DNA from: Okamejei kenojei
Lineage: Eukaryota
Reading direction: 5' to 3'
NCBI GenBank assembly: GCA_035221665.1
Contig: CM069154.1
Span: 6,138,001-6,202,000 of the forward strand
Length of the DNA stretch: 64,000 bases
In this document: positions 1 to 64,000 of the stretch, one piece after another
Numbering within the stretch: the stretch's first letter is position 1
Layout: each line of letters opens with the position of its first letter
Made by a program: the position numbers and the translations under genes
The notes under the pieces: model-generated
Told to the model about the DNA's origin: nothing
Databases searched by the model: none
What the model saw: the letters and a program-made list of their open reading frames with translations, nothing else

Positions 1-1643
1 AAAAAGGGATAAAAAAAATACCATAAAACAAAAGGAAAAACTAAAATTCAAGGTAAAAATTGTTGTTATAAGGAAAGATCTCCAAATGAGATCCATCGCT
101 ATATTTAACTCTATTCATTAAATAAACATTAGTTGTTAATTATTAGTAGTAGTGAACAATCTTAATTGGTAAAAATAATACTAATAATACCGCGTTGTGA
201 TTTTAATATTTGTGTTATTTATTTATATTAGTTATGTGATGAAACTAATTATTAATATCCAGATAACACTTTCCGATCCAGTTTTTTCTCTCAATTCCAT
301 TCGACATTGTCCATTCCGTCCAGTCCAATATTATCTTGTAAGATCTTACAGGATGTTGAGAGTCCGTGTAAAATCTCTAAAAGTAGTGAGAGTCAGTATA
401 TTCACTTGTAGATATTTTTCAGGTCTTGAACTGCTGTGCGAATTCCAGTGCTGCTGTTGGGGTGTTAAAGAAATGTTCCGCATCGTTAAAAGTAACTCTT
501 AAAGTAGCTGGGTAATTCAAACCATATCTCAGGTTTTGCACACCCCTCATGAGACTTTTAGCTTCATTAAATGCTTTCCGTTTCCTGGCAACCTCTGGTG
601 GGTAATCTCGGTAGATACTGATCCTTTGTCCTTCAAATATCAGGTTTCTGTTTCTCGAAGCTTTTCGCATAATCTCATCCAGAACAAAGTCATATTGTAG
701 CTTTATAATCATTTGTCTTGGAGGGGCGTTTGGTCTGGTCTGACGTCTGCTGACTCTATGAGCACGAGCTAATAAAGGCGTTTCTTCCAGAGATAGAATA
801 TCTTGCAGTAGTTTTGCAGCAAATTCGAGGATCTTCGTTTTTCTCTCGTCCTTCAGGAATCCCTCAGATTTTGTCTTCTCTGATGTCCTTCTAGCTCAAT
901 ACATTTCTCTGTTGTTTTAGTCAGCAAGTTCGTTAGACGTTCATTTTCTGTAAGCAGCTTTGCTGTAGTCAAAGCACTTGTATCAGCTATTTCTTCAAGG
1001 TTCTTTATACCAGCCGTCTGTTGTTCCAGTACTTCCTCCATAGGATTCATCCTATTTTGAAAGTCTTTTTTAACCTTTTCAAGTTTTTTGTCCATCTTCT
1101 TTGCCATTTCATTAAACATTTCAGTGAATTCATTCTTCAAATCTTCCGATAATTTCTTGATCTTGTTTTCAATATTTAACTTTGTTTCCTGTTGGAATTC
1201 TTTCAATTGATTATTCATCTGGTTCATCTGAGTGTTCATCTGGCTGTTCATCTGGTTCATCTGGTTGTTCATCTGGTTTATTTCTTCCTTTAAACCAGCA
1301 ATCTGTTGAGAAATAAAAGTTTTCAATTCCTCACCTTCCGTTTTTTTCCCTGTTCTTTTGGATACATCTTCCAGGGAGGAGGTCCTACTCGAGTCCGAGG
1401 CTTCAGTTTGGCCTTCTGGCTGTCTCTGCCGGGTTGATCGACCTTTCCCCTTGTCGGTAGGGCTCCATGCTGTTGACATAATTAGTCGCGCGCCTGATGA
1501 CGTCACTCACAACACTCGGTGCAGAAACGGCAGGCAGCAAGCAGCAGACAGCGGGTAGGTCCCTTAATCCCCCGTTTTTTCCAGTTTTTTTTCGTGGAGC
1601 TGGCTGGCGTTATCCTCTAGCCCTCCATAGCGCCACCGGAAGT
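1..1643 (-). mobile_element. LINE-1 (L1 clade) 5' UTR + ORF1 + start of inter-ORF spacer, running off the left edge
   Basis: Reverse complement starts ACTTCCGGTGGCGCTATGGAG, the same as the 5' end of the full-length L1 at ~9813. ORFs 853..1506 and 419..712 give a frameshifted L1 ORF1p (coiled coil, RRQNLR, ISIYRDYPPEV, YGLNYPATLRVT). Confidence 0.92.
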
Positions 1644-3120
1644 TCTAAGATGGGTGATCTTTATAAGGAAAACTCTTTCCTTTCATTTCAAGAGTTACAA
1701 CAAACTTATGGACTACACAATAAAGAATATTTTAGATATTTACAAATCAGAAATTATGTTTCTGCAAATACACAAGAACTTAGAAATAGAAAGACAGAAA
1801 TTTTAGATGAATGCTTGAATAAACATCCAAATACGGGAAAAAATGATATCATATATATACAATATTTTATTGGAAAGTGATGTTCCATCAACAGAAATAC
1901 ATAGACAGTCTTGGGAAAATGAATTAGGCCAAATTATAAGACCAGAAATATGGGATGAAAGTTTACAACATATACATCATTGCTCGTTAAATGCTAAACA
2001 TTCCCTTATACAGTTTAAAATACTACATAGATTACATTATTCCAAATCTAAATTACATAACATTTTTCCAAAAGTATCCTCTATATGTGATAAATGTCAA
2101 AACTCAGAAGCAAATTTGTCACACTCATTCACTAACTGTATAAAAATTGTAAAATACTGGAATGAAATATTTAAGATAATTTTGAATGTTGTCAATATAA
2201 CTTTGACTCCTGATCCAAAGTTAATAATACTTGGAATACTAGAAACTGACCAACTAATAACAATGAACCAAAGAACTTTTATCGACTATGGTTTAATAAT
2301 TGGGAAAAAATTAATATTAAAATTTTGGAAAGGCCCTACATCCCCAACAATCAAAATGTGGAACATAGAAATGTCGGAGACACTTCATCTGGAGAGATTG
2401 AGGCTTGTCCTAATGGACAGGTTAGATCTCTTCAGAGGGATTTGGTCTCCATATATTAAATATTTACAGGGTCATAATGGTTCGGCACGAGGACTTGACT
2501 GAGGCCTGAATATTTCAATAGATGAAGAAATATATATAATAAATCATGAATATATCTCCAAGGACGGATTAATGATTAATACTCCATTCTCCATCAAACT
2601 TTTCACACTCTTTTTCTCTATTTTTTCAAACTTTATAAAAAATTAGAAAATGTATAGAAACACATAATCTTAAATTTTTAATATCAGTACGAATATAAAT
2701 ATCACTAATTTTATGAAAGTATTATTAGTATCATGTATTTTCAATTATATAAAATATATAATTTTAAATTTTAAAATCAATGATAATACAAATATTATTA
2801 ACAGTATGAAAATATAATGAATATCATAAAAGTTTTACTAGTATTACGTATTTTTAATTATATAAAATTTGGTCCTACATTTCAAAATCAGTGACAATAC
2901 AAATATTATCAACAGTACGAGTATATTACTAATATTATAAATGTATTACTAGTACCATGTATTCTCAATTATATAAAATATATAATCTTAAAATTTATAA
3001 TCAATAATAATACAAATAATATTAACAGTACGAATATATCATTAATATCATGTATTTTCATCATTGTAAAATAATGTACTTTGTTATTATTTTGTTTCTA
3101 TAATAAAAATATTTAAAAAA
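1644..3120 (+). mobile_element. L1 3' fragment (ORF2 C-terminal CCHC region, AT-rich 3' UTR, A-tail) inserted in the V exon of gene 1
   Basis: ORF 1843..2502 contains CDKC...HSFTNC and ends GLD*, like the other two L1 copies. AATAAA plus an A-run ends at 3120, directly abutting V-exon codons. Confidence 0.92.
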
Positions 3121-3409
3121 AGAGGAGTTTTGGGAAGAGCGATAACAATCGATTGTCACTATGTCGCAGAGTACCGCTGACACGCAAAATATTGGTGCGG
3201 TGGAAGGAGTCGCCAGTGTGCAGTTTTTGTGGAAACAAATGGACAACACGGTCGGAGTGGAAGAGTGTTAATCACAGATAAACCGGCACGAGGAATATTT
3301 ACTGTGACTGTGGAGGATCTTCACTCCGGAGATACAGGATGGTACAACTGTGGAATTAATACACCTGGCAAGGATCCATTGTTTAACGTTCATCTCCAAG
3401 TATCAGACG
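3121..3409 (+). pseudogene. Gene 1 (CD300/pIgR-like, MDIR-like receptor) V-set exon, 5' end cut off by L1, with an in-frame stop
   Basis: Translates RGVLGRAITIDCHYVAEYR*HAKYWCGGRSRQCAVFVETNGQ...FTVTVEDLHSGDTGWYNCGI...VHLQVSD. The KYWC-x6-C and D-x-G-W-Y-x-C motifs are CD300/pIgR family hallmarks. TGA at 3178-3180 (TCA in gene 3). Phase-1 donor G|GTACGT. Confidence 0.88.
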
Positions 3410-3589
3410 GTACGTTTATCAGCGATTGACTGGACGTCTCCACTGTAATGCCCGAACCATGTTTTCTCCGGGAGGGGTCAGGATTAGCACCGATACCCCG
3501 ATGCTCCGCAGCAGTGCAAACACCTGCGGGGAGCGGGCGGGAGTCGGGAGACCCCACTCATGTTGCTCTCACCCAGTGCGGAGGGTCAT

Positions 3590-3925
3590 ATGTTCAAAAG
3601 CGATAGGAGCAGAATTAGGCCATTCGGCCCATCAAGTCTATTCCGCCATCCAATCATGGCTGATCTATCTCTCCCTCCTAACTCTATCTCCTGCCTTCTC
3701 CCCATAAGCACAGACACCTGCACTAATCAAGAATCAATTAATCCCTGCCTTAAAATTATCAATTGCCGGCCTCCACGGCCTTCAATGGCAATGAATTAAT
3801 TCCATAGATTCCCCAAAGTCTGACTGAAGAATTTCCTCCTCATCTTCTAGCTGACGTAGGTGTTTTTATTCTGTCCTCTGGTCCTCGACTTTCCTATTAG
3901 TGGAAACATCCTCTCCGCATCCACT
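3590..3925 (-). mobile_element. CR1-type LINE 3' end fragment
   Basis: Similar to the other CR1 3' ends in the window (aggccattcggcccatc...catggctgatct...ctagtggaaacatcctctcc). Confidence 0.7.
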
Positions 3926-4279
3926 CCTGCTGTGCCCGGGGCAATGACAGACAGGGCAGTCCGGGCTGCTGAAGCCTGCAGAGTTTAATTTACTTTAGTT
4001 TAGTTTATTGTTGTCACTTGTTCTGAGCTGCAGTGAACAGCTTTTTTTTTTGCTGTGTGCTTTCCAGTCAGCAAAAAAATACGATACATGGTAACAATCA
4101 AGCCGTTCACATTGTAGAGATGCGGGAGAAATGGTATAACGTTTAGAGACACGGGGAGGTAGGTGAGCGGGTGAGATTTCAACAGCTCTGGTTTTGATTT
4201 GGCGATGGTAGACATTTACCGAGTAATTTTTAAAAAAATATATTTCCTCAGTTTCAGAATGTTTGATCCTTTCCTACAG

Positions 4280-4594
4280 AACCCGTGTCTGTTCCTGTCC
4301 TTGTATTCCTGTCACCAACCAATGTCTCATGTACCTATGGCTCAGTATCACTGTCCTGTGAGTCTGTCCAGGGATCCCTGCCCGTTCGGTGCACATGGCA
4401 TGAAAGGGCCACATCTATGGATTCAAAGATCTCGAACAACAGTCAATTGGATCTACACTGTGGATCCTTCAAACTCCAGCGCCATCAATATTACTGCGCA
4501 GCCTCCAATAATCGTGGAACAAAATCCAGTGAAATGGTCAACGTGACAGTCATCACCAGAGTGGTGTGTTGTCATTATGTGACAGTAATTAAAG
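4280..4594 (+). pseudogene. Gene 1 C2-like Ig exon
   Basis: Acceptor ttcctacag|AA. Translates EPVSVPVLVFLSPTNVSC..SVSLSCES..W..LDLHC..HQYYCAASN. 315 nt, phase 1-1, homologous to 28021-28344. The equivalent donor is non-canonical G|GCAAGT. Confidence 0.82.
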
Positions 4595-4769
4595 GCAAGT
4601 ATCACATTCATCATTCATTAATCAATCTGGATGTTTACCTTTTTTTTTAAATTAATGCCAATTGATTTCTAGGTTGGAGATGGACGTGGCATTTGTGGCT
4701 GATCGAGTAAAGTAAAATCTAGGTGCTGCACACTACTTCTGGGTGTGGAGCGATACAAATGTTCGTGTC

Positions 4770-4965
4770 GGAAGGAACTGCGGATGCTGGTTTATACCGA
4801 ATATAGACACAAAGTGCTGGAGTAACCTAGCGAGTCAGGCAGCATCTCTGGGCAACACGGATGGGTGACATTTTGGATCGCGACGCTTCTTCGGACCCAA
4901 AACGTCACTAATCCATTTTCTAAGGAGATGATGCCTGACCCGCTGGATTACTCCAGCAATCTGTG
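4770..4965. mobile_element. Inverted pair of Penelope-tail/hammerhead short repeats
   Basis: Minus copy (aaggaactgcggatgctggt...cagcatctctg) followed by plus copy (gacccaaaacgtcac...gatgcctgacccgctggattactccagca). Confidence 0.65.
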
Positions 4966-5288
4966 ACTTGTTTCGGATTGGGACCCTTATTGAGACTGCA
5001 AATAACCTGGTTGTCTACAGCTCTATACCTATGCAATAATGGTGAGTTTCAATCAAGTTGAACTGTGAAATGTAACTTTTAATTGATGTTGCCTAGTTTG
5101 GAGAAGATCTCGAAGAATGAATGCGAAGGGATATATTTGAGAGGACAGCGAGAATGCTCAGTATTTTCTGGCAGTAGTTGATATTTCGTGTCACTACCGC
5201 AGGTCCAGAAAGCCAGAGGTGGGAGGGAAGAAATCAGTAAGTGTGGACAAACGGTCAGCTATTTTGATTTAATTCCCTTTCTCAACAG

Positions 5289-5391
5289 ACCTTGAATATC
5301 ATTGTGAAACCTTAACAACGGAATGGACAACGACGCCATCTGAGAATGCGAAAATAACATCGAACAGTACCCGATCCAGGTCCTTTGAAAT
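5289..5391 (+). pseudogene. Gene 1 Ser/Thr-rich stalk exon
   Basis: ctcaacag|AC...; translates DLEYHCETLTTEWTTTPSENAKITSNSTRSRSFE. Phase 1-2 with donor GTACAAT, the same donor sequence as the gene 2 stalk exon. Confidence 0.72.
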
Positions 5392-5490
5392 GTACAATGT
5401 TCTCAATTGATCCGTGTTGCGTCTGTATGAGAGAGACCTGCTTCAGATTGTCTCGTTTAGTTTAGAAATACAGCATAGTTAATAACATCA

Positions 5491-5778
5491 ATGACGGAAG
5501 TCATTAGATGGATAGCCATGTTAATATGGCTAACACAAACTACATCTATTCCAGATGTAGTTCTTTCCACCTTTACACACAACACTTTAATCTATCTTTT
5601 ATTTATCTTTCATATCTATTGTATTTCTCGGTTTGAATGGAGTAATATATTGTACCAATGGAGATATATTCGTGAGGGACAAAAAAGAGATTTAAAATTC
5701 ATCTATTCAAGGTTCAGGTGTAAGGTTGGGGGTCTATCGCGCTGATCCTTAGACTCTATTAGATCTCTACAAATTTAA
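5491..5778 (+). CDS. Putative L1 inter-ORF hydrophobic protein, outer copy (premature stop at 5743-5745 after a G-run expansion)
   Basis: 84-aa ORF homologous to 11666..11959. The frame reaches TAA at 5776-5778, one base before the ORF2 ATG (5780). Confidence 0.45.
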
Positions 5779-7795
5779 AATGCAAGACTTAAAAAGAAAT
5801 ACGGGGAATGAGGGATTAACGTTTTGCAGTTTGGAATGTTAAAGGTATTAACGAACCGATAAAGAGAGGAAAAGTATTGGCACATTTAAAAGGCAATTTA
5901 AAGCTGATGGTAATTTATATTCAAAAAAACCCACTTAAAAAAAGGTGGCGGAAAACAGGTTGAAAGCTAAATGGATAGATAAAATATATCATTCTTCTTT
6001 TACACATAAATCAAGAGGCGTAGCAATATTATTTCGTAAAGGCACTTTATTTAAACATACAATCAACCATAGCTGATAAAGATGGCAGATACATTATTGT
6101 GATAGGAGAATTAAATACAGAAAAAAATGATTTTTGTGTAATATATATGGACCAAATTTTGATAGTCCATTGTTTTTTTAAGAAGTATTTAACAATATCC
6201 CGGAATTAACACAATATAATTTGATAATTGGAGGAGATTTTAACTGTACATTGGATCCCAATTTAGAACAGATCTACAAAACAAAGAAAAATTAAATCAC
6301 ATTCTAGTGATTTATTAAATGCATACATGCAAACGACCAATATTAAAGATGTTTGGAGAACAGAAAACCCTACGGGACGAGAATATTCTTTACTCCCCAG
6401 TACAATAAAACTTATTCAAGAATAGATTATTTTTGGTGGATGCAAAACTTATTTCACTTACTTATGAATCTAAATATGATAATATTATAATCATCAGATC
6501 ATGGCGCCATTAACATTTAAAATTTAAAATCAATGGCAAAATAGAAAACTCAGGACAGTGGAAACTTAACCCACAAATTTTAAAAAATAAAGCCACCCAG
6601 GAATATATCATAACTCAAGTTAAGATTTTTTTTGAAATAAATGATCAACCAGAGATATCCCGTTCTTTATTATGGGAAACATTTAAAGCATATCCTCCGG
6701 GGAATCAAGATTTCTTCACAAGCATTCTATAACAAAAAGATTCGGAAAGAACAACAAGATTTAGAAAAGGAGAATTAAACAATTAAGATATACAGAATGC
6801 AACAAAAACCAGTTATAATATTACATAATAAAATTGTAACATTGAAATATAAATTAAACAAAATATATACAGATCAAGTGATAAAATTTTATCAACATAC
6901 TAAACAATTACAGTTTTGAGAATTTGGGGACAAACCCCAAAATTTATTGGCTCGACAATTAAGGAAAATTGAAGCGGAAAAAATCATACATAGGATTAAA
7001 TCACAAAACGGTGAATTATTAATACAACCTAAAGATACAAATGAAAGATTTATGCAATATTATAAAAATTTATACACTGCTAAAGCAACAGTAAATAAAA
7101 TAGAAATAGATGCATTCTTAAAAAAATGTAACCTGAAAGGATTGGATTTTACAAAACAGAGAATTATTAAATGCTGATATTTCAATAAATGAAATTGAAG
7201 AATCTATTAGATCATTAAAAAACGGGAAAACACCGGGACCCGATGGTATAGGTTCGAATTTTATAAAATATTTCATGATTATATGGTTCCATAATCTGAA
7301 ATCATTATATGAACAGATATACATACAACAGAAATTACCAGATACGTTGAATGAATCTATTATAACAACTTATACCTAAAACTAAATAAAGATTTGGATA
7401 ACCAGGATCATATAGAGCAATAGCTCTATTAAATACAGATCAAAAGATATTAACAAAAATATTAAGCAAAAAGACTGAGTTCAGTCGTTAATACGAACTA
7501 ACCATCCCGATCAAACAGATTTATACCAAAAAGATACTCTTCATACAACCTAAGACGGTTGTTCGATATTATATATTCGAAAAAGAGTGTGATAAAATAG
7601 ATTTAGTAGTCATTTCGCTTGATGCAGAAAAAGCTTTGACCAAGTAGAATGGCCTTATTATTTCGGTGATGGAAGCTTTCAAACTGGGGGAGGAGTTTAT
7701 TACTTGGATTAAATTACTATATGCAAATCCAATAGCTAGAATAACAACAAATCGAATGTTATCAACTAAAATTAATTTATCTCGAGGTGTAAACA

Positions 7796-8965
7796 TAGAA
7801 ACATAGAAACATAGAAATTTAGGTTGGCAGGAGTAGGCCATTCAGCCCATTCGAGCCTGCACCGCCATTCAATATGATCATGGCTGATCATCCAACTCAG
7901 TTCCCGTACCTGCCTTCTCCCATACTCCTGATCCCCTTAGCCACAAGGGCCACATCCAACTCACCTCTTAAATATAGTCCAATGAACTGGCCTCAACTAC
8001 CCTCTGTGGCAGAGAGTTCCAGAGACTCACCACTCTCTGTGTGAAAAAAGTCTTTCTCATCTCGGTCTTAAAGGATTTTCCCCCTTATCCTTAAGCTGTG
8101 ACCCCTTGTCCTGGACTTCCCCAACATCGGGAACAATCTTCCTGCATCTAGCCTGTCCAACCCCCTTAAGAATTTTGTAAGTTTCTATAAGATCCCCTCT
8201 CAATCTCCTAAATTCCAGAGAGTATAAACCGAGTCTATCCAGTCTTTCTTCATAAGAACAGTCCTGACATCCCAGGAATCAGTCTGTGAACCTTCTCTGC
8301 ACTCCCTCTATGGCAATAATGCCTTCCTCAGATTGGAGACCAAAACAGTTACGCAATACTCCAGGTGTTGTCTCACCAAGACCCTGTACAACTGAAGTAG
8401 AACCTCCCTGCTCCTGTACTCAAATCCTTTGGGGGGGGGCTATGAAAGCTAACATACCATTCGCTTTTTTCTCACTGCCTGCTGCACCTGCATGCCTACT
8501 TTCAATGACTGGTGTACCATGACACCCAGGACTCGCTGCATCTGCCCCTTTTCCTAATCGGCCACCATTTAAATAATAGTCTGCTTTCCTGTTTTTGGGG
8601 GGGGGGGGGGGGGGCCACCAAAGTGGATAACCTCACATTTATCCACATTATACTGCATCTGCCAAACATTTGCCCACTCACCCAGCCTATCCAAGTCACC
8701 TTGCAGTCATCTAGCATCCTCCTCACAGCGAACACTGCCCCCAGCTTAGTGTCATCCGCAAACTTGGAGATATTGCCTTCAATTCCCTCATCCAGATCAT
8801 TAATATATATTGTAAACAGCTGGGGTCCCAGCACTGAGCCCTGCTACCCCACTAGTTACTGCCTGCCATTGTGAAAAGGACCCGTTTACCTCCTACTCTA
8901 TGCTTCCTGTTTGCCAGCCAGTTCTCTATCCCACATCAATACTGAACCCCTAATACCGTATGCTT
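7796..8965 (-). mobile_element. CR1 LINE 3' ~1.2 kb nested in outer L1 ORF2
   Basis: (AAACATAG)n tail and an RT remnant ([30 protein letters not shown]). TAAACA is duplicated at 7790-7795 and 8966-8971, and removing the insert rejoins the L1 RT sequence. Confidence 0.9.
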
Positions 8966-9812
8966 TAAACAAGGTTGTCCTCTATCACCTTTATTGTTTG
9001 CATTAGTAATAGAACCCTTGCCCAGAGGGTGAGATTACACCCGGAAATACATGGATATGATACTACAGATAACTAAGAATAAAATCTCCTTATATGCGGA
9101 TGATGTATTACTTTATATCACTGAGCCAGAAAAACAAGTATCCGAAATTATGTTAAAACTAATAACGGAATTTGGATCACTCTCAGGATACAGTATCAAT
9201 TGGAATAAAAGTGAACTTATGCCAATAAACGGTGAATAATTTACATATATTGCAACAATTCCCTTTTAAAGATAACAAATGAAAAATATTAAATATCTTG
9301 GGGATTTTTTTGTTACAAAAACATTTGACTCTTTATTTAAATTTAATTTCCCTCCATTACTGAATAAATTAAATAAGAATTTTTATACTGGAAAAAGCTT
9401 ACCTATTTCAATGATAGGTAAAAATTAATGCAATAAAAATTATCTTTCTCCCACAATTATTATATTTATTTCAATTAATTCCGATATATCTTCCTAAATT
9501 TTTTTTTAAAAAAAGTAGACTCTATAATTACTAACTTTAACTGGGATTATAAGAGCCATAGAATAAATAAAAAACACTTATGTAAATCTAAAATAAACGA
9601 GGATTAGCATTACCAAATCTTATGTTTTATTACTGGGCAGTTAATATTAAAAATATGAATTTTTGGCTAGAAGAAATAGATAATAAACCAAATTGGTTAA
9701 ATATGGAAAAAGAAGATTGTTCTCCATTTGAAATTAGCTCTATAATATTTGCTAACACTAATGTAGCTAAGAAAAGTTTATAGTGAAAATCCGATAATAG
9801 AAAACGGAATTC

Positions 9813-12800
9813 GACTTCCGGTGGCGCTATGGAGCCTTAAAGCATAGCGCCAGCCATCTCCGCAAAAATTTTGAAAAAACGGGGATTTAAACGGATTTAA
9901 AAGAACTTACCCCGATCGCCTGCTTTTACTGTCTGCCGCTTCAACATTGACGGTACCGGCTGACGTCATCAGCCCTGCGACAAATCATGACGGCACGGAG
10001 CCCTACCGATAAAACGAAGGGTCGAAAAACCCGGGCGAGAGCGGGAGAAGGCCTGGGAGAAGCCTCGGACTCGAGTAGGGCCAGTTCCCTGGAAGACGTC
10101 TCCAGGAAAGCAGACACAGGAGGTGAGGACTTGAGAACTTTTATTTCTCACCAGATGGCTGATTTTAAAACGTGAGTTCAAGGCAGAAATGAAAGATATA
10201 AAGAAAGAAATGAAAGAAATAAAGGGAGATATAAAGGAAGAAAAAGAAATCTCTCAAATTAATAATCAGATGGACTTGATGAAAAATCAATGGAGTGAAT
10301 TTCAAAAAAGATACAAAGACACAAATTGATAATAAGTTCAAGAAAGAATCAGAAATATTGAAGAATGAAATCATTGATATGATTAATAATATGGAACGCA
10401 AGATGGAGGCTAAAACTTGAAAAATGTTAAAAAAGACTTTAAAAATAAGATTGACCCTATTGCAAATGTGGTCGAACAACAAGTTGATGGCATTAAAAAC
10501 CTTGAAAAGATAGCGGAGGCTAGTACTGTGTCTACAGCAAAGCTGATAACAGAGCAAGAACGTCTACTGGAGTTGTTATCCAAAGTAACAGATAAATGCA
10601 CGCAGCTAGAAGGCTATCAAAGAAGGCAGAACTTGAGGATTGCAGGGATTCCTGAAGGTCTAGAGAAACACGAAGACACTCGAGAATTCACTGCTAAATT
10701 ACTGCAAGCTGTTTTATCTTTGGATGATATGCCTGTTTTAGCTCGTGCACATCGAGTCGGCAGAAGACAGACCAGTGCAAATGCCCCCCCAAGACAAATC
10801 ATTGTAAAGTTACAATATGATTTCACTCTCGAGGATATTATGCGGAGAGCCTCGAGAACAAAGAATCTGATGTTTCAAGGACAAAGAATCAGTATCTATC
10901 GAGACTATCCCCCAGAGGTTGCCAGAAAACGAAAAGCGTTTAACGAAGCCAAAAACCTTATGAGGGGTGTAGAAAACTTGAGATACGGTCTGAATTACCC
11001 AGCCATCCTAAGAATTACTTATAACAGCGTGGAACACTTTTTCAAGACTCCAACAGAAGCAATGGAATTTGCAAAGCAGTTTGACACTTGAAAACCATCT
11101 ACAAGCAAATATACTGTCTTTTACTATTTTTAAAGACCTAGTACGGTCTCTTAACATTCTATGAGACTTTATACGACAATATGGAATTAGAAGAAATCAG
11201 AAGGAACGGACAATGTCGTATGGAACGAAATGTTTTCCCGGATTGGAAGAAGCTCACCGAACATTGACAATTACTCATAATATATAACTAACACAAACAA
11301 AATAACACACATACTAAAATTATAACGCGGTTTTATTATTACTATGACTGTTATTAACCAAGACTGTTCACTATTGCTAATTAATACTACTAATAATTAA
11401 TATTTTATGTTTTGTTACATTTGGAGATACCCTCCCCTTAATGTATTTTTTCCTCTTTTAATAATGATTTCTATTTTTTGTATTTAAAAAAAAACTCTTT
11501 ATCTGTGGCTTTATAATTAGATTTTTTTAAACTAATTTTAGATATATATACTTTTATGATGATTAATATCACTCCTTTCATTTCTTTAATATTATATTCC
11601 CGTTAAAATATTATCATGGAATAATAATTCCTTAAAATTAGGAGCTGGCTAAATTAATAACATCAATGCCGGAAGCCTTTAGATTAATAGCCAATATAGT
11701 TTGGCTTTCACAAACTACAAATATTTTATTTGTAGTTTTTCTACTCTTATTGCACTCTACTAAGCTTTTTACTTACTTTTCATTATTCTTTTATGTTTAC
11801 TATATCTTTCAGTTTGAATGGAGCTATACACTGGAACAATGGAGATATATTCGTGAAGTATATAAAAGAGACCTAAAATTCGTCTATTCGGTGTTCGGGT
11901 GTAAGGTTAGGTCTACTGCGCGGACCCTTGGACCCTATTCTAGATTCCCACAAACCTAAAATGCAGGATTTAAAAAGAAATATGGGGAAACGAGGGATTA
12001 ACCTTTTGCAGTTGGAATGTTAAAGGTATCAATGAACCAATAAAAAGAGGAAAAATATTGACACACTTAAAGGCAATGAAAGCTGATGTAATTTATATTC
12101 AAGAAACTCACCTAAAGAAAGACGCTGAAAATAGGCTTGAAAGCTAAATGGATAGATAAAATATATCACTCTTCCTTTACGCATAAATCAAGAGGCGTAG
12201 CAATATTATTTCGTAAAGGTACTTTATTTAAGCATATATCTACTATATCTGATAAAGATGGCAGATACATTATTGTAATAGGAGAAATAAACAGGGAAAA
12301 AATGATTTTTGTTAACATCTATGGACCAAATTTTGATAGTCCTTTATTCTTTAAGAAAGTACTTAATAATATTCCAGAATTAACACATTACAATTTGATA
12401 ATTGGAGGAGATTTTAATTGTACATTAGACCCTTATTTAGATAGATCTTCAAAACAAAGGAAAACTAAATCGCATACTAGTGATTTATTAAACGCATACA
12501 TCCAAACGACTAACATTAAAGATGTTTGGAGAACAGAAAATCCTACTGGTCGAGAATATTCCTTCTACTCGCCAGTACATAAAACTTATTCAAGAATAGA
12601 TTACTTCCTAGTAGATGCAAAGCTTATTTCACTTACTTACGAATCCAAATATCATAATATTATAATTTCAGATCATGCACCATTAACATTTAAAATTAAA
12701 ATAAATGGTAAAAACAGAAAATCTAGGACAATGGAAACTTAATCCACAAATTTTAAAAAATAAAACCACTCAGGAATACATTATAACTCAGATTAAGATG

Positions 12801-15800
12801 TTTTTTGAAATAAATGATCAACCAGAAATATCTCGCTCTTTATTATGGGAAACATTTAAAGCATATCTTCGAGGAATTATGATTTCTTCACAAGCATTCC
12901 ATAATAAGAAGATTCGGAAAGGAACAACACGACTTAGAAAGGGAGATTAAACAATTAGATATACAGAATGCAACAAAATCAATATAATAATACATAATAA
13001 AATTGTAGCATTGAAGTATAAATTAAATAAAATATATACTGATCAAGTTTTAAAATACTACCAACATACTAAACAATTGTTGTTTGAATTTGGAGACAAA
13101 CCACAAAAACTATTGGCTCGACAATTAAGGAAAATTGAAGCTGAAAAAATTATACATAGGATTAAATCACAAAACGGTGAATTATTAATACAACCCAAGG
13201 ATATTAATGAAAGATTTATGCAATATTATAAAAAATTTGTATACTGGTAACACAACAGTAAATAAAACAGAAATAGATGCCTTTTTAAATGTATGTAACT
13301 TAAAAGAATTAGATTTACAAAATAGAGAACTATTAAATGCCGATATTTCAATAAAAGAAATCCAAGAATCTATTAAATCTTTAAAAAATGGTAAAACTCC
13401 AGGACCAGATGGTATAGGCTCGGAATTTTATAAAAATTTTTCATGACCAAATGGTCCCATATTTAAAATCATTATATGAACAGATATATACACAAGAGAA
13501 ATTACCAGATACACTGAACGAATCTATTATAACACTTATACCCAAAATAAATAAAGATTTGGATGATCCAGGATCATATAGAGCAATTGCTTTATTAAAT
13601 ACGGATCAAAAAAATTTTAACAAAGATTCTTGCACAAAGATTAAGCAAAATTGTTAACGAATTAATTCATCCTGATCAAACAGGATTTATACCTAAAAGA
13701 TATTCTTCATATAATCTAAGACGGTTATTTAATATCATATATTCGAAAAGAAGTGATAAAAAAGACTTAGTAGTCATCTCGTTGGATGCAGAAAAAGCTT
13801 TTGACCAGGTGGAATGGCCTTATTCTATTTTCGGTGATGGAAGCCTTTAAGCTTGGTGATAAGTTTACTACTTGGATTAAATTATTATATGCAAACCCAA
13901 CAGCTAGAATAATAACAAACCATATGTTATCATCTAAGTTTAGTTTATCTCGAGGTTGTAGACAAGGCTGTCCTTTATCACCATTACTGTTTGCGTTAGC
14001 AATCGAACCTCTTGCTCAAAGGGTAAGATTGCACCCAGAAATATATGGATATGATACTAAAGATACTAAGAATAAAATCTCGTTATATGCGGACGATATA
14101 ATTACTTTATATTACTAAACCGGAAATAAGTATCCGTAATTTGTTAAAACTAATAACGGAATTTGGTTTAATTTTCAGGATACAGTATCAATTGGAATAA
14201 AAGTGAACTTATGCCAATAACCATGAATAATTTACAGATATTACAACAATTTCCTTTTAAGATAACAAATGAAAATATTAAATATCTTGGTATTTTTGTT
14301 ACAAAAAGATTTGACTCTTTATTTAAGTCTAATTTCCCGTTATTATTGAATAAATTAAATAAAAATATCTTATACTGGAAAAAGCTTACCTATCTCAATG
14401 TTAGGAAAATAAACGCAATAAAAATGATTTCCTCCCACAATAATTATATTTATTTCAATCAATCCCGATATATCTCTCTAAAAAATTTTTTAAAAAAGTA
14501 GATTCAATAGTCACTAACTTTATCTGGGATTATAAGAATCATAGAATAAATAAAAAACATTTATGTAAAGCTAAAATAAACGGGGGTTTAGCTTTACCAA
14601 ATTTTATGTTTTATTATTGGGCAGTTAATATTAAAAATATGAATTTTTGGTTAGGAGAAATAGATAATAAAACCAAATTGGTTAAAAATGGAAAGAGAAG
14701 ACTGTTTTCCATTTGAAATTAGCTCTATAATATTTGCTAATATTAATGTACCTAAGAAAAATTTATAGTGAAAAATTTGATAATAGAAAGTGGAATACGT
14801 ATTTGGAAACAAATAAAGAAAACACTAAAACTAAAATTTATACCGCTAGGTCTTACAATTGCCAACAACTTTACGTTTAAACCGTCAATGATGGATAAAG
14901 CTTTTATACAATGGAAAAATAAAGGAATTTTAAATATAGGGGATCTTTATAAGGAAAATTCTTTTCTTTCATTTCAAGAATTACAACAAACCTACGGGCT
15001 TCATAATAATGAATATTTCAGATATTTACAAATCAGAAACTATATCTCTGCAAATACACAAGAACTCAGAAATAGAAAGAGTGAAATTTTAGATGAATGC
15101 TTGAATAAACATCCAAATACAGAAAAAAGATATCATACATTTACAATATTTTTGTTGGAAAGTGATATTCCATCATCGGAAATACATAGACAGCGCTGGG
15201 AAAATGAATTAAGTCAAATAATAAGTCCAGAAATATGGGAAGCTTAAACATATACATTATTGTTCTTTAAATGCTAAACATGCTCTTATACAGTTTAAAA
15301 TTTTACATAGATTACATTATTCTAAATCTAAATTACATAATATATTTCCAAAACTATCACCTATATGTGATAAATGTCAAATCTTAGAAGCAACTTTGTC
15401 ACATTCATTTACTAATTGTACGAAGATTCTAGAATATTGGAATGAAATATTTTAAGATAATCTCGAAAGTTATTAATATTACTATGATTCATGACCCAAA
15501 GTTAATCATACTTGGAATACCGGAAACGGAACAAATAATTACAAGGAATCAAAGAACTTTTATCGACTATTCTTTAATAATTGGGAAAAAAATTAATATT
15601 AAAATTTTGGAAAGGCCCTGTATCCCCAACAATTAAAATGTGGAATACAGAAATGACGGAGACACTTCACTTGGAGAGATTGAGACTTGTCCTTATGGAC
15701 AGGTTAGATCTCTTCAAGGAGATATGGTCTCCCTATATTAAATATCTACAGGGTCACAATGGTTCGGCGCAGGGACTTGACTGAGGCCTGAATATCTGAA

Positions 15801-16465
15801 TGGATGAAGAAATACATATAACAAATCATGAATGTATCTCCAAGAATGGATTATTTAGTAATACTTCAATCTCCATCAAACTTTTCACATTTTCTTTTCT
15901 ATTTTCTATTTTTCTCTCTATCTTCCTATCTTTAATTAAGGAAAAAAATATAGAAACATATTATATAAATTTTTAATACGTACACACTTATTTCTGTTCG
16001 TATGAAAAGATTATAGATGTCTTTAAACTTATAATTATATAAAACTATGTATTTTCAATTATACAATAATTATGAAATATAAAGTTAACAATAATACAAA
16101 CATTATTAATATTTTTGATAACATTATGAATATCATAAAACTTTGTTTAAGATTGGGTATTACATAGTTATATTAGCGGGGATTTCTATTTGGTAATCAG
16201 AAGAATATCTATGATTTGAGAAATCTAAGTGTATTGCTTATTTTAGAAATATACTACATATACTCCCAATTATATAAAATAAATAACCACGAAATGTATA
16301 ATGGATTAATATTACAATTAACATAAATAGTATTAATCGATAATCAATATGATATAATTTTGCATATTACACAACTTTCATGTCGTATAAGAGTGTACTC
16401 GATATATATTGTTTCTACAATAAAAAAAATTAAAAAATAAAAAAATAAAAAAAATTTAAAAAAAA
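9813..16465 (+). mobile_element. Full-length L1 (~6.65 kb) nested in outer L1 ORF2: 5' UTR, ORF1 9987-11091, spacer, ORF2 11961-15784, 3' UTR, poly(A)
   Basis: TSD AGAAAACGGAATTC(G) at 9799-9812 and 16466-16479. ORF1p, APE (GGDFN, SRIDY, SDH), RT (RQGCPLSPLLF, LYADD) and CCHC segments occur in order, with several 1-bp frameshifts. Confidence 0.95.
11666..11959 (+). CDS. Putative L1 third ORF (97 aa, hydrophobic, possibly membrane-associated) immediately upstream of ORF2
   Basis: ATG in catcaATG context, hydrophobic N-terminal half, basic C-terminal half. The stop is followed by A-ATG of ORF2. A homolog is present at 5491. Confidence 0.5.
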   Translation: MPEAFRLIANIVWLSQTTNILFVVFLLLLHSTKLFTYFSLFFYVYYIFQFEWSYTLEQWRYIREVYKRDLKFVYSVFGCKVRSTARTLGPYSRFPQT

Positions 16466-18134
16466 AGAAAACGGAATTCGCATCTGGAAACAAATAAAGA
16501 AAGCATTAAAACTAAAATCTATACCATTAGGTCTTACAATTGCCAATAATTTTGTGTTTTAAACCTTCAATGTTGGATAAGGCTTTTTTACAATGGAAAA
16601 ATAAAGGAATTTCTAAGATGGGTGATCTTTATAAGGAAAATACTTTTCTTTCATTTCAAGAGTTACAACAAACTTATGGGCTACACAATAAAGAATATTT
16701 TAGATATTTACAAATTAGAAATTACGTTTCTGCAAATATACAAGAATTTAGAAATAGAAAGACAGAAATTTTAGATGAATGCTTGAATTAACACCCAAAT
16801 ACGGAAAAAATGATATCATATATATATAATATTTTATTGGAAAATGATACCCCATCAACAGAAACATATAGAGATCTTGGAAAAAGGAATTAGGTCAAAT
16901 AATAAGACCAGAAATATGGGATGAAAGTCTACAACATATACATCATTGCTCGTTAAATGCTAAACATTCCCTTATACAGTTTAAAATACTACATAGATTA
17001 CATTATTCTAAATCTAAATTACATTATATTTTCCCAAAGATATCTCCTACATGTGATAAATGTCAAATTTCAGAAGCAAATTTGTCACATTCATTTACTA
17101 AACTGTATAAAAATTGTAGAAATACTGGAACGAAATATTTAAGATAATTTCGAATGTTGTCAATATAAGTATGACTCCTGACCCAAAGTTAATTATACTT
17201 GGAATATTTGAAACTGACCAACTAATAACAATGAATCAAAGAACTTTTTATTGACTACTGTCTAATAATTGGGAAAAAATTAATATTAAAATTTTGGAAA
17301 GGCCCTGCATTCCCAACAATCAAAATGTGGAATACAGAAATGTCGGAGACACTCCATTTGGAGAGATTGAGGCTTGTCCTTATGGATAGGTTAGACCTCT
17401 TCAGAAGGATTTGGTCTCCGTATATTAAATATTTACAGGGTCATAATGGTTCGGCGCGAGGACTTGACTGAGGCCTGGATATTTGAATGGATGAAGAAAT
17501 ATATATAATAAATCTTTAAGGGCGAATTAATGACGAATATTCTATTCTCCATCAAACCTTTCTTATTCTTTATTCTTTTTTCTATTTTCTCATATCTATA
17601 TAAAAAATTAGAAAATAGTATAGAAACAAATTATCTTAACCTCTTAATATCAGTACGAATATAAATATTTTTAACTTCATGAGAATATTATTAGTATCTT
17701 ATATTTTTAATTATATAAAATTGTGTATTTTTCAATTATATAATAATTTTAAATTTTAAATCAGTGATAACACAGATATTGTTAACTTTACGAAAATATA
17801 ATGAATATCATAAAAGTTTTACTAGTATTTCATATTATTAATTACATAAGATTTGGCATTATACTTAAAAATTAGAGACAAAACAAATATTATTAACAGT
17901 ATGAGTATATTGCTAATACTATAAATGTATTATTAGTATCATGTATTCTTAGTTATATAAAATATATAACCTTGAAATTTATAATTAAGAACAATACAAA
18001 TAATATTAATAGTATGAATTTATCATTAATATTATGTATTTTCACTATAGTAAAATAATGTACTCTGTTATTATTTTGTTTCTATAATAAATAAAATTAA
18101 AAAATAAAAAAATAAAAAAAAAGAAATACAGCAT

Positions 18135-18400
18135 GACACAGACCCTCCGCCCGATCGACTCGACGCCGACAAACAATTGTGACCCTGTCCTATATTCTAG
18201 GGACAATTTACAGAAGTCAATTAACATACAAACTGGCCAGCACGTTTTTTGGAGTCCAGGAGGAAGCCAAAGCACCCGGTGAAAACCTACGCGGTCACAG
18301 AGAGAACGCACATACTCCGGACTGAGAGCACCCGTAGTCAGGATCGAACCCGGATCTCTGAGGCAGCAACTCTACCGCTGCCCCACTGTGCCGCCCCTGA
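18135..18400 (-). mobile_element. HE1/V-SINE-like tRNA-derived SINE (tail at 5455-5476, split by the outer L1)
   Basis: Reverse complement has an A-box/B-box head (cacagtggggcagcggtagagttgc, ggttcgatcc) and the V-SINE central domain. Confidence 0.75.
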
Positions 18401-19383
18401 GCCACGGAGAGAAACAATGCAGAAGAATTCGCCCCATCATAGAGTGCCGACTATCAATCACTCATTTACACTCATCAATCTTTTATAGCTTTTATTATTT
18501 CCCCCACATTCTGATCACCTCCCCCAAAACATACATTTCGGGACAGCGCCCTCTAGTGGTGACTGTAAGGACAATCTTCCCCAGACACAACATATTTTCT
18601 CCTCCTCGTAAATAAAGGCGATCATATAAGTCCAGTTATCCAATCAAATATATGTTTTTCTCCGAATGAGTCCGGGGCCATCTTGACTAGTTTTTACGTA
18701 GCCATTTTGTCTTGAAATAAAATGCACTTACAGGCTCGGAACAACCAGAATCGATGTTGAGTTATTTAACCGTCAAACACAGCAACATGTGACAATAAAG
18801 TATTCCTATTCCTATTCTGAACCCATTGTAAGTATCTTATTGAATAAATAATCATCATAAGTATTAGCATTGTCCACTCTTTTAGTGCAATCCTCAAAAG
18901 TTCAATAATGTTTCTCAAGCATGATTTTCTCTTTTAAAGTCCCCGTCTATTATTCATTATAATTCTTATTTTCTTCATATCGTCCCGTTTTCTCAATCAG
19001 TCAGGATTCTATCCCTGAAGATCAATTCCGGGCCTAATGCTGGTTCATATCTGCTTCACTGGATATGGGCAGTGGGAATGAGAAGTGGAATAGCAACTCT
19101 TGGGATAATGCAATGCAATTGGAAATTGGAAGAGCCAGTAGATAGTTGAGGGATATGGTGCGAATGCAGGCAACTAGGCCTAGACCAGAATGTCAATTTG
19201 TTCAGTTTTACAGGTAGGGAGCGGAGGAAGGGTGGGGGCAAGGCATCGTTTCCATGTGTTGACCCAATAACTCCATGCTGCTTTGTTCAATGAAGATTAC
19301 ACAGGAAGCAGGAGATAAACGTCGCAAAGACGAAGCCATTTTCTTTCCTCCCATTAACGTTATATATTGTCTTCTTTCCTCAG

Positions 19384-19474
19384 TTACATGATATGGAAAG
19401 TGGGGCGATGGGTGTTCTTTGCCCTGCTTGTGGTGTGGACTATTTCAGTCACACTGTACACGAGAAAACCCCAG
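19384..19474 (+). pseudogene. Gene 1 transmembrane exon, activating type (Lys/Arg at the N-terminal end of the TM)
   Basis: cttctttcctcag|T TAC ATG...; translates (I)YMIWKVGRWVFFALLVVWTISVTLYTRKPQ. Phase 2-0 fits the stalk exon. Donor CAG|GTAGGT. Confidence 0.72.
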
Positions 19475-19753
19475 GTAGGTTTTAATGGGCATCAGTGGAA
19501 TAGCTGAATGCTCCAAAATCCATCAAAATATACAGGTCAATTACGAAAATCATGCAAACCCACGAAACCAAAACCCCTTTTCAAAAATATCAGTTCCGTG
19601 AGAAATATTATGGAACCTTTGTTAACAAAATTAATTGCAGAGCGCAATGTGGTTAATGTCAGAGTCCTTGATCGAGTTTCAGACAGGGTGTGTAAAATAA
19701 TACTGAGTTCGCAGTGTCAATGAGTCTGTTGACTTCACCATTGCCTTTTGCAG

Positions 19754-19801
19754 AGACGTGATGAACCATATCCTCACATTGTGGCCCCTGAGGTAAAATG
19801 A
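19754..19801 (+). pseudogene. Gene 1 probable last exon (short cytoplasmic tail)
   Basis: ttgccttttgcag|AGA; translates RRDEPYPHIVAPEVK*. Phase 0. AATAAA lies downstream near 20035. Confidence 0.5.
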
Positions 19802-20069
19802 AGACTCCTGATGACAGCGATTCCATTGAAGACTCTGCTGGAGGATCGGATGTATATAGAAGTATTTTGTCATTAGTTCTTAGGCTACAGTGTCCATATT
19901 CTCCCAGTGACCAAAACCGCCTCCGTCCTCCATTGTGTCTTTACTTATTTCCAATAGTGTCACAACTAATCTGCTGCGGAAAGTCTCGTCCAAATAATTG
20001 TTTGCTCCAATATTCCTCCTTGGTACATGTGATAAATAAATACCGTACCATACCATACGGTAGAATTAC

Positions 20070-20380
20070 TGCCGTACAATTACTGCCGTACAGCGCTTGC
20101 TGCGCCGGAGACCCGGGTGCGATCCCGATTACGGGTACTGTCTGTATGGAATTTGTACGTTCTCCCTGTGACCGTGTGGGTTTTCGCCGAAATCTTCGGT
20201 TTCCTCGTACACTACAAAAACGTACAGGTTTCTTGGTTAATTGGCCTGGTATAAGTGTACATTGTCGGCAGTGTGTGTAAGATAGTGTTAGCGTGTGGGA
20301 ATCATTAGTCGGCGCGGACTTTGTGGGCAGAAGGGCCTTTTTCCCTGCTGTATCTCTAATCTAAACTAAAAAACTAAATA
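20070..20380 (+). mobile_element. HE1/V-SINE-like SINE
   Basis: B-box-like gggtgcgatcc, V-domain (tgtatggaatttgtacgttctccctgtgacc) and an (ctaaa)n tail. Confidence 0.7.
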
Positions 20381-20611
20381 CCAAACTCTCATCTCCCGCC
20401 TTCCCCTCACCATCTGTTTTAGATTATTTATAACCAGCTGCCAACATAATAATTCACACCAAGTTCCAATGAACAATCAATTTGGGGATCATTCAAATAT
20501 ATTGGTTCCCAGTCCCACACAGTCTGCACTACAACATTCTCATCCTCACATTCAAATATGCCAGACACCTCATCTCTCGGGTACTATCTAATGTTCTACC
20601 TAATGTTATTC

Positions 20612-21345
20612 CACTTTTTAAGAAATGCGGGAGAAAAAAAAACAGGGAATTATAGACCAGTTAGCCTGACATCGGTGGTGGGGAAGATGCTGGAGTCAAT
20701 TATAAAAGATGAGATAGCCGAACATTTAGATAGCAGCAACAGGATCGCTCCGAGCCAGCATGGATTTACATAGAAACATAGAAAATAGGTGCAGGAGTAG
20801 GCCATTCGGCCCTTCGAGCCTGCACCGCCATTCAATATGATCATAGCTGATCATCCAACTCAGTATCCTGTACCTGCCTTCTCTTCATACCCCCTGATCC
20901 CTTTAGCCACAAGGGCCACATCTAAATCCCTCTTAAATATAGCCAATGAACTGGCCTCAACCACCCTCTGTTGCAGAGAATTCCACAGATTCACCACTCT
21001 CTGTGAAAAAAAAAATCTCATCTCGGTCCTAAAAGACTTCCCCCTTATCCTCAAACTGTGACCCCTTGTTCTGGACTTCCCCAACATCGGCAAACAATCT
21101 TCCTGCATCTAGCCTGTCCAAACCCCTTAAGAATGTTGTAAGTTTCTATAAGATCCACCCTCAATCTTCTAAATTCTAGCGAGTACAAGCCGAGTCCATC
21201 CTGTCCTTCATATGAAAGTCCTGTCATCCCAGGAATCAGTCTTGTGAACCTTCTCTGTACTCCCTCTATGGCAAGAATGTCTTTACTCAGATTAGCAGAC
21301 CAAAACTGTACGCAATACTCCAGGTCTCACCAAGTCCCTGTACAA
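20612..21345. mobile_element. Two CR1 pieces in opposite orientation (+ RT fragment to ~20770, - 3' end 20770-21345)
   Basis: NYRPVSLTSVVGKMLESII on the + strand; tagaaacatagaaa tail and [17 protein letters not shown] on the - strand. Confidence 0.8.
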
Positions 21346-21636
21346 CTAGTCCATGATTATGCTGCTGCCCTTGCCAAGGCAACGTGAGCTGCAAATGGAG
21401 TGAAGGATGGACGGTTGGTTTATGTGTTTACCATCAATCAGCGAAATTAGTTTCAGTCTTACTTGTTGTGATGGAAGGTCTCAGACATCAGCTGGTCCTT
21501 TGTGCTTTTTTGACTAGACTTCCTGCTGCCTTCTTCCTCATTTCTATTCCATTTATAATGTAAGTGTTTTTGTTAACTTTGAGGACAAAGAGCTGAGGGA
21601 CAAACAAGTGTTGCTCTGATCTCTACGAATCAAACA

Positions 21637-21673
21637 ATGTGGGTTCCGATTCTTCTCATTTGTTCCTTGCCCG
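21637..21673 (+). CDS. Gene 2 exon 1, signal peptide
   Basis: MWVPILLICSLP, 37 nt, donor G|GTGAGT. Paralogous leaders at 46210 and 60015. Confidence 0.85.
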
Positions 21674-22637
21674 GTGAGTAACAGACAGAGTGACATACTT
21701 CGATATTCAATGTTCTTTTGCGCCGTTTCCGCGTCACAGATGGTTTTTAAATGCTGGTGCTTTGGCTTTAGAGATACAGCACGGAAACAGGCCCTTCGCC
21801 CCACCAGTAATCGCCCCGCACACCAGCACTATCCTACACTCTAGGAGCAATTTACAGTTAACAAGAGCCAATTAACCTACAATCCCGAAGGTCTTTGGAG
21901 AGTGCGAGGAAACTGGAGGTGGCGGGTCACAGGGAGAACTTACAAACTTTGAATAGACAACAGCCGTAGTTGGGACAATCCTGGATCTCTGGAGCTGTAA
22001 GGCACCAACTCTACCGCTACGCCGCTGTGCCGCCCAAATCCCAAGTTAGAAATTAATACCGATGATGGAGTCTTTTCCCACATTTTACTTGTTCGTTAAC
22101 ATTCGTTGTTCGGTAGCCCTTTCCATAAACTAGGGCACTGTCTGATTCATCTCTACCCCACTGCGGACACTGGACTTTGTCTATGGAACTGGTGCGCTAC
22201 AATGCCGAGAGCTATATTCTGCATTCTATTCCTTTCCCCTCGCTTTACCTATTGTACTTTAATTTGGCTTCATTGTATTTATGTACAGTATTATCTGGTT
22301 AGATTGATAGCACGCAAAACAAAACATTTTGCTGTTTCTCGGTACACGTGGCAATAATATACCTAAACCTACCTTCCCTATCACTGCGTCACTAATAAAG
22401 ACAAATAGTTTAAATAATCTGTCTTAGCTTGATAGGATAATGTAAAGTTCACAAGTTATAGCAGTAGAATTAGGCCATTCGGCCCATTGAGTCTACTCCG
22501 CCATTGGTTGATCTCTGGCTCCTAATCCATTTTTCCTGCCTTCTCCTCATAACCATTGACACCCGTTCTAATCGAGAATTTTCAATCTCTGCCTTAAAAA
22601 TATCCACTGACTCGGCCTCCACAGCCCTCGGAGGCAA

Positions 22638-22984
22638 TTTGTTTTGTTTTTGTTTATTTTATTAGAAGTTAATACAGTACAAAACAATACAGTGGCACCT
22701 AATTTTAGGTGCCAACTATGTAATAACGTAATACATTCTATGTACAACCTCTAGTTTTATGTTTTTGAAAGGGAAATTTAAAAAATACAAGAAATAGAGA
22801 GAAGAAAAAGAGGAAAAATAGATAGTAGAAAATAGAAAAACGTGAAGTGTGTATATAAGAAAAGAAAAAGTAGAAAGTAGAAATAGGAGAAAAAGACCCT
22901 TAAAAAAGAAAATTTTCAAATCTTTGTTCGGAAATGTAATTCTACCCACGACCTGGCCTGAAATCAGTAATCTTTACGGTAGTG
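22638..22984 (-). mobile_element. Short L1-like 3' UTR fragment inserted in an older CR1 3' end (~22450-23150)
   Basis: T-rich tail with TTTATT and a purine-rich tract; the CR1 sequence resumes on both sides. Confidence 0.5.
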
Positions 22985-23401
22985 TTCCACAATTTAATTA
23001 CCCTCTGACTAAAGCAGCTCCTTCGCACCTCCTTTCTAAAAGAGCGCCCTTTAAATCTGAGGCTATAACCTCTGGTCCCAGACTCACCCACCAGTGGAAA
23101 CATCCTTTCCACATCCACTCTCTTCATGCGTTTCATTATTCTCTAAGTTTATAACCGTGATTTAGCTGCAAAAATATCTGAATGAAAGGAAAATGTCCTC
23201 TTCCATAAAGGATAATATTTCTAATGCGCTCTGTCTATCGTTGAAGGAGCAGTGGAATTAACATCCCAAATCGTTAAACTGAAGACAATGCAGGGAAGAT
23301 TCACAAGGAAGTTACTGGGACTGGAAGGCATACAATATAAGGAGAGGTTAGATAGGCTGCAGGCACAACAAACTCTCGGATTCTTGAGCAAATAAATACA
23401 A

Positions 23402-24877
23402 CTTGACTAAGTGGGACCCGTTGGGTCCCATATTCCCATGGGAGAGCTGGCCTCAAACGCAATATTCCACCTCTCCACCAATTCCAATATTGCTGGCCAG
23501 TGGGGGGGGGGGGAGGGGTGGAGGGGGCTTTTTGGAGCACTAGTATGGGTGTTGTGGGCCGAATAGACTGGTTTATGGAGGGCTAGTATGGACATTGTGG
23601 GCCGAATGGATTCTTGGGCCGGCAGCTCAGTCGCTCAGGCCTGGTGGGCTGGCAGCTCAGTCACTCAGGCCAGGTGGGCTGGCAGCTCAGTACTCAGGCC
23701 TGGTGGGCTGGCAGCTCAGAAACTGCCAGAAATTCTGCCCAAAACAGGTGAGATACTCTGTGAGAGAAAAGGGGAACGGGGTGGAGAATCAATTTATACA
23801 TTTTTCATCTTTTTCTGAAGATTACAGCAATGAAGGAGGAAATTCTATCTTGGCACAGGGAACAAATTAAAGGAGGGAGAAAATACTGGGGTGAGGTTTA
23901 ATACTTGCAAGGGGATTGCTTACTGATGGGCCGAAGGGACTCCTGGGCTGGTACAGGCCTGATGGGCCGAAGGGGTTCTTTAAAAATCTGAGTGAAATCT
24001 CAGTGAAAGGCACTTTTCTGGCGTATTCTTGGCCTGGCACAGGCCTTTTGGGCCAAAATGCTCCTCCTGGGCTAGTACGGGCATTTTGGGCAAAAGGGAC
24101 TGGTTCCTTATGGGCCGAAGATAGTGGTTTCAGGCAGGCCAAACAACTAATTTCATTTCATTTCCAATTGCATTGCAGTTTCAAGCACATGGCAGGCTGA
24201 TTGCATTTTCAATTAATTTCCATTGCCATTGTACTTTGAAGCACAGGGCAGGCTCAAGCCAAACAGCTGATTGCACTTTCACTTCATTTCCATTGCCATT
24301 GCACTTTCAAGCACAGGGCAGGCTCAAGCCAAACAGCTCATTGCATTTTCACCACATTTCCATTGCCATTGCAGTTTCAAAAACATGGCAGGCTCAAGCC
24401 AAATAGCTGATTGTATTTTCACTTCATTTCCATTGCCATTGCAGTTTCAAGCACAGGGCAGGCCAAACAACTAATTTCATTTTCATTTCAAGGGCGAACA
24501 AATCATTTATTCAAGTACATTGCATACTCACAGTGTTCTGTAGATTCCCAGCTCAGACAGAGAGTCGTGAGCGCTCCCTCGCCATCTTGCAGACAGACTG
24601 AGCCACGTCCACACTTCCAGGTTTTATAGACCCTCCCTCTCCCACCGGTATAATCCCTCGTGGCCGTGATTGACAGGAGAGGGAATCTCAATATATTTTA
24701 AACCCTAATAAGACTTTTATTTTTCATCGATGGGAAAAATCCTCGGGGCCTGCGCAGCGGAGGAGGACTCTAAGTAAGATGGCCTAAAAATCACAACCAT
24801 ATGTGGTAGCGTTTTTTCTAAAATCCAACCACAGTGCAAACAGGAAATGGTCAAGATGACACCTTTAATTATATAGA
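23402..24877 (-). mobile_element. Non-autonomous Helitron with internal minisatellites
   Basis: Minus strand begins TC (TCTATATAATTAAA) and ends with hairpin TGGGACCC-AAC-GGGTCCCA followed by CAAG (consensus CTRR, 1 mismatch). Inserted between host A and T with no TSD; the flanks rejoin into one repeat. Confidence 0.75.
24132..24490. repeat. ~68-bp minisatellite (about 5 units) inside the Helitron; a ~30-bp repeat (3-4 units) lies at ~23616-23720
   Basis: Recurring unit tttccattgccattgcagtttcaagcacagggcaggctcaagccaaacagctgattgca. Confidence 0.85.
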
Positions 24878-26066
24878 TGCGAGAGGAATTCAGCTGGTCA
24901 GGCTGCATCTGTGCAAGGAATGGCCAGGCGACGTTTAGGGTAGGCACCCTTCTTCTGACTACTGGAAGAAGCTGACATATAACGACTAGAGGGCAGACAC
25001 GTTGTGACATCTACTGTAAGTTCCGAAGAAGGGTTTCACCCGAAACGTCACCTATTCTTTGTCGCCAGAGATGCTGCCGGACCCTCTGAGTTACTCCAGC
25101 ATTTGTGTCTATCTTCGGTACAAACCAGCATCTGTAGTTCCCGCCTACGCATGAATTATAATTGAATTACTTACATTATAAAATTGCATTTCTAGGTTTA
25201 ATTATGTGAATTCCCTTATACTTATGCAAATAGAGTATTCATCATTTAAGTGGTTTCAATCGTCCACCCGCACCAACCCATTGCGCCGCAGAGTCCCCAT
25301 ACTGCACCACATTCCACCTCCATTCCCGCGGTCTTCCAGACTGTTCGGCCTCGGGGAAAGGAATGTGCCCTGACGACGGGTGCTGTCTTTGTGGAGTTTG
25401 CACGTTCTCCCTGTGACCGCTTGTTTCTTTTCTCCGGGTGCTTCGATTTCCACCCACACTCCAAAGGCGCGCTGGTTTGTTGGTTAATTGGCATTGGCTG
25501 CTGTAAGTTGTAAATTGTCCCCAGTGTGTGGCATCGTGCAAGTTTCCGGGATGAAGGCTGGGTGGCGCGGACATGGTGGGTAGAAGGGCCTGTTTCCGCG
25601 CTCAATTCCAAAAGACCTGAAACATCTTCCCTCAAGTCTACCCCGCCAGCTAGGACCTCTAGCTAGACTCTCCTACTAGTGGAAACATCCTCTCCACAAC
25701 CACTCTATCCAGGCTTTTCACTCCTCGGTCAGTTTCAATGATGTCCCCCACCCCTCATTATTCTTCTAAACTCAAGCGAGTAGACGCGCAGTGCCGTCAA
25801 ACATTCATCATATATTCACCCACTCATACCTGGGATAATTTTCGTAAACCTCCTCTGGACCCACTGCAGAGCCAACTCATCCTTCCCCAGATATGGCGCA
25901 CAAAAGTGCTCACAATACTCCAATTGCGGCCTGACCAGCGCCTGATAGCATCAGCATGACACCTCTGTTTCGGTATTCAAGATCTCTTGAAATAAGTGCA
26001 TGCATTGTTTTTGCCTTTCAAATTACCTCTCAACACGCCACCCCCCAACCCCCATCCCTTCTTCAG

Positions 26067-26387
26067 TTTCAGGCGTGTTGTGGGGAGACGGATTGTTGTC
26101 GGCAGCGGTGGGAAAAGCGATCACAACCGAGTGTCATTATGATGCAAAATATGGCTCAAACACGAAGTACTGGTGCCGAGGGAAGAGACACCAGTGTTCC
26201 CTTTTAGCGGAAACAAATGGGCATCACGGACGGAGGGGAAGAGTGTCAATCACAGATAACCCGACACGAGCAATATTTACTGTGACTATGGAGGATCTTA
26301 TCTTTGAAGATAATGGATGGTACAGCTGTGGAATTACAACACCTGGCGAGGATCAGATGTTCAGCGCAGAGCTCCGTGTGTATTACG
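26067..26387 (+). CDS. Gene 2 exon 2, CD300/pIgR-like V-set Ig domain
   Basis: cttcttcag|TT; translates VSGVLWG...ITTECHY...KYWCRGKRHQC...FTVTMEDLIFEDNGWYSCGI...ELRVYY. Four Cys, 321 nt open, phase 1-1. Confidence 0.9.
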
Positions 26388-28020
26388 GTACGTTTATCAG
26401 CGATTGACTTGATGTCGCCACTGAAATGCATGATCCACGTTTACTCCGGAAAAGGTCTGGGCAGCACATATATCCCGAGGCTCTGCAGCAGTGCAGAGAC
26501 CTGCGGGGAGCGGGCGGGGGTCGGGAAACCCCACTCATGTTGCTCTCACCAAGTGCGGGCTCTGTCCCACCGAGCGGCCACCCACTTCAAGTGGGATGCT
26601 CAGCACATTTCCCTGCCTCTGAACTGTATGAAATATCATCCTTTTGCCTTTCGACTCAAACTAATAATCCGACAAGAACAGATTAGTGAGAAACAAGTGT
26701 TGCTCACAATCTAAATATCTGGAGAATCATAAATAGGGAATCAGTCCACAGAGCTCAGCAGATTGCATTCAGTACACCCGGAGCAGGTCAGTCCGCTCCA
26801 CACCCCCACCTCAGGGGTCAGGCACGCCCTCCCCACACCGCGATCTCTTTCACTCTCTCCCTCTGTCCAGTCAATGCGCCCCCACCCCCAGCAGCCACTG
26901 TCAACCCACCGCGCGGCAACTCGCCAGCCTCTCCCTGATGGGTCACAGCACTGGGGACCGTCTCCTAGTTGCTGAGACAGATTGTAACCTTGATTTTCTC
27001 AGTGAACCTTCCTCAGCGTCATCGCTGCTCACCCGATCAGCTCAAGCGCTGCTGTGCAGTGCGGAAAACAATACACAAGGACAGGTAGATCAATTGGAAA
27101 TGGATATGAGCCAAATGCGGGCGGGTGGGTCTAGTGTACATGGGACATGTTGGTCGGCATGGCCAGGCTGGGCCCTAAGGGTTACTTGGTAGTTTGGGCA
27201 GCAGGGAGTAAGCAGGGATACAGAGAGATTTTAAACTTTGGAGATCAAGCGTGGAAACAAGTCATTAGCGCCACCGCGCCGCCCAGCGATCTCCGTACTA
27301 TCCTGCACACACTCGGGACAATTTACGGTTATTCCAAGCCATTAAGCTTGCAAACCTGTTCGCCTTTGTAGTGTGGGAGGAAACCGGAGCACCCGGAGCA
27401 AACCCGTGCGGTCGCAACGAGATCATAAGAACTCCGTACTGAGAGCACCCGTAGTGAGGATTGAGGATTGAAAAGGCTGATGCTCTACTGACTGAAATAT
27501 TCAGACTCTTAATGGGTAGGGTGGATGAGATTGTGAGATTCCAACGACGAAAGACATGGACATCCGACAGTGTTTGATTTTTTCAGGTGTAGGGAGGAAC
27601 TGCGGATGTTGGTTTACACCGATGATGGACACAACACGGTGGAGTAAGTTAGCGGTCAAGCAGCATCTATGGAGAAAAATAATATGTGACGTTCGGGTCG
27701 ACTGAGTTTCAGTGGAGAGGGAATTAAAGACATGAAAATGTACAATGCATGAAAGGTGTGTTGAAAGAACAATTCAAAGCCAGCCAAATGATGATGGAAA
27801 GGTGGAGCCCACAATGATCCATTGTCGGTTGCGGATAAGGTGATTAAATGTGGATACAAACAGTGAAAGTAAGCAGGACGACAGTGATACTAATCGGACC
27901 GACTAGGGTGGGGGAGGGAAGGAAGAGATGAAATGCAAGGGTTTCCTCAACATATATTGAAATCTATCTTTGAATTTCAGGTATTCACTTAGTGTTTGAA
28001 TGTTTGCTTATTTCCCACAG

Positions 28021-28344
28021 TATTCGTGTCTGCTCCAGTGCTTAGATTTGTATCGCCAGCAAATGTCTCCTGTCTCGGAGGCTCAGTGTCAGTGTCCTGC
28101 GAGTCCTACTCGGGATCGCCTCCCATAAACTATACCTGGTTTGAAAAGGCCCCGTCCACGGATTTAATGATCTCCAACACCAGTGTATTGGACATCCATT
28201 GCCAATCCTTGCAATACGACCACCATCAATATTACTGCACAGCCGCAAATATTCAAGGGGAAACAACCGGTGAAGTGTTGGACGCGGAGACCATCTCCAT
28301 GGGAAAAGATAACTGCAGTTATGTGATGCGAATCAGTAACTCTG
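28021..28344 (+). CDS. Gene 2 exon 3, cysteine-rich C2-like Ig domain
   Basis: tttcccacag|TA; translates VFVSAPVLRFVSPANVSCLGGSVSVSCESYSGSPPINYTWF...HQYYCTAAN...NCSYVMRISNS. Donor G|GTAAGT, 324 nt. Confidence 0.9.
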
Positions 28345-29373
28345 GTAAGTGGTGGTGCGAGTGACCAGCTTAGTCTTTCCGAAGGGCAATTGGCAAAGTG
28401 CCGCATAAAAGGCCGATGCAGACGTTAAGCATGTCCGTGGCATTGAAGTTACGGGGTGAAGGAAGGAACTGCAGATGCTGGTTTACACTGATAATAGACA
28501 CAATATGCTGGAATAACTCAGCGGGTCAGGCAAGGAATCTCTGGAGAAAAGGACGTTTCGAGTCGAGACTCTTCTTCAGACTGGGAAGCAGTTTATTTCA
28601 ATGCAACCGTTTGCTTTGACCAGTACTGTCGGAGGTTGTATTTGGTGCAATTAATTTGTTTGGATTTGTTAATTAGGAAAGGCAGCTGGCAGCACTGCTT
28701 TTCATTTAACTCGGTACAAGTGACAATAAACCAAACTAAACTAAGCATCAAAGGTTCATAGAATCATAGAATCATAGAAAATAGGTGCAGGAGTAGGCCA
28801 TTCAGCCCTTCGAGCCTGCACCGCCATTCAATATGATCATGGCTGATCATCCAACTCAGTATCCTGTACCTGCCTTCTCTCCATACCCCCTATTCCCTTT
28901 AGCCACAAGGGCCACATCTAACTCCTCTTAAATATAGCCAATGAACTGGCCTCAACTACCTTCTGTGGCGTGAGAGAGGGCAGGAGAATTGTGTTAGGGA
29001 AAAATAATCAGTCATGGTCAAATGGCTGCGTATATGTGATTGGTTGAATGGTCTAAATCTACACCTGTGTGTTATGGTCTTATCTCGCTGTGTATTCAGC
29101 GCTTTGCTCTGTCCATGGTTCCAATCGGTGCTGGTTCTTCAGAAATGGGCCTTCCAATGTTGACAAAGACCAGTCGCCTGGCTGGAATATCTTCTGAAAT
29201 TGGATTTGGTGTCCAGCCAAGCTGAGCCCTTTAAACGCCCCCATGGCAACCTTGATCCTCGGAGATGGGAAAGAACTAGGAATTATCAGTACATATGATC
29301 CACATGTGTGTTGGTGGTGTCTTTCATCTGTTGCAAAAGATCAGGAACAGCTTCGTCGCAACAGCCATCAGGC

Positions 29374-32300
29374 TATTTTACTTCGGAGTCACGTGAGTGA
29401 CTACGTGAAGAACCCCGTCCAGCCGTTGATGTGTCATTACGTCAGACGCATTGGTGCAGTCAGCCGGTTGGAGCAGCAGAGCTCCTCCAAGCAGTAAGTT
29501 TAAAACACAAGGTAAGTATCGGAAGGGTGTAGACCGTTAAAATGTTACAGAAAGTGAAGAAGTTTGTGACAAGTACTTTTCCTAGGTCTAAAAAGACTGG
29601 CGGATGTTGAGTCATTCTGGACCTGACAAGCTTGAACTCCTTTGTTTGCTATAGACATTTCAAAATGGAAACTTTTTCTACGGCTAAACATCTGGTTTCC
29701 AAAGGGTGTTATATGGCCAGCATTGATTTAAAGGATGCATATTACTCAGTGTCTATTAATTGTGATGATAGGAGGTATTTAAAATTTACCTGGATGAGTC
29801 AGTTGTGGCAATTCAATGCATTGCCTAATGGGTTAACTTCAGGTCCTAAATGATTTACCAAATTGTTAAAAGCCTGTTCTAGGATTACTCCGAGCTCAGG
29901 GGCATGTTGTAATGGCCTATTTAGACGATATTTTAATTGTCGGGAAGACTCGGGCTGCAGCTGAATCATCTGTTTCAATTTTTAAACTCACTTTTGAACA
30001 ATTAGGGTTCGTAATTCATCCAGATAAATCCAAATTATCACCAGTTCAAATCATTGATTATTTGGGCTTTACCATTAATTCGAATCAATTGTTAGTGATT
30101 TTGCCCAGGGACAAATGGCAGCAGTTAATTGAGGATTATGTTAATATCCTTAGTGAGCAACGACCTTCAATTAGACAAGTTGCCAATATTGGTAAATTGG
30201 TGGCTGCTTTTCCAGCTGTGCAGTTATAGACCTCTGCATTATCACCAATTACAACTAGCAAAAGAACAGGCACTGAGGACACACGTGGGTCATTTTGCTA
30301 GGCCTATGCAATTGTCAGCTCGGGCAATTTCAGACATTCCATAATATTACAGACGGATGACAGCGTGCTGGGTTGGGTGCTACAGATATGTCTTCCAGTT
30401 GTGGAGGCAGATGGAATACTGATGAGACATCCCTTCTTCAATTAAGAGGGATCAATTATTTAGAGCTTTTGGGAACCTGCTATGGCCTTAAAGCTTATTG
30501 CTCTGCCAGGAGTGACTTGCATGTGCAGGTTCAGATTGACAACAATACAGCAGTGGCATATGTAAACCACATGGGTGGAGTAAAGTCACAGTCTTGTGAT
30601 AGACTGGTTAATCAGATCTGGGGCTGGTGCATTGACCAAAACATCTGGCTTTTAGCAATATATTTACCAGGTAGATTAAACACAGTAGCTGACATTTGGT
30701 CACGCCAATTCAATGATAACATAGAATGGACATATTTAATCAAGTAGTTGCTCAGTATGGAATGACAGATATTGACTTGTTTGCATCTAGACTAAACCAT
30801 CAGTTGCCAGATATGTTTCATGGGAACCAGATCCTGCTGCAGCAGCGGTGGATGCATTCTCGCTGCATTGGGGTGGAATGTTTGTACATGCATTTCCTCC
30901 ATTCTGTCTCATCAGTCGATGCTTGCAAAAAATCATGCAGGACTCGGCTTCAGGACTATTGGTAGTGCCGGATTGGCCTACACAACCATGGTTCCCTCTC
31001 GTATTCATGGGACACAGTAGTAGTGAAGTTGGGGATGGTATCAAACAGGAAATTAGTAATGCATGTGACAAAGGCAAAACAGTTATATTGGGCGACTTAA
31101 ATCTACATATAGATTGGGTGAATCAAATCAGCAGCGGCACTAAGGAAGAGGATTTTTTGGAATGTATGCAGGATAGTTGTCTAAATCAACATGTAGAGCA
31201 ACCAACGAGAGAGCAGGCTATTTTAGATTGGGTATTGAGTAATGAGGAAGGGTTAGTTAGCAATCTTCTTGTACATGCCCCCTTGGCCAAGACTGACCAT
31301 AATATGGTCGAGTTCTTCATTAGGATGGAGAGTGACATTGTTAATTCAGAAACAATGGTTCTGAACTTAAAGAAAGGTAATTTTGAGGGTATGAGATGTG
31401 AATTGGCCAAGATTGACTGGCAATCAATTCTAAAAGGGTTGACGGTGGATACGCAATGGAAGACATTTAAAGACTGCATGGATGAACTACAAAAATTGTT
31501 CATCCCAGTTTGGCAAAAGAATAAATCAGGGAAGGTAGTGCATCCGTGGATAACAAGGGAAATCAGGGATAGTATCAAAGCAAAGGATGATGCGTACAAA
31601 GTAGCCAGAAAAAGCAGCATACCAGAGGACTGAGAGAAATTCAGAGACCAGCAGAGGAGGACAAAGGGCTTAATTAGGAAAGGAAAAATAGATTATGAAA
31701 GAAAACTGGCAGGGAACATAAAAACCGACTGCAAAAGTTTTTATAGATATGTGAAGAGAAAGAGATTATTTAAAACAAATGTAGGTCCCTTGCAGTCAGA
31801 AACTACTTTGGTTTCGTCTTCACAAAGGAAGACAAATAATCTGCCAGAAATAGCAGGGGACTGCGGGTCAAAGGAGGAATTGAGTGAAATCCAGGTTAGA
31901 CCGGAAGTGGTGTTGGGTAAATTGAATGGATTAAAGGCCGATACATACCCAGGGCCAGATAGGCTGCATCCCAGAGTACTTAAGGAAGTAGCTCCAGAAA
32001 TAGTGGATGCATTACTGATAATCTTTCAAAGCTCTATAGATTCGGGAGTAGTTCATCAGGATTGGCGTGTAGCAAACGTAACCCCTCTTTTTAAGAAGGG
32101 AGGGAGGGAGAAAACGGGGAATTACACATCGGTTAGTCTAACATCGGTAGTGGGGAAACTACTAGAGTCAGTTATTAAAGATGGGATAGCAGCACATTTG
32201 GAAAGTGGACAAATCATTGAACAAAGTCAGAATGGATTTACGAAAGGTAAATCATGTCTGACGAATCTTGTGGAATTTTTCAAGGATGTAACTAGTAGCG

Positions 32301-35084
32301 TGGATAGTGGAGAACCAGTAGATGTGGTGTACCTGGACTTCCAGAAGGCTTTCGACATGGTCCCACATAAGAGATTAGTATACAAACTTAAAGCATACGG
32401 CATTGGGGGTTCAGTATTGATGTGGATAGAGAACTGGCTGGCAAACAGGAAGCAAGGAGCAGGAGTAAACGGGTCCTTTTCAAAATGGCAGGCAGTGACT
32501 AGTGGGGTACCGCAAGGGTCCGTGCTGGGACCCCAGTTATTTACAATATAAATTAATGATCTGGATGAGGGAATTGAAGGCAATATCTCCAAGTTTGCGG
32601 ATGACACTAAGCTGGGGGACAATGTTAGCTGTGAGGAGAATGCTAGGAGTCTGCAATGTGACTTGGATAGGCTGGGTGAGTGGGCAAATCTTTGGCAGAT
32701 GCAGTATAATGTGGATAAATGTGAGGTTATTCACTTTGGTGGGAAAAACAGGAAAGCAGACTATTATCTAAATGGTGGCCGATTAGGAAAAGGGGAGATG
32801 CAGCGCGGCCTGGTTGTCATGGTACACCAGTCATTGAAAGTAGGCATGCGGGTGCAGCAGGCAGTGAAGAAAGCGAATGGTATGTTAGCTTTCATAGCAA
32901 AAGGATTTGAGTATAGGAGCAGGGAGTTTCTACTTCAGTTGTATAGGGTCTTGGTGAGACCACACCTGAAGTATTGCGTACAGTTCTGGTCTCCTAATAT
33001 GAAGAAGGACATTATTGCCATAGAGGGAGTGCAGAGAATGTCAGGACTGTCTTATGAAGAAAGACTGGATAGACTCGGTATATACTCTCTGGAAATTGGG
33101 AGATTGAGAGGGGATCTTATAGAAACTTACAAAATTCTTAAGGGGTTGGACAGGCTAGATGCAGGAAGATTGTTCCCGATGTTGGGGAGGCCCAGGACAA
33201 GGGGCCACAGTTAAGGATAAGGGGGAAATCCTTTAGGTCCGAGATGAGAAGGACTTTTTTCACACAGAGAGTGGTGGGTCTCTGGAACTCTTTGCAACAG
33301 AGGGTAGTGGAGGCCAGTTCATTGGCTATATTTAAGAGGGAGTTAGATGTGGCCCTTGTGGCTAGGGGGATCAGAGGGTATGGAGAGAAGGCAGGTACGG
33401 GATACTGAGTTGGATGATCAGCCATGATCATATTGAATGGTGGTGCAGGCTCGAAGGGCCGAGTGGCCTACTCCTGCACCTAATTTATATGTTTCAATGT
33501 TTCTATGTATTGCAAATGGCTAGTCAGCCTCACATGATTATTCCCAAACGTAAAAGTCTACTGGTAAATCCAGTAAGTGGCTATCAACATCCTTTACATG
33601 ATCGTATTGATCTGTTAATTTGCAGATTTTAAGGACGCCATACCTGGGAAAAGGACTGTCTGATCGTACCGTGGATGTTCACACGTCGGCCTGCAGGGAT
33701 AGCACTCAGAAGCAGTACATCACCTTGATAAGGAAGTGGGAGGTATTCTGTCTACAGCAGAATATCTCATATCGAACTGCAGGCATCCCAGACGTACTGG
33801 AGTTTTTGTCCACTCTTTACTTTGATCCAAAATTAAGCTACAGTGCGATTAATACAGCCAGAAGTGCTCTGCCTTCTTATTTACACAAGAATTCAGAGTT
33901 ACATTCAGTAGGGACACATCCGTTAGTTTCTCGATTTATGAAGGGAGTTTTCAATTCTATTCCTCCTAAACCCAGATATTCCGCTATATGGAATGTGAGC
34001 GAAGTTCTTATGCTTCTTCGCCAGTGGACTCCTGTTGCAAGCCTATCTCTAGTCAAACTAACCATGAATGTCGTCATGCTTATGGCATTGGTATCAGCCC
34101 AACATGTGCAAACATTGCAAAAGCTATGGCTAGACAGAATGCAGGTATCGGCAAATGCCATTACTTTTTTGTCAATGATCTGCTTAAATATAGTAGAATA
34201 GGCATGACAGGATGTAAGATTGTTTTTTTCAGCATACCCCACAGATGCTTGCCTGTGTGTAGTCACATTTGTCTCATTACATTGAGCCTACCAGAGTCCT
34301 ACGAGGAACAGAGTCTGCATTATTTATTAGCCACAAAATACCACACGGTAAGGTGTCGGTGCAAACAATTTCAAGGTGGCTAAAGCAGGCTCTGGGAAGT
34401 GCTGGAATTGATACTGATAAATTCAAATCTCATTCCACCAAGGGCAGCATCAACTTTTGTGGCAAGGGCGATGGACGTGCCTATAGACCATATCCTCGCG
34501 GCCGCAGGATGGTCCTGTGAGCTGACCTTCCAAAAAATTTATCATAAGGCTGGGTGTGTTTGCTGATTTTGTTTTGAGTTCTATTATAGTTTCACCTGAG
34601 ATAGAGTGGTTGTTATTGTTTCTTTTGTAAATAAACCGTTAATTCATTTGACAATGTTATGATTGATGTATGATTGATTATTTAACGATTTGACTCAATC
34701 AATGCAGTGTGAACGCTGGATTTGGGTCTGCAGCATGAAATCACATAGCTTTGAAATCTTCACGTAGTCACTCATGTGACTCAGAAGTAAAATTGTAAGA
34801 TTAAACGAGAACTTACAGTTTGAAGTTTGATCTTTATTTTATGAGGAGTTACGATGAGGGATTACGCGCCCTCTGCTCCCAACCCTCATGAATATCATCT
34901 GGTAGTTCTAGTCTCTGTTATCTTACTATTATACTTCAGTCATTATTACCTGTGATTTCACTCCGCTGCTTTGAAGATTGACGCACCAATGGCTGGACGG
35001 GTTTCTTCACGTAATCCCTCATGGTAACTCCTCATAAAATAAAGATCAAACTTCAAACTGGTAAGTTCTCGTTTAAAATACTAT
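29374..35084 (+). mobile_element. DIRS1-type tyrosine-recombinase retrotransposon, gag-deleted and degenerate, interrupted by CR1
   Basis: RT (SIDLKDAYY, LPNGL, YLDD), RNase H (INYLEL, DNNTAV), methyltransferase-like segment (DLFASRLN, DAFSLHW, FPPF) and tyrosine recombinase (33620-34550). Left ITR at 29374, internal complementary region 34757-34866, right ITR plus extension ~34979-35084. CTAT at both ends. Confidence 0.9.
31006..33506 (+). mobile_element. 5'-truncated CR1 LINE nested in the DIRS element
   Basis: APE end and RT ORFs (31751..32551, 32663..33214) with a ctatgttt-like tail. GTATT is duplicated at 31001-31005 and 33507-33511, and the DIRS frame rejoins (WFPLVL-QMAS). Confidence 0.92.
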
Positions 35085-35399
35085 GAAACTCTACATCCGC
35101 CATTAAGCTCTGAACTACGCAGACTATTATGGTTATTAATGCACTATTTTGTCTGTTTTTGTTTATGTGTGCATTTATGCGCGTTTGTTTGCGTGTGTGC
35201 ATATATATCTATGTTTGTGTGTAATATATATATATATATATATAGTGTTTCGATTTTACCAGCATCTGTAGATCTTTCTTAAACATATAAGAAAGATCTA
35301 CAGATGCTGGTAAAATCGAAAGTAGACACAAATTGCTGGAGAAACTAAGCGGGCGAGGCAGCATCTATGGAGAGAAGGAATTGGCGTCATTTCCGGTCG

Positions 35400-35542
35400 N
35401 NNNNNNNNNNNNNNNNNNNNNNNNNNNNNNNNNNNNNNNNNNNNNNNNNNNNNNNNNNNNNNNNNNNNNNNNNNNNNNNNNNNNNNNNNNNNNNNNNNNN
35501 NNNNNNNNNNNNNNNNNNNNNNNNNNNNNNNNNNNNNNNNNN
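35400..35542. other. Assembly gap (143 N)
   Basis: Run of N. Confidence 1.
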
Positions 35543-35779
35543 TAACTTGTTTGTTATATTGCTTAAGGTGTACTATGTTTACATCTTCTGTTGTGCTGCT
35601 GCTTAAGAAGTTCATTGTCCTATCTGGGACGTATGACAATAAAACACTCTTGACTCTCTCGATGTCATACTGAGAACCAACACCATCTCCACGCAAGAGC
35701 CCCTGTCAGCCAACTGTGTTCTCCTGCTGGACTGCCAATGAAAAATGGGAAACTGAATTTAATTTTCTACTCTCGGCAG

Positions 35780-35897
35780 AGTATAAATATTATTGTGGGC
35801 GCTCGACTACGGAATCAGCATCCACACAATCTATCAACACAGAAACAACATCCGGCATTCCCCCAGAGGAAACTTTTCAACCCCGTCCTACTGAAAG
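35780..35897 (+). CDS. Gene 2 exon 4, Ser/Thr/Pro-rich stalk
   Basis: ctcggcag|AG; translates EYKYYCGRSTTESASTQSINTETTSGIPPEETFQPRPTE(R). Phase 1-2, donor GTACAAT. Confidence 0.8.
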
Positions 35898-36697
35898 GTA
35901 CAATATTCTCGCTATTGGTTTGCACATTGGCACTATTTTCATGTGAGTGGAGATTGAGGTCAAATTCCCTCGTTTATTCGCAAACACTAAAAGCATGTGG
36001 ATAAAATGATTTTTAATCACACTGACTAGTGGGAATTGAATATACATAATTCTCACCTGTAAGGTACGTTTCCCACACTAACATGTTTAATGACATGGGC
36101 ATAGAAGTGGAAGGTTATGTATTACTTTAGAACGTAGCTCGTGAAAGTGAACATGTTGGCTCAGAGAATAGAATCTCCTATCAAAGATGCTGCTTGCCGG
36201 ATAAGAAATTTCAAACCGGTTGAGTTTTTCCTGCATTCTGTGTCTTTCTTTTGTAACCGATTATCTTTAGTTCCTTCGATCTCCGTAATATTTACAAAGT
36301 TGAAGGGGATAATCCCTGATGGATTTGGATAATATTTACCATTGATGCATCATCACCGTCATGGGTCATTTTCACACTGTTTGCGGGACTTCTTTTTAAA
36401 ATAGATTTTCACTGTACCTCAGTACACGTGACAAAAATATACTAAACCAAAGTAAACCAAACTGCACTAAACTTGCTGTAACCAATTCAGGTGCCTCTAT
36501 TTGAGTTTAGTTTAAGTTTGCTATATTGCCACGTGTTTCGAGGTTCAGTGAAAAAAACATTTGTTGTGCGCTAACCAGTCCGCGGGAAGACTATTCATGA
36601 TGACAATCGAGTCACCCACAGTGGACGGATGCCTGATAAGGGGAATGACGTGAATAACGTTTAGTGCAGGGTAAAGCCAGTAAAAGTCAGCTCAAAG

Positions 36698-36793
36698 GGT
36701 TACACAAAAGGCTGGAGAAACTCAGCGGGTGCAGCAGCATCTAAGGAGCGAAGGAGATAGGCGACGTTTCGGGTCGAGACCCTTCTTCAGACT
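36698..36793 (-). mobile_element. 96-bp Penelope-tail mini-element with a minimal hammerhead ribozyme core and 15-bp TSD
   Basis: TSD AAAGTCAGCTCAAAG at 36683-36697 and 36794-36808. The minus strand reads GTCTGAAGAAGGGTCTCGACCCGAAACGTC. Confidence 0.75.
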
Positions 36794-36847
36794 AAAGTCA
36801 GCTCAAAGATAGTCTGGGGGTCTCCAATTAGGTATATGGTAGCTCAG

Positions 36848-36875
36848 TCTGAAGAAGGGTCTCGACCCGAAACGT
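36848..36875 (+). ncRNA. Putative minimal hammerhead ribozyme (one example of many copies)
   Basis: CTGAAGA, a short GGG(TC)/(GA)CCC stem, GAAA, then CGTC. Matches the CUGANGA...GAAA...UH core known from Penelope-like elements; helix III is loop-less (ACGT palindrome). Activity untested. Confidence 0.6.
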
Positions 36876-37008
36876 CGCTCATTCCTTCTTTCCATAGATG
36901 CTGTAGTTCAGGACTACTCTCTTTCTCAAACTGCCCCTCATTTACCGCATTCACACATTCTGAGGTCGTGAAGTGGACTTGCTAAATGCTAGCCACTTTT
37001 TCTTTCAG

Positions 37009-37133
37009 GGACGAACCAGGACTGACTTCCTATACTCGGTACCACAGACCCACCTACATTATTGGGATGGCTGTCGTTCTTCCGTTGGCGTTTGTTGCTG
37101 GTCTATTTTGGTACCTGAAACGCAAAAACAAGG
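37009..37133 (+). CDS. Gene 2 exon 5, transmembrane (uncharged)
   Basis: tttttctttcag|G; translates DEPGLTSYTRYHRPTYIIGMAVVLPLAFVAGLFWYLKRKNK. Donor G|GTATGT, phase 2-1. Confidence 0.88.
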
Positions 37134-37629
37134 GTATGTTTTTGTTTCTGTTTCATAGTTTGATGATTACGTGAGAATTTGCAACATTGTGTATTTTTGT
37201 TAAAGTTATAATAAATAGAGCCGCGCGTTTAGCATAGTATGACGAGAGCCGCAAGTGCTCTCGTCGTACTATACGAAACAAGGATGCTTTTACGAGTTAA
37301 CAACCATTTTAAACAACTTTTTAGTTTTGAAGTGTGGAACCATGTCCTGCAGCCGAAATCAGCCCACGACGGCCATCGATACCAATCGGTCCACGCTGAC
37401 TATCGATCAGCTGTTCCCACTACGTCAATGCTATTCCACTTCCTCTCCCGCATCCTACACAATTTCCCCACTTCCTCACAATTCGACAGAGCAGATTTTT
37501 GATCAGTGCGTGGAATCGAGCTGCAGCAGGGGGTCTGGTGATTAGACAAGTCTGAATGCGATTTATGGGTATTTACTATTCTTGACATGGTCCTTTCAAC
37601 TGTTGTATTTCCAATGTTATATTTTCCAG

Positions 37630-37676
37630 AATTCAAGTGGAGCACATATTACAGAGATGGCAGTGGAGACAACCAG
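37630..37676 (+). CDS. Gene 2 exon 6, cytoplasmic
   Basis: attttccag|AA; translates EFKWSTYYRDGSGDNQ. Donor CAG|GTAAAG, phase 1-0. Confidence 0.7.
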
Positions 37677-38212
37677 GTAAAGATGCAACATGTTAATTCT
37701 TCAAATGTTTGAATATATTCGTAAGTTCGTAAATTTTAGGAGCAGGATTTGGCCGTTCAGCCCATCTAGTCTACTTGGTCATTCAATCACGGCTGATCGA
37801 TCTTACCCTCTCAACCCCATTCGCCCCATAACCCCTGACACCCGTACTGATCAAGCATCGATCGACCTCTACCTTAAACATATCCATTGATTTGATCTCC
37901 ACTGACTTGTGTGGCAATGAATTCCAGATATCGACATGATTGGTTTGCAAGGTATTATACCAGCTCCATCACCACTCGTTGCACTCTAGATTGAACCATC
38001 TACGCACAGCGACTCCCATCCTACTTCTTTGAACCCCCTCAGCAAATTGTATACTGCACAAGTTAATGTGTATGAATTACTTGCATTCAGAGTAATTATC
38101 AGTAACGAATCGATCCATTGTTCTGTTTCGTTAGAGTTTCGTTAGAGTTTCTTTCCTATAAGTAGATTTATCCTTTCGCATTCATCATAAATCATTTGTA
38201 TCTTTCTTTTAG

Positions 38213-38248
38213 GAAATTGTAGCTCTGGAAGGGATTGACGATATTTGA
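38213..38248 (+). CDS. Gene 2 exon 7, last coding exon
   Basis: tctttcttttag|GAA; translates EIVALEGIDDI*. The seven exons sum to 1008 nt (335 aa plus stop). Confidence 0.6.
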   Translation, partial: EIVALEGIDDI

Positions 38249-40370
38249 AATCTGCAAAGACCAACGTGCCAGCTCGCCTTGTGGCTAACAATGTACTTAC
38301 AATTTGCTATGCAACAGTGTAATTTGAATGGAACTGGATGGCAGGGCCGACAAATGTCAAACTAACCCTCCGCCCCGACACCCAACCTCCCTTGCCACCA
38401 ATTGCTACAGTGCAGTAGCTATTTTCACATGGAATATAACCTCCGTTGCTTCGCAGGAAACCCCTCAAAGCAGGGCGTGCTCGTTTTACCTTCCCCTTGC
38501 TTCACCGTTGCATTGACATCCTTCTTCCGTAGTCTAACCACATACTTTGTTAAGCGTGTTTTGTTCCAAGAAGTTCTTTCCAATTCCACCCCACCCCTCA
38601 CTAGTAGCCCATTATTCGCAAATGTACTCAATTGTCGTTAGCCTTCTTATTCTACATCTTTGAAAATGGCGAAAATCATCAAGTTTCTCATTCTAAAGTT
38701 GCTTTTGGAATCTTGCTGGGATTGGGCAAGAACAGCGCAAGTGAGAGGTGTCGGGGAAAGGTGAGGTGTCGAACCGAGGGCTCGTTCACAGTTACTCAGC
38801 TCTGATCAATTACAAACGCACGAGTAGACACTCTGATATTGAAAGAGGCAATGGGCTAAGGTAATGGTGGAATTACAGCTGCAGGAATTTGAAGTGCTGA
38901 ATAAAACATGTACGAGTATGGATAAAGATGGGATAATTGTTTATAAATAACTCAGTAATGACTGTAAGTATGTGAATAAATACATCAAACTGTGTCTTAT
39001 CATACCAGAACCCAACAACTCAAGCAGAAAGTTACAAAATGAGCTCAGCATTTTGCGACTCAGTGCGTCAGGCGACAGTTCTGAAGAAAATGGACCGGTG
39101 ATGTTTCGGCTCGGAAGCCGTCTTCAGCCTGATAATAGTGTGGGAGGGGAGGGGAGGGCGGGGCGGGGAGAGAGAAACCGAAAGCAAGTTTTTGTTTTGT
39201 TCTCCTCAATCAGCCTGAAGAAGGGTCTCGACCCGGAATGTCACCTATCCATTACCCCCAGAGGTGCAGCTTGGCGCGTTCAGTTACACATATTAGAAAC
39301 ATAGAAACATAGAAAATAGGTGCAGGCGGAAGCCATTCGGCCCTTCGAGCCAGCACCGCCATTCATTGCGATAATGGCTGGTCGTCCCAATCAATAACCC
39401 GTCCCTGCTTTCTCCCCACATCCCTTGATTTCACTAGCCACTAGAGATCTGTCTAACTCATATCGAATTAATATTGGGTCTATCGTTGGTATAAACCAGC
39501 ATCTGCAATTCATTTTTACTATACACGAAGAACACCACGAGTTCAAGTGCTTAGAGAAGAACTCGCCATGATCGAACCATGGCAAGACTCAGCAAGTGTG
39601 GGTGATATCTGAATCCATGAGTGTTTGGAAGCTGTGAAAGAAACAAATGCAGTCATCGTTTGGGAGTTGTGAAAGCAAACCAAAGAGTTGTGCAATTAAT
39701 ACACTCGTCAAACTAAATAATTAATTAATCTCGCTTGAAACTACACTTGGAAACTTATGTTTGAACTAATCGTGATTAATAAAGTATAGCCGATAGATAA
39801 AGTCATTGTCTTGTGTGTTTTGTCGTGTAATGCTTTTGCTCGACAGCATATTCTCACTGAAACATATGAGTCTGAGGGCCAAAATTATGGAGGTTTAAAA
39901 ATTTATGAGGGGCATAGACAGGATAGATGGAATCAATTTCATAGGACAGAAGAGTCTTGAATCAGTGGGCAGAATTAAGGACAGAGAAAGCTGTTTTCTA
40001 CAGAGGGTAGCAACCATCTGGAACAATCTATTAGCATTAAAGCTGGAGACAAGATGTTGTTAAGATGGAAAGAGCGCAATGAAGATTTAAGAGGATGTTG
40101 CCAGGACCAGTCAATAGATAATAGGTGCAGGAGTATGCCATTTGGCCCTTCAAGCCAGCATCGACATTCAACGTGATCATGGCTGATCATCCACAATCAG
40201 TACCCCGTTCCTTCCTTATCCCCATATCCCCACACTCCGCTATCTTAAGGAGCCTTATCTAGCTGTCTCTTGAAAATATCCAGAGAACTGGCCTCCACCA
40301 CCCTCTGAGGCAGAGAATTCCACAGGCTCTGTGTGAAAAAACCTTGAGTACAAAGTTGAACATTGTCAGA

Positions 40371-41417
40371 TAGAAACATAGAAACATAGAAATTAGGTGC
40401 AGGAGTAGGCCATTCGGCCCTTCGAGGTTGCACCGCCATTCAATATGATCATGGCTGATCATCCAACTCAGTATCCGTACCTGCCTTCTCTCCATACCCT
40501 CTGATCTCCTTAGCCACAAGGGCCACATCTAACTCCCTCTTAAATATAGCCAATGAACTGGCCTCAACTACCCTCTGTGGCAGAGAGTTCCAGAGACTCA
40601 CCACTCTGTGTGAAAAAAAAGTATTTCTCATCTCGGTCTTAAAGGATTTCCCCCTTATCCTTAAGCTGTGACCCCTTGTCCTGGACTTCCCCAACGCCGG
40701 GAACAATCGTCCTGCATCTAGCCTGTCCAGCCCCTTAAGCATTTTGTAAGTTTCTATAAGATCCCCTCTCAATCTCCTAAATTCTAGAGAGTATAAACCG
40801 AGTCTATCCAGTCTTTCTTCATAAGGCAGCCCTGACAACCCAGGAATTAGTCTGGTGAACATTCTCTGCACTCCCTCTATGGCAATAATGTCCTTCCTCA
40901 GATTTGGAGACCAAAACTGTACGCAATACTCCAGGTGTGGTCTCACCAAGACCCTGTACAACTGAAGTAGAACCTCTCTGCTCCTACACTCAAATCCTTT
41001 TGCTATGAAAGCTAACATACCATTCGCTTTCTTCACTGCCTGCTGCACATGCATGCCTACTTTCAATGACTGGTGTACCATGACACCCAGGTCTCGCTGC
41101 ATCTCCCCTTTTCCTAATCGGCCAGCATTTAGATAATAGTCTGCTTTCCTGTTTTTGCCAACAAAGTGGATAACCTCACATTTATCCACATTATACTGCA
41201 TCTGCCAAACATTTGCCCACTCACCCAGCCTATCCAAGTCACCTTGCAGTCTCCTAGCATCCTCCTCACAGCTAACACTGCTCCCCAGCTTAGTATCATC
41301 CGCAAACTTGGACATATTGCCTTCAATTCCCTCATCCAGATCATTAATATATATTGTAAATAGCTGGGGTCCCAGCACTGAGCCTTGCGGTATCCCACTA
41401 GTCACTGCCTGCCAATC
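40371..41417 (-). mobile_element. CR1 LINE 3' ~1 kb with an open RT C-terminal frame; another CR1 3' fragment at ~40112-40340
   Basis: ORF 40449..41405 (PQGSVLGP, FADD, RPHLEY) and an (AAACATAG)n tail. Confidence 0.92.
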
Positions 41418-42214
41418 GTGATGAGCTGTCTTTTGAACGAGTTGGTAAGTAAGGTCATGTTTGAGCGTTTGAATTTTTACACCAAATATTGGATTGCATT
41501 TTTTTCCTCTATCGAGTCACACACACGGTGAGAGAGAATCAAGTCTGTCCAACTTTTCTTTTATTCAATACTTTCTCATCTGGGTAGCATTCCAGTAAAC
41601 TACGTCTGCACCACCTCCAAAGCTACTAACCTTCTCTGGAATGGGGTGATCAGAAATTAACTAAATTCTCCAAATGTGGACTAACTAAAGTCCCACCGAG
41701 CAGTGACATGACTTCCTCGCTCACATGCTCAATGCCCCAACCAAGGAGAGCAAGCGTACCGTAGGCTTTCTTTACCTCTCTATCTATTCGTGTTGGCATT
41801 TTCAGGGAGCCGTGGATACGGAATGTTCAGAGGGACATGGGCCAAACGGGGCAGGTGGGACTAGTGTAGATAATGCATATTGTTATTTACGCGCAACGTG
41901 GGCCGATTCCCCTGTTTCCATGCTGTATGACTCTATGACTCCCTGGACTTGGACTACTAAACTAGGGACAATAAAACAAGTAGTTTGATGCACAACCATC
42001 ATATTAGTTGAGGAAGCAAAGCAATTAAATTGCACACTCTCTTCATGCATTTAAGACTGCTTTGCACATTTGACATGGTTCTGTGAGGCTTCAGGATAAC
42101 CAACCCAGACTTCCCACTCACCACATTATAAAATGATTTAATTTTAAAAAATCCATTCAGCTAGTTGTCATAACATATCATCAGTTACCCGGTGATATGT
42201 ATGTGTGAGTATGT

Positions 42215-43540
42215 CAGGCACGTGCCTACCCTGACTAAAATTATAGCATGGTATTAACTAAATATAAATGGTAAAGGCATGGGAGAATTATGCCTATCTA
42301 AGAGATCGATCTCTTAGGTAGGCATAATTCTCCGTGCCTTTCATCCGCAGCGCTTGTAACCCTTGAAGGTCTGTGCAGCCCACGTGCCGTCAGCGTTGCT
42401 TTCAAAGCGGGGCTGAAGGCAGCAGAAATTCTGCCTGTGCAGCACTGCGCGTGCGCAGCGCCAGTTACTTGGCGGGGTTTTCAAATATGGATTAGCATTA
42501 ATTTAAGTGTATCTTAGGAAGCAGAGAGAGAAGAATGGAGCTCGTGCACCAATAATGTGGTAAGTACATTTCTTGGTGATGTTTTTAAATACCGTATTTC
42601 CCGGGGTGTGGGGGTAGGGGCAGAGCTCCTTTCACAGCGTTTTGGGAGTCTGGCCCGGGATAAAGTTGCGGGGAGGGTACGAATGTTGTGAAGGAGGGGA
42701 TCGGGATAATGCCCCTTGCGACGCTCCTTGAGAAGCAGTTTTGGTGGCTGTGAGCGGCATGACAGCGGAACCGGCCGCCACCTCAGCGCCTTCTGTCGGA
42801 CTCCGCTCACCTCTGGCAGCTCTCCGTCAAAAAACCTATCTCCTGCCGCTCGCTGGCCTCACTCGTGTCAGCTGCTTCCCGCAAATCCTTAAATTCCAAC
42901 AGCGCGATTGAGGTTGCTCGGCTGTGGGAATTTACGGATTTGCAAGAAGCGGCTGACATGAGCGAGCGACAGGTGACAGGTGTTCAGACGGAGAGCACTG
43001 CCAGAAGGGAGCGGGCCGGCAGAAGACGCTGAAGTGTTGGACAGTTCTGCTGTCGGGTCCCGGCGGCCGTTCGCAGATCCCCGAACTGCTTCTATCCCCG
43101 ACTACAGTGTGGTGGCTTCGCGCCCGGAGTGCTGCGGCAGCGGTGAGTGAGTGAGTTACTGCCATTATCCCTGACCCCCTCCTTCTCAACACTCCTGCCC
43201 TCCCCGCAACTTTACCCCTGGCACAGACTCTCCACACGCTGTGAAAGGGACACTTGGGCCCTTGAACAAGTGTTGTAATTCTATTAGATGACAACTGATT
43301 CAACCTTTCCCTGTACTCCCGTTTTTCCCACCATCTCTCCACCTGCCAGCACCCTTCACCCCCCACCCATTCAGCAATTAAGAATAAAGGAGACTAGGAA
43401 GCCATGGGCAAATTGAATTGTTACTGTTTTTATTTTAATTTTTAGTTTTTACGGAGTGAACAATGTGCGCATGCGCGGTTTAATTTTTTTATAAGCCGAC
43501 TGACTGCCCACCCTGAGTGATTGCTCACGGCACGTGCCTG
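42215..43540. mobile_element. Non-autonomous hAT-type DNA transposon (1326 bp)
   Basis: 12-bp TIRs CAGGCACGTGCC / GGCACGTGCCTG and 8-bp TSD GAGTATGT at 42207-42214 and 43541-43548. No transposase ORF recognised. Confidence 0.85.
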
Positions 43541-44461
43541 GAGTATGTGTATATATACAAATACCGTTTTTTTTCTCTGTTATTATATTGTTTACGGTGT
43601 ACTGTGTTTACACATTCTGTTGTGCTGCTGCATGTAAGAATCTGGGACATATGACAATAAAACACTCCAGACTCTGAGCTAAAAAATGGTCTGAAACGTG
43701 TTACTTAAATATAAATGGCTAAAATCTCAAGAGGAAGTTCACGCAACCACGCTGACCTAGCAATCGGGATCTGGCCCGAAGGATCTAAAATTCTCCCAGA
43801 TTCCTCCACAAATGACAAGAATATTTGTGTATACCAAATGTCTACTCAGTGAATTTATATTGAACTATGATTGTACGGATGTTAGAGATTATGGTGAGAA
43901 GGCAGGAGAATGGGGTTAGGAGGGAGAGATAGATCAGCCATGATTGAATGGGGGAGTAGACTCGATGGGCCGAATGACCTAATTCTACTCCTATCCCTTA
44001 TCATTCTTATCATCTTATGGTTTACATTTCTGCCCATCGAAAAGCGTAAATTGGAGTCTTGGCAGGAATGGGGTTTAACAGCCTCAGTTGGAGATGCTTG
44101 GTGAAGGGTGAGATGAGGAATAAAATGTTCTCAGTTACTTATAACACAACTGAGGAAGAAGACAACAGGAAGCAGCCAGATTGTGAAATCACCGTGAATC
44201 AGCTGATAAAGTCAGATTCGGAGGATATGAACTTCCCCCTTTCACATTTTATTTAAAAAAAATAATTCAGTTGGTTTGCAGATACAATGTGTCAGCAGTT
44301 CCTCCGGGCCACCCAGACCACTCCGGACAAGAACCACCCGTGCACAAGTTCAATTTGACATGCCAGGGACAATTTACAAAAAACAATTAACCTGCAAATT
44401 TCCAAGTCTTTGGAATGGGAGCAACACCCGGAGAAAACTCACCCTGAACCAATGTGGGCTC

Positions 44462-44890
44462 CACCCTTGGCGGTCGCTTCGCTCAACACCTCCGCTCAGT
44501 TCGCAATATCCAACATGATCTCCCGGTGGCTCAGCATTTCAACACCCCCTCCCATTCCGAATCCGACCTTTCTGCCCTGGGCCTCCTCCATGGCCAGAGT
44601 GAGACCCACCGCAAATTGGAGCAGCAGCGCCTCATATTTCGCTTGCGTAGTTTACACTCCAGCTGTATGAACATTGACTTCTCCAATTTCGGGTAGTCCT
44701 TGCTTTCTCCCTCCTCCCCTCCCCTTCCCGGCTGTCCCACAGCCTACAGTCTCCGCCTCTTCCCTTCCTTTTCCCACCCCCGCCCCCCAACATCAGTCTG
44801 CAGAAGGGTCGTGACCCGAAACGTCACATATTCATTCGCTCCATAGATGCTGCCGCACCCACTGACTTTCTCCAGCATTTTTGTCTACCC
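44462..44890 (+). mobile_element. Penelope-like element 3' fragment (GIY-YIG end, hammerhead, tail)
   Basis: RFAQHLRSV..PVAQHFN..RKLEQQRLIFRL..MNIDF, followed by ctgcagaagggtcgtgacccgaaacgtc. Confidence 0.8.
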
Positions 44891-45204
44891 ATTAACAACT
44901 CATCATTTTACTGCTTTTCAGTTTGTTTTTTTTCACTGCAAACAAGCGAGAAATAACATCTGCAAATATGTTTTGTAAATTAGGATAGTTCCTCTTATTT
45001 AAACTGCATCTCATGAAATGTTTATTCCTCAGTTCCTCGTGAGTACATGCTGGTCTACAACACTATCAAAATAAGTCAACAGTTGAGGAATAAAACGAAT
45101 ACTGCCTTTAAAACGGTTAGCTCCCCGAAACTGCCAACATCACATTTGAGGCCAAAAAAAATCAATACTTGGTCCATTGATTTATGCCACACCCTTAATA
45201 ATTT

Positions 45205-45490
45205 AGACTTTAGAGATACAGCAGAGAAACAGACCCTTTGGCTCACGGAGTCCGCGATTCCCGTCCACGAGCACTATCCGACATACGAGGGACAATTTAC
45301 AATTCACCGATTAACCTACAAACCTGCACGTCTTTTGGAGTGTGGGAGGAAACCGGACCACCCCGAGAAAATCAAGACGGTCACAAGGAGAACGTGCAAC
45401 CTCCATTCAGACAGCACGCGTAGTCAGGATCGAATCCGGGTCTCTGGCACTGTAAGGCAGCAACACTACCGCCGAGCCTCTGTGCCGCCT
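45205..45490 (-). mobile_element. HE1/V-SINE-like SINE
   Basis: Same family as 18135-18400. Confidence 0.7.
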
Positions 45491-46209
45491 CGAACCTGCA
45501 TTAGGCGGCACGACAAAGACCTCTGCCGTTGAGGCAATGATTGGGTGAAAGTTTACAGGCGTGGAGGAATAGCCTAGACCTCAGAGGGGATGTAGATGGT
45601 GAGGAATATGAGGCAAGAAATACACCAGAAGTGTGCACATCTAACACATTTCTACTCTTCTAAATGTACAGTTTTATTGACACGCCGAAACATCACCTGT
45701 CTATTTTCTCCGGAGATGCTGCCTGACCCGCTGAGTTACTCCAGCATTTTTATTTATATCATTATTTATTAATCGTTCAATGTTAATAGACTCTGAGCAC
45801 AGATATAACCGCCGCTACATCCTTACAGATACATCATACTTGACGAAGTAATTCAGGCAGCTGCAATAACAGCATTGGGCAGGTCCATGGATAGGAAACG
45901 TTTGACGAAATATGTGTCAAACGTGGGCTCATTTGATTAGCTAATGAGCATCTTGGTCTAACGCATGGGGGAGAAGGGTTTGTTCGCGTGCTGTATGACT
46001 CTCTGATCATCTGACCCAACCATGTGTTAAATATAACCCCGAGCCTTTCACATGACAATGTGTCGAGCTGCTGCTGGCTCGTTGTGGTTCACGATCTGAC
46101 TTTCTGTTCCAATCTTCCTCATTGCTATTGGAGAGACGCGTTTGTATCTGAGAGCTCAGAGCTGAACGACAAGCAGACAAATGCTGGCCTTGTCACTATG
46201 GACAAAACA

Positions 46210-46246
46210 ATGTGGATTCCCATTCTTCTCATCTCCTCGCTGCCGG
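46210..46246 (+). pseudogene. Gene 3 leader exon
   Basis: MWIPILLISSLP, donor G|GTGAGT. Confidence 0.82.
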
Positions 46247-48428
46247 GTGAGTGAAAGCCAGGTCTAGATATTCCAATAATCAATGTCAGTTGAGGTCCCG
46301 TGCACTCTTTCCACAGCAGAAATGGTTACGTTTGTGTAGGCATGTAATGGGGACAATGGGACGCAGTGCGTTGTGGTGTCGGCGTGTCTTATATTTTAAC
46401 AGAATTTCATTTTATCCATAAAACCTTCCAATCAGAAAAAATGTTGTTTCATATCTCTGAGCCGCCATAATGGATTGGCAATTTAAAGGAAGTTTACCTC
46501 ACAACGGAAACAATATTACTTCGTGGAAGAGTAACGTGTTTGGGCGTGTCATTTAATTCATCAGGAGTAACTTTTTTTGTAAATGCTGCCTCATATGGCT
46601 GAACCACCAAAATGGTGTGGGAGATTGCAACCTTCAGGTGGTCCACCCTGTTTCGACTATTGCAATCAACCCTGCTTGCACAAATAAGAACAAATTGATC
46701 TACAACTTTAGGCTGTGTACGCCATACGCAAGAAGAAGACCACCAAACTGGATTGGCTATTTAAAGGAAGTTTAATGTACAAAGTGCGGGCAAATGTATC
46801 ATTCTCTTTAGTGAAAAAGTAGCATTTCTAATACTCGTCTTGTTTACAGGAAGCAGGAAGTGAAACTAATGTCGCTGTTATATTTTTCTTTCAAGTTCAC
46901 ATTGGCATCTGTTCTATAAAATCCAGTCGATGAAACATGTTGTGATCCGCAGATCGTGGCACAGGTCCTCGTGGAAGCTGACTGACGGACTGACTTACTC
47001 TTACAAGTAGGAGTCATTCCCTACCCGCCCTTTGCCTCTGACCGTGTACAGTTGTCGCTTCATCCACATGGTACGTTAACGATTCTGCTCCCAAATTCAA
47101 ATAGATTTAATTGTTTTGTTACTGATTTTCACCGGACGAGGATCGCTGACAAGGCCAGTATTTATTGCCCTGAACTCAGTTTATGTTTCTTTCTGGGCCA
47201 TTGCAGAGAAACGGTTGGGAGCTGAGCACATCGTGGGGGCTCTGCAGTCGCTTGTAAACCAGTCTGGGCGGGACTGGTAGATGGGGTTGCATAATAATGT
47301 CGCGCCCTCGTGGTCACCATTGCTGCTATAGTTTCTCAGAGCAAGAAATAATTAATAAAATTGACTTCAATTCCAAACGTATCATGGTGAGAACTGAAAT
47401 AATGTCTGAATTCCTTCTCTCCAGAGATGCTGCCTGTCCCGCTGGGTTGCTCCAGCATTTTGTGTTTACCTTCATGTCTGAATTTCCAGACTCCAAGTTA
47501 GTAATTTAAATACTGTTGTAGCATGGTCAAATTGCACCCTAATGATTCTTTATAGGTATAGCAGAGCAACTAAATTTGCAGCATAAACTCCAAGATAATT
47601 GAACCAAAGGACAGAGGTTCATACATCACCAGGAAGTTGCTTCTACCCGAAAAAATATGTCTACAACTGAGGTGGAAGTTAGACTGATGGTCTCAACGCA
47701 GATGTTGAAATATTCTCTATATTCGTCCTACTTAACCCTGTCCCAGCCCCACAATTCCCCGCAGTCTGAGACCGAACCATTGTCACCGCCAACTTCTTCT
47801 CCCCAATCCGTGATCCATGTTCCAGAAGTGTTGAAAAGTCCCGGGGGGGGGGGGGGGGGGGTTCATTGGGAGTAGAACCTGCCCTCGGAGCAGCGGGACA
47901 TTTGGTTCCAGGCCGCTCTCCTGTAAGGGACCCGTTTTATTGGAATTCGTTCTCCCTCTGTCCTCAGTCAGGGCCAAGTAAATGCAGTGGCGGAGGTGCA
48001 TGCCGAAACACGGGACCGGCCCAGTGTCAGTTGACAGATGAATGTTGGCACGGCACCACCAATGAAATAACAAAGTGGGGTATTTCTGTCGGGTGAGAGG
48101 CCGGGCACCGCCTGGGATTGTTGAAAGGCAGCTCCTGCAACACTGCCGCGCTCCCTCAGTACCGCACTGCGGTCCCAGCCCACTTTCTGCTCAGGGATCT
48201 GGAGTGGGAAGTAAACCCAAATTGTACTAACCCGGGGACAGAACACTGACACAACTGGTACAATAACAGCACTGCCTGCACTCAGACCAGAGACATTGGC
48301 CGTGAAGCAACATGACACACACATCACGGAACGATTTAACATTTCTGTCATGTAATCTTCAAAATGTACCTATCTCCATTAAACACTTCATTTGCTCTGT
48401 ATCTGAAAGTTTCTCCCCTGCATTTCAG

Positions 48429-48727
48429 GTGCGGTTTGGGGAGTGAGGGGGGAAGAGCGATCACAATCGATTGTCACTATGCAGCGGAGTACCGCTCACA
48501 CACAAAATACTGGTGCCGCATGCGGAGGCACGAATGTGCAGATATGGTGGAAACAAATGGGCAACACGGACGGAGTGGAAGAGTGTCCACCACAGATAAC
48601 CCCGGACGAGGAATGATTACTGTGACTATGGAGGATCTTCACTTTGAAGATACTGGATGGTACAGCGGTGGAATTACACCATCTGCAGGCCATCCAATAT
48701 GTTCCGTACATCTCCAAGTATCTGACG
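48429..48727 (+). pseudogene. Gene 3 V-set exon, defective
   Basis: Homologous V domain (AITIDCHY..KYWCRMRRHEC..). The upstream AG acceptor is lost, a small 5' deletion puts the phase-1 splice out of frame, and the F-strand Cys is Gly (WYSG). No downstream C2/TM exons were found. Confidence 0.82.
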
Positions 48728-48969
48728 GTAGGTTTTGCAGCGATCGACTTGACGTCTCCGCCAAAATGCCTGATCCATGTTTTCGCCGGGAATGGTCTGG
48801 GCACCATCGATGTCCCGAGGCTCCGCAGCAGTGCAGAGACCTGCGGGGAGCGGGCAGGGTTCAGGAAACACCACTCACGTTGCTCTCACCCAGTCCGGGC
48901 TCTGTCCCACTGAGCGGCCACCCACTTCAAGTGGGATGCTCAGAACATTTCTCTGCCTTTGAACTGTAT

Positions 48970-51500
48970 TGGGGGAGTGTTTGCTAGTGCTGTCGGGGAG
49001 GATTTAAACTAATGTGGCAGGGGGATGGGTACAAGAGCAGAGAGGCAGATGGGTGTAAAATGAGGGTAGAAGCAATAGGTAGCAAGGTGAAAAGTAAAAG
49101 TGGCAGGCAGATAAAACCAGGGCAAAAATCAAAAAGGGCCACTTTTCAACGTAATTGTATAAGGGCTAAGAGCGTTGTAAAAACAAGCCTGATGGCTTTG
49201 TGTCTCAATGCAAGGAGAATTCGTAATAAGGTGGATGAGTTGAACGTGCAGATAGCTATTAATGATTATGATATAGTTGGGATTACGGATACATGGCTCC
49301 AGGGTGACGTAGGCTGGGAGCTGAACATCCAGGGATATTCAATATTCAGGAGGGGTAGAGGGAAAGGAAAAGGAGGTGGGGTAGTGTTGCTGGTTAGAGA
49401 GGAGATTAACGCAATAGAAAGGAAGGACATTAGCTTGGAGGATGTGGAATCAGTATGGGTAGAGCTGGGAAACCTTAAGGGACAGAAAACGATGCTGGGT
49501 GTTGTGTACAGGCCACCCAACAGTAGCAGTGAAGTTGGAGATGGTATCAAACAGGAAATTAGAAATGCGTGCGACAAAGACAAAACAGTTATAATGGGTG
49601 ACTTCAATCTACATATAGATTGGGTGAATCAAATTGGCAGGGGTGCTGAGGAAGAGCATTTTTTGGAATGTATGCGGGATAGTTATCTAAATCAACACGT
49701 AGAGGAACCAACGAGAGAGCAGGCTATTTTAGACTGGGTTTTGAGTAATGAGGAAGGGGTAGTTAGCAGTCTTGTTGTACGTGCCCCCTTGGGCAAGAGT
49801 GGCCATAATATGGTTGAGTTCTTCATTAGGATGGAGAGTGACATTGTCAATTCAGAAACAATTGTTCTGAACCTAAAGAAAGATCACTTTGAAGGTATGA
49901 GACGTGAATTGGCCAAGATTGATTGGCAATTAATTCTAAAAGGGTTGATGGTGGATATACAATGGAAGACATTTAAAGACTGCATGGTTGAACTACAAAA
50001 ATTGTTTATCCCAGTTTGGCAAAATAATACATCGGGAAGGTAATGCATCCATGGATAACAAGGGAAATCAGGCATAGTATCAAAGCAAAGGATGATGCGT
50101 ACAAAGTAGCCAGAAAGAGCAGCATACCAGAGGACAGGGAAAAATTCAGAGACCAGCAGAGGAGGACAAAGTGCTTAATTAGGAAAGGAAAAATAGATTA
50201 TGAAAGAAACTGGCAATTTTTTTTACTTTGGTTCCGTCTTGAATAAATTACTTTGGACTAAGGAAGACATAAATAATCTGCCGGAAATAGCAGGGGACCG
50301 CGGGTCAAAGGAGGAATTGAGTGAAATCCAGGTTAGTCGGGAAGTGGTGTTGGGTAAATTGAATGGATTAAAGGCCGATAAATCCCCAGGGCCAGATAGG
50401 CTGCATCCCAGAGTACTTAAGGAAGTCGCTCCGGAAATAGTGGATGCATTAGTGATAATCTTTCAAAATTCTTTAGATTCTGGAGTAGTTCCTGAGGATT
50501 GGCGGGTAGCAAACGCAACCCCTCTTTTTAAGAAGGGAGGGAGAGAGAAAACGGGGAATTACAGAGCAGTTAGTCTAATATCGGTAGTGGGGAAACTGCT
50601 AGAGTCAGTTATTAAAGATGGGATAGCAGCACATTTGGAAAGTGGTGAAATCATTGGACAAAGTCAGCATGGATTTACGAAAGGTAAATCACGTCTGACG
50701 AATCTTGTGGAATTTTTCGAGGATGTAACTAGTAGCGTGGATAAGGGAGAACCAGTGGATGTGGTGTATCTGGACTTCCAGAAGGCTTTCGACAAGGTCC
50801 CACATAAAAGATTGCTATACAAACTTAAAGCATTGGGGTTCAGTATTGATGTGGATAGACAACTGGCTGGCAAACAGGAAGCAAAGAGTAGGAGTAAACG
50901 GGTCATTTCCACAATGGCAGGCAGTGACATGTGGGGTACCGCAAGGCTCAGTGCTGGGACCCCAGCTATTTACAATATATATTAATAATCTGGATGAGGG
51001 AATTGAAGGCAATATCTCCAAGTTTGTGGATGACACTAAGCTGGGGAGCAGTGCTAGCTGTGAGGAGGATGCTAGGAGACTGCAAAGTGACTTGGATAGG
51101 CTGGGTGAGTGGGCAAATGTTTGGCAGATGCAGTATAATGTGGATAAATGTGAGGTTATCACTTTGGTGTCAAAAACAGGAAAGCAGACTATTATTTGTA
51201 TGGTGGCCGATTAAGAAAACGGGAGATGCAACGAGACCTGGGTGTCATGGTACACCAGTCATTGAAAGTAGGCATGCAGGTGCAGCAGGCAGTGAAGAAA
51301 GCGAATGGTATGTTAGCTTTCATAGCAAAAGGATTTGAGAATAGGAGCAGGGAGGTTCTACTTCAGTTGTACAGGGTCTTGGTGAGACCACACCTGGAGT
51401 ACTGCGTACAGTTTAGGTCTCCAAATCTGAGGAAGGACATTATTGCCATAGAGGGAGTGTAGAGAAGTTTCACCAGACTGATTCCTGGGATGTCAGGACT
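48970..51500 (+). mobile_element. CR1 LINE (end of ORF1, ORF2 APE + RT), lacking its 3' end
   Basis: ORF 49012..50043 is the APE (VYRPP, MGDFN); RT ORFs follow to 51462. There is no tail, and it joins directly to a Penelope-like element. Confidence 0.92.
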
Positions 51501-52520
51501 AGCACTCCTGCTTGCTATCTGGACCACACTTCGTCCCACCCTGCTTCCTGTAAGGACTCCATCCCCTACTCCCAATTCATCCGTCTACGCTGCAACTGCA
51601 CCCAGGATGAGGTGTTCCATACCAGGGCAACGGAGATATCCTCATTCTTCAGGGAACGGGGGTTTCCCTCTTCTACCATAGATGAGGCTCTCACCAGGGT
51701 CTCTTCTATACCCCGTGAATTTGCTCTCTCTCCGCATCCCCCCACTTGTAACAAGGGCAGAGTCCCCCTTGTCCTCACCTTCCACCCTACTAGTCCTCAC
51801 GTACAAAAAATATCCTCCGTCTTTTTCGCCAGATCCAATGTGACCCTACCGCATCTTCCCATCTCCTCCCCTGTCTGCTTCCTGCAGAGACCGCTCCCTC
51901 CGGAACTACTTGGTCGATTCATCCCTTCCTACCCGAACTTTCCCTTGCAACTGCAAAAAAAATGTTACACTTGTCGCTCTACGTCCTCCATTCAAGGACC
52001 CAAGCAGTCTTTCCAGGTGTGGCACAGGGTCACCTGCACCCCCTCCAACTTCATCTATTGCATCCGCTGCTCTAGATGTCAGCTGCTCTACATTGGAGAG
52101 ACCAAGCGTAGGCTTGGCGATTGCTTCCGTTAGCAATAACCAACCTGATCGCCCGGTGGCTCAGCACTTCAACGCCCCCACCCATTTCGAATCCTACCTT
52201 TCTATCCTGGGTCTCCTCCATGGCCAGAGTGAGGACCACCGTAAATTGGAGGAGCCGCACTTCGTATTTCGCTTGGGCAGTTTGCACCCCAGTGGTATGA
52301 ACATTGACATGTAATTTCAGGTAGTCCTTCCGGTTCCCCCCCCCCCCCCCCCCCTGTCAGCTCTCCCTCAGCCCCCTGGCTCCACCTCTTCCTTTCGTCT
52401 TCCCGCCCCCACCCTCACATCAGTCTGAAGAAGGGTTTCGGCCCGAAACGTTGCATATTTCCTTCGCTCCATGGATGCCGCCTCACCCGCTGAGCTTCTC
52501 CAGCATTTTTGTCTACCTCC
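51501..52520 (+). mobile_element. Penelope-like element (RT C-terminus, GIY-YIG endonuclease, hammerhead, tail), degenerate
   Basis: RVPLVLTFHP, IYCIRCSRCQLLYIGETKRRLGD and PVAQHFN motifs; ctgaagaagggtttcggcccgaaacgtt at ~52425. Confidence 0.85.
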
Positions 52521-53774
52521 TACTTGTCATGATAACATCTCCCATTTGCTACAAATCACACCGGAAAATAAGTACCCTGTATGTTAAACCTGTCAACTCC
52601 TTACATCGGGCAACCATAATCCCTTGTTCAGCTGCAAACGAAAAGCAGTGAAACTGACATTTGTTTCCTTGCTCCAACAGGTCATGAATATTCTTGTGAA
52701 AATTCGATAACATCCAATTACTCTGGAAGGTAAACCACTTTTTTTTCCAATTAAGTTACAATGTACTAATTGCTGGCGTTTTGATTGGGAATGCTTTATT
52801 TGGGAGAAGGTTGTGCCTTCCTTTCACCGGCAATAAATGTCGTGAGAGTATTGATCTGCATGCGCATTATTTTTTTTTCATTTTCAAAACGTGAATATAA
52901 TGACAATAGTGTTTCAAAGTTTGAATCAAATAGTTGAAGCAGGGAGGAGAGGGCAAAACTCCAATTAACCTCAGCTGATTTCAGTTGAAAATCCCCTGCT
53001 TCCGAACGCCATCTTCCTGTTTTGCCCATTGTCAACTGCAATGTGCCAAAACAAAAGTTCCAGTGGTTATATATTTGATCTGCCGGTCCACTTACAAAAT
53101 CATCAAGAGGGAATGATCCGGAAGTGTACACATTTTAGACGTTTCTACTCTTCTAAATGTCATATTTTATCCAACGTATCATTGTTTACATGAAGGGGCC
53201 CGACCCGAAACGTCAGCTATCAGTTTTCTCCATAGGTGCTGCCTGGCCCGCAGAGTTGCTCCTGCATTTTTTTGTCTATCAATATTTCCACCACTGTTCA
53301 ATGTTAACAGACTCTGAGCACAGAGATAACCGCCGCTCCATCCTTGGACACATCACACTTGACGAAGTGGTTGAAGCAGCTGCAATAACAACATGTAACG
53401 GGCACTTGGTCCATGGATAGGGAAGGTTTGGGGAGATATGGGTCGAATGTGGGCAAATGTGACCAACTTAGATGAGCATATTGGTCTCGCGCGTTGGGGA
53501 GAAGGGCCTGTTTCCGTGCTGTATGACTCTGTGATCACCTGACCCAAGCATTTGCGAAATATAACCCTGAACCTTTCACACTACAACGTGTCGAGCTGCT
53601 GATGGCTCTTTGTGTGGAGTTTGCATGTTCTCTCTGCGACAGTATTGTTATCCTCTGGATTCTCCAGTGTCCTCCCACATCCCAGAGCATGCTGGGTGGT
53701 AGGATAACTGCCAACTGTAACATGCAAGAGAATAGGTGAAGGGATGTAGGTTGGGGACAGATTAAGGACAAAGG

Positions 53775-54283
53775 ACATTTATTATCACATACACCAATTG
53801 GTGTATGTGATAATAATGTGATGTGTATGTGATCACTCTGGCAATCCCGTCGTGAGACCCCAGGCTCCGCGGTGTTTAAAGCACAGCACCGCACACCCGC
53901 GACTGGAAGCTCCACAGACCGCAGCTCCGCGATATTGCAGTTGGCGGTCCCAGCCCTCCGGAGCCCACCGCACGGCGACCCGGGCAAGGCATCGCCCGCT
54001 CTATAATCGCGCTCCAGCGCTGTGTACCGCCCCGATGCTGAAGTCCCAGCCGGTCCCGGCAGGAAACGCCGCTCCAGACCGCGAAGAAGGGGCGAAGATA
54101 CGGCCGGAGAAATGCCGCATCTCCGACCAGATAGGTACTGAGAAAATAGTTACCCCCTTCCCACCCCCCACATAAAAAGACGAAAAGCCCTCCAAAACAA
54201 ACACTTTTAACTAACTAAAAATTAAAAAAAGAGTGAAAAGACTAACAGCTGCTGGGAGGGCAGCCATACTCGACGGCGCCCCC
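53775..54283 (-). mobile_element. Short GC-rich non-LTR-like element with fold-back at its 3' end
   Basis: CpG-rich body. The minus-strand start is ggggcgccgtcgagtatggctgccc, and a polyA-signal-like TTTATT lies at the left end. Family not identified. Confidence 0.4.
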
Positions 54284-54336
54284 TACTGATCAATGGGATT
54301 GTTCCAAAAATCGATGGGCCTAAGGGTTTGGCAGGT

Positions 54337-57300
54337 AGCTACAGGGATGAAGCTTCCCCTTTTTTTAAGGTGCATCTGACAAAATTTGAGGTCAGTCTTT
54401 CATGAATGGGACAAGAAGAAGCCTCTTTACAAAGAATCCTCTGTTATCTTACCAGGAGGCCATGAAGGCTCAATCACAGTAAAGATCTATATTTTCATAC
54501 AAAATTATAGGAAGCAAGGGATATGGAACATAGGGTGGAATCAGTTCACAAATCCCTTAGCCAAAGGGCCACATGGTGTCAACTACCCTCTGTGTCAATT
54601 CTCTGTGTGAAAAATGGAATCCATTGAGTGGTGGAGTAAATACAAAGGGCCAAATGATCTACTGAAGAGAGACACAAAGTGTTGGAGTAATTTAGTGGGT
54701 CAGGCAGCATCTCTGGAGATAAAGGATAGGTGACATCTTAGGTCGGGACCTTTCTTCAGACTATATTCTTGCTTTATGTTCTCTTCAAACTATGAGCACT
54801 GCATGGTATGATTTTTGTCACGGCGCTGTTATCTTAGTTGAATGTTGTTTGAAACAATAAAGGAAGTTCTATTAGATGCTCTGGTTTGTTGGCAGCTTTT
54901 TCTCCATTAACCTGCGGCACAGTGGCGCAGCTGGAAGAGCTGCTGCCTCACATCGCCAGACACCCGGGCTCCATAAATCTCTCAGCTGCTATGTCAGACA
55001 TGATTTCACTCTCATAAATGCAGCATGACCCTGTCACAATTGCTTGCTAAGATCACATTAACATTTCCTTGAAAAAAAATACGGAAGAGAGATGATGAAA
55101 TAATCTATTTTGGATTTTCCCATGCGGAGTGTCTCACTTCCCTGTATTTCTTTCTGAGAAAATATATTGAAGGCATTCAAAACACGTCTCCTCCCAGAGG
55201 TCCTTCCTAATTGAATTTGCCTAACCTAATGTGTATTGAACTCGGGCACAATCATTTGATGACCACTATTAATTCTTTACTGATTGTGTGTCCAATCGTA
55301 CACCTACTGTACCAGCGTCAAGACACAACTCCATGCGATGCTTTCAAGTTGTTAGTAATTCTTTTCACCACACAGGCTGTCTTTTACGGCAGCAATCTGT
55401 CTTGAAATAGATTAAAGTGAGATATAATTATTTCATTATCTTCTTTGTCCTTTATTAACACAGTGTCCGATTGTATACCAACCTCCCTTCCATTGACTCC
55501 ATCTACACTACACGCTGCCTTGGCAAGGTCACCAGCAAAATCAGGGATGAGTCACACCCTGGACATTCCTTCTTCTCCCCTCTCCCATCAGGCAAGAGGT
55601 AAAGAAATGTGAAAATGCATACCTCCAGATTCAGGTCAGTTTCTTCCCAGCTGTTATCAGGAAATCCTCTCTCTGACTAGATAGCAGTGCTAACCTCCCA
55701 TCTACGTCATTGGACACCGTCAGGCTATCTTTACCCTGACTATACTGGACTTTATCTTGCATTAGATGTTATTCACGTTATCCTGTATCCGTACACTGTG
55801 GATGTCTGATTGCAATCATGCATAGATGGACAAAAATGCTGTAGAAACTCAGCGGGCGAGGCAATAACTATGGAGCGAAGGAATAGGTGACCTTGGCTCT
55901 CGACCCGAAACGTCGCCTATTCCTTCGCTCCATAGATGCTGCCTCACCTGCTGAGCTTCTCCAGCATTTTTGTCTTCCTTCAATTTTTCCAACATCTGCA
56001 GTTCTTTCTTAAACAGTAATCATGCATAGTCTGCCTGCTGACTGGAGAGCATGCAACAAAAGGCTTCTCACTGTACCTCGGTGCACGTAACGATAAACTA
56101 AACTAAACTAAAGTTTTCAACCGGACTGTGAATGACATCCTGGCCAAAGATTTTGTGAACTGAGCACGAAGGGATTTTTAAAAACTTACAATGTTGTTGA
56201 GGTTTAGACGGAAATCCAATGCCCTTCCCAACCAGTAAGGCTTGCTGGGGAAATCTAACTTTTGGCAATTGTGGGTCAGGTTTGTACTGGGTTATATAGC
56301 TGGTTGCGAGAATCAAACTTGGGATGAAGCAAAACCCATCAGGAACAGTGGCACAGTACCAGAGACCTGGATTCGATCCTGACTTCAGGCGCTGCCTGGG
56401 TGGAGTTTGCACATTCTCCCTGCGACCACATGGGATGTCGCCGGGTGCTCTGGTTTCCTCCTACATCCCAAATATGTACAGGTTTGTAGGTTCATTCGCA
56501 TCTGTAAATTTCCCCCAGTGTGTAGGATGTGAATATGGGATAACATTGAACTACAATGCTGTGGAATTGGTTGGCCCGAAGGAACTGTGTCCATGCTGTA
56601 TCTCTAAACAAAACTAAATCGCCCACAAGCTCCTGATATGAAAAGAGACGTGCCCTGAGATCAAAGTCCCAGCCAGGATTACATCCATCACAGTTCAGAA
56701 CAAATCCCGCCAACATCAGCATGTCTTGCCCACCACAAGTAGCCTGCCAATGAGCCATTCCTAGTCCAAGGGTTATCAGAGAGGTGGGTGTGGGTCTATG
56801 CTACCTTTCCTGAAGACCACTATAGCCAACATGCAGCATAGACACAGTGGTCCTCTCTCAACTACAGAACGAGCTGATTCCACAGGTGTGTCCAGAGTTG
56901 GCACGATCCCTTCTGACTTTGATCAGTTATCTGGACCTCGTAAGTTCATAGGTCATGGGAGTAGCATGGAGTCATAGCGTAACTACATTCTATCATATGA
57001 TGAACATTCACTATAGATTCATGCAATTAATTATAGCCAGTGGGAACTTCTAGCCATTTGTCAGCAATTGGCTCACTCTTGTTTCGCAACCAGGTTTCCT
57101 GTTGCTTTATTCATCATTTATATTGTAACATTTCTTCTCGATGGGCATTTATTTAGTTATCTGGACAAAGAGCTAAACGATAAACGTCCCAGCTACAGGG
57201 ATGAAGCTTCCCCCTTTTTTAAGGTGCATCTGACAAAATTTGAGGTCAGTCTTTCATGAATGGGACAAGAAGAAGCTTATTTACAAAGAATCCTCTGTTA

Positions 57301-59993
57301 TCTTACCAGGAGGCCATGAAGGCTCAATCACAGTAAAGATCTATATTTTCATACAAAATTATAGGAAGCAAGGGATATGGAATCAGTTCACAAAACTGGT
57401 GCTGTGTCAATTATGATGCCATTGAGTGGTGGAGTAAATACAAAGGGCCAAATGATCTACTGAAGAGAGACACAAAGTGTTGGAGTAATTTAGTGGGTCA
57501 GGCAGCATCTCTGGAGATAAAGGATAGGTGACATCTTAGGTCGGGACCTTTCTTCAGACTATATTCTTGCTTTATGTTCTCTTCAAACTATGAGCACTGC
57601 ATGGTATGATTTTTGTCACGGCGCTGTTATCTTAGTTGAATGTTGTTTGAAATAATAAAGGAAGTTCTATTAGATGCTCTGGTTTGTTGGCAGCTTTTTC
57701 TCCATTAACCTGCGGCACAGTGGCGCAGCTGGAAGAGCTGCTGCCTCACATCGCCAGACACCCGGGCTCCATAAATCTCTCAGCTGCTATGTCAGACATG
57801 ATTTCACTCTCATAAATGCAGCATGACCCTGTCGCAATTGCTTGCTAAGATCACATTAACTTTTCCTTGAAATAAAAAAAGCGGAAGAGAGATGATGAAA
57901 TAATCTATTTTGGATTTTCCCATGCGGAGTGTCTCACTTCCCTGTATTTCTTTCTGAGAAAATATATTGAAGGCATTCAAAACACGTCTCCTCCCAGACG
58001 TCCTTGCTAATTGAATTTGCCTAACCTAATGTGTATTGAACTCAGGCACAATCATTTGATGACCACTATTAATTCTTTACTGATTGTTTATCCAATCGTA
58101 CACCTACTGTACCAGCGTCAAGACACAACTCCATGCGATGCTTTCAAGTTGTTAGTAATTCTTTTCACCACACAGGCTGTCTTTTACGGCAACAATCTGT
58201 CTTGAAATAGATTAAAGTGAGATATAATTATTTCATTATCTTCTTTGTCCTATATTAACACAGTGTCCGATTGTATTCCAACCTCCCTTCCATTGACTCC
58301 ATCTACACTACACGCTGCCTTGGCAAGGTCACCAGCAAAATCAGGGATGAGTCACACCCTGGACATCCCTTTTTCTCCCCTCTCCCATCAGGCAAGAGGT
58401 ACAGAAATGTGAAAATGCATACCTCCAGATTCAGGTCAGTTTCTTCCCAGCTGTTATCAGGAAATCCTCTCTCTGACTAGATAGCAGTCCTAACCTCCCA
58501 TCTATGTCATTGGAGACCGTCAGGCTATCTTTACCCTGACTATACTGGACTTTATCTTGCATTAGATGTTATTCACGTTATCCTGTATCCGTACACTGTG
58601 GATGTCTGATTGCAATCATGCATAGGTGGACAAAAATGCTGTAGAAACTCAGCGGGCGAGGCAATAACTATGGAGCGAAGGAATAGGTGACCTTGGCTCT
58701 CGACCCGAAACGTCGCCTATTCCTTCGCTCCACAGATGCTGCCTCACCTGCTGAGCTTCTCCAGCATTTTTGTCTACCTTCGATTTTTCCAACATCTGCA
58801 GTTCATTCTTCAACAGTAATCATGCATAGTCTGTCTGCTGACTGGAGAGCATGCAACAAAAAGCTTCTCACTGTACCTCGGTGCAGGTAACGATAAACTA
58901 AACTAAACTAAAGTTTCCAACCGGACTGTGAATGACATCCTGGCCAAAGATTTTGTGAACTGAGCACGAAGGGATTTTTAAAAACTTGCAATGTTGTTGA
59001 GGTTTATTCGGAAATCCAATCCCCTTCCCAACCAGTAAGTCTTGCTGGGGAAATCTAACTTTTGGCAATTGTGGGTCAGGTTTGTACTGGGTTACTTAGC
59101 TGGTTGCGAGAATCAAACTTGGGATGAAGCAAAACCCATCAGGAACAGTGGCACAGCACCAGAGACCTGGATTCGATCCTGACTTCAGGCGCTGCCTGGG
59201 TGGAGTTTGCACATTCTCCCTGCGACCACATGGGATGTCGCCGGGTGCTCTGGTTTCCTCCTACATCCCAAATATGTACAGGTTTGTAGGTTCATTCGCA
59301 TCTGTAAATTTCCGCCAGTGTGTAGGATGTGAATATGGGATAACATAGAACTACAGTGGTGTGGAATTGGTTGGCCCGAAGGAACTGTGTCCATGCTGTA
59401 TCTCTAAACAAAACTAAATCGCCCACAAGCTCCAGACATGAAAAGAGACCTGCCCTGAGATCAAAGTCCCAGACAGGATCACATCCATCACAGTTCAGAA
59501 CAAATCCCGCCAACATCAGCATGTCTTGCCCACCACAAGTAGCCTGCCACTGAGCCATTCCTAGTCCAAGGGTTATCAGAGAGGTGGGTGTGGGTCTATG
59601 CTACCTTTCCTGAAGACCACTGTAGCCAACATGCAGCATAGACACAGTGGTCCTCTCTCAACTACAGAACGAGCTGATTCCACAGGTGTGTCCAGAGTTG
59701 GCACGATCCCTTCTGACTTTGACCAGTTATCTGGACCTCGTAAGTTCATAAGTCATGGGAGTCGCTTGGAGTCATAGCGTAACTACATTCTATCATATGA
59801 TGAACATTCAATATAGATTCATGCAACTATTTATAGCCTGTGGGAACTTCTAGTCATTTGTCAGCAATTGGCTCACTCGTGTTTCACAACCAGGTTTCCT
59901 GTTGCTTTATTCATCATTTATATTGTAACATTTCTTCTCGATGGGCATTTATTTAGTTATCTGGACAAAGAGCTGAACGATAAACATCCCAGC
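54337..59993 (+). repeat. Direct tandem duplication, units 54337-57190 and 57191-59993
   Basis: Near-identical ~2.8-kb units (duplicated ORF pairs 55211/58011, 56324/59124, 56385/59185). AGC microhomology at the junction. Confidence 0.95.
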
Positions 59994-60014
59994 ATGAGGT
60001 CGGCATCTAAAACG

Positions 60015-60051
60015 ATGTTGGTGCCAATTCTTCTCATTTGTTTCTTGCCCT
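60015..60051 (+). CDS. Gene 4 leader exon (rest of gene not seen in window)
   Basis: MLVPILLICFLP, 37 nt, donor T|GTGAGT. The 5' UTR motif gacaaagagctgaacga is shared with genes 2 and 3. Confidence 0.78.
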
Positions 60052-60252
60052 GTGAGTAACATTCAGAATTGGACATTCTGATAATTAGTATTAATTTGCG
60101 TGTTATACATTGTTGCCACTGCAGAGATGCAGTGTTATTAATGTTTAATGTTTTATGTATCATTCCTAACTGTCACTGTATGTCAAGTTGTCACTTGCGG
60201 GCGGAGCACCAAGGCTAATTCCTTGTATGTGAATACTTGGCCAATAAACTAT

Positions 60253-60288
60253 TTCATTCATTCATTCATTGATTCATTCATTCATTCA
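60253..60288. repeat. (ATTC)n microsatellite at a retroelement tail
   Basis: Direct reading; preceded by AATAAA. Confidence 0.85.
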
Positions 60289-61578
60289 GATGGTCAAAAA
60301 TGTGTAGATACGTAAAGCTGCAAAATGTTCAGCACATAATAATATGACCAGTATTGGAATATAGTCACGTAAACACCCTCTCTCTGTAACATGGTACTAC
60401 ACAATGTATCCAGTGTGTACATCAAATAGCCCTTGCTTTCCCTCTGTTTCCATCACCTCCTCTTTCCCAGTTCTCCCACCAGTCCTACTGTCTCTGACTA
60501 CATTCTATCTCTGTCCTGCCCATTCCACTGACATCAGTCTGAAGAAGGGTCTCGACCCAAAATGCCACCCGTTCCTTCTCTCCAGAGATGCTGCCTGGCC
60601 CGCTGAGTTACTCCAGCATTAGTGTCTACCAGCGGCATGATTGTTGATTTCTCTAACTGCAAGGAACCGTTGCATTCCCTCTCTCTCCGTCCCTCCCCCA
60701 CCCTAGCCTTATTGCTAATTTCACTTTTTTTTATTCCTTCATTATCACCTCATCCCCAGCCAACAATGGACCATTGTGGACTCCACCAATCCTGAGTCAT
60801 CGATGCAGGCTCTGCATTGTTCTGTACTTTCCCATACCTCTAGTTTCCCCCTCCCTGATTCACAATCTGATGAAAGGTCTCGCCCCAAAATGTCTCCTAT
60901 TCAAATTTCTCCAGAGATGTTGCCTGACCCGCTGAGTTACTCCAGCATGTTGTGCCTATCCGAGACCATGATTGATTGTGAAATAAACAAAATCGGAGTT
61001 TATTTTTAGAAAGTTCATCTAAGTAATAGCTTCAAAGTGTAGATGCACCCATTCCATTTTGTAAACACTTTAACAGTTTCCTAGTTCTTATTAAAATCTG
61101 TTGTGGTATAACATTGTCTCCACATAGGTTCTCTCCAAATTATACTATACTGATGATTTAATATACAATGTATGAAAAATAAAATGGCTCCGGATCATGG
61201 ATAAAGAAATATAATTAGGAACTTGACTGCTTCGAAAGCATTCTCGACATTAGTAATCATTTTTTATTTTACCATACTCGCCTAATCGTGATTTGGTCTA
61301 CTGCCCCCGTCTGTCCTTTTTGGTGAAATGGAACTTCTACCAATGTCACTGATTGTCAAAGCCATAATTTATGGTCTTGAACTCAATGTCTTTCTGGGCC
61401 AGGGTAAGGGATGATGGGAGGAAGATAACGAGGAGAGGGATTTGAGACAAGAGGCCAGTGCGTGGTTGGGGTAAAAGACAAGAGATAAACAAGGTTCAAG
61501 TAAAATAGATGAAGATATCTGGGTGGTGAGTAGACTCACCGTGCAAGAGTACCTCCAACACTACCGCACTCTCTCTGT

Positions 61579-61893
61579 GGGCAGCACGGTGGCATAGGGG
61601 TAGAGATGCTGCCTCACAGCTCCAGACACCCAGGTTCGATCCTGACTACGGGTGCTGTCTGAACGGAGTTCGTACGTTCTCCCTGTGACCATGTGTTTTT
61701 TCCCCGCGTGCTCCTATTTCCTCCCACACTCCAAAGACGTGCAGGTTTGTAGGTTAATTTACTTCACTAAAAACATACGTTGCCCTTAGTATGTGTGGTG
61801 GGATAGTGCTCGTGTACGAGATCACTAGCTAGAGTAGTCTTGGTGGGCAGAAGATCCTGTTTCCACACTGTATCTTGAAAGTAAAGTATAAAG
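61579..61893 (+). mobile_element. HE1/V-SINE-like SINE, near full length
   Basis: A-box TGGCATAGGGG, B-box GGTTCGATCC, V-domain, LINE-like 3' end with an (aaagt)n tail. Confidence 0.8.
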
Positions 61894-63499
61894 TCAGTTC
61901 TTCAAGGCAGTGGAAGGTGACCCAGGGATTCATCCTAGATCTCTGGAGCGGAACGTAACCCTAGAATGTACTGACCTGGCTGGGGGTAGTACAGACATGA
62001 CTGGTCCAACAATGGCAATGACTGCACTTCAGACTAAAATCATTGGGGAAAACGGCTGAAAAGGCCCATGCATGGAGAGGGAGCGCAAATTGGTGGCTGA
62101 CCAAGGAGGCTTCCATAAACAAGGTATACAAAGAGTCACTATGTATATGGCACCGACTTACAAACTATTCATTACATCCCTATTGGTCCCCCTTTGTTCT
62201 CGTCTCCCCCACCCACCCCCCCCCCCCCACCCCCACTCCATGACCCCCTTTTGTTAACACACCCCCACCCCACGCCAGGTCTGCTATGTTCTCAGCAGCC
62301 CCCTACCTGGACCAGTGCTGTGTGTTGCCCCATCTTTGTGCCATAGTTGCATTGAAGGTTTCTCTGCTGTAATCGACAAATCTACTTACTTTGAAGAAGG
62401 GACTCGACCTGAAACGTCACACATCCCTTCTCTCCAGAGATGCTGCCTGACCCACTAAGTTATTCCATAACTTTGTCTCCTTAGTTTGCAAACCAGCTTC
62501 TGCAGTTCCTCATTTTTCCTTCCTTGTTCCCAATGATCAGCAATTGCCATTAAATTACTGAATCTGGGTCAGCTATGCAAATAGCAGCCATTTTGCTCAA
62601 TGCATTGAACGATGCAGTCTCCTTCCTCACACCCATCCCCAACATAGACTGAGAGGAGTTATGTTACAGTGCAAACATCTTCTCTCTACAACTCAAGGTT
62701 GTGGGTTCAAATCTCATCACAGCACCTGAGCAAGTAACCCACCTGAACACTTGAGTGCAGAATGAGTGAGCGTGTCGATCTACAAGGCACCTCCAGCATC
62801 GCAGGAGACACAGAAAAAAAGGAAACACAAGTTAGAGATGGCAAATATTGCATATTGAAGATGATGAATGTGTACTTGCGCAGAGAATGTTTCTGCTTCC
62901 AAGAAAAGCCACGCTGAGATCATGTTGAATATTGAGATTAATAAGACACAATAAAGCTTTTTTTTCTCTTCACTTGTGATAATTTTTGACGAGAGTCAAG
63001 GGCGTTTTATTGTCATATATCCGGTAATAGAACAATAACATTCTTGCTTGTAGCAGTAAAACAGGTTTGTAACCACAGTTTCAGAGTCCGTTTCAGTTTA
63101 GTTTATTGTCACGTGTACTGAGGTACAGTGAAAAGGTTTTGATGTGTGCTCATCAGTCAGCAGAAAGACAGTACATGCTTTCAATTGAGCCATTACAGTG
63201 TATAGATACATGATAAGGGTATAACATTTAGTGCTAGGTTAAGCCAGCAAGTGCTCAATGGATAATATAACAAACAAGTTCAACAAATAAATATAATAGT
63301 GCCTATTGGGATCCATATTCAAACCACTCCTAAAGCCCTGGGTTATCAGCTGCATAGCAGGGTGAGCTGTGAAGAGGATATAGAGAGACATTGTGGAATG
63401 CAGTTTGGTTATGTGATGCACGAGGATGTGGGACAACAGGTGAAGAAAGCAGAAATGCTGAACGGTTTTATAAACGACAAGAGATTGAAATGTCTTCAT

Positions 63500-63890
63500 G
63501 TTTAGTTTAGAGATACAGCGTGGAAACAGGCCCTTCGGCCCACCGAGTCTGCACCACCAGCAATTAACTCTACCCTACACACACTGGGGACAATTTACAA
63601 TGTTACCAAGCCAAATATCCTGCACCTGTATGTCGTTGGGTAAAGGAGCAAACCGGAGATCTCAAAGCAAATCCACGTGGTCACGGGGAGAATGTACATA
63701 CTCTATACAGACAGCACCTGTAGTAGGGATCAAAGGTAGACAAAAGTGCTGGAGAATCTCTTCAATCTCAGTGGGTGCAGCAGCATCTATGGAGCGAAGG
63801 AAATAGGCAACGTTTCGGGCCGAAACCCTTCTTCAGACCTGGGTCTCTGGCGCTGTAAGGCAGTAACTCCACCGCTGCGCCTCCGTGCTG
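63500..63890 (-). mobile_element. HE1/V-SINE-like SINE interrupted by a hammerhead mini-element (~63735-63838)
   Basis: The SINE head is split by ggtagacaaaagtgctggag...ccttcttcagac. Confidence 0.7.
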
Positions 63891-64000
63891 TCGAGCAGAA
63901 GGGCACAGATATCCCTGTACATGAATCATTGAAAGTTGACCAATTGTGCAGATATTAGGAAGGCAAACAGCAAGTTGGAAATTCTTGCAAGAAATTTGAG

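What the first reader, a model, noticed from the sequence alone, without database searches (positions are those of the whole stretch)
11666..11963. Conserved third ORF between ORF1 and ORF2 of this L1 lineage, encoding a small hydrophobic protein
Seen: the ~870-bp inter-ORF spacer contains a 97-aa ATG ORF whose stop sits one base before the ORF2 ATG (TAA-A-ATG). A diverged second copy (5491-5778) keeps the same start context, the same terminal TAA-A-ATG, a net 6-nt length difference and the motif FEWS..L.QWRYIRE..KRDLKF.YS.F.CKV with several synonymous changes. Its early stop follows a +2 G-run change compensated by a -2 change. The outer L1 is 5'-truncated just 14 bp upstream of this ATG. Known: canonical L1 has ORF1 and ORF2, and ORF2 translation depends on termination/reinitiation from an upstream ORF. 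Inference: an accessory membrane-associated L1 protein or a dedicated translational-coupling ORF, possibly on a subgenomic RNA. I know of no description of it but cannot search.
Basis: partly seen in the sequence, partly recalled or inferred. Interest (0 to 1): 0.78.

Follow-up and report, generated by a model that had tools for sequence, protein, structure and literature searches.

The report
Kept-open spacer ORF abutting L1 ORF2
A roughly 95-codon reading frame in the long spacer of a fish-type L1 retrotransposon stays open and ends right at the start of the next gene, but its peptide evolves freely, so it looks like a device for delivering ribosomes and not like a new protein.

Summary
A 97-codon ATG ORF (11666-11959) lies in the 869-nt ORF1-ORF2 spacer of a full-length L1. 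Its TAA sits one base before the ORF2 ATG. A second, nested L1 copy keeps the same start and the same TAA-A-ATG.

- **More than chance:** shuffles of the spacer give an ORF this long with P=0.005. After 76 substitutions between the copies, no in-frame stop has P about 0.02.
- **Third lineage:** one diverged relative exists only as protein (P0005, Logan contigs). It is also open there.
- **Peptide not conserved:** dN/dS is 0.73 and differences by codon position are 27/25/24. ORF2 in the same pair gives 0.14 and 60/51/145.
- **Hydrophobicity is compositional:** it matches T-richness, and the "membrane" segment is not kept.
- **No known fold, family or RNA element**.

Best reading: a translated coupling ORF that ends at the ORF2 AUG (termination-reinitiation). 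This is a variant of an idea already proposed for human and megabat L1. Long AT-rich spacers are normal in fish L1. The accessory-protein reading is not supported. The subgenomic-RNA reading rests on a single truncated copy. Only two DNA copies were available.

The parts
9814..16465 (+). Inner, full-length but decayed L1, flanked by a 15-nt target-site duplication (9799-9813 and 16466-16480) and ending in an A-rich tail
10417..11091 (+). C-terminal 224 codons of ORF1 of the inner L1, with its stop
   Evidence: 59% identical to a Rhinoraja longicauda protein; weak L1 ORF1 RBD-like Pfam match, E 0.012, below the cutoff.
11092..11960 (+). ORF1-ORF2 intergenic spacer: 869 nt, 29% G+C, T-rich. It has 12 ATGs and nine short ORFs (2-28 codons) ahead of ORF3.
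11666..11959 (+). ORF3 of the inner copy: 97 codons plus TAA
11957..11963 (+). Stop-start junction TAA-A-ATG. ORF2 lies in the +1 frame relative to ORF3.
11961..12742 (+). Start of ORF2 (endonuclease). It is out of register in this copy: other copies differ by one base in length at 11988 and at 12136/12137.
   Evidence: Exo_endo_phos E 9.9e-9; table 4.
5477..7795 (+). 5' part of the outer L1, truncated 14 nt before its ORF3 ATG. It continues at 8966-9813 and, after the inner L1, runs to about 18121. Its target-site duplication is at 5464-5476 and 18122-18134.
5491..5778 (+). ORF3 of the outer copy. Its own frame stops at 5743-5745 (84 codons) between a +2 and a -2 length change. The aligned frame is open to the TAA at 5776-5778, followed by A and then the ORF2 ATG at 5780.
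1..1643 (-). Third, more diverged L1 copy: ORF1 plus the first part of the spacer. It aligns up to the equivalent of 11394. Its ORF3 region would lie left of the window.

Best explanation
ORF3 is a reading frame that the active L1 lineage keeps open, while its peptide sequence is nearly free to change. The most likely working is this. Ribosomes translate ORF3 and terminate at a stop codon that sits one base before the ORF2 AUG, or a few codons past it in a third lineage. The small ribosomal subunit is then in place to reinitiate on ORF2 despite the 869-nt AUG-rich spacer.

Shown here: the ORF exists; it is longer than chance; it has stayed stop-free with only in-frame net length change across a near-neutral divergence; its end is tied to the ORF2 start; and there is no amino-acid-level constraint.

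Inferred: that it is translated, that termination there promotes ORF2 initiation, and how ribosomes reach its AUG. The options for that last step are a relay over the short upstream ORFs, an internal entry site, or a shorter transcript.
For: - ORF length: P=0.0048 in spacer shuffles and 0.0004 in local shuffles; 0.001-0.003 per frame with local composition kept.
- Divergence: the two copies differ at 76 of 286 aligned sites in ORF3. ORF2 dS is 0.52 in the same pair, so most of the divergence arose in active lineages.
- Stop avoidance: the aligned ORF3 frame has 0 stops in 94 codons. Simulation of 76 substitutions expects 3.7 stops and gives P(none)=0.017. The other two frames carry 5 and 4 copy-specific stops.
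- Length changes: -6, and a +2/-2 pair that restores the frame to the shared TAA.
- Junction: TAA-A-ATG is identical in both copies.
- Third lineage: P0005/P0006, 36% identical, is open over the whole homologous stretch. It has the same length apart from the same 2-codon gap as the outer copy.
- Peptide unconstrained: omega 0.73; differences by codon position 27/25/24 against 60/51/145 for ORF2 (chi-square P=0.0006).
- Precedent in print, from passages read: translation of human L1 ORF2 was proposed to depend on termination of an ORF just upstream, and removing all AUGs from the megabat spacer lowered retrotransposition about 3.3-fold (PMC4072516). SART1 couples ORF1 and ORF2 through UAAUG (PMC3894237).
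Against: - Only two DNA copies and one protein-only relative could be examined.
- P0005 was found in a library of called ORFs, so lineages with a closed frame would be missed.
- The empirical stop-turnover control allows P anywhere from about 0.01 to 0.08 (my Poisson estimate).
- The outer copy's own frame is broken.
- P0005 has no Met at the shared start and no stop at the shared TAA.
- Reinitiation efficiency is said to fall with the length of the upstream ORF (PMC3894237 passage), and 97 codons is long.
- The ORF3 AUG has a weak context (T at -3) and follows 12 upstream ATGs.
- No translation data exist. All laid runs were contigs, and 'RNA' for run X6 is a guess.
Confidence: 0.5

Rival explanations
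1. Chance ORF. A T-rich spacer happened to contain a long open frame in the common ancestor of these lineages, and it has simply not been hit by a stop yet. It has no function.
For: - There is no amino-acid constraint, and both the differences and the base composition are flat across codon positions.
- The N-terminal half is 67% identical, which is about the neutral level.
- It is also the least covered bin of the spacer in all four runs.
- The sample is n=2 DNA copies.
- The Atlas recognition score of 1739 is below the 2300 that 91 in 100 proteins of known families reach.
Against: - P=0.005 for the ORF length.
- P about 0.02 for staying stop-free over 76 substitutions.
- The start, the stop and the junction are all kept.
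- Only in-frame net length change, whereas the upstream spacer shows gaps of 10, 1, 1 and 3 nt against the third copy.
- The frame is open in a third lineage at 36% identity.
Confidence: 0.25
2. [quoted passage not shown] The open frame is then a side effect.
For: - The last 160 nt of ORF3 are 77-80% identical against 67% for the first half, with differences spread 10/13/10 over codon positions. That points to constraint on nucleotides and not on codons.
- PMC5381506 passages report program-predicted entry sites next to ORF2 in long intergenic regions.
- The first 300 nt of the spacer are also conserved, at 65-73%, against a lineage whose ORF1 is 73-80% identical.
Against: - Folding of 11790-11990 is no more stable than shuffles: z = +0.74, with 156 of 200 shuffles folding at least as well.
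- Only 2 of 41 predicted pairs show a two-sided change, with two sequences.
- There is no Rfam match at E<=1.
- A nucleotide element does not explain stop avoidance in the fast-evolving first half.
Confidence: 0.12
3. ORF3 encodes a fast-evolving accessory protein, which is the reader's small hydrophobic or membrane protein.
For: - The open frame is kept.
- 23 columns are invariant in three lineages, including W-L..TT, FEW, RY.R and KF.Y..F.
- AlphaFold draws two long helices.
Against: - Omega is 0.73 and not different from 1 (Fisher P=0.25). The out-of-frame controls give 0.78 and 0.41.
- GRAVY is 0.26 against 0.48 +/- 0.31 for random ORFs of the same composition. The best 19-residue window scores 2.1 against 1.70 +/- 0.45 (P=0.19).
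- The hydrophobic segment is not kept in the outer copy, whose best window scores 1.43.
- There are 0 Pfam families.
- Apart from the P0005 cluster there is no relative in the two protein libraries.
- The fold is not confident: mean pLDDT 68.5, pTM 0.30.
Confidence: 0.08
4. ORF3 marks the 5' end of a shorter ORF3-ORF2 transcript, and the outer copy is a retrotransposed copy of that RNA.
For: The outer L1 begins 14 nt before the ATG, with a clean target-site duplication. This can coexist with the main explanation.
Against: - It is one copy only, and 5' truncation is common in L1.
- Summed contig depth does not step up at about 11650. The only step is at 11980, where other subfamilies start to align (table 2).
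- Table 6 lists no begin/end cluster, although contigs cannot show RNA ends.
Confidence: 0.05

Closest known systems
Termination-reinitiation model of L1 ORF2 translation, and the small ORFs in the long megabat L1 intergenic region (Alisch 2006 and Yang 2014; passages of PMC4072516 read, and of PMC5381506)
   Same: An upstream ORF terminates close to the ORF2 AUG, and the peptide of that ORF is irrelevant. The long spacer carries AUG-initiated ORFs. In megabat, removing those AUGs lowered retrotransposition about 3.3-fold.
   Different: Here it is a single long ORF of about 95 codons whose stop is fixed at the ORF2 AUG, and it shows statistical signs of being kept open across diverged lineages. 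It occurs in a cartilaginous-fish-type L1. No functional test exists.
SART1 (silkworm LINE) UAAUG stop-start coupling of ORF1 and ORF2 (Kojima 2005, seen only as cited and described in PMC3894237)
   Same: It is a non-LTR retrotransposon in which ORF2 initiation is coupled to termination of the ORF just upstream, with stop and start within a few bases.
   Different: In SART1 the upstream ORF is ORF1 itself and there is no spacer. Here an extra ORF would do the job at the end of an 869-nt spacer, and stop and start are separated by one base and do not overlap.
[quoted passage not shown]
   Same: The length (869 nt, within 257-1,032 bp), low G+C (29%), T-richness and short 5' UTR architecture all match.
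   Different: The passages I read examine repeats, RNA structure and predicted entry sites but do not mention an ORF in the spacer. Their supplement S4, which covers the intergenic regions, could not be opened.
Primate L1 ORF0 and the mammalian antisense ORFs (Denli 2015, as described in PMC5203782)
   Same: It is an additional short ORF in an L1.
   Different: ORF0 is antisense and lies upstream of ORF1. It is described as a 71-aa peptide whose overexpression raises mobility. ORF3 is sense, lies between ORF1 and ORF2, and shows no peptide constraint.
Viral coupled termination-reinitiation (for example hypovirus CHV1 UAAUG, abstract of PMC2699510; calicivirus and influenza B cases with an 18S-complementary upstream motif are recalled, not from a call)
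   Same: A long upstream ORF ends at or next to the downstream AUG.
   Different: No 18S-complementary motif was tested here, because no 18S sequence was at hand.

Membership tests
L1-clade non-LTR retrotransposon with long intergenic region | ORF2 begins with an apurinic-type endonuclease domain | tested here: met
   Exo_endo_phos E 9.9e-9, 35.7 bits against a cutoff of 24.5, on 12137-12739
L1-clade non-LTR retrotransposon with long intergenic region | ORF1 of the L1 type (coiled coil, RRM, C-terminal domain) | tested here: inconclusive
   The Pfam L1 RBD-like domain matches at E 0.012, 16.4 bits, below the 22.4 cutoff. The piece is 59% identical to an unnamed skate protein.
L1-clade non-LTR retrotransposon with long intergenic region | Target-site duplication and A-rich 3' tail | tested here: met
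   15-nt and 13-nt duplications flank the inner and outer copies, and both have A-rich tails
L1-clade non-LTR retrotransposon with long intergenic region | Reverse transcriptase domain in ORF2 | not tested
   No family scan was run on the downstream ORF2 pieces
L1-clade non-LTR retrotransposon with long intergenic region | Long, low-GC, T-rich spacer between ORF1 and ORF2 | tested here: met
   869 nt; A 33%, T 38%, G+C 29%. The range in PMC5381506 is 257-1,032 bp.
Translational-coupling (termination-reinitiation) upstream ORF | The stop of the upstream ORF lies within a few bases of the downstream AUG | tested here: met
   TAA-A-ATG in 2 of 2 window copies. In P0005 the frame runs 5 codons past that point, as inferred from the protein tail only.
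Translational-coupling (termination-reinitiation) upstream ORF | The frame is kept open while the peptide is free to vary | tested here: met
   P=0.0048. P=0.017. 0 copy-specific stops against 5 and 4 in the other frames. Omega 0.73 and 27/25/24. The sample is two DNA copies plus one protein.
Translational-coupling (termination-reinitiation) upstream ORF | The upstream ORF is translated | not testable with these tools
   Only contigs were laid. No ribosome profiling data were available.
Translational-coupling (termination-reinitiation) upstream ORF | Closing or moving the upstream ORF lowers downstream translation | not testable with these tools
   Needs reporter experiments
Translational-coupling (termination-reinitiation) upstream ORF | Upstream motif complementary to 18S rRNA, as in viral cases (recalled) | not tested
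Accessory protein-coding gene (small membrane protein) | Purifying selection on amino acids | tested here: not met
   Omega 0.73 (frame controls 0.78 and 0.41), Fisher P=0.25. ORF2 control 0.14.
Accessory protein-coding gene (small membrane protein) | Conserved transmembrane segment beyond what composition gives | tested here: not met
   The best 19-residue hydropathy window is 2.1 (inner), 1.43 (outer) and 2.27 (P0005, at a different place). Random ORFs of the same composition give 1.70 +/- 0.45.
Accessory protein-coding gene (small membrane protein) | Recognisable family or fold | tested here: not met
   0 Pfam families. No Atlas hit. pLDDT 68.5, pTM 0.30.
Internal ribosome entry site / structured RNA element | Stable or covarying RNA structure, or a match to a known family | tested here: not met
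   z = +0.74. 2 of 41 pairs with two-sided change, from two sequences. 0 Rfam matches. Power is low with two sequences.

The most novel reading that the evidence does not exclude
This L1 lineage of cartilaginous fishes is functionally tricistronic. A dedicated ORF of about 95 codons with a free peptide sequence is an obligatory part of the element, because ORF2 can only be translated by ribosomes that terminate ORF3 at the ORF2 AUG. A shorter ORF3-ORF2 RNA starting just upstream of ORF3 may add to this. That would give a natural, sequence-readable answer to how ORF2 is translated behind a long intergenic region.
Probability: 0.3. Interest if true: 0.65.

Novelty: new variant of a known kind. 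Interest (0 to 1): 0.45.

Why it matters
How L1 ORF2 is translated from a bicistronic RNA is unsettled. It is hardest to explain for the long, AUG-rich intergenic regions that are the rule outside placental mammals; the discussion of PMC5381506 calls reinitiation across such a region inefficient and risky. A long spacer ORF that is kept open and ends exactly at the ORF2 AUG would be a concrete, testable solution. It predicts which mutations should abolish ORF2 translation and which should not: start, stop position and frame should matter, and codon identity should not. It also warns annotators that a conserved open frame in a transposon need not be a protein. If the frame turns out to be a chance survivor, the finding is ordinary.

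Tried and rejected
More copies from elsewhere.
- Two short patterns gave 0 matches in metagenome contigs and genome contigs, and the second also gave 0 in viral contigs.
- tblastn of the window found no further L1 junction.
- Protein searches with ORF3 gave nothing, or only the P0005 cluster.
- P0004, a tandem-repeat protein of a snail (E 4.6e-7 over 6 stretches), I take for a chance match boosted by repetition.

Read laying. All four runs were contigs. Only 40 of 326 variant rows and 12 of 25 length-change rows were shown, so no proper codon-position test on the family was possible.
- My hand count on the 12 shown rows inside ORF3 gives positions 5/2/5 and no new stop. This is too few to weigh.
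- 0 of the 12 shown length-change rows lie in ORF3. Nine lie in the upstream spacer, but six of those come from one contig, so this is not significant.

Readings considered and rejected.
- Membrane protein.
- N-terminal extension of ORF2: the TAA and the +1 offset are shared by both copies.
- Programmed +1 frameshift fusion: the ORF2 frame is open 28 codons upstream of its ATG in the inner copy but only 9 in the outer, and no shared slippery site was seen.
- Structured RNA.
- Antisense ORF: none of 80 aa or more on the minus strand there.

Print search., and passages read, turned up no description of a sense ORF of this kind in an L1 spacer apart from the megabat small ORFs. Supplements were not opened and subscription journals are not covered. 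The earlier notes of this scan did not bear on the question.

All comparisons were copy against copy.
Full report
**What is there.** The window holds a full-length but decayed L1 on the + strand (9814-16465). It has a 15-nt target-site duplication and an A-rich tail. This inner copy is inserted into an older L1. The older, outer L1 starts at 5477 and runs, with interruptions, to about 18121. It is flanked by a 13-nt duplication at 5464-5476 and 18122-18134. A third, more diverged copy lies on the minus strand at the left edge (1643 down to about 128).

In the inner copy ORF1 ends at 11091 and ORF2 starts at 11961. The 869 nt between them are 29% G+C and T-rich. ORF2 carries the endonuclease domain. 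The best named relative of ORF1 is a protein of the skate Rhinoraja longicauda at 59% identity. A cartilaginous fish host is therefore likely, but that is an inference.

**The observation.**
- The ATG ORF has 97 codons at 11666-11959, with TAA at 11957-11959, one A, then the ORF2 ATG.
- The second copy (5491-5778) has the same 12 bases before the ATG and the same TAA-A-ATG.
- The length changes are -6, +2 and -2. A TGA arises in the shifted stretch, so the outer copy's own ORF is 84 codons.
- The outer element starts 14 nt before the ATG.

**Is it more than chance?** Yes, moderately to strongly.
- In 5000 dinucleotide shuffles of the spacer, the longest + strand ATG ORF averages 36 codons, and 0.48% reach 97. 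For the local 400 nt the figure is 0.04%.
- Shuffling within blocks of 12-60 nt keeps the pyrimidine-rich middle in place. This expects 5.3-6.0 stops in a frame and gives none in 0.1-0.3% of trials.
- The two other frames of the same stretch hold 5 and 8 stops.
- The nine ORFs that start upstream of ORF3 in the spacer have 2 to 28 codons.

**How the two copies diverged.** This is the key control. Over 22 ungapped blocks (1925 nt) of ORF2, the same two copies give dS 0.52, dN 0.075 and omega 0.14. Differences by codon position are 60/51/145. The two out-of-frame readings give omega 0.99 and 0.93. Most of the divergence between the copies therefore arose while their lineages were active and under selection, so the pair has the power to show coding constraint.

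ORF3 shows none.
- It is 73.4% identical, against 86.7% for ORF2.
- dS is 0.42, dN is 0.31 and omega is 0.73, against 0.78 and 0.41 in its own two other frames.
- Differences by codon position are 27/25/24. This distribution differs from that of ORF2 with P=0.0006.
- The first half is 67% identical with omega 0.97, that is, neutral.
- The last 160 nt are 77-80% identical, but there too the differences fall 10/13/10. What is conserved there is nucleotides, not codons.
- Base composition does not differ between codon positions (chi-square P=0.97). A 291-nt sample of ORF1 or ORF2 also gives only P=0.24 and 0.07, so this test is weak.

**Yet the frame stays open.** In the aligned frame neither copy has a stop in 94 comparable codons. 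The two other frames have 5 and 4 stops present in one copy only. Placing 76 substitutions at random, with the observed spectrum, creates 3.7 stops on average and none in 1.7% of trials, from either copy. From the turnover in the other frames, my own Poisson estimate is P between about 0.01 and 0.08.

The ATG and the TAA are both kept, with P=0.15 for six sites at this divergence. Net length change is in frame, and the +2/-2 pair returns the frame to the shared stop. In the upstream spacer, by contrast, the inner copy and the third copy differ by gaps of 10, 1, 1 and 3 nt within 310 nt.

**A third lineage.** A full HMMER pass over 1.84 billion representatives gave two hits at E<=0.001. One is a tandem-repeat protein of a snail, which I set aside. 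The other is P0005 (127 aa, E 1.1e-4), which has one cluster mate, P0006 (135 aa). They come from three Logan contigs in all, the longest 2222 nt.
- P0005 aligns over residues 3-96 of ORF3 at 36% identity and shares the 2-codon gap of the outer copy. Between the conserved blocks and the end it has the same length as the inner copy.
- Its frame is open further upstream, and it has Ala where the others have the start Met.
- It runs five codons past the shared TAA. The tail matches the translation of the ORF2 start in that frame, so there ORF3 probably overlaps the ORF2 AUG by about 14 nt. That is inferred from the protein alone.
- The profile search found no further member.

This hit comes from a library of called ORFs, so lineages with a closed frame would not be seen. 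It counts as support, not as an unbiased sample.

**The family in reads.** Contigs of four runs were laid at 80% likeness: 3384, 583, 56 and 20 contigs.
- The family is abundant in organism A and present, nearly identical in places, in organisms B and C. One contig of organism C has 0 differences and one gap over 185 nt across the junction.
- Summed depth rises about fourfold at 11980. There ORF2 of other subfamilies begins to align.
- The lowest spacer bin in organism A, empty in B and C, is 11724-11787, the middle of ORF3. This fits free evolution there.
- One 342-nt contig of run X6 covers 11616-11957 with 37 differences and no gap.
- None of the 12 shown length-change rows (of 25) falls in ORF3. 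The rows at 11988 and 12136/12137 show that the inner copy differs in length by one base from other copies at the ORF2 start, which is why its ATG and its endonuclease frame are out of register.
- No cluster of begins or ends was listed, but contigs cannot show RNA ends. The label 'RNA' for X6 is a guess.

**Is it a protein?** Nothing says so.
- There are 0 Pfam families. The Atlas gave no hit, and its recognition score was below that of most real families.
- AlphaFold gives two generic helices with pLDDT 68.5 and pTM 0.30.
- GRAVY is 0.26, lower than the 0.48 +/- 0.31 of random stop-free ORFs of the same base composition. The best 19-residue window (2.1) is within their range (P=0.19).
- The hydrophobic run of the inner copy reads with Pro, Asp, Ser and Thr in the other two lineages.

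**Is it an RNA element?** The 200 nt around the junction fold no better than shuffles (z +0.74). Two sequences give 2 of 41 pairs with two-sided change. Rfam gives nothing at E<=1. This is weak evidence against, given only two sequences.

**Mechanism.** The pattern is a frame kept open, a free peptide, a movable start, and an end tied to the next AUG. That is what is expected of an ORF that matters because it is translated, not for what it encodes. The simplest working is termination-reinitiation: ribosomes finishing ORF3 are released at UAA-A-AUG, and the 40S subunit starts ORF2.

Several points count against this. A 97-codon ORF is long for ordinary reinitiation (PMC3894237 passage). The ORF3 AUG has T at -3. 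It follows 12 ATGs and nine short ORFs, so how ribosomes reach it is open. The candidates are a relay of short ORFs, an entry site, or a shorter RNA. I put 0.5 on this reading, 0.25 on a chance survivor, 0.12 on a nucleotide-level element with an incidental frame, 0.08 on a fast-evolving protein and 0.05 on the subgenomic RNA as the main point.

**Comparison with what is known.**
[quoted passage not shown] Program-predicted entry sites next to ORF2 have been reported. The authors call reinitiation across such a region risky (PMC5381506, passages).
- For human L1 it was proposed that termination of an ORF just upstream of ORF2 is what matters. In a megabat L1 with a 445-bp spacer, mutating all spacer AUGs lowered retrotransposition about 3.3-fold (PMC4072516, passages).
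- SART1 couples its ORFs by UAAUG (PMC3894237).
- Additional L1 ORFs in print are the antisense ORF0 and antisense ORFs of some mammals (PMC5203782).
- My six searches found no description of a long sense ORF kept in the spacer and ending at the ORF2 AUG. Supplements and subscription journals were not seen.

I file this as a new variant of a known kind.

**Limits.** Collection scans were empty. No expression or translation data were available.

Noticed in passing
window 11092-11400 against minus-strand copy 128-418: The first 300 nt or so of the spacer are 65-73% identical between the inner L1 and the diverged minus-strand lineage. That is about as conserved as ORF1 in the same pair (73-80%). 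Further on, the alignment falls to about 50%. The start of the spacer may carry a conserved signal of its own.
   Followed up: partly
window 7796-8965: The outer L1 is interrupted by about 1.2 kb of other sequence. It holds a minus-strand ORF (8502-8834) with a reverse-transcriptase-like ...FADDTKL... stretch, probably a fragment of another non-LTR element.
   Followed up: no
window 17650-18060: The 3' untranslated region of the outer L1 looks like four or so degenerate tandem units of roughly 100 nt, AT-rich (seen by eye). Species-specific 3' UTR repeats in L1 are mentioned in PMC5381506.
   Followed up: no
window 11892-12077 (run X14, record 20): A contig from a different organism label (organism C) matches the ORF3-end/ORF2-start junction with 0 differences and one gap over 185 nt. 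Contigs of organism B are 97-99% identical over 200-300 nt. The family is shared by close relatives or is very young.
   Followed up: no
P0004: A 363-aa tandem-repeat 'hypothetical protein' of the snail Batillaria attramentaria matches residues 53-87 of ORF3 six times (E 4.6e-7). I take this for a chance match multiplied by repetition.
   Followed up: partly
window 11988 and 12136-12137: The inner copy differs from many other copies of the family by one base in length at these two places. This puts its ORF2 ATG, the first endonuclease codons and the rest of ORF2 in three different frames.
   Followed up: partly
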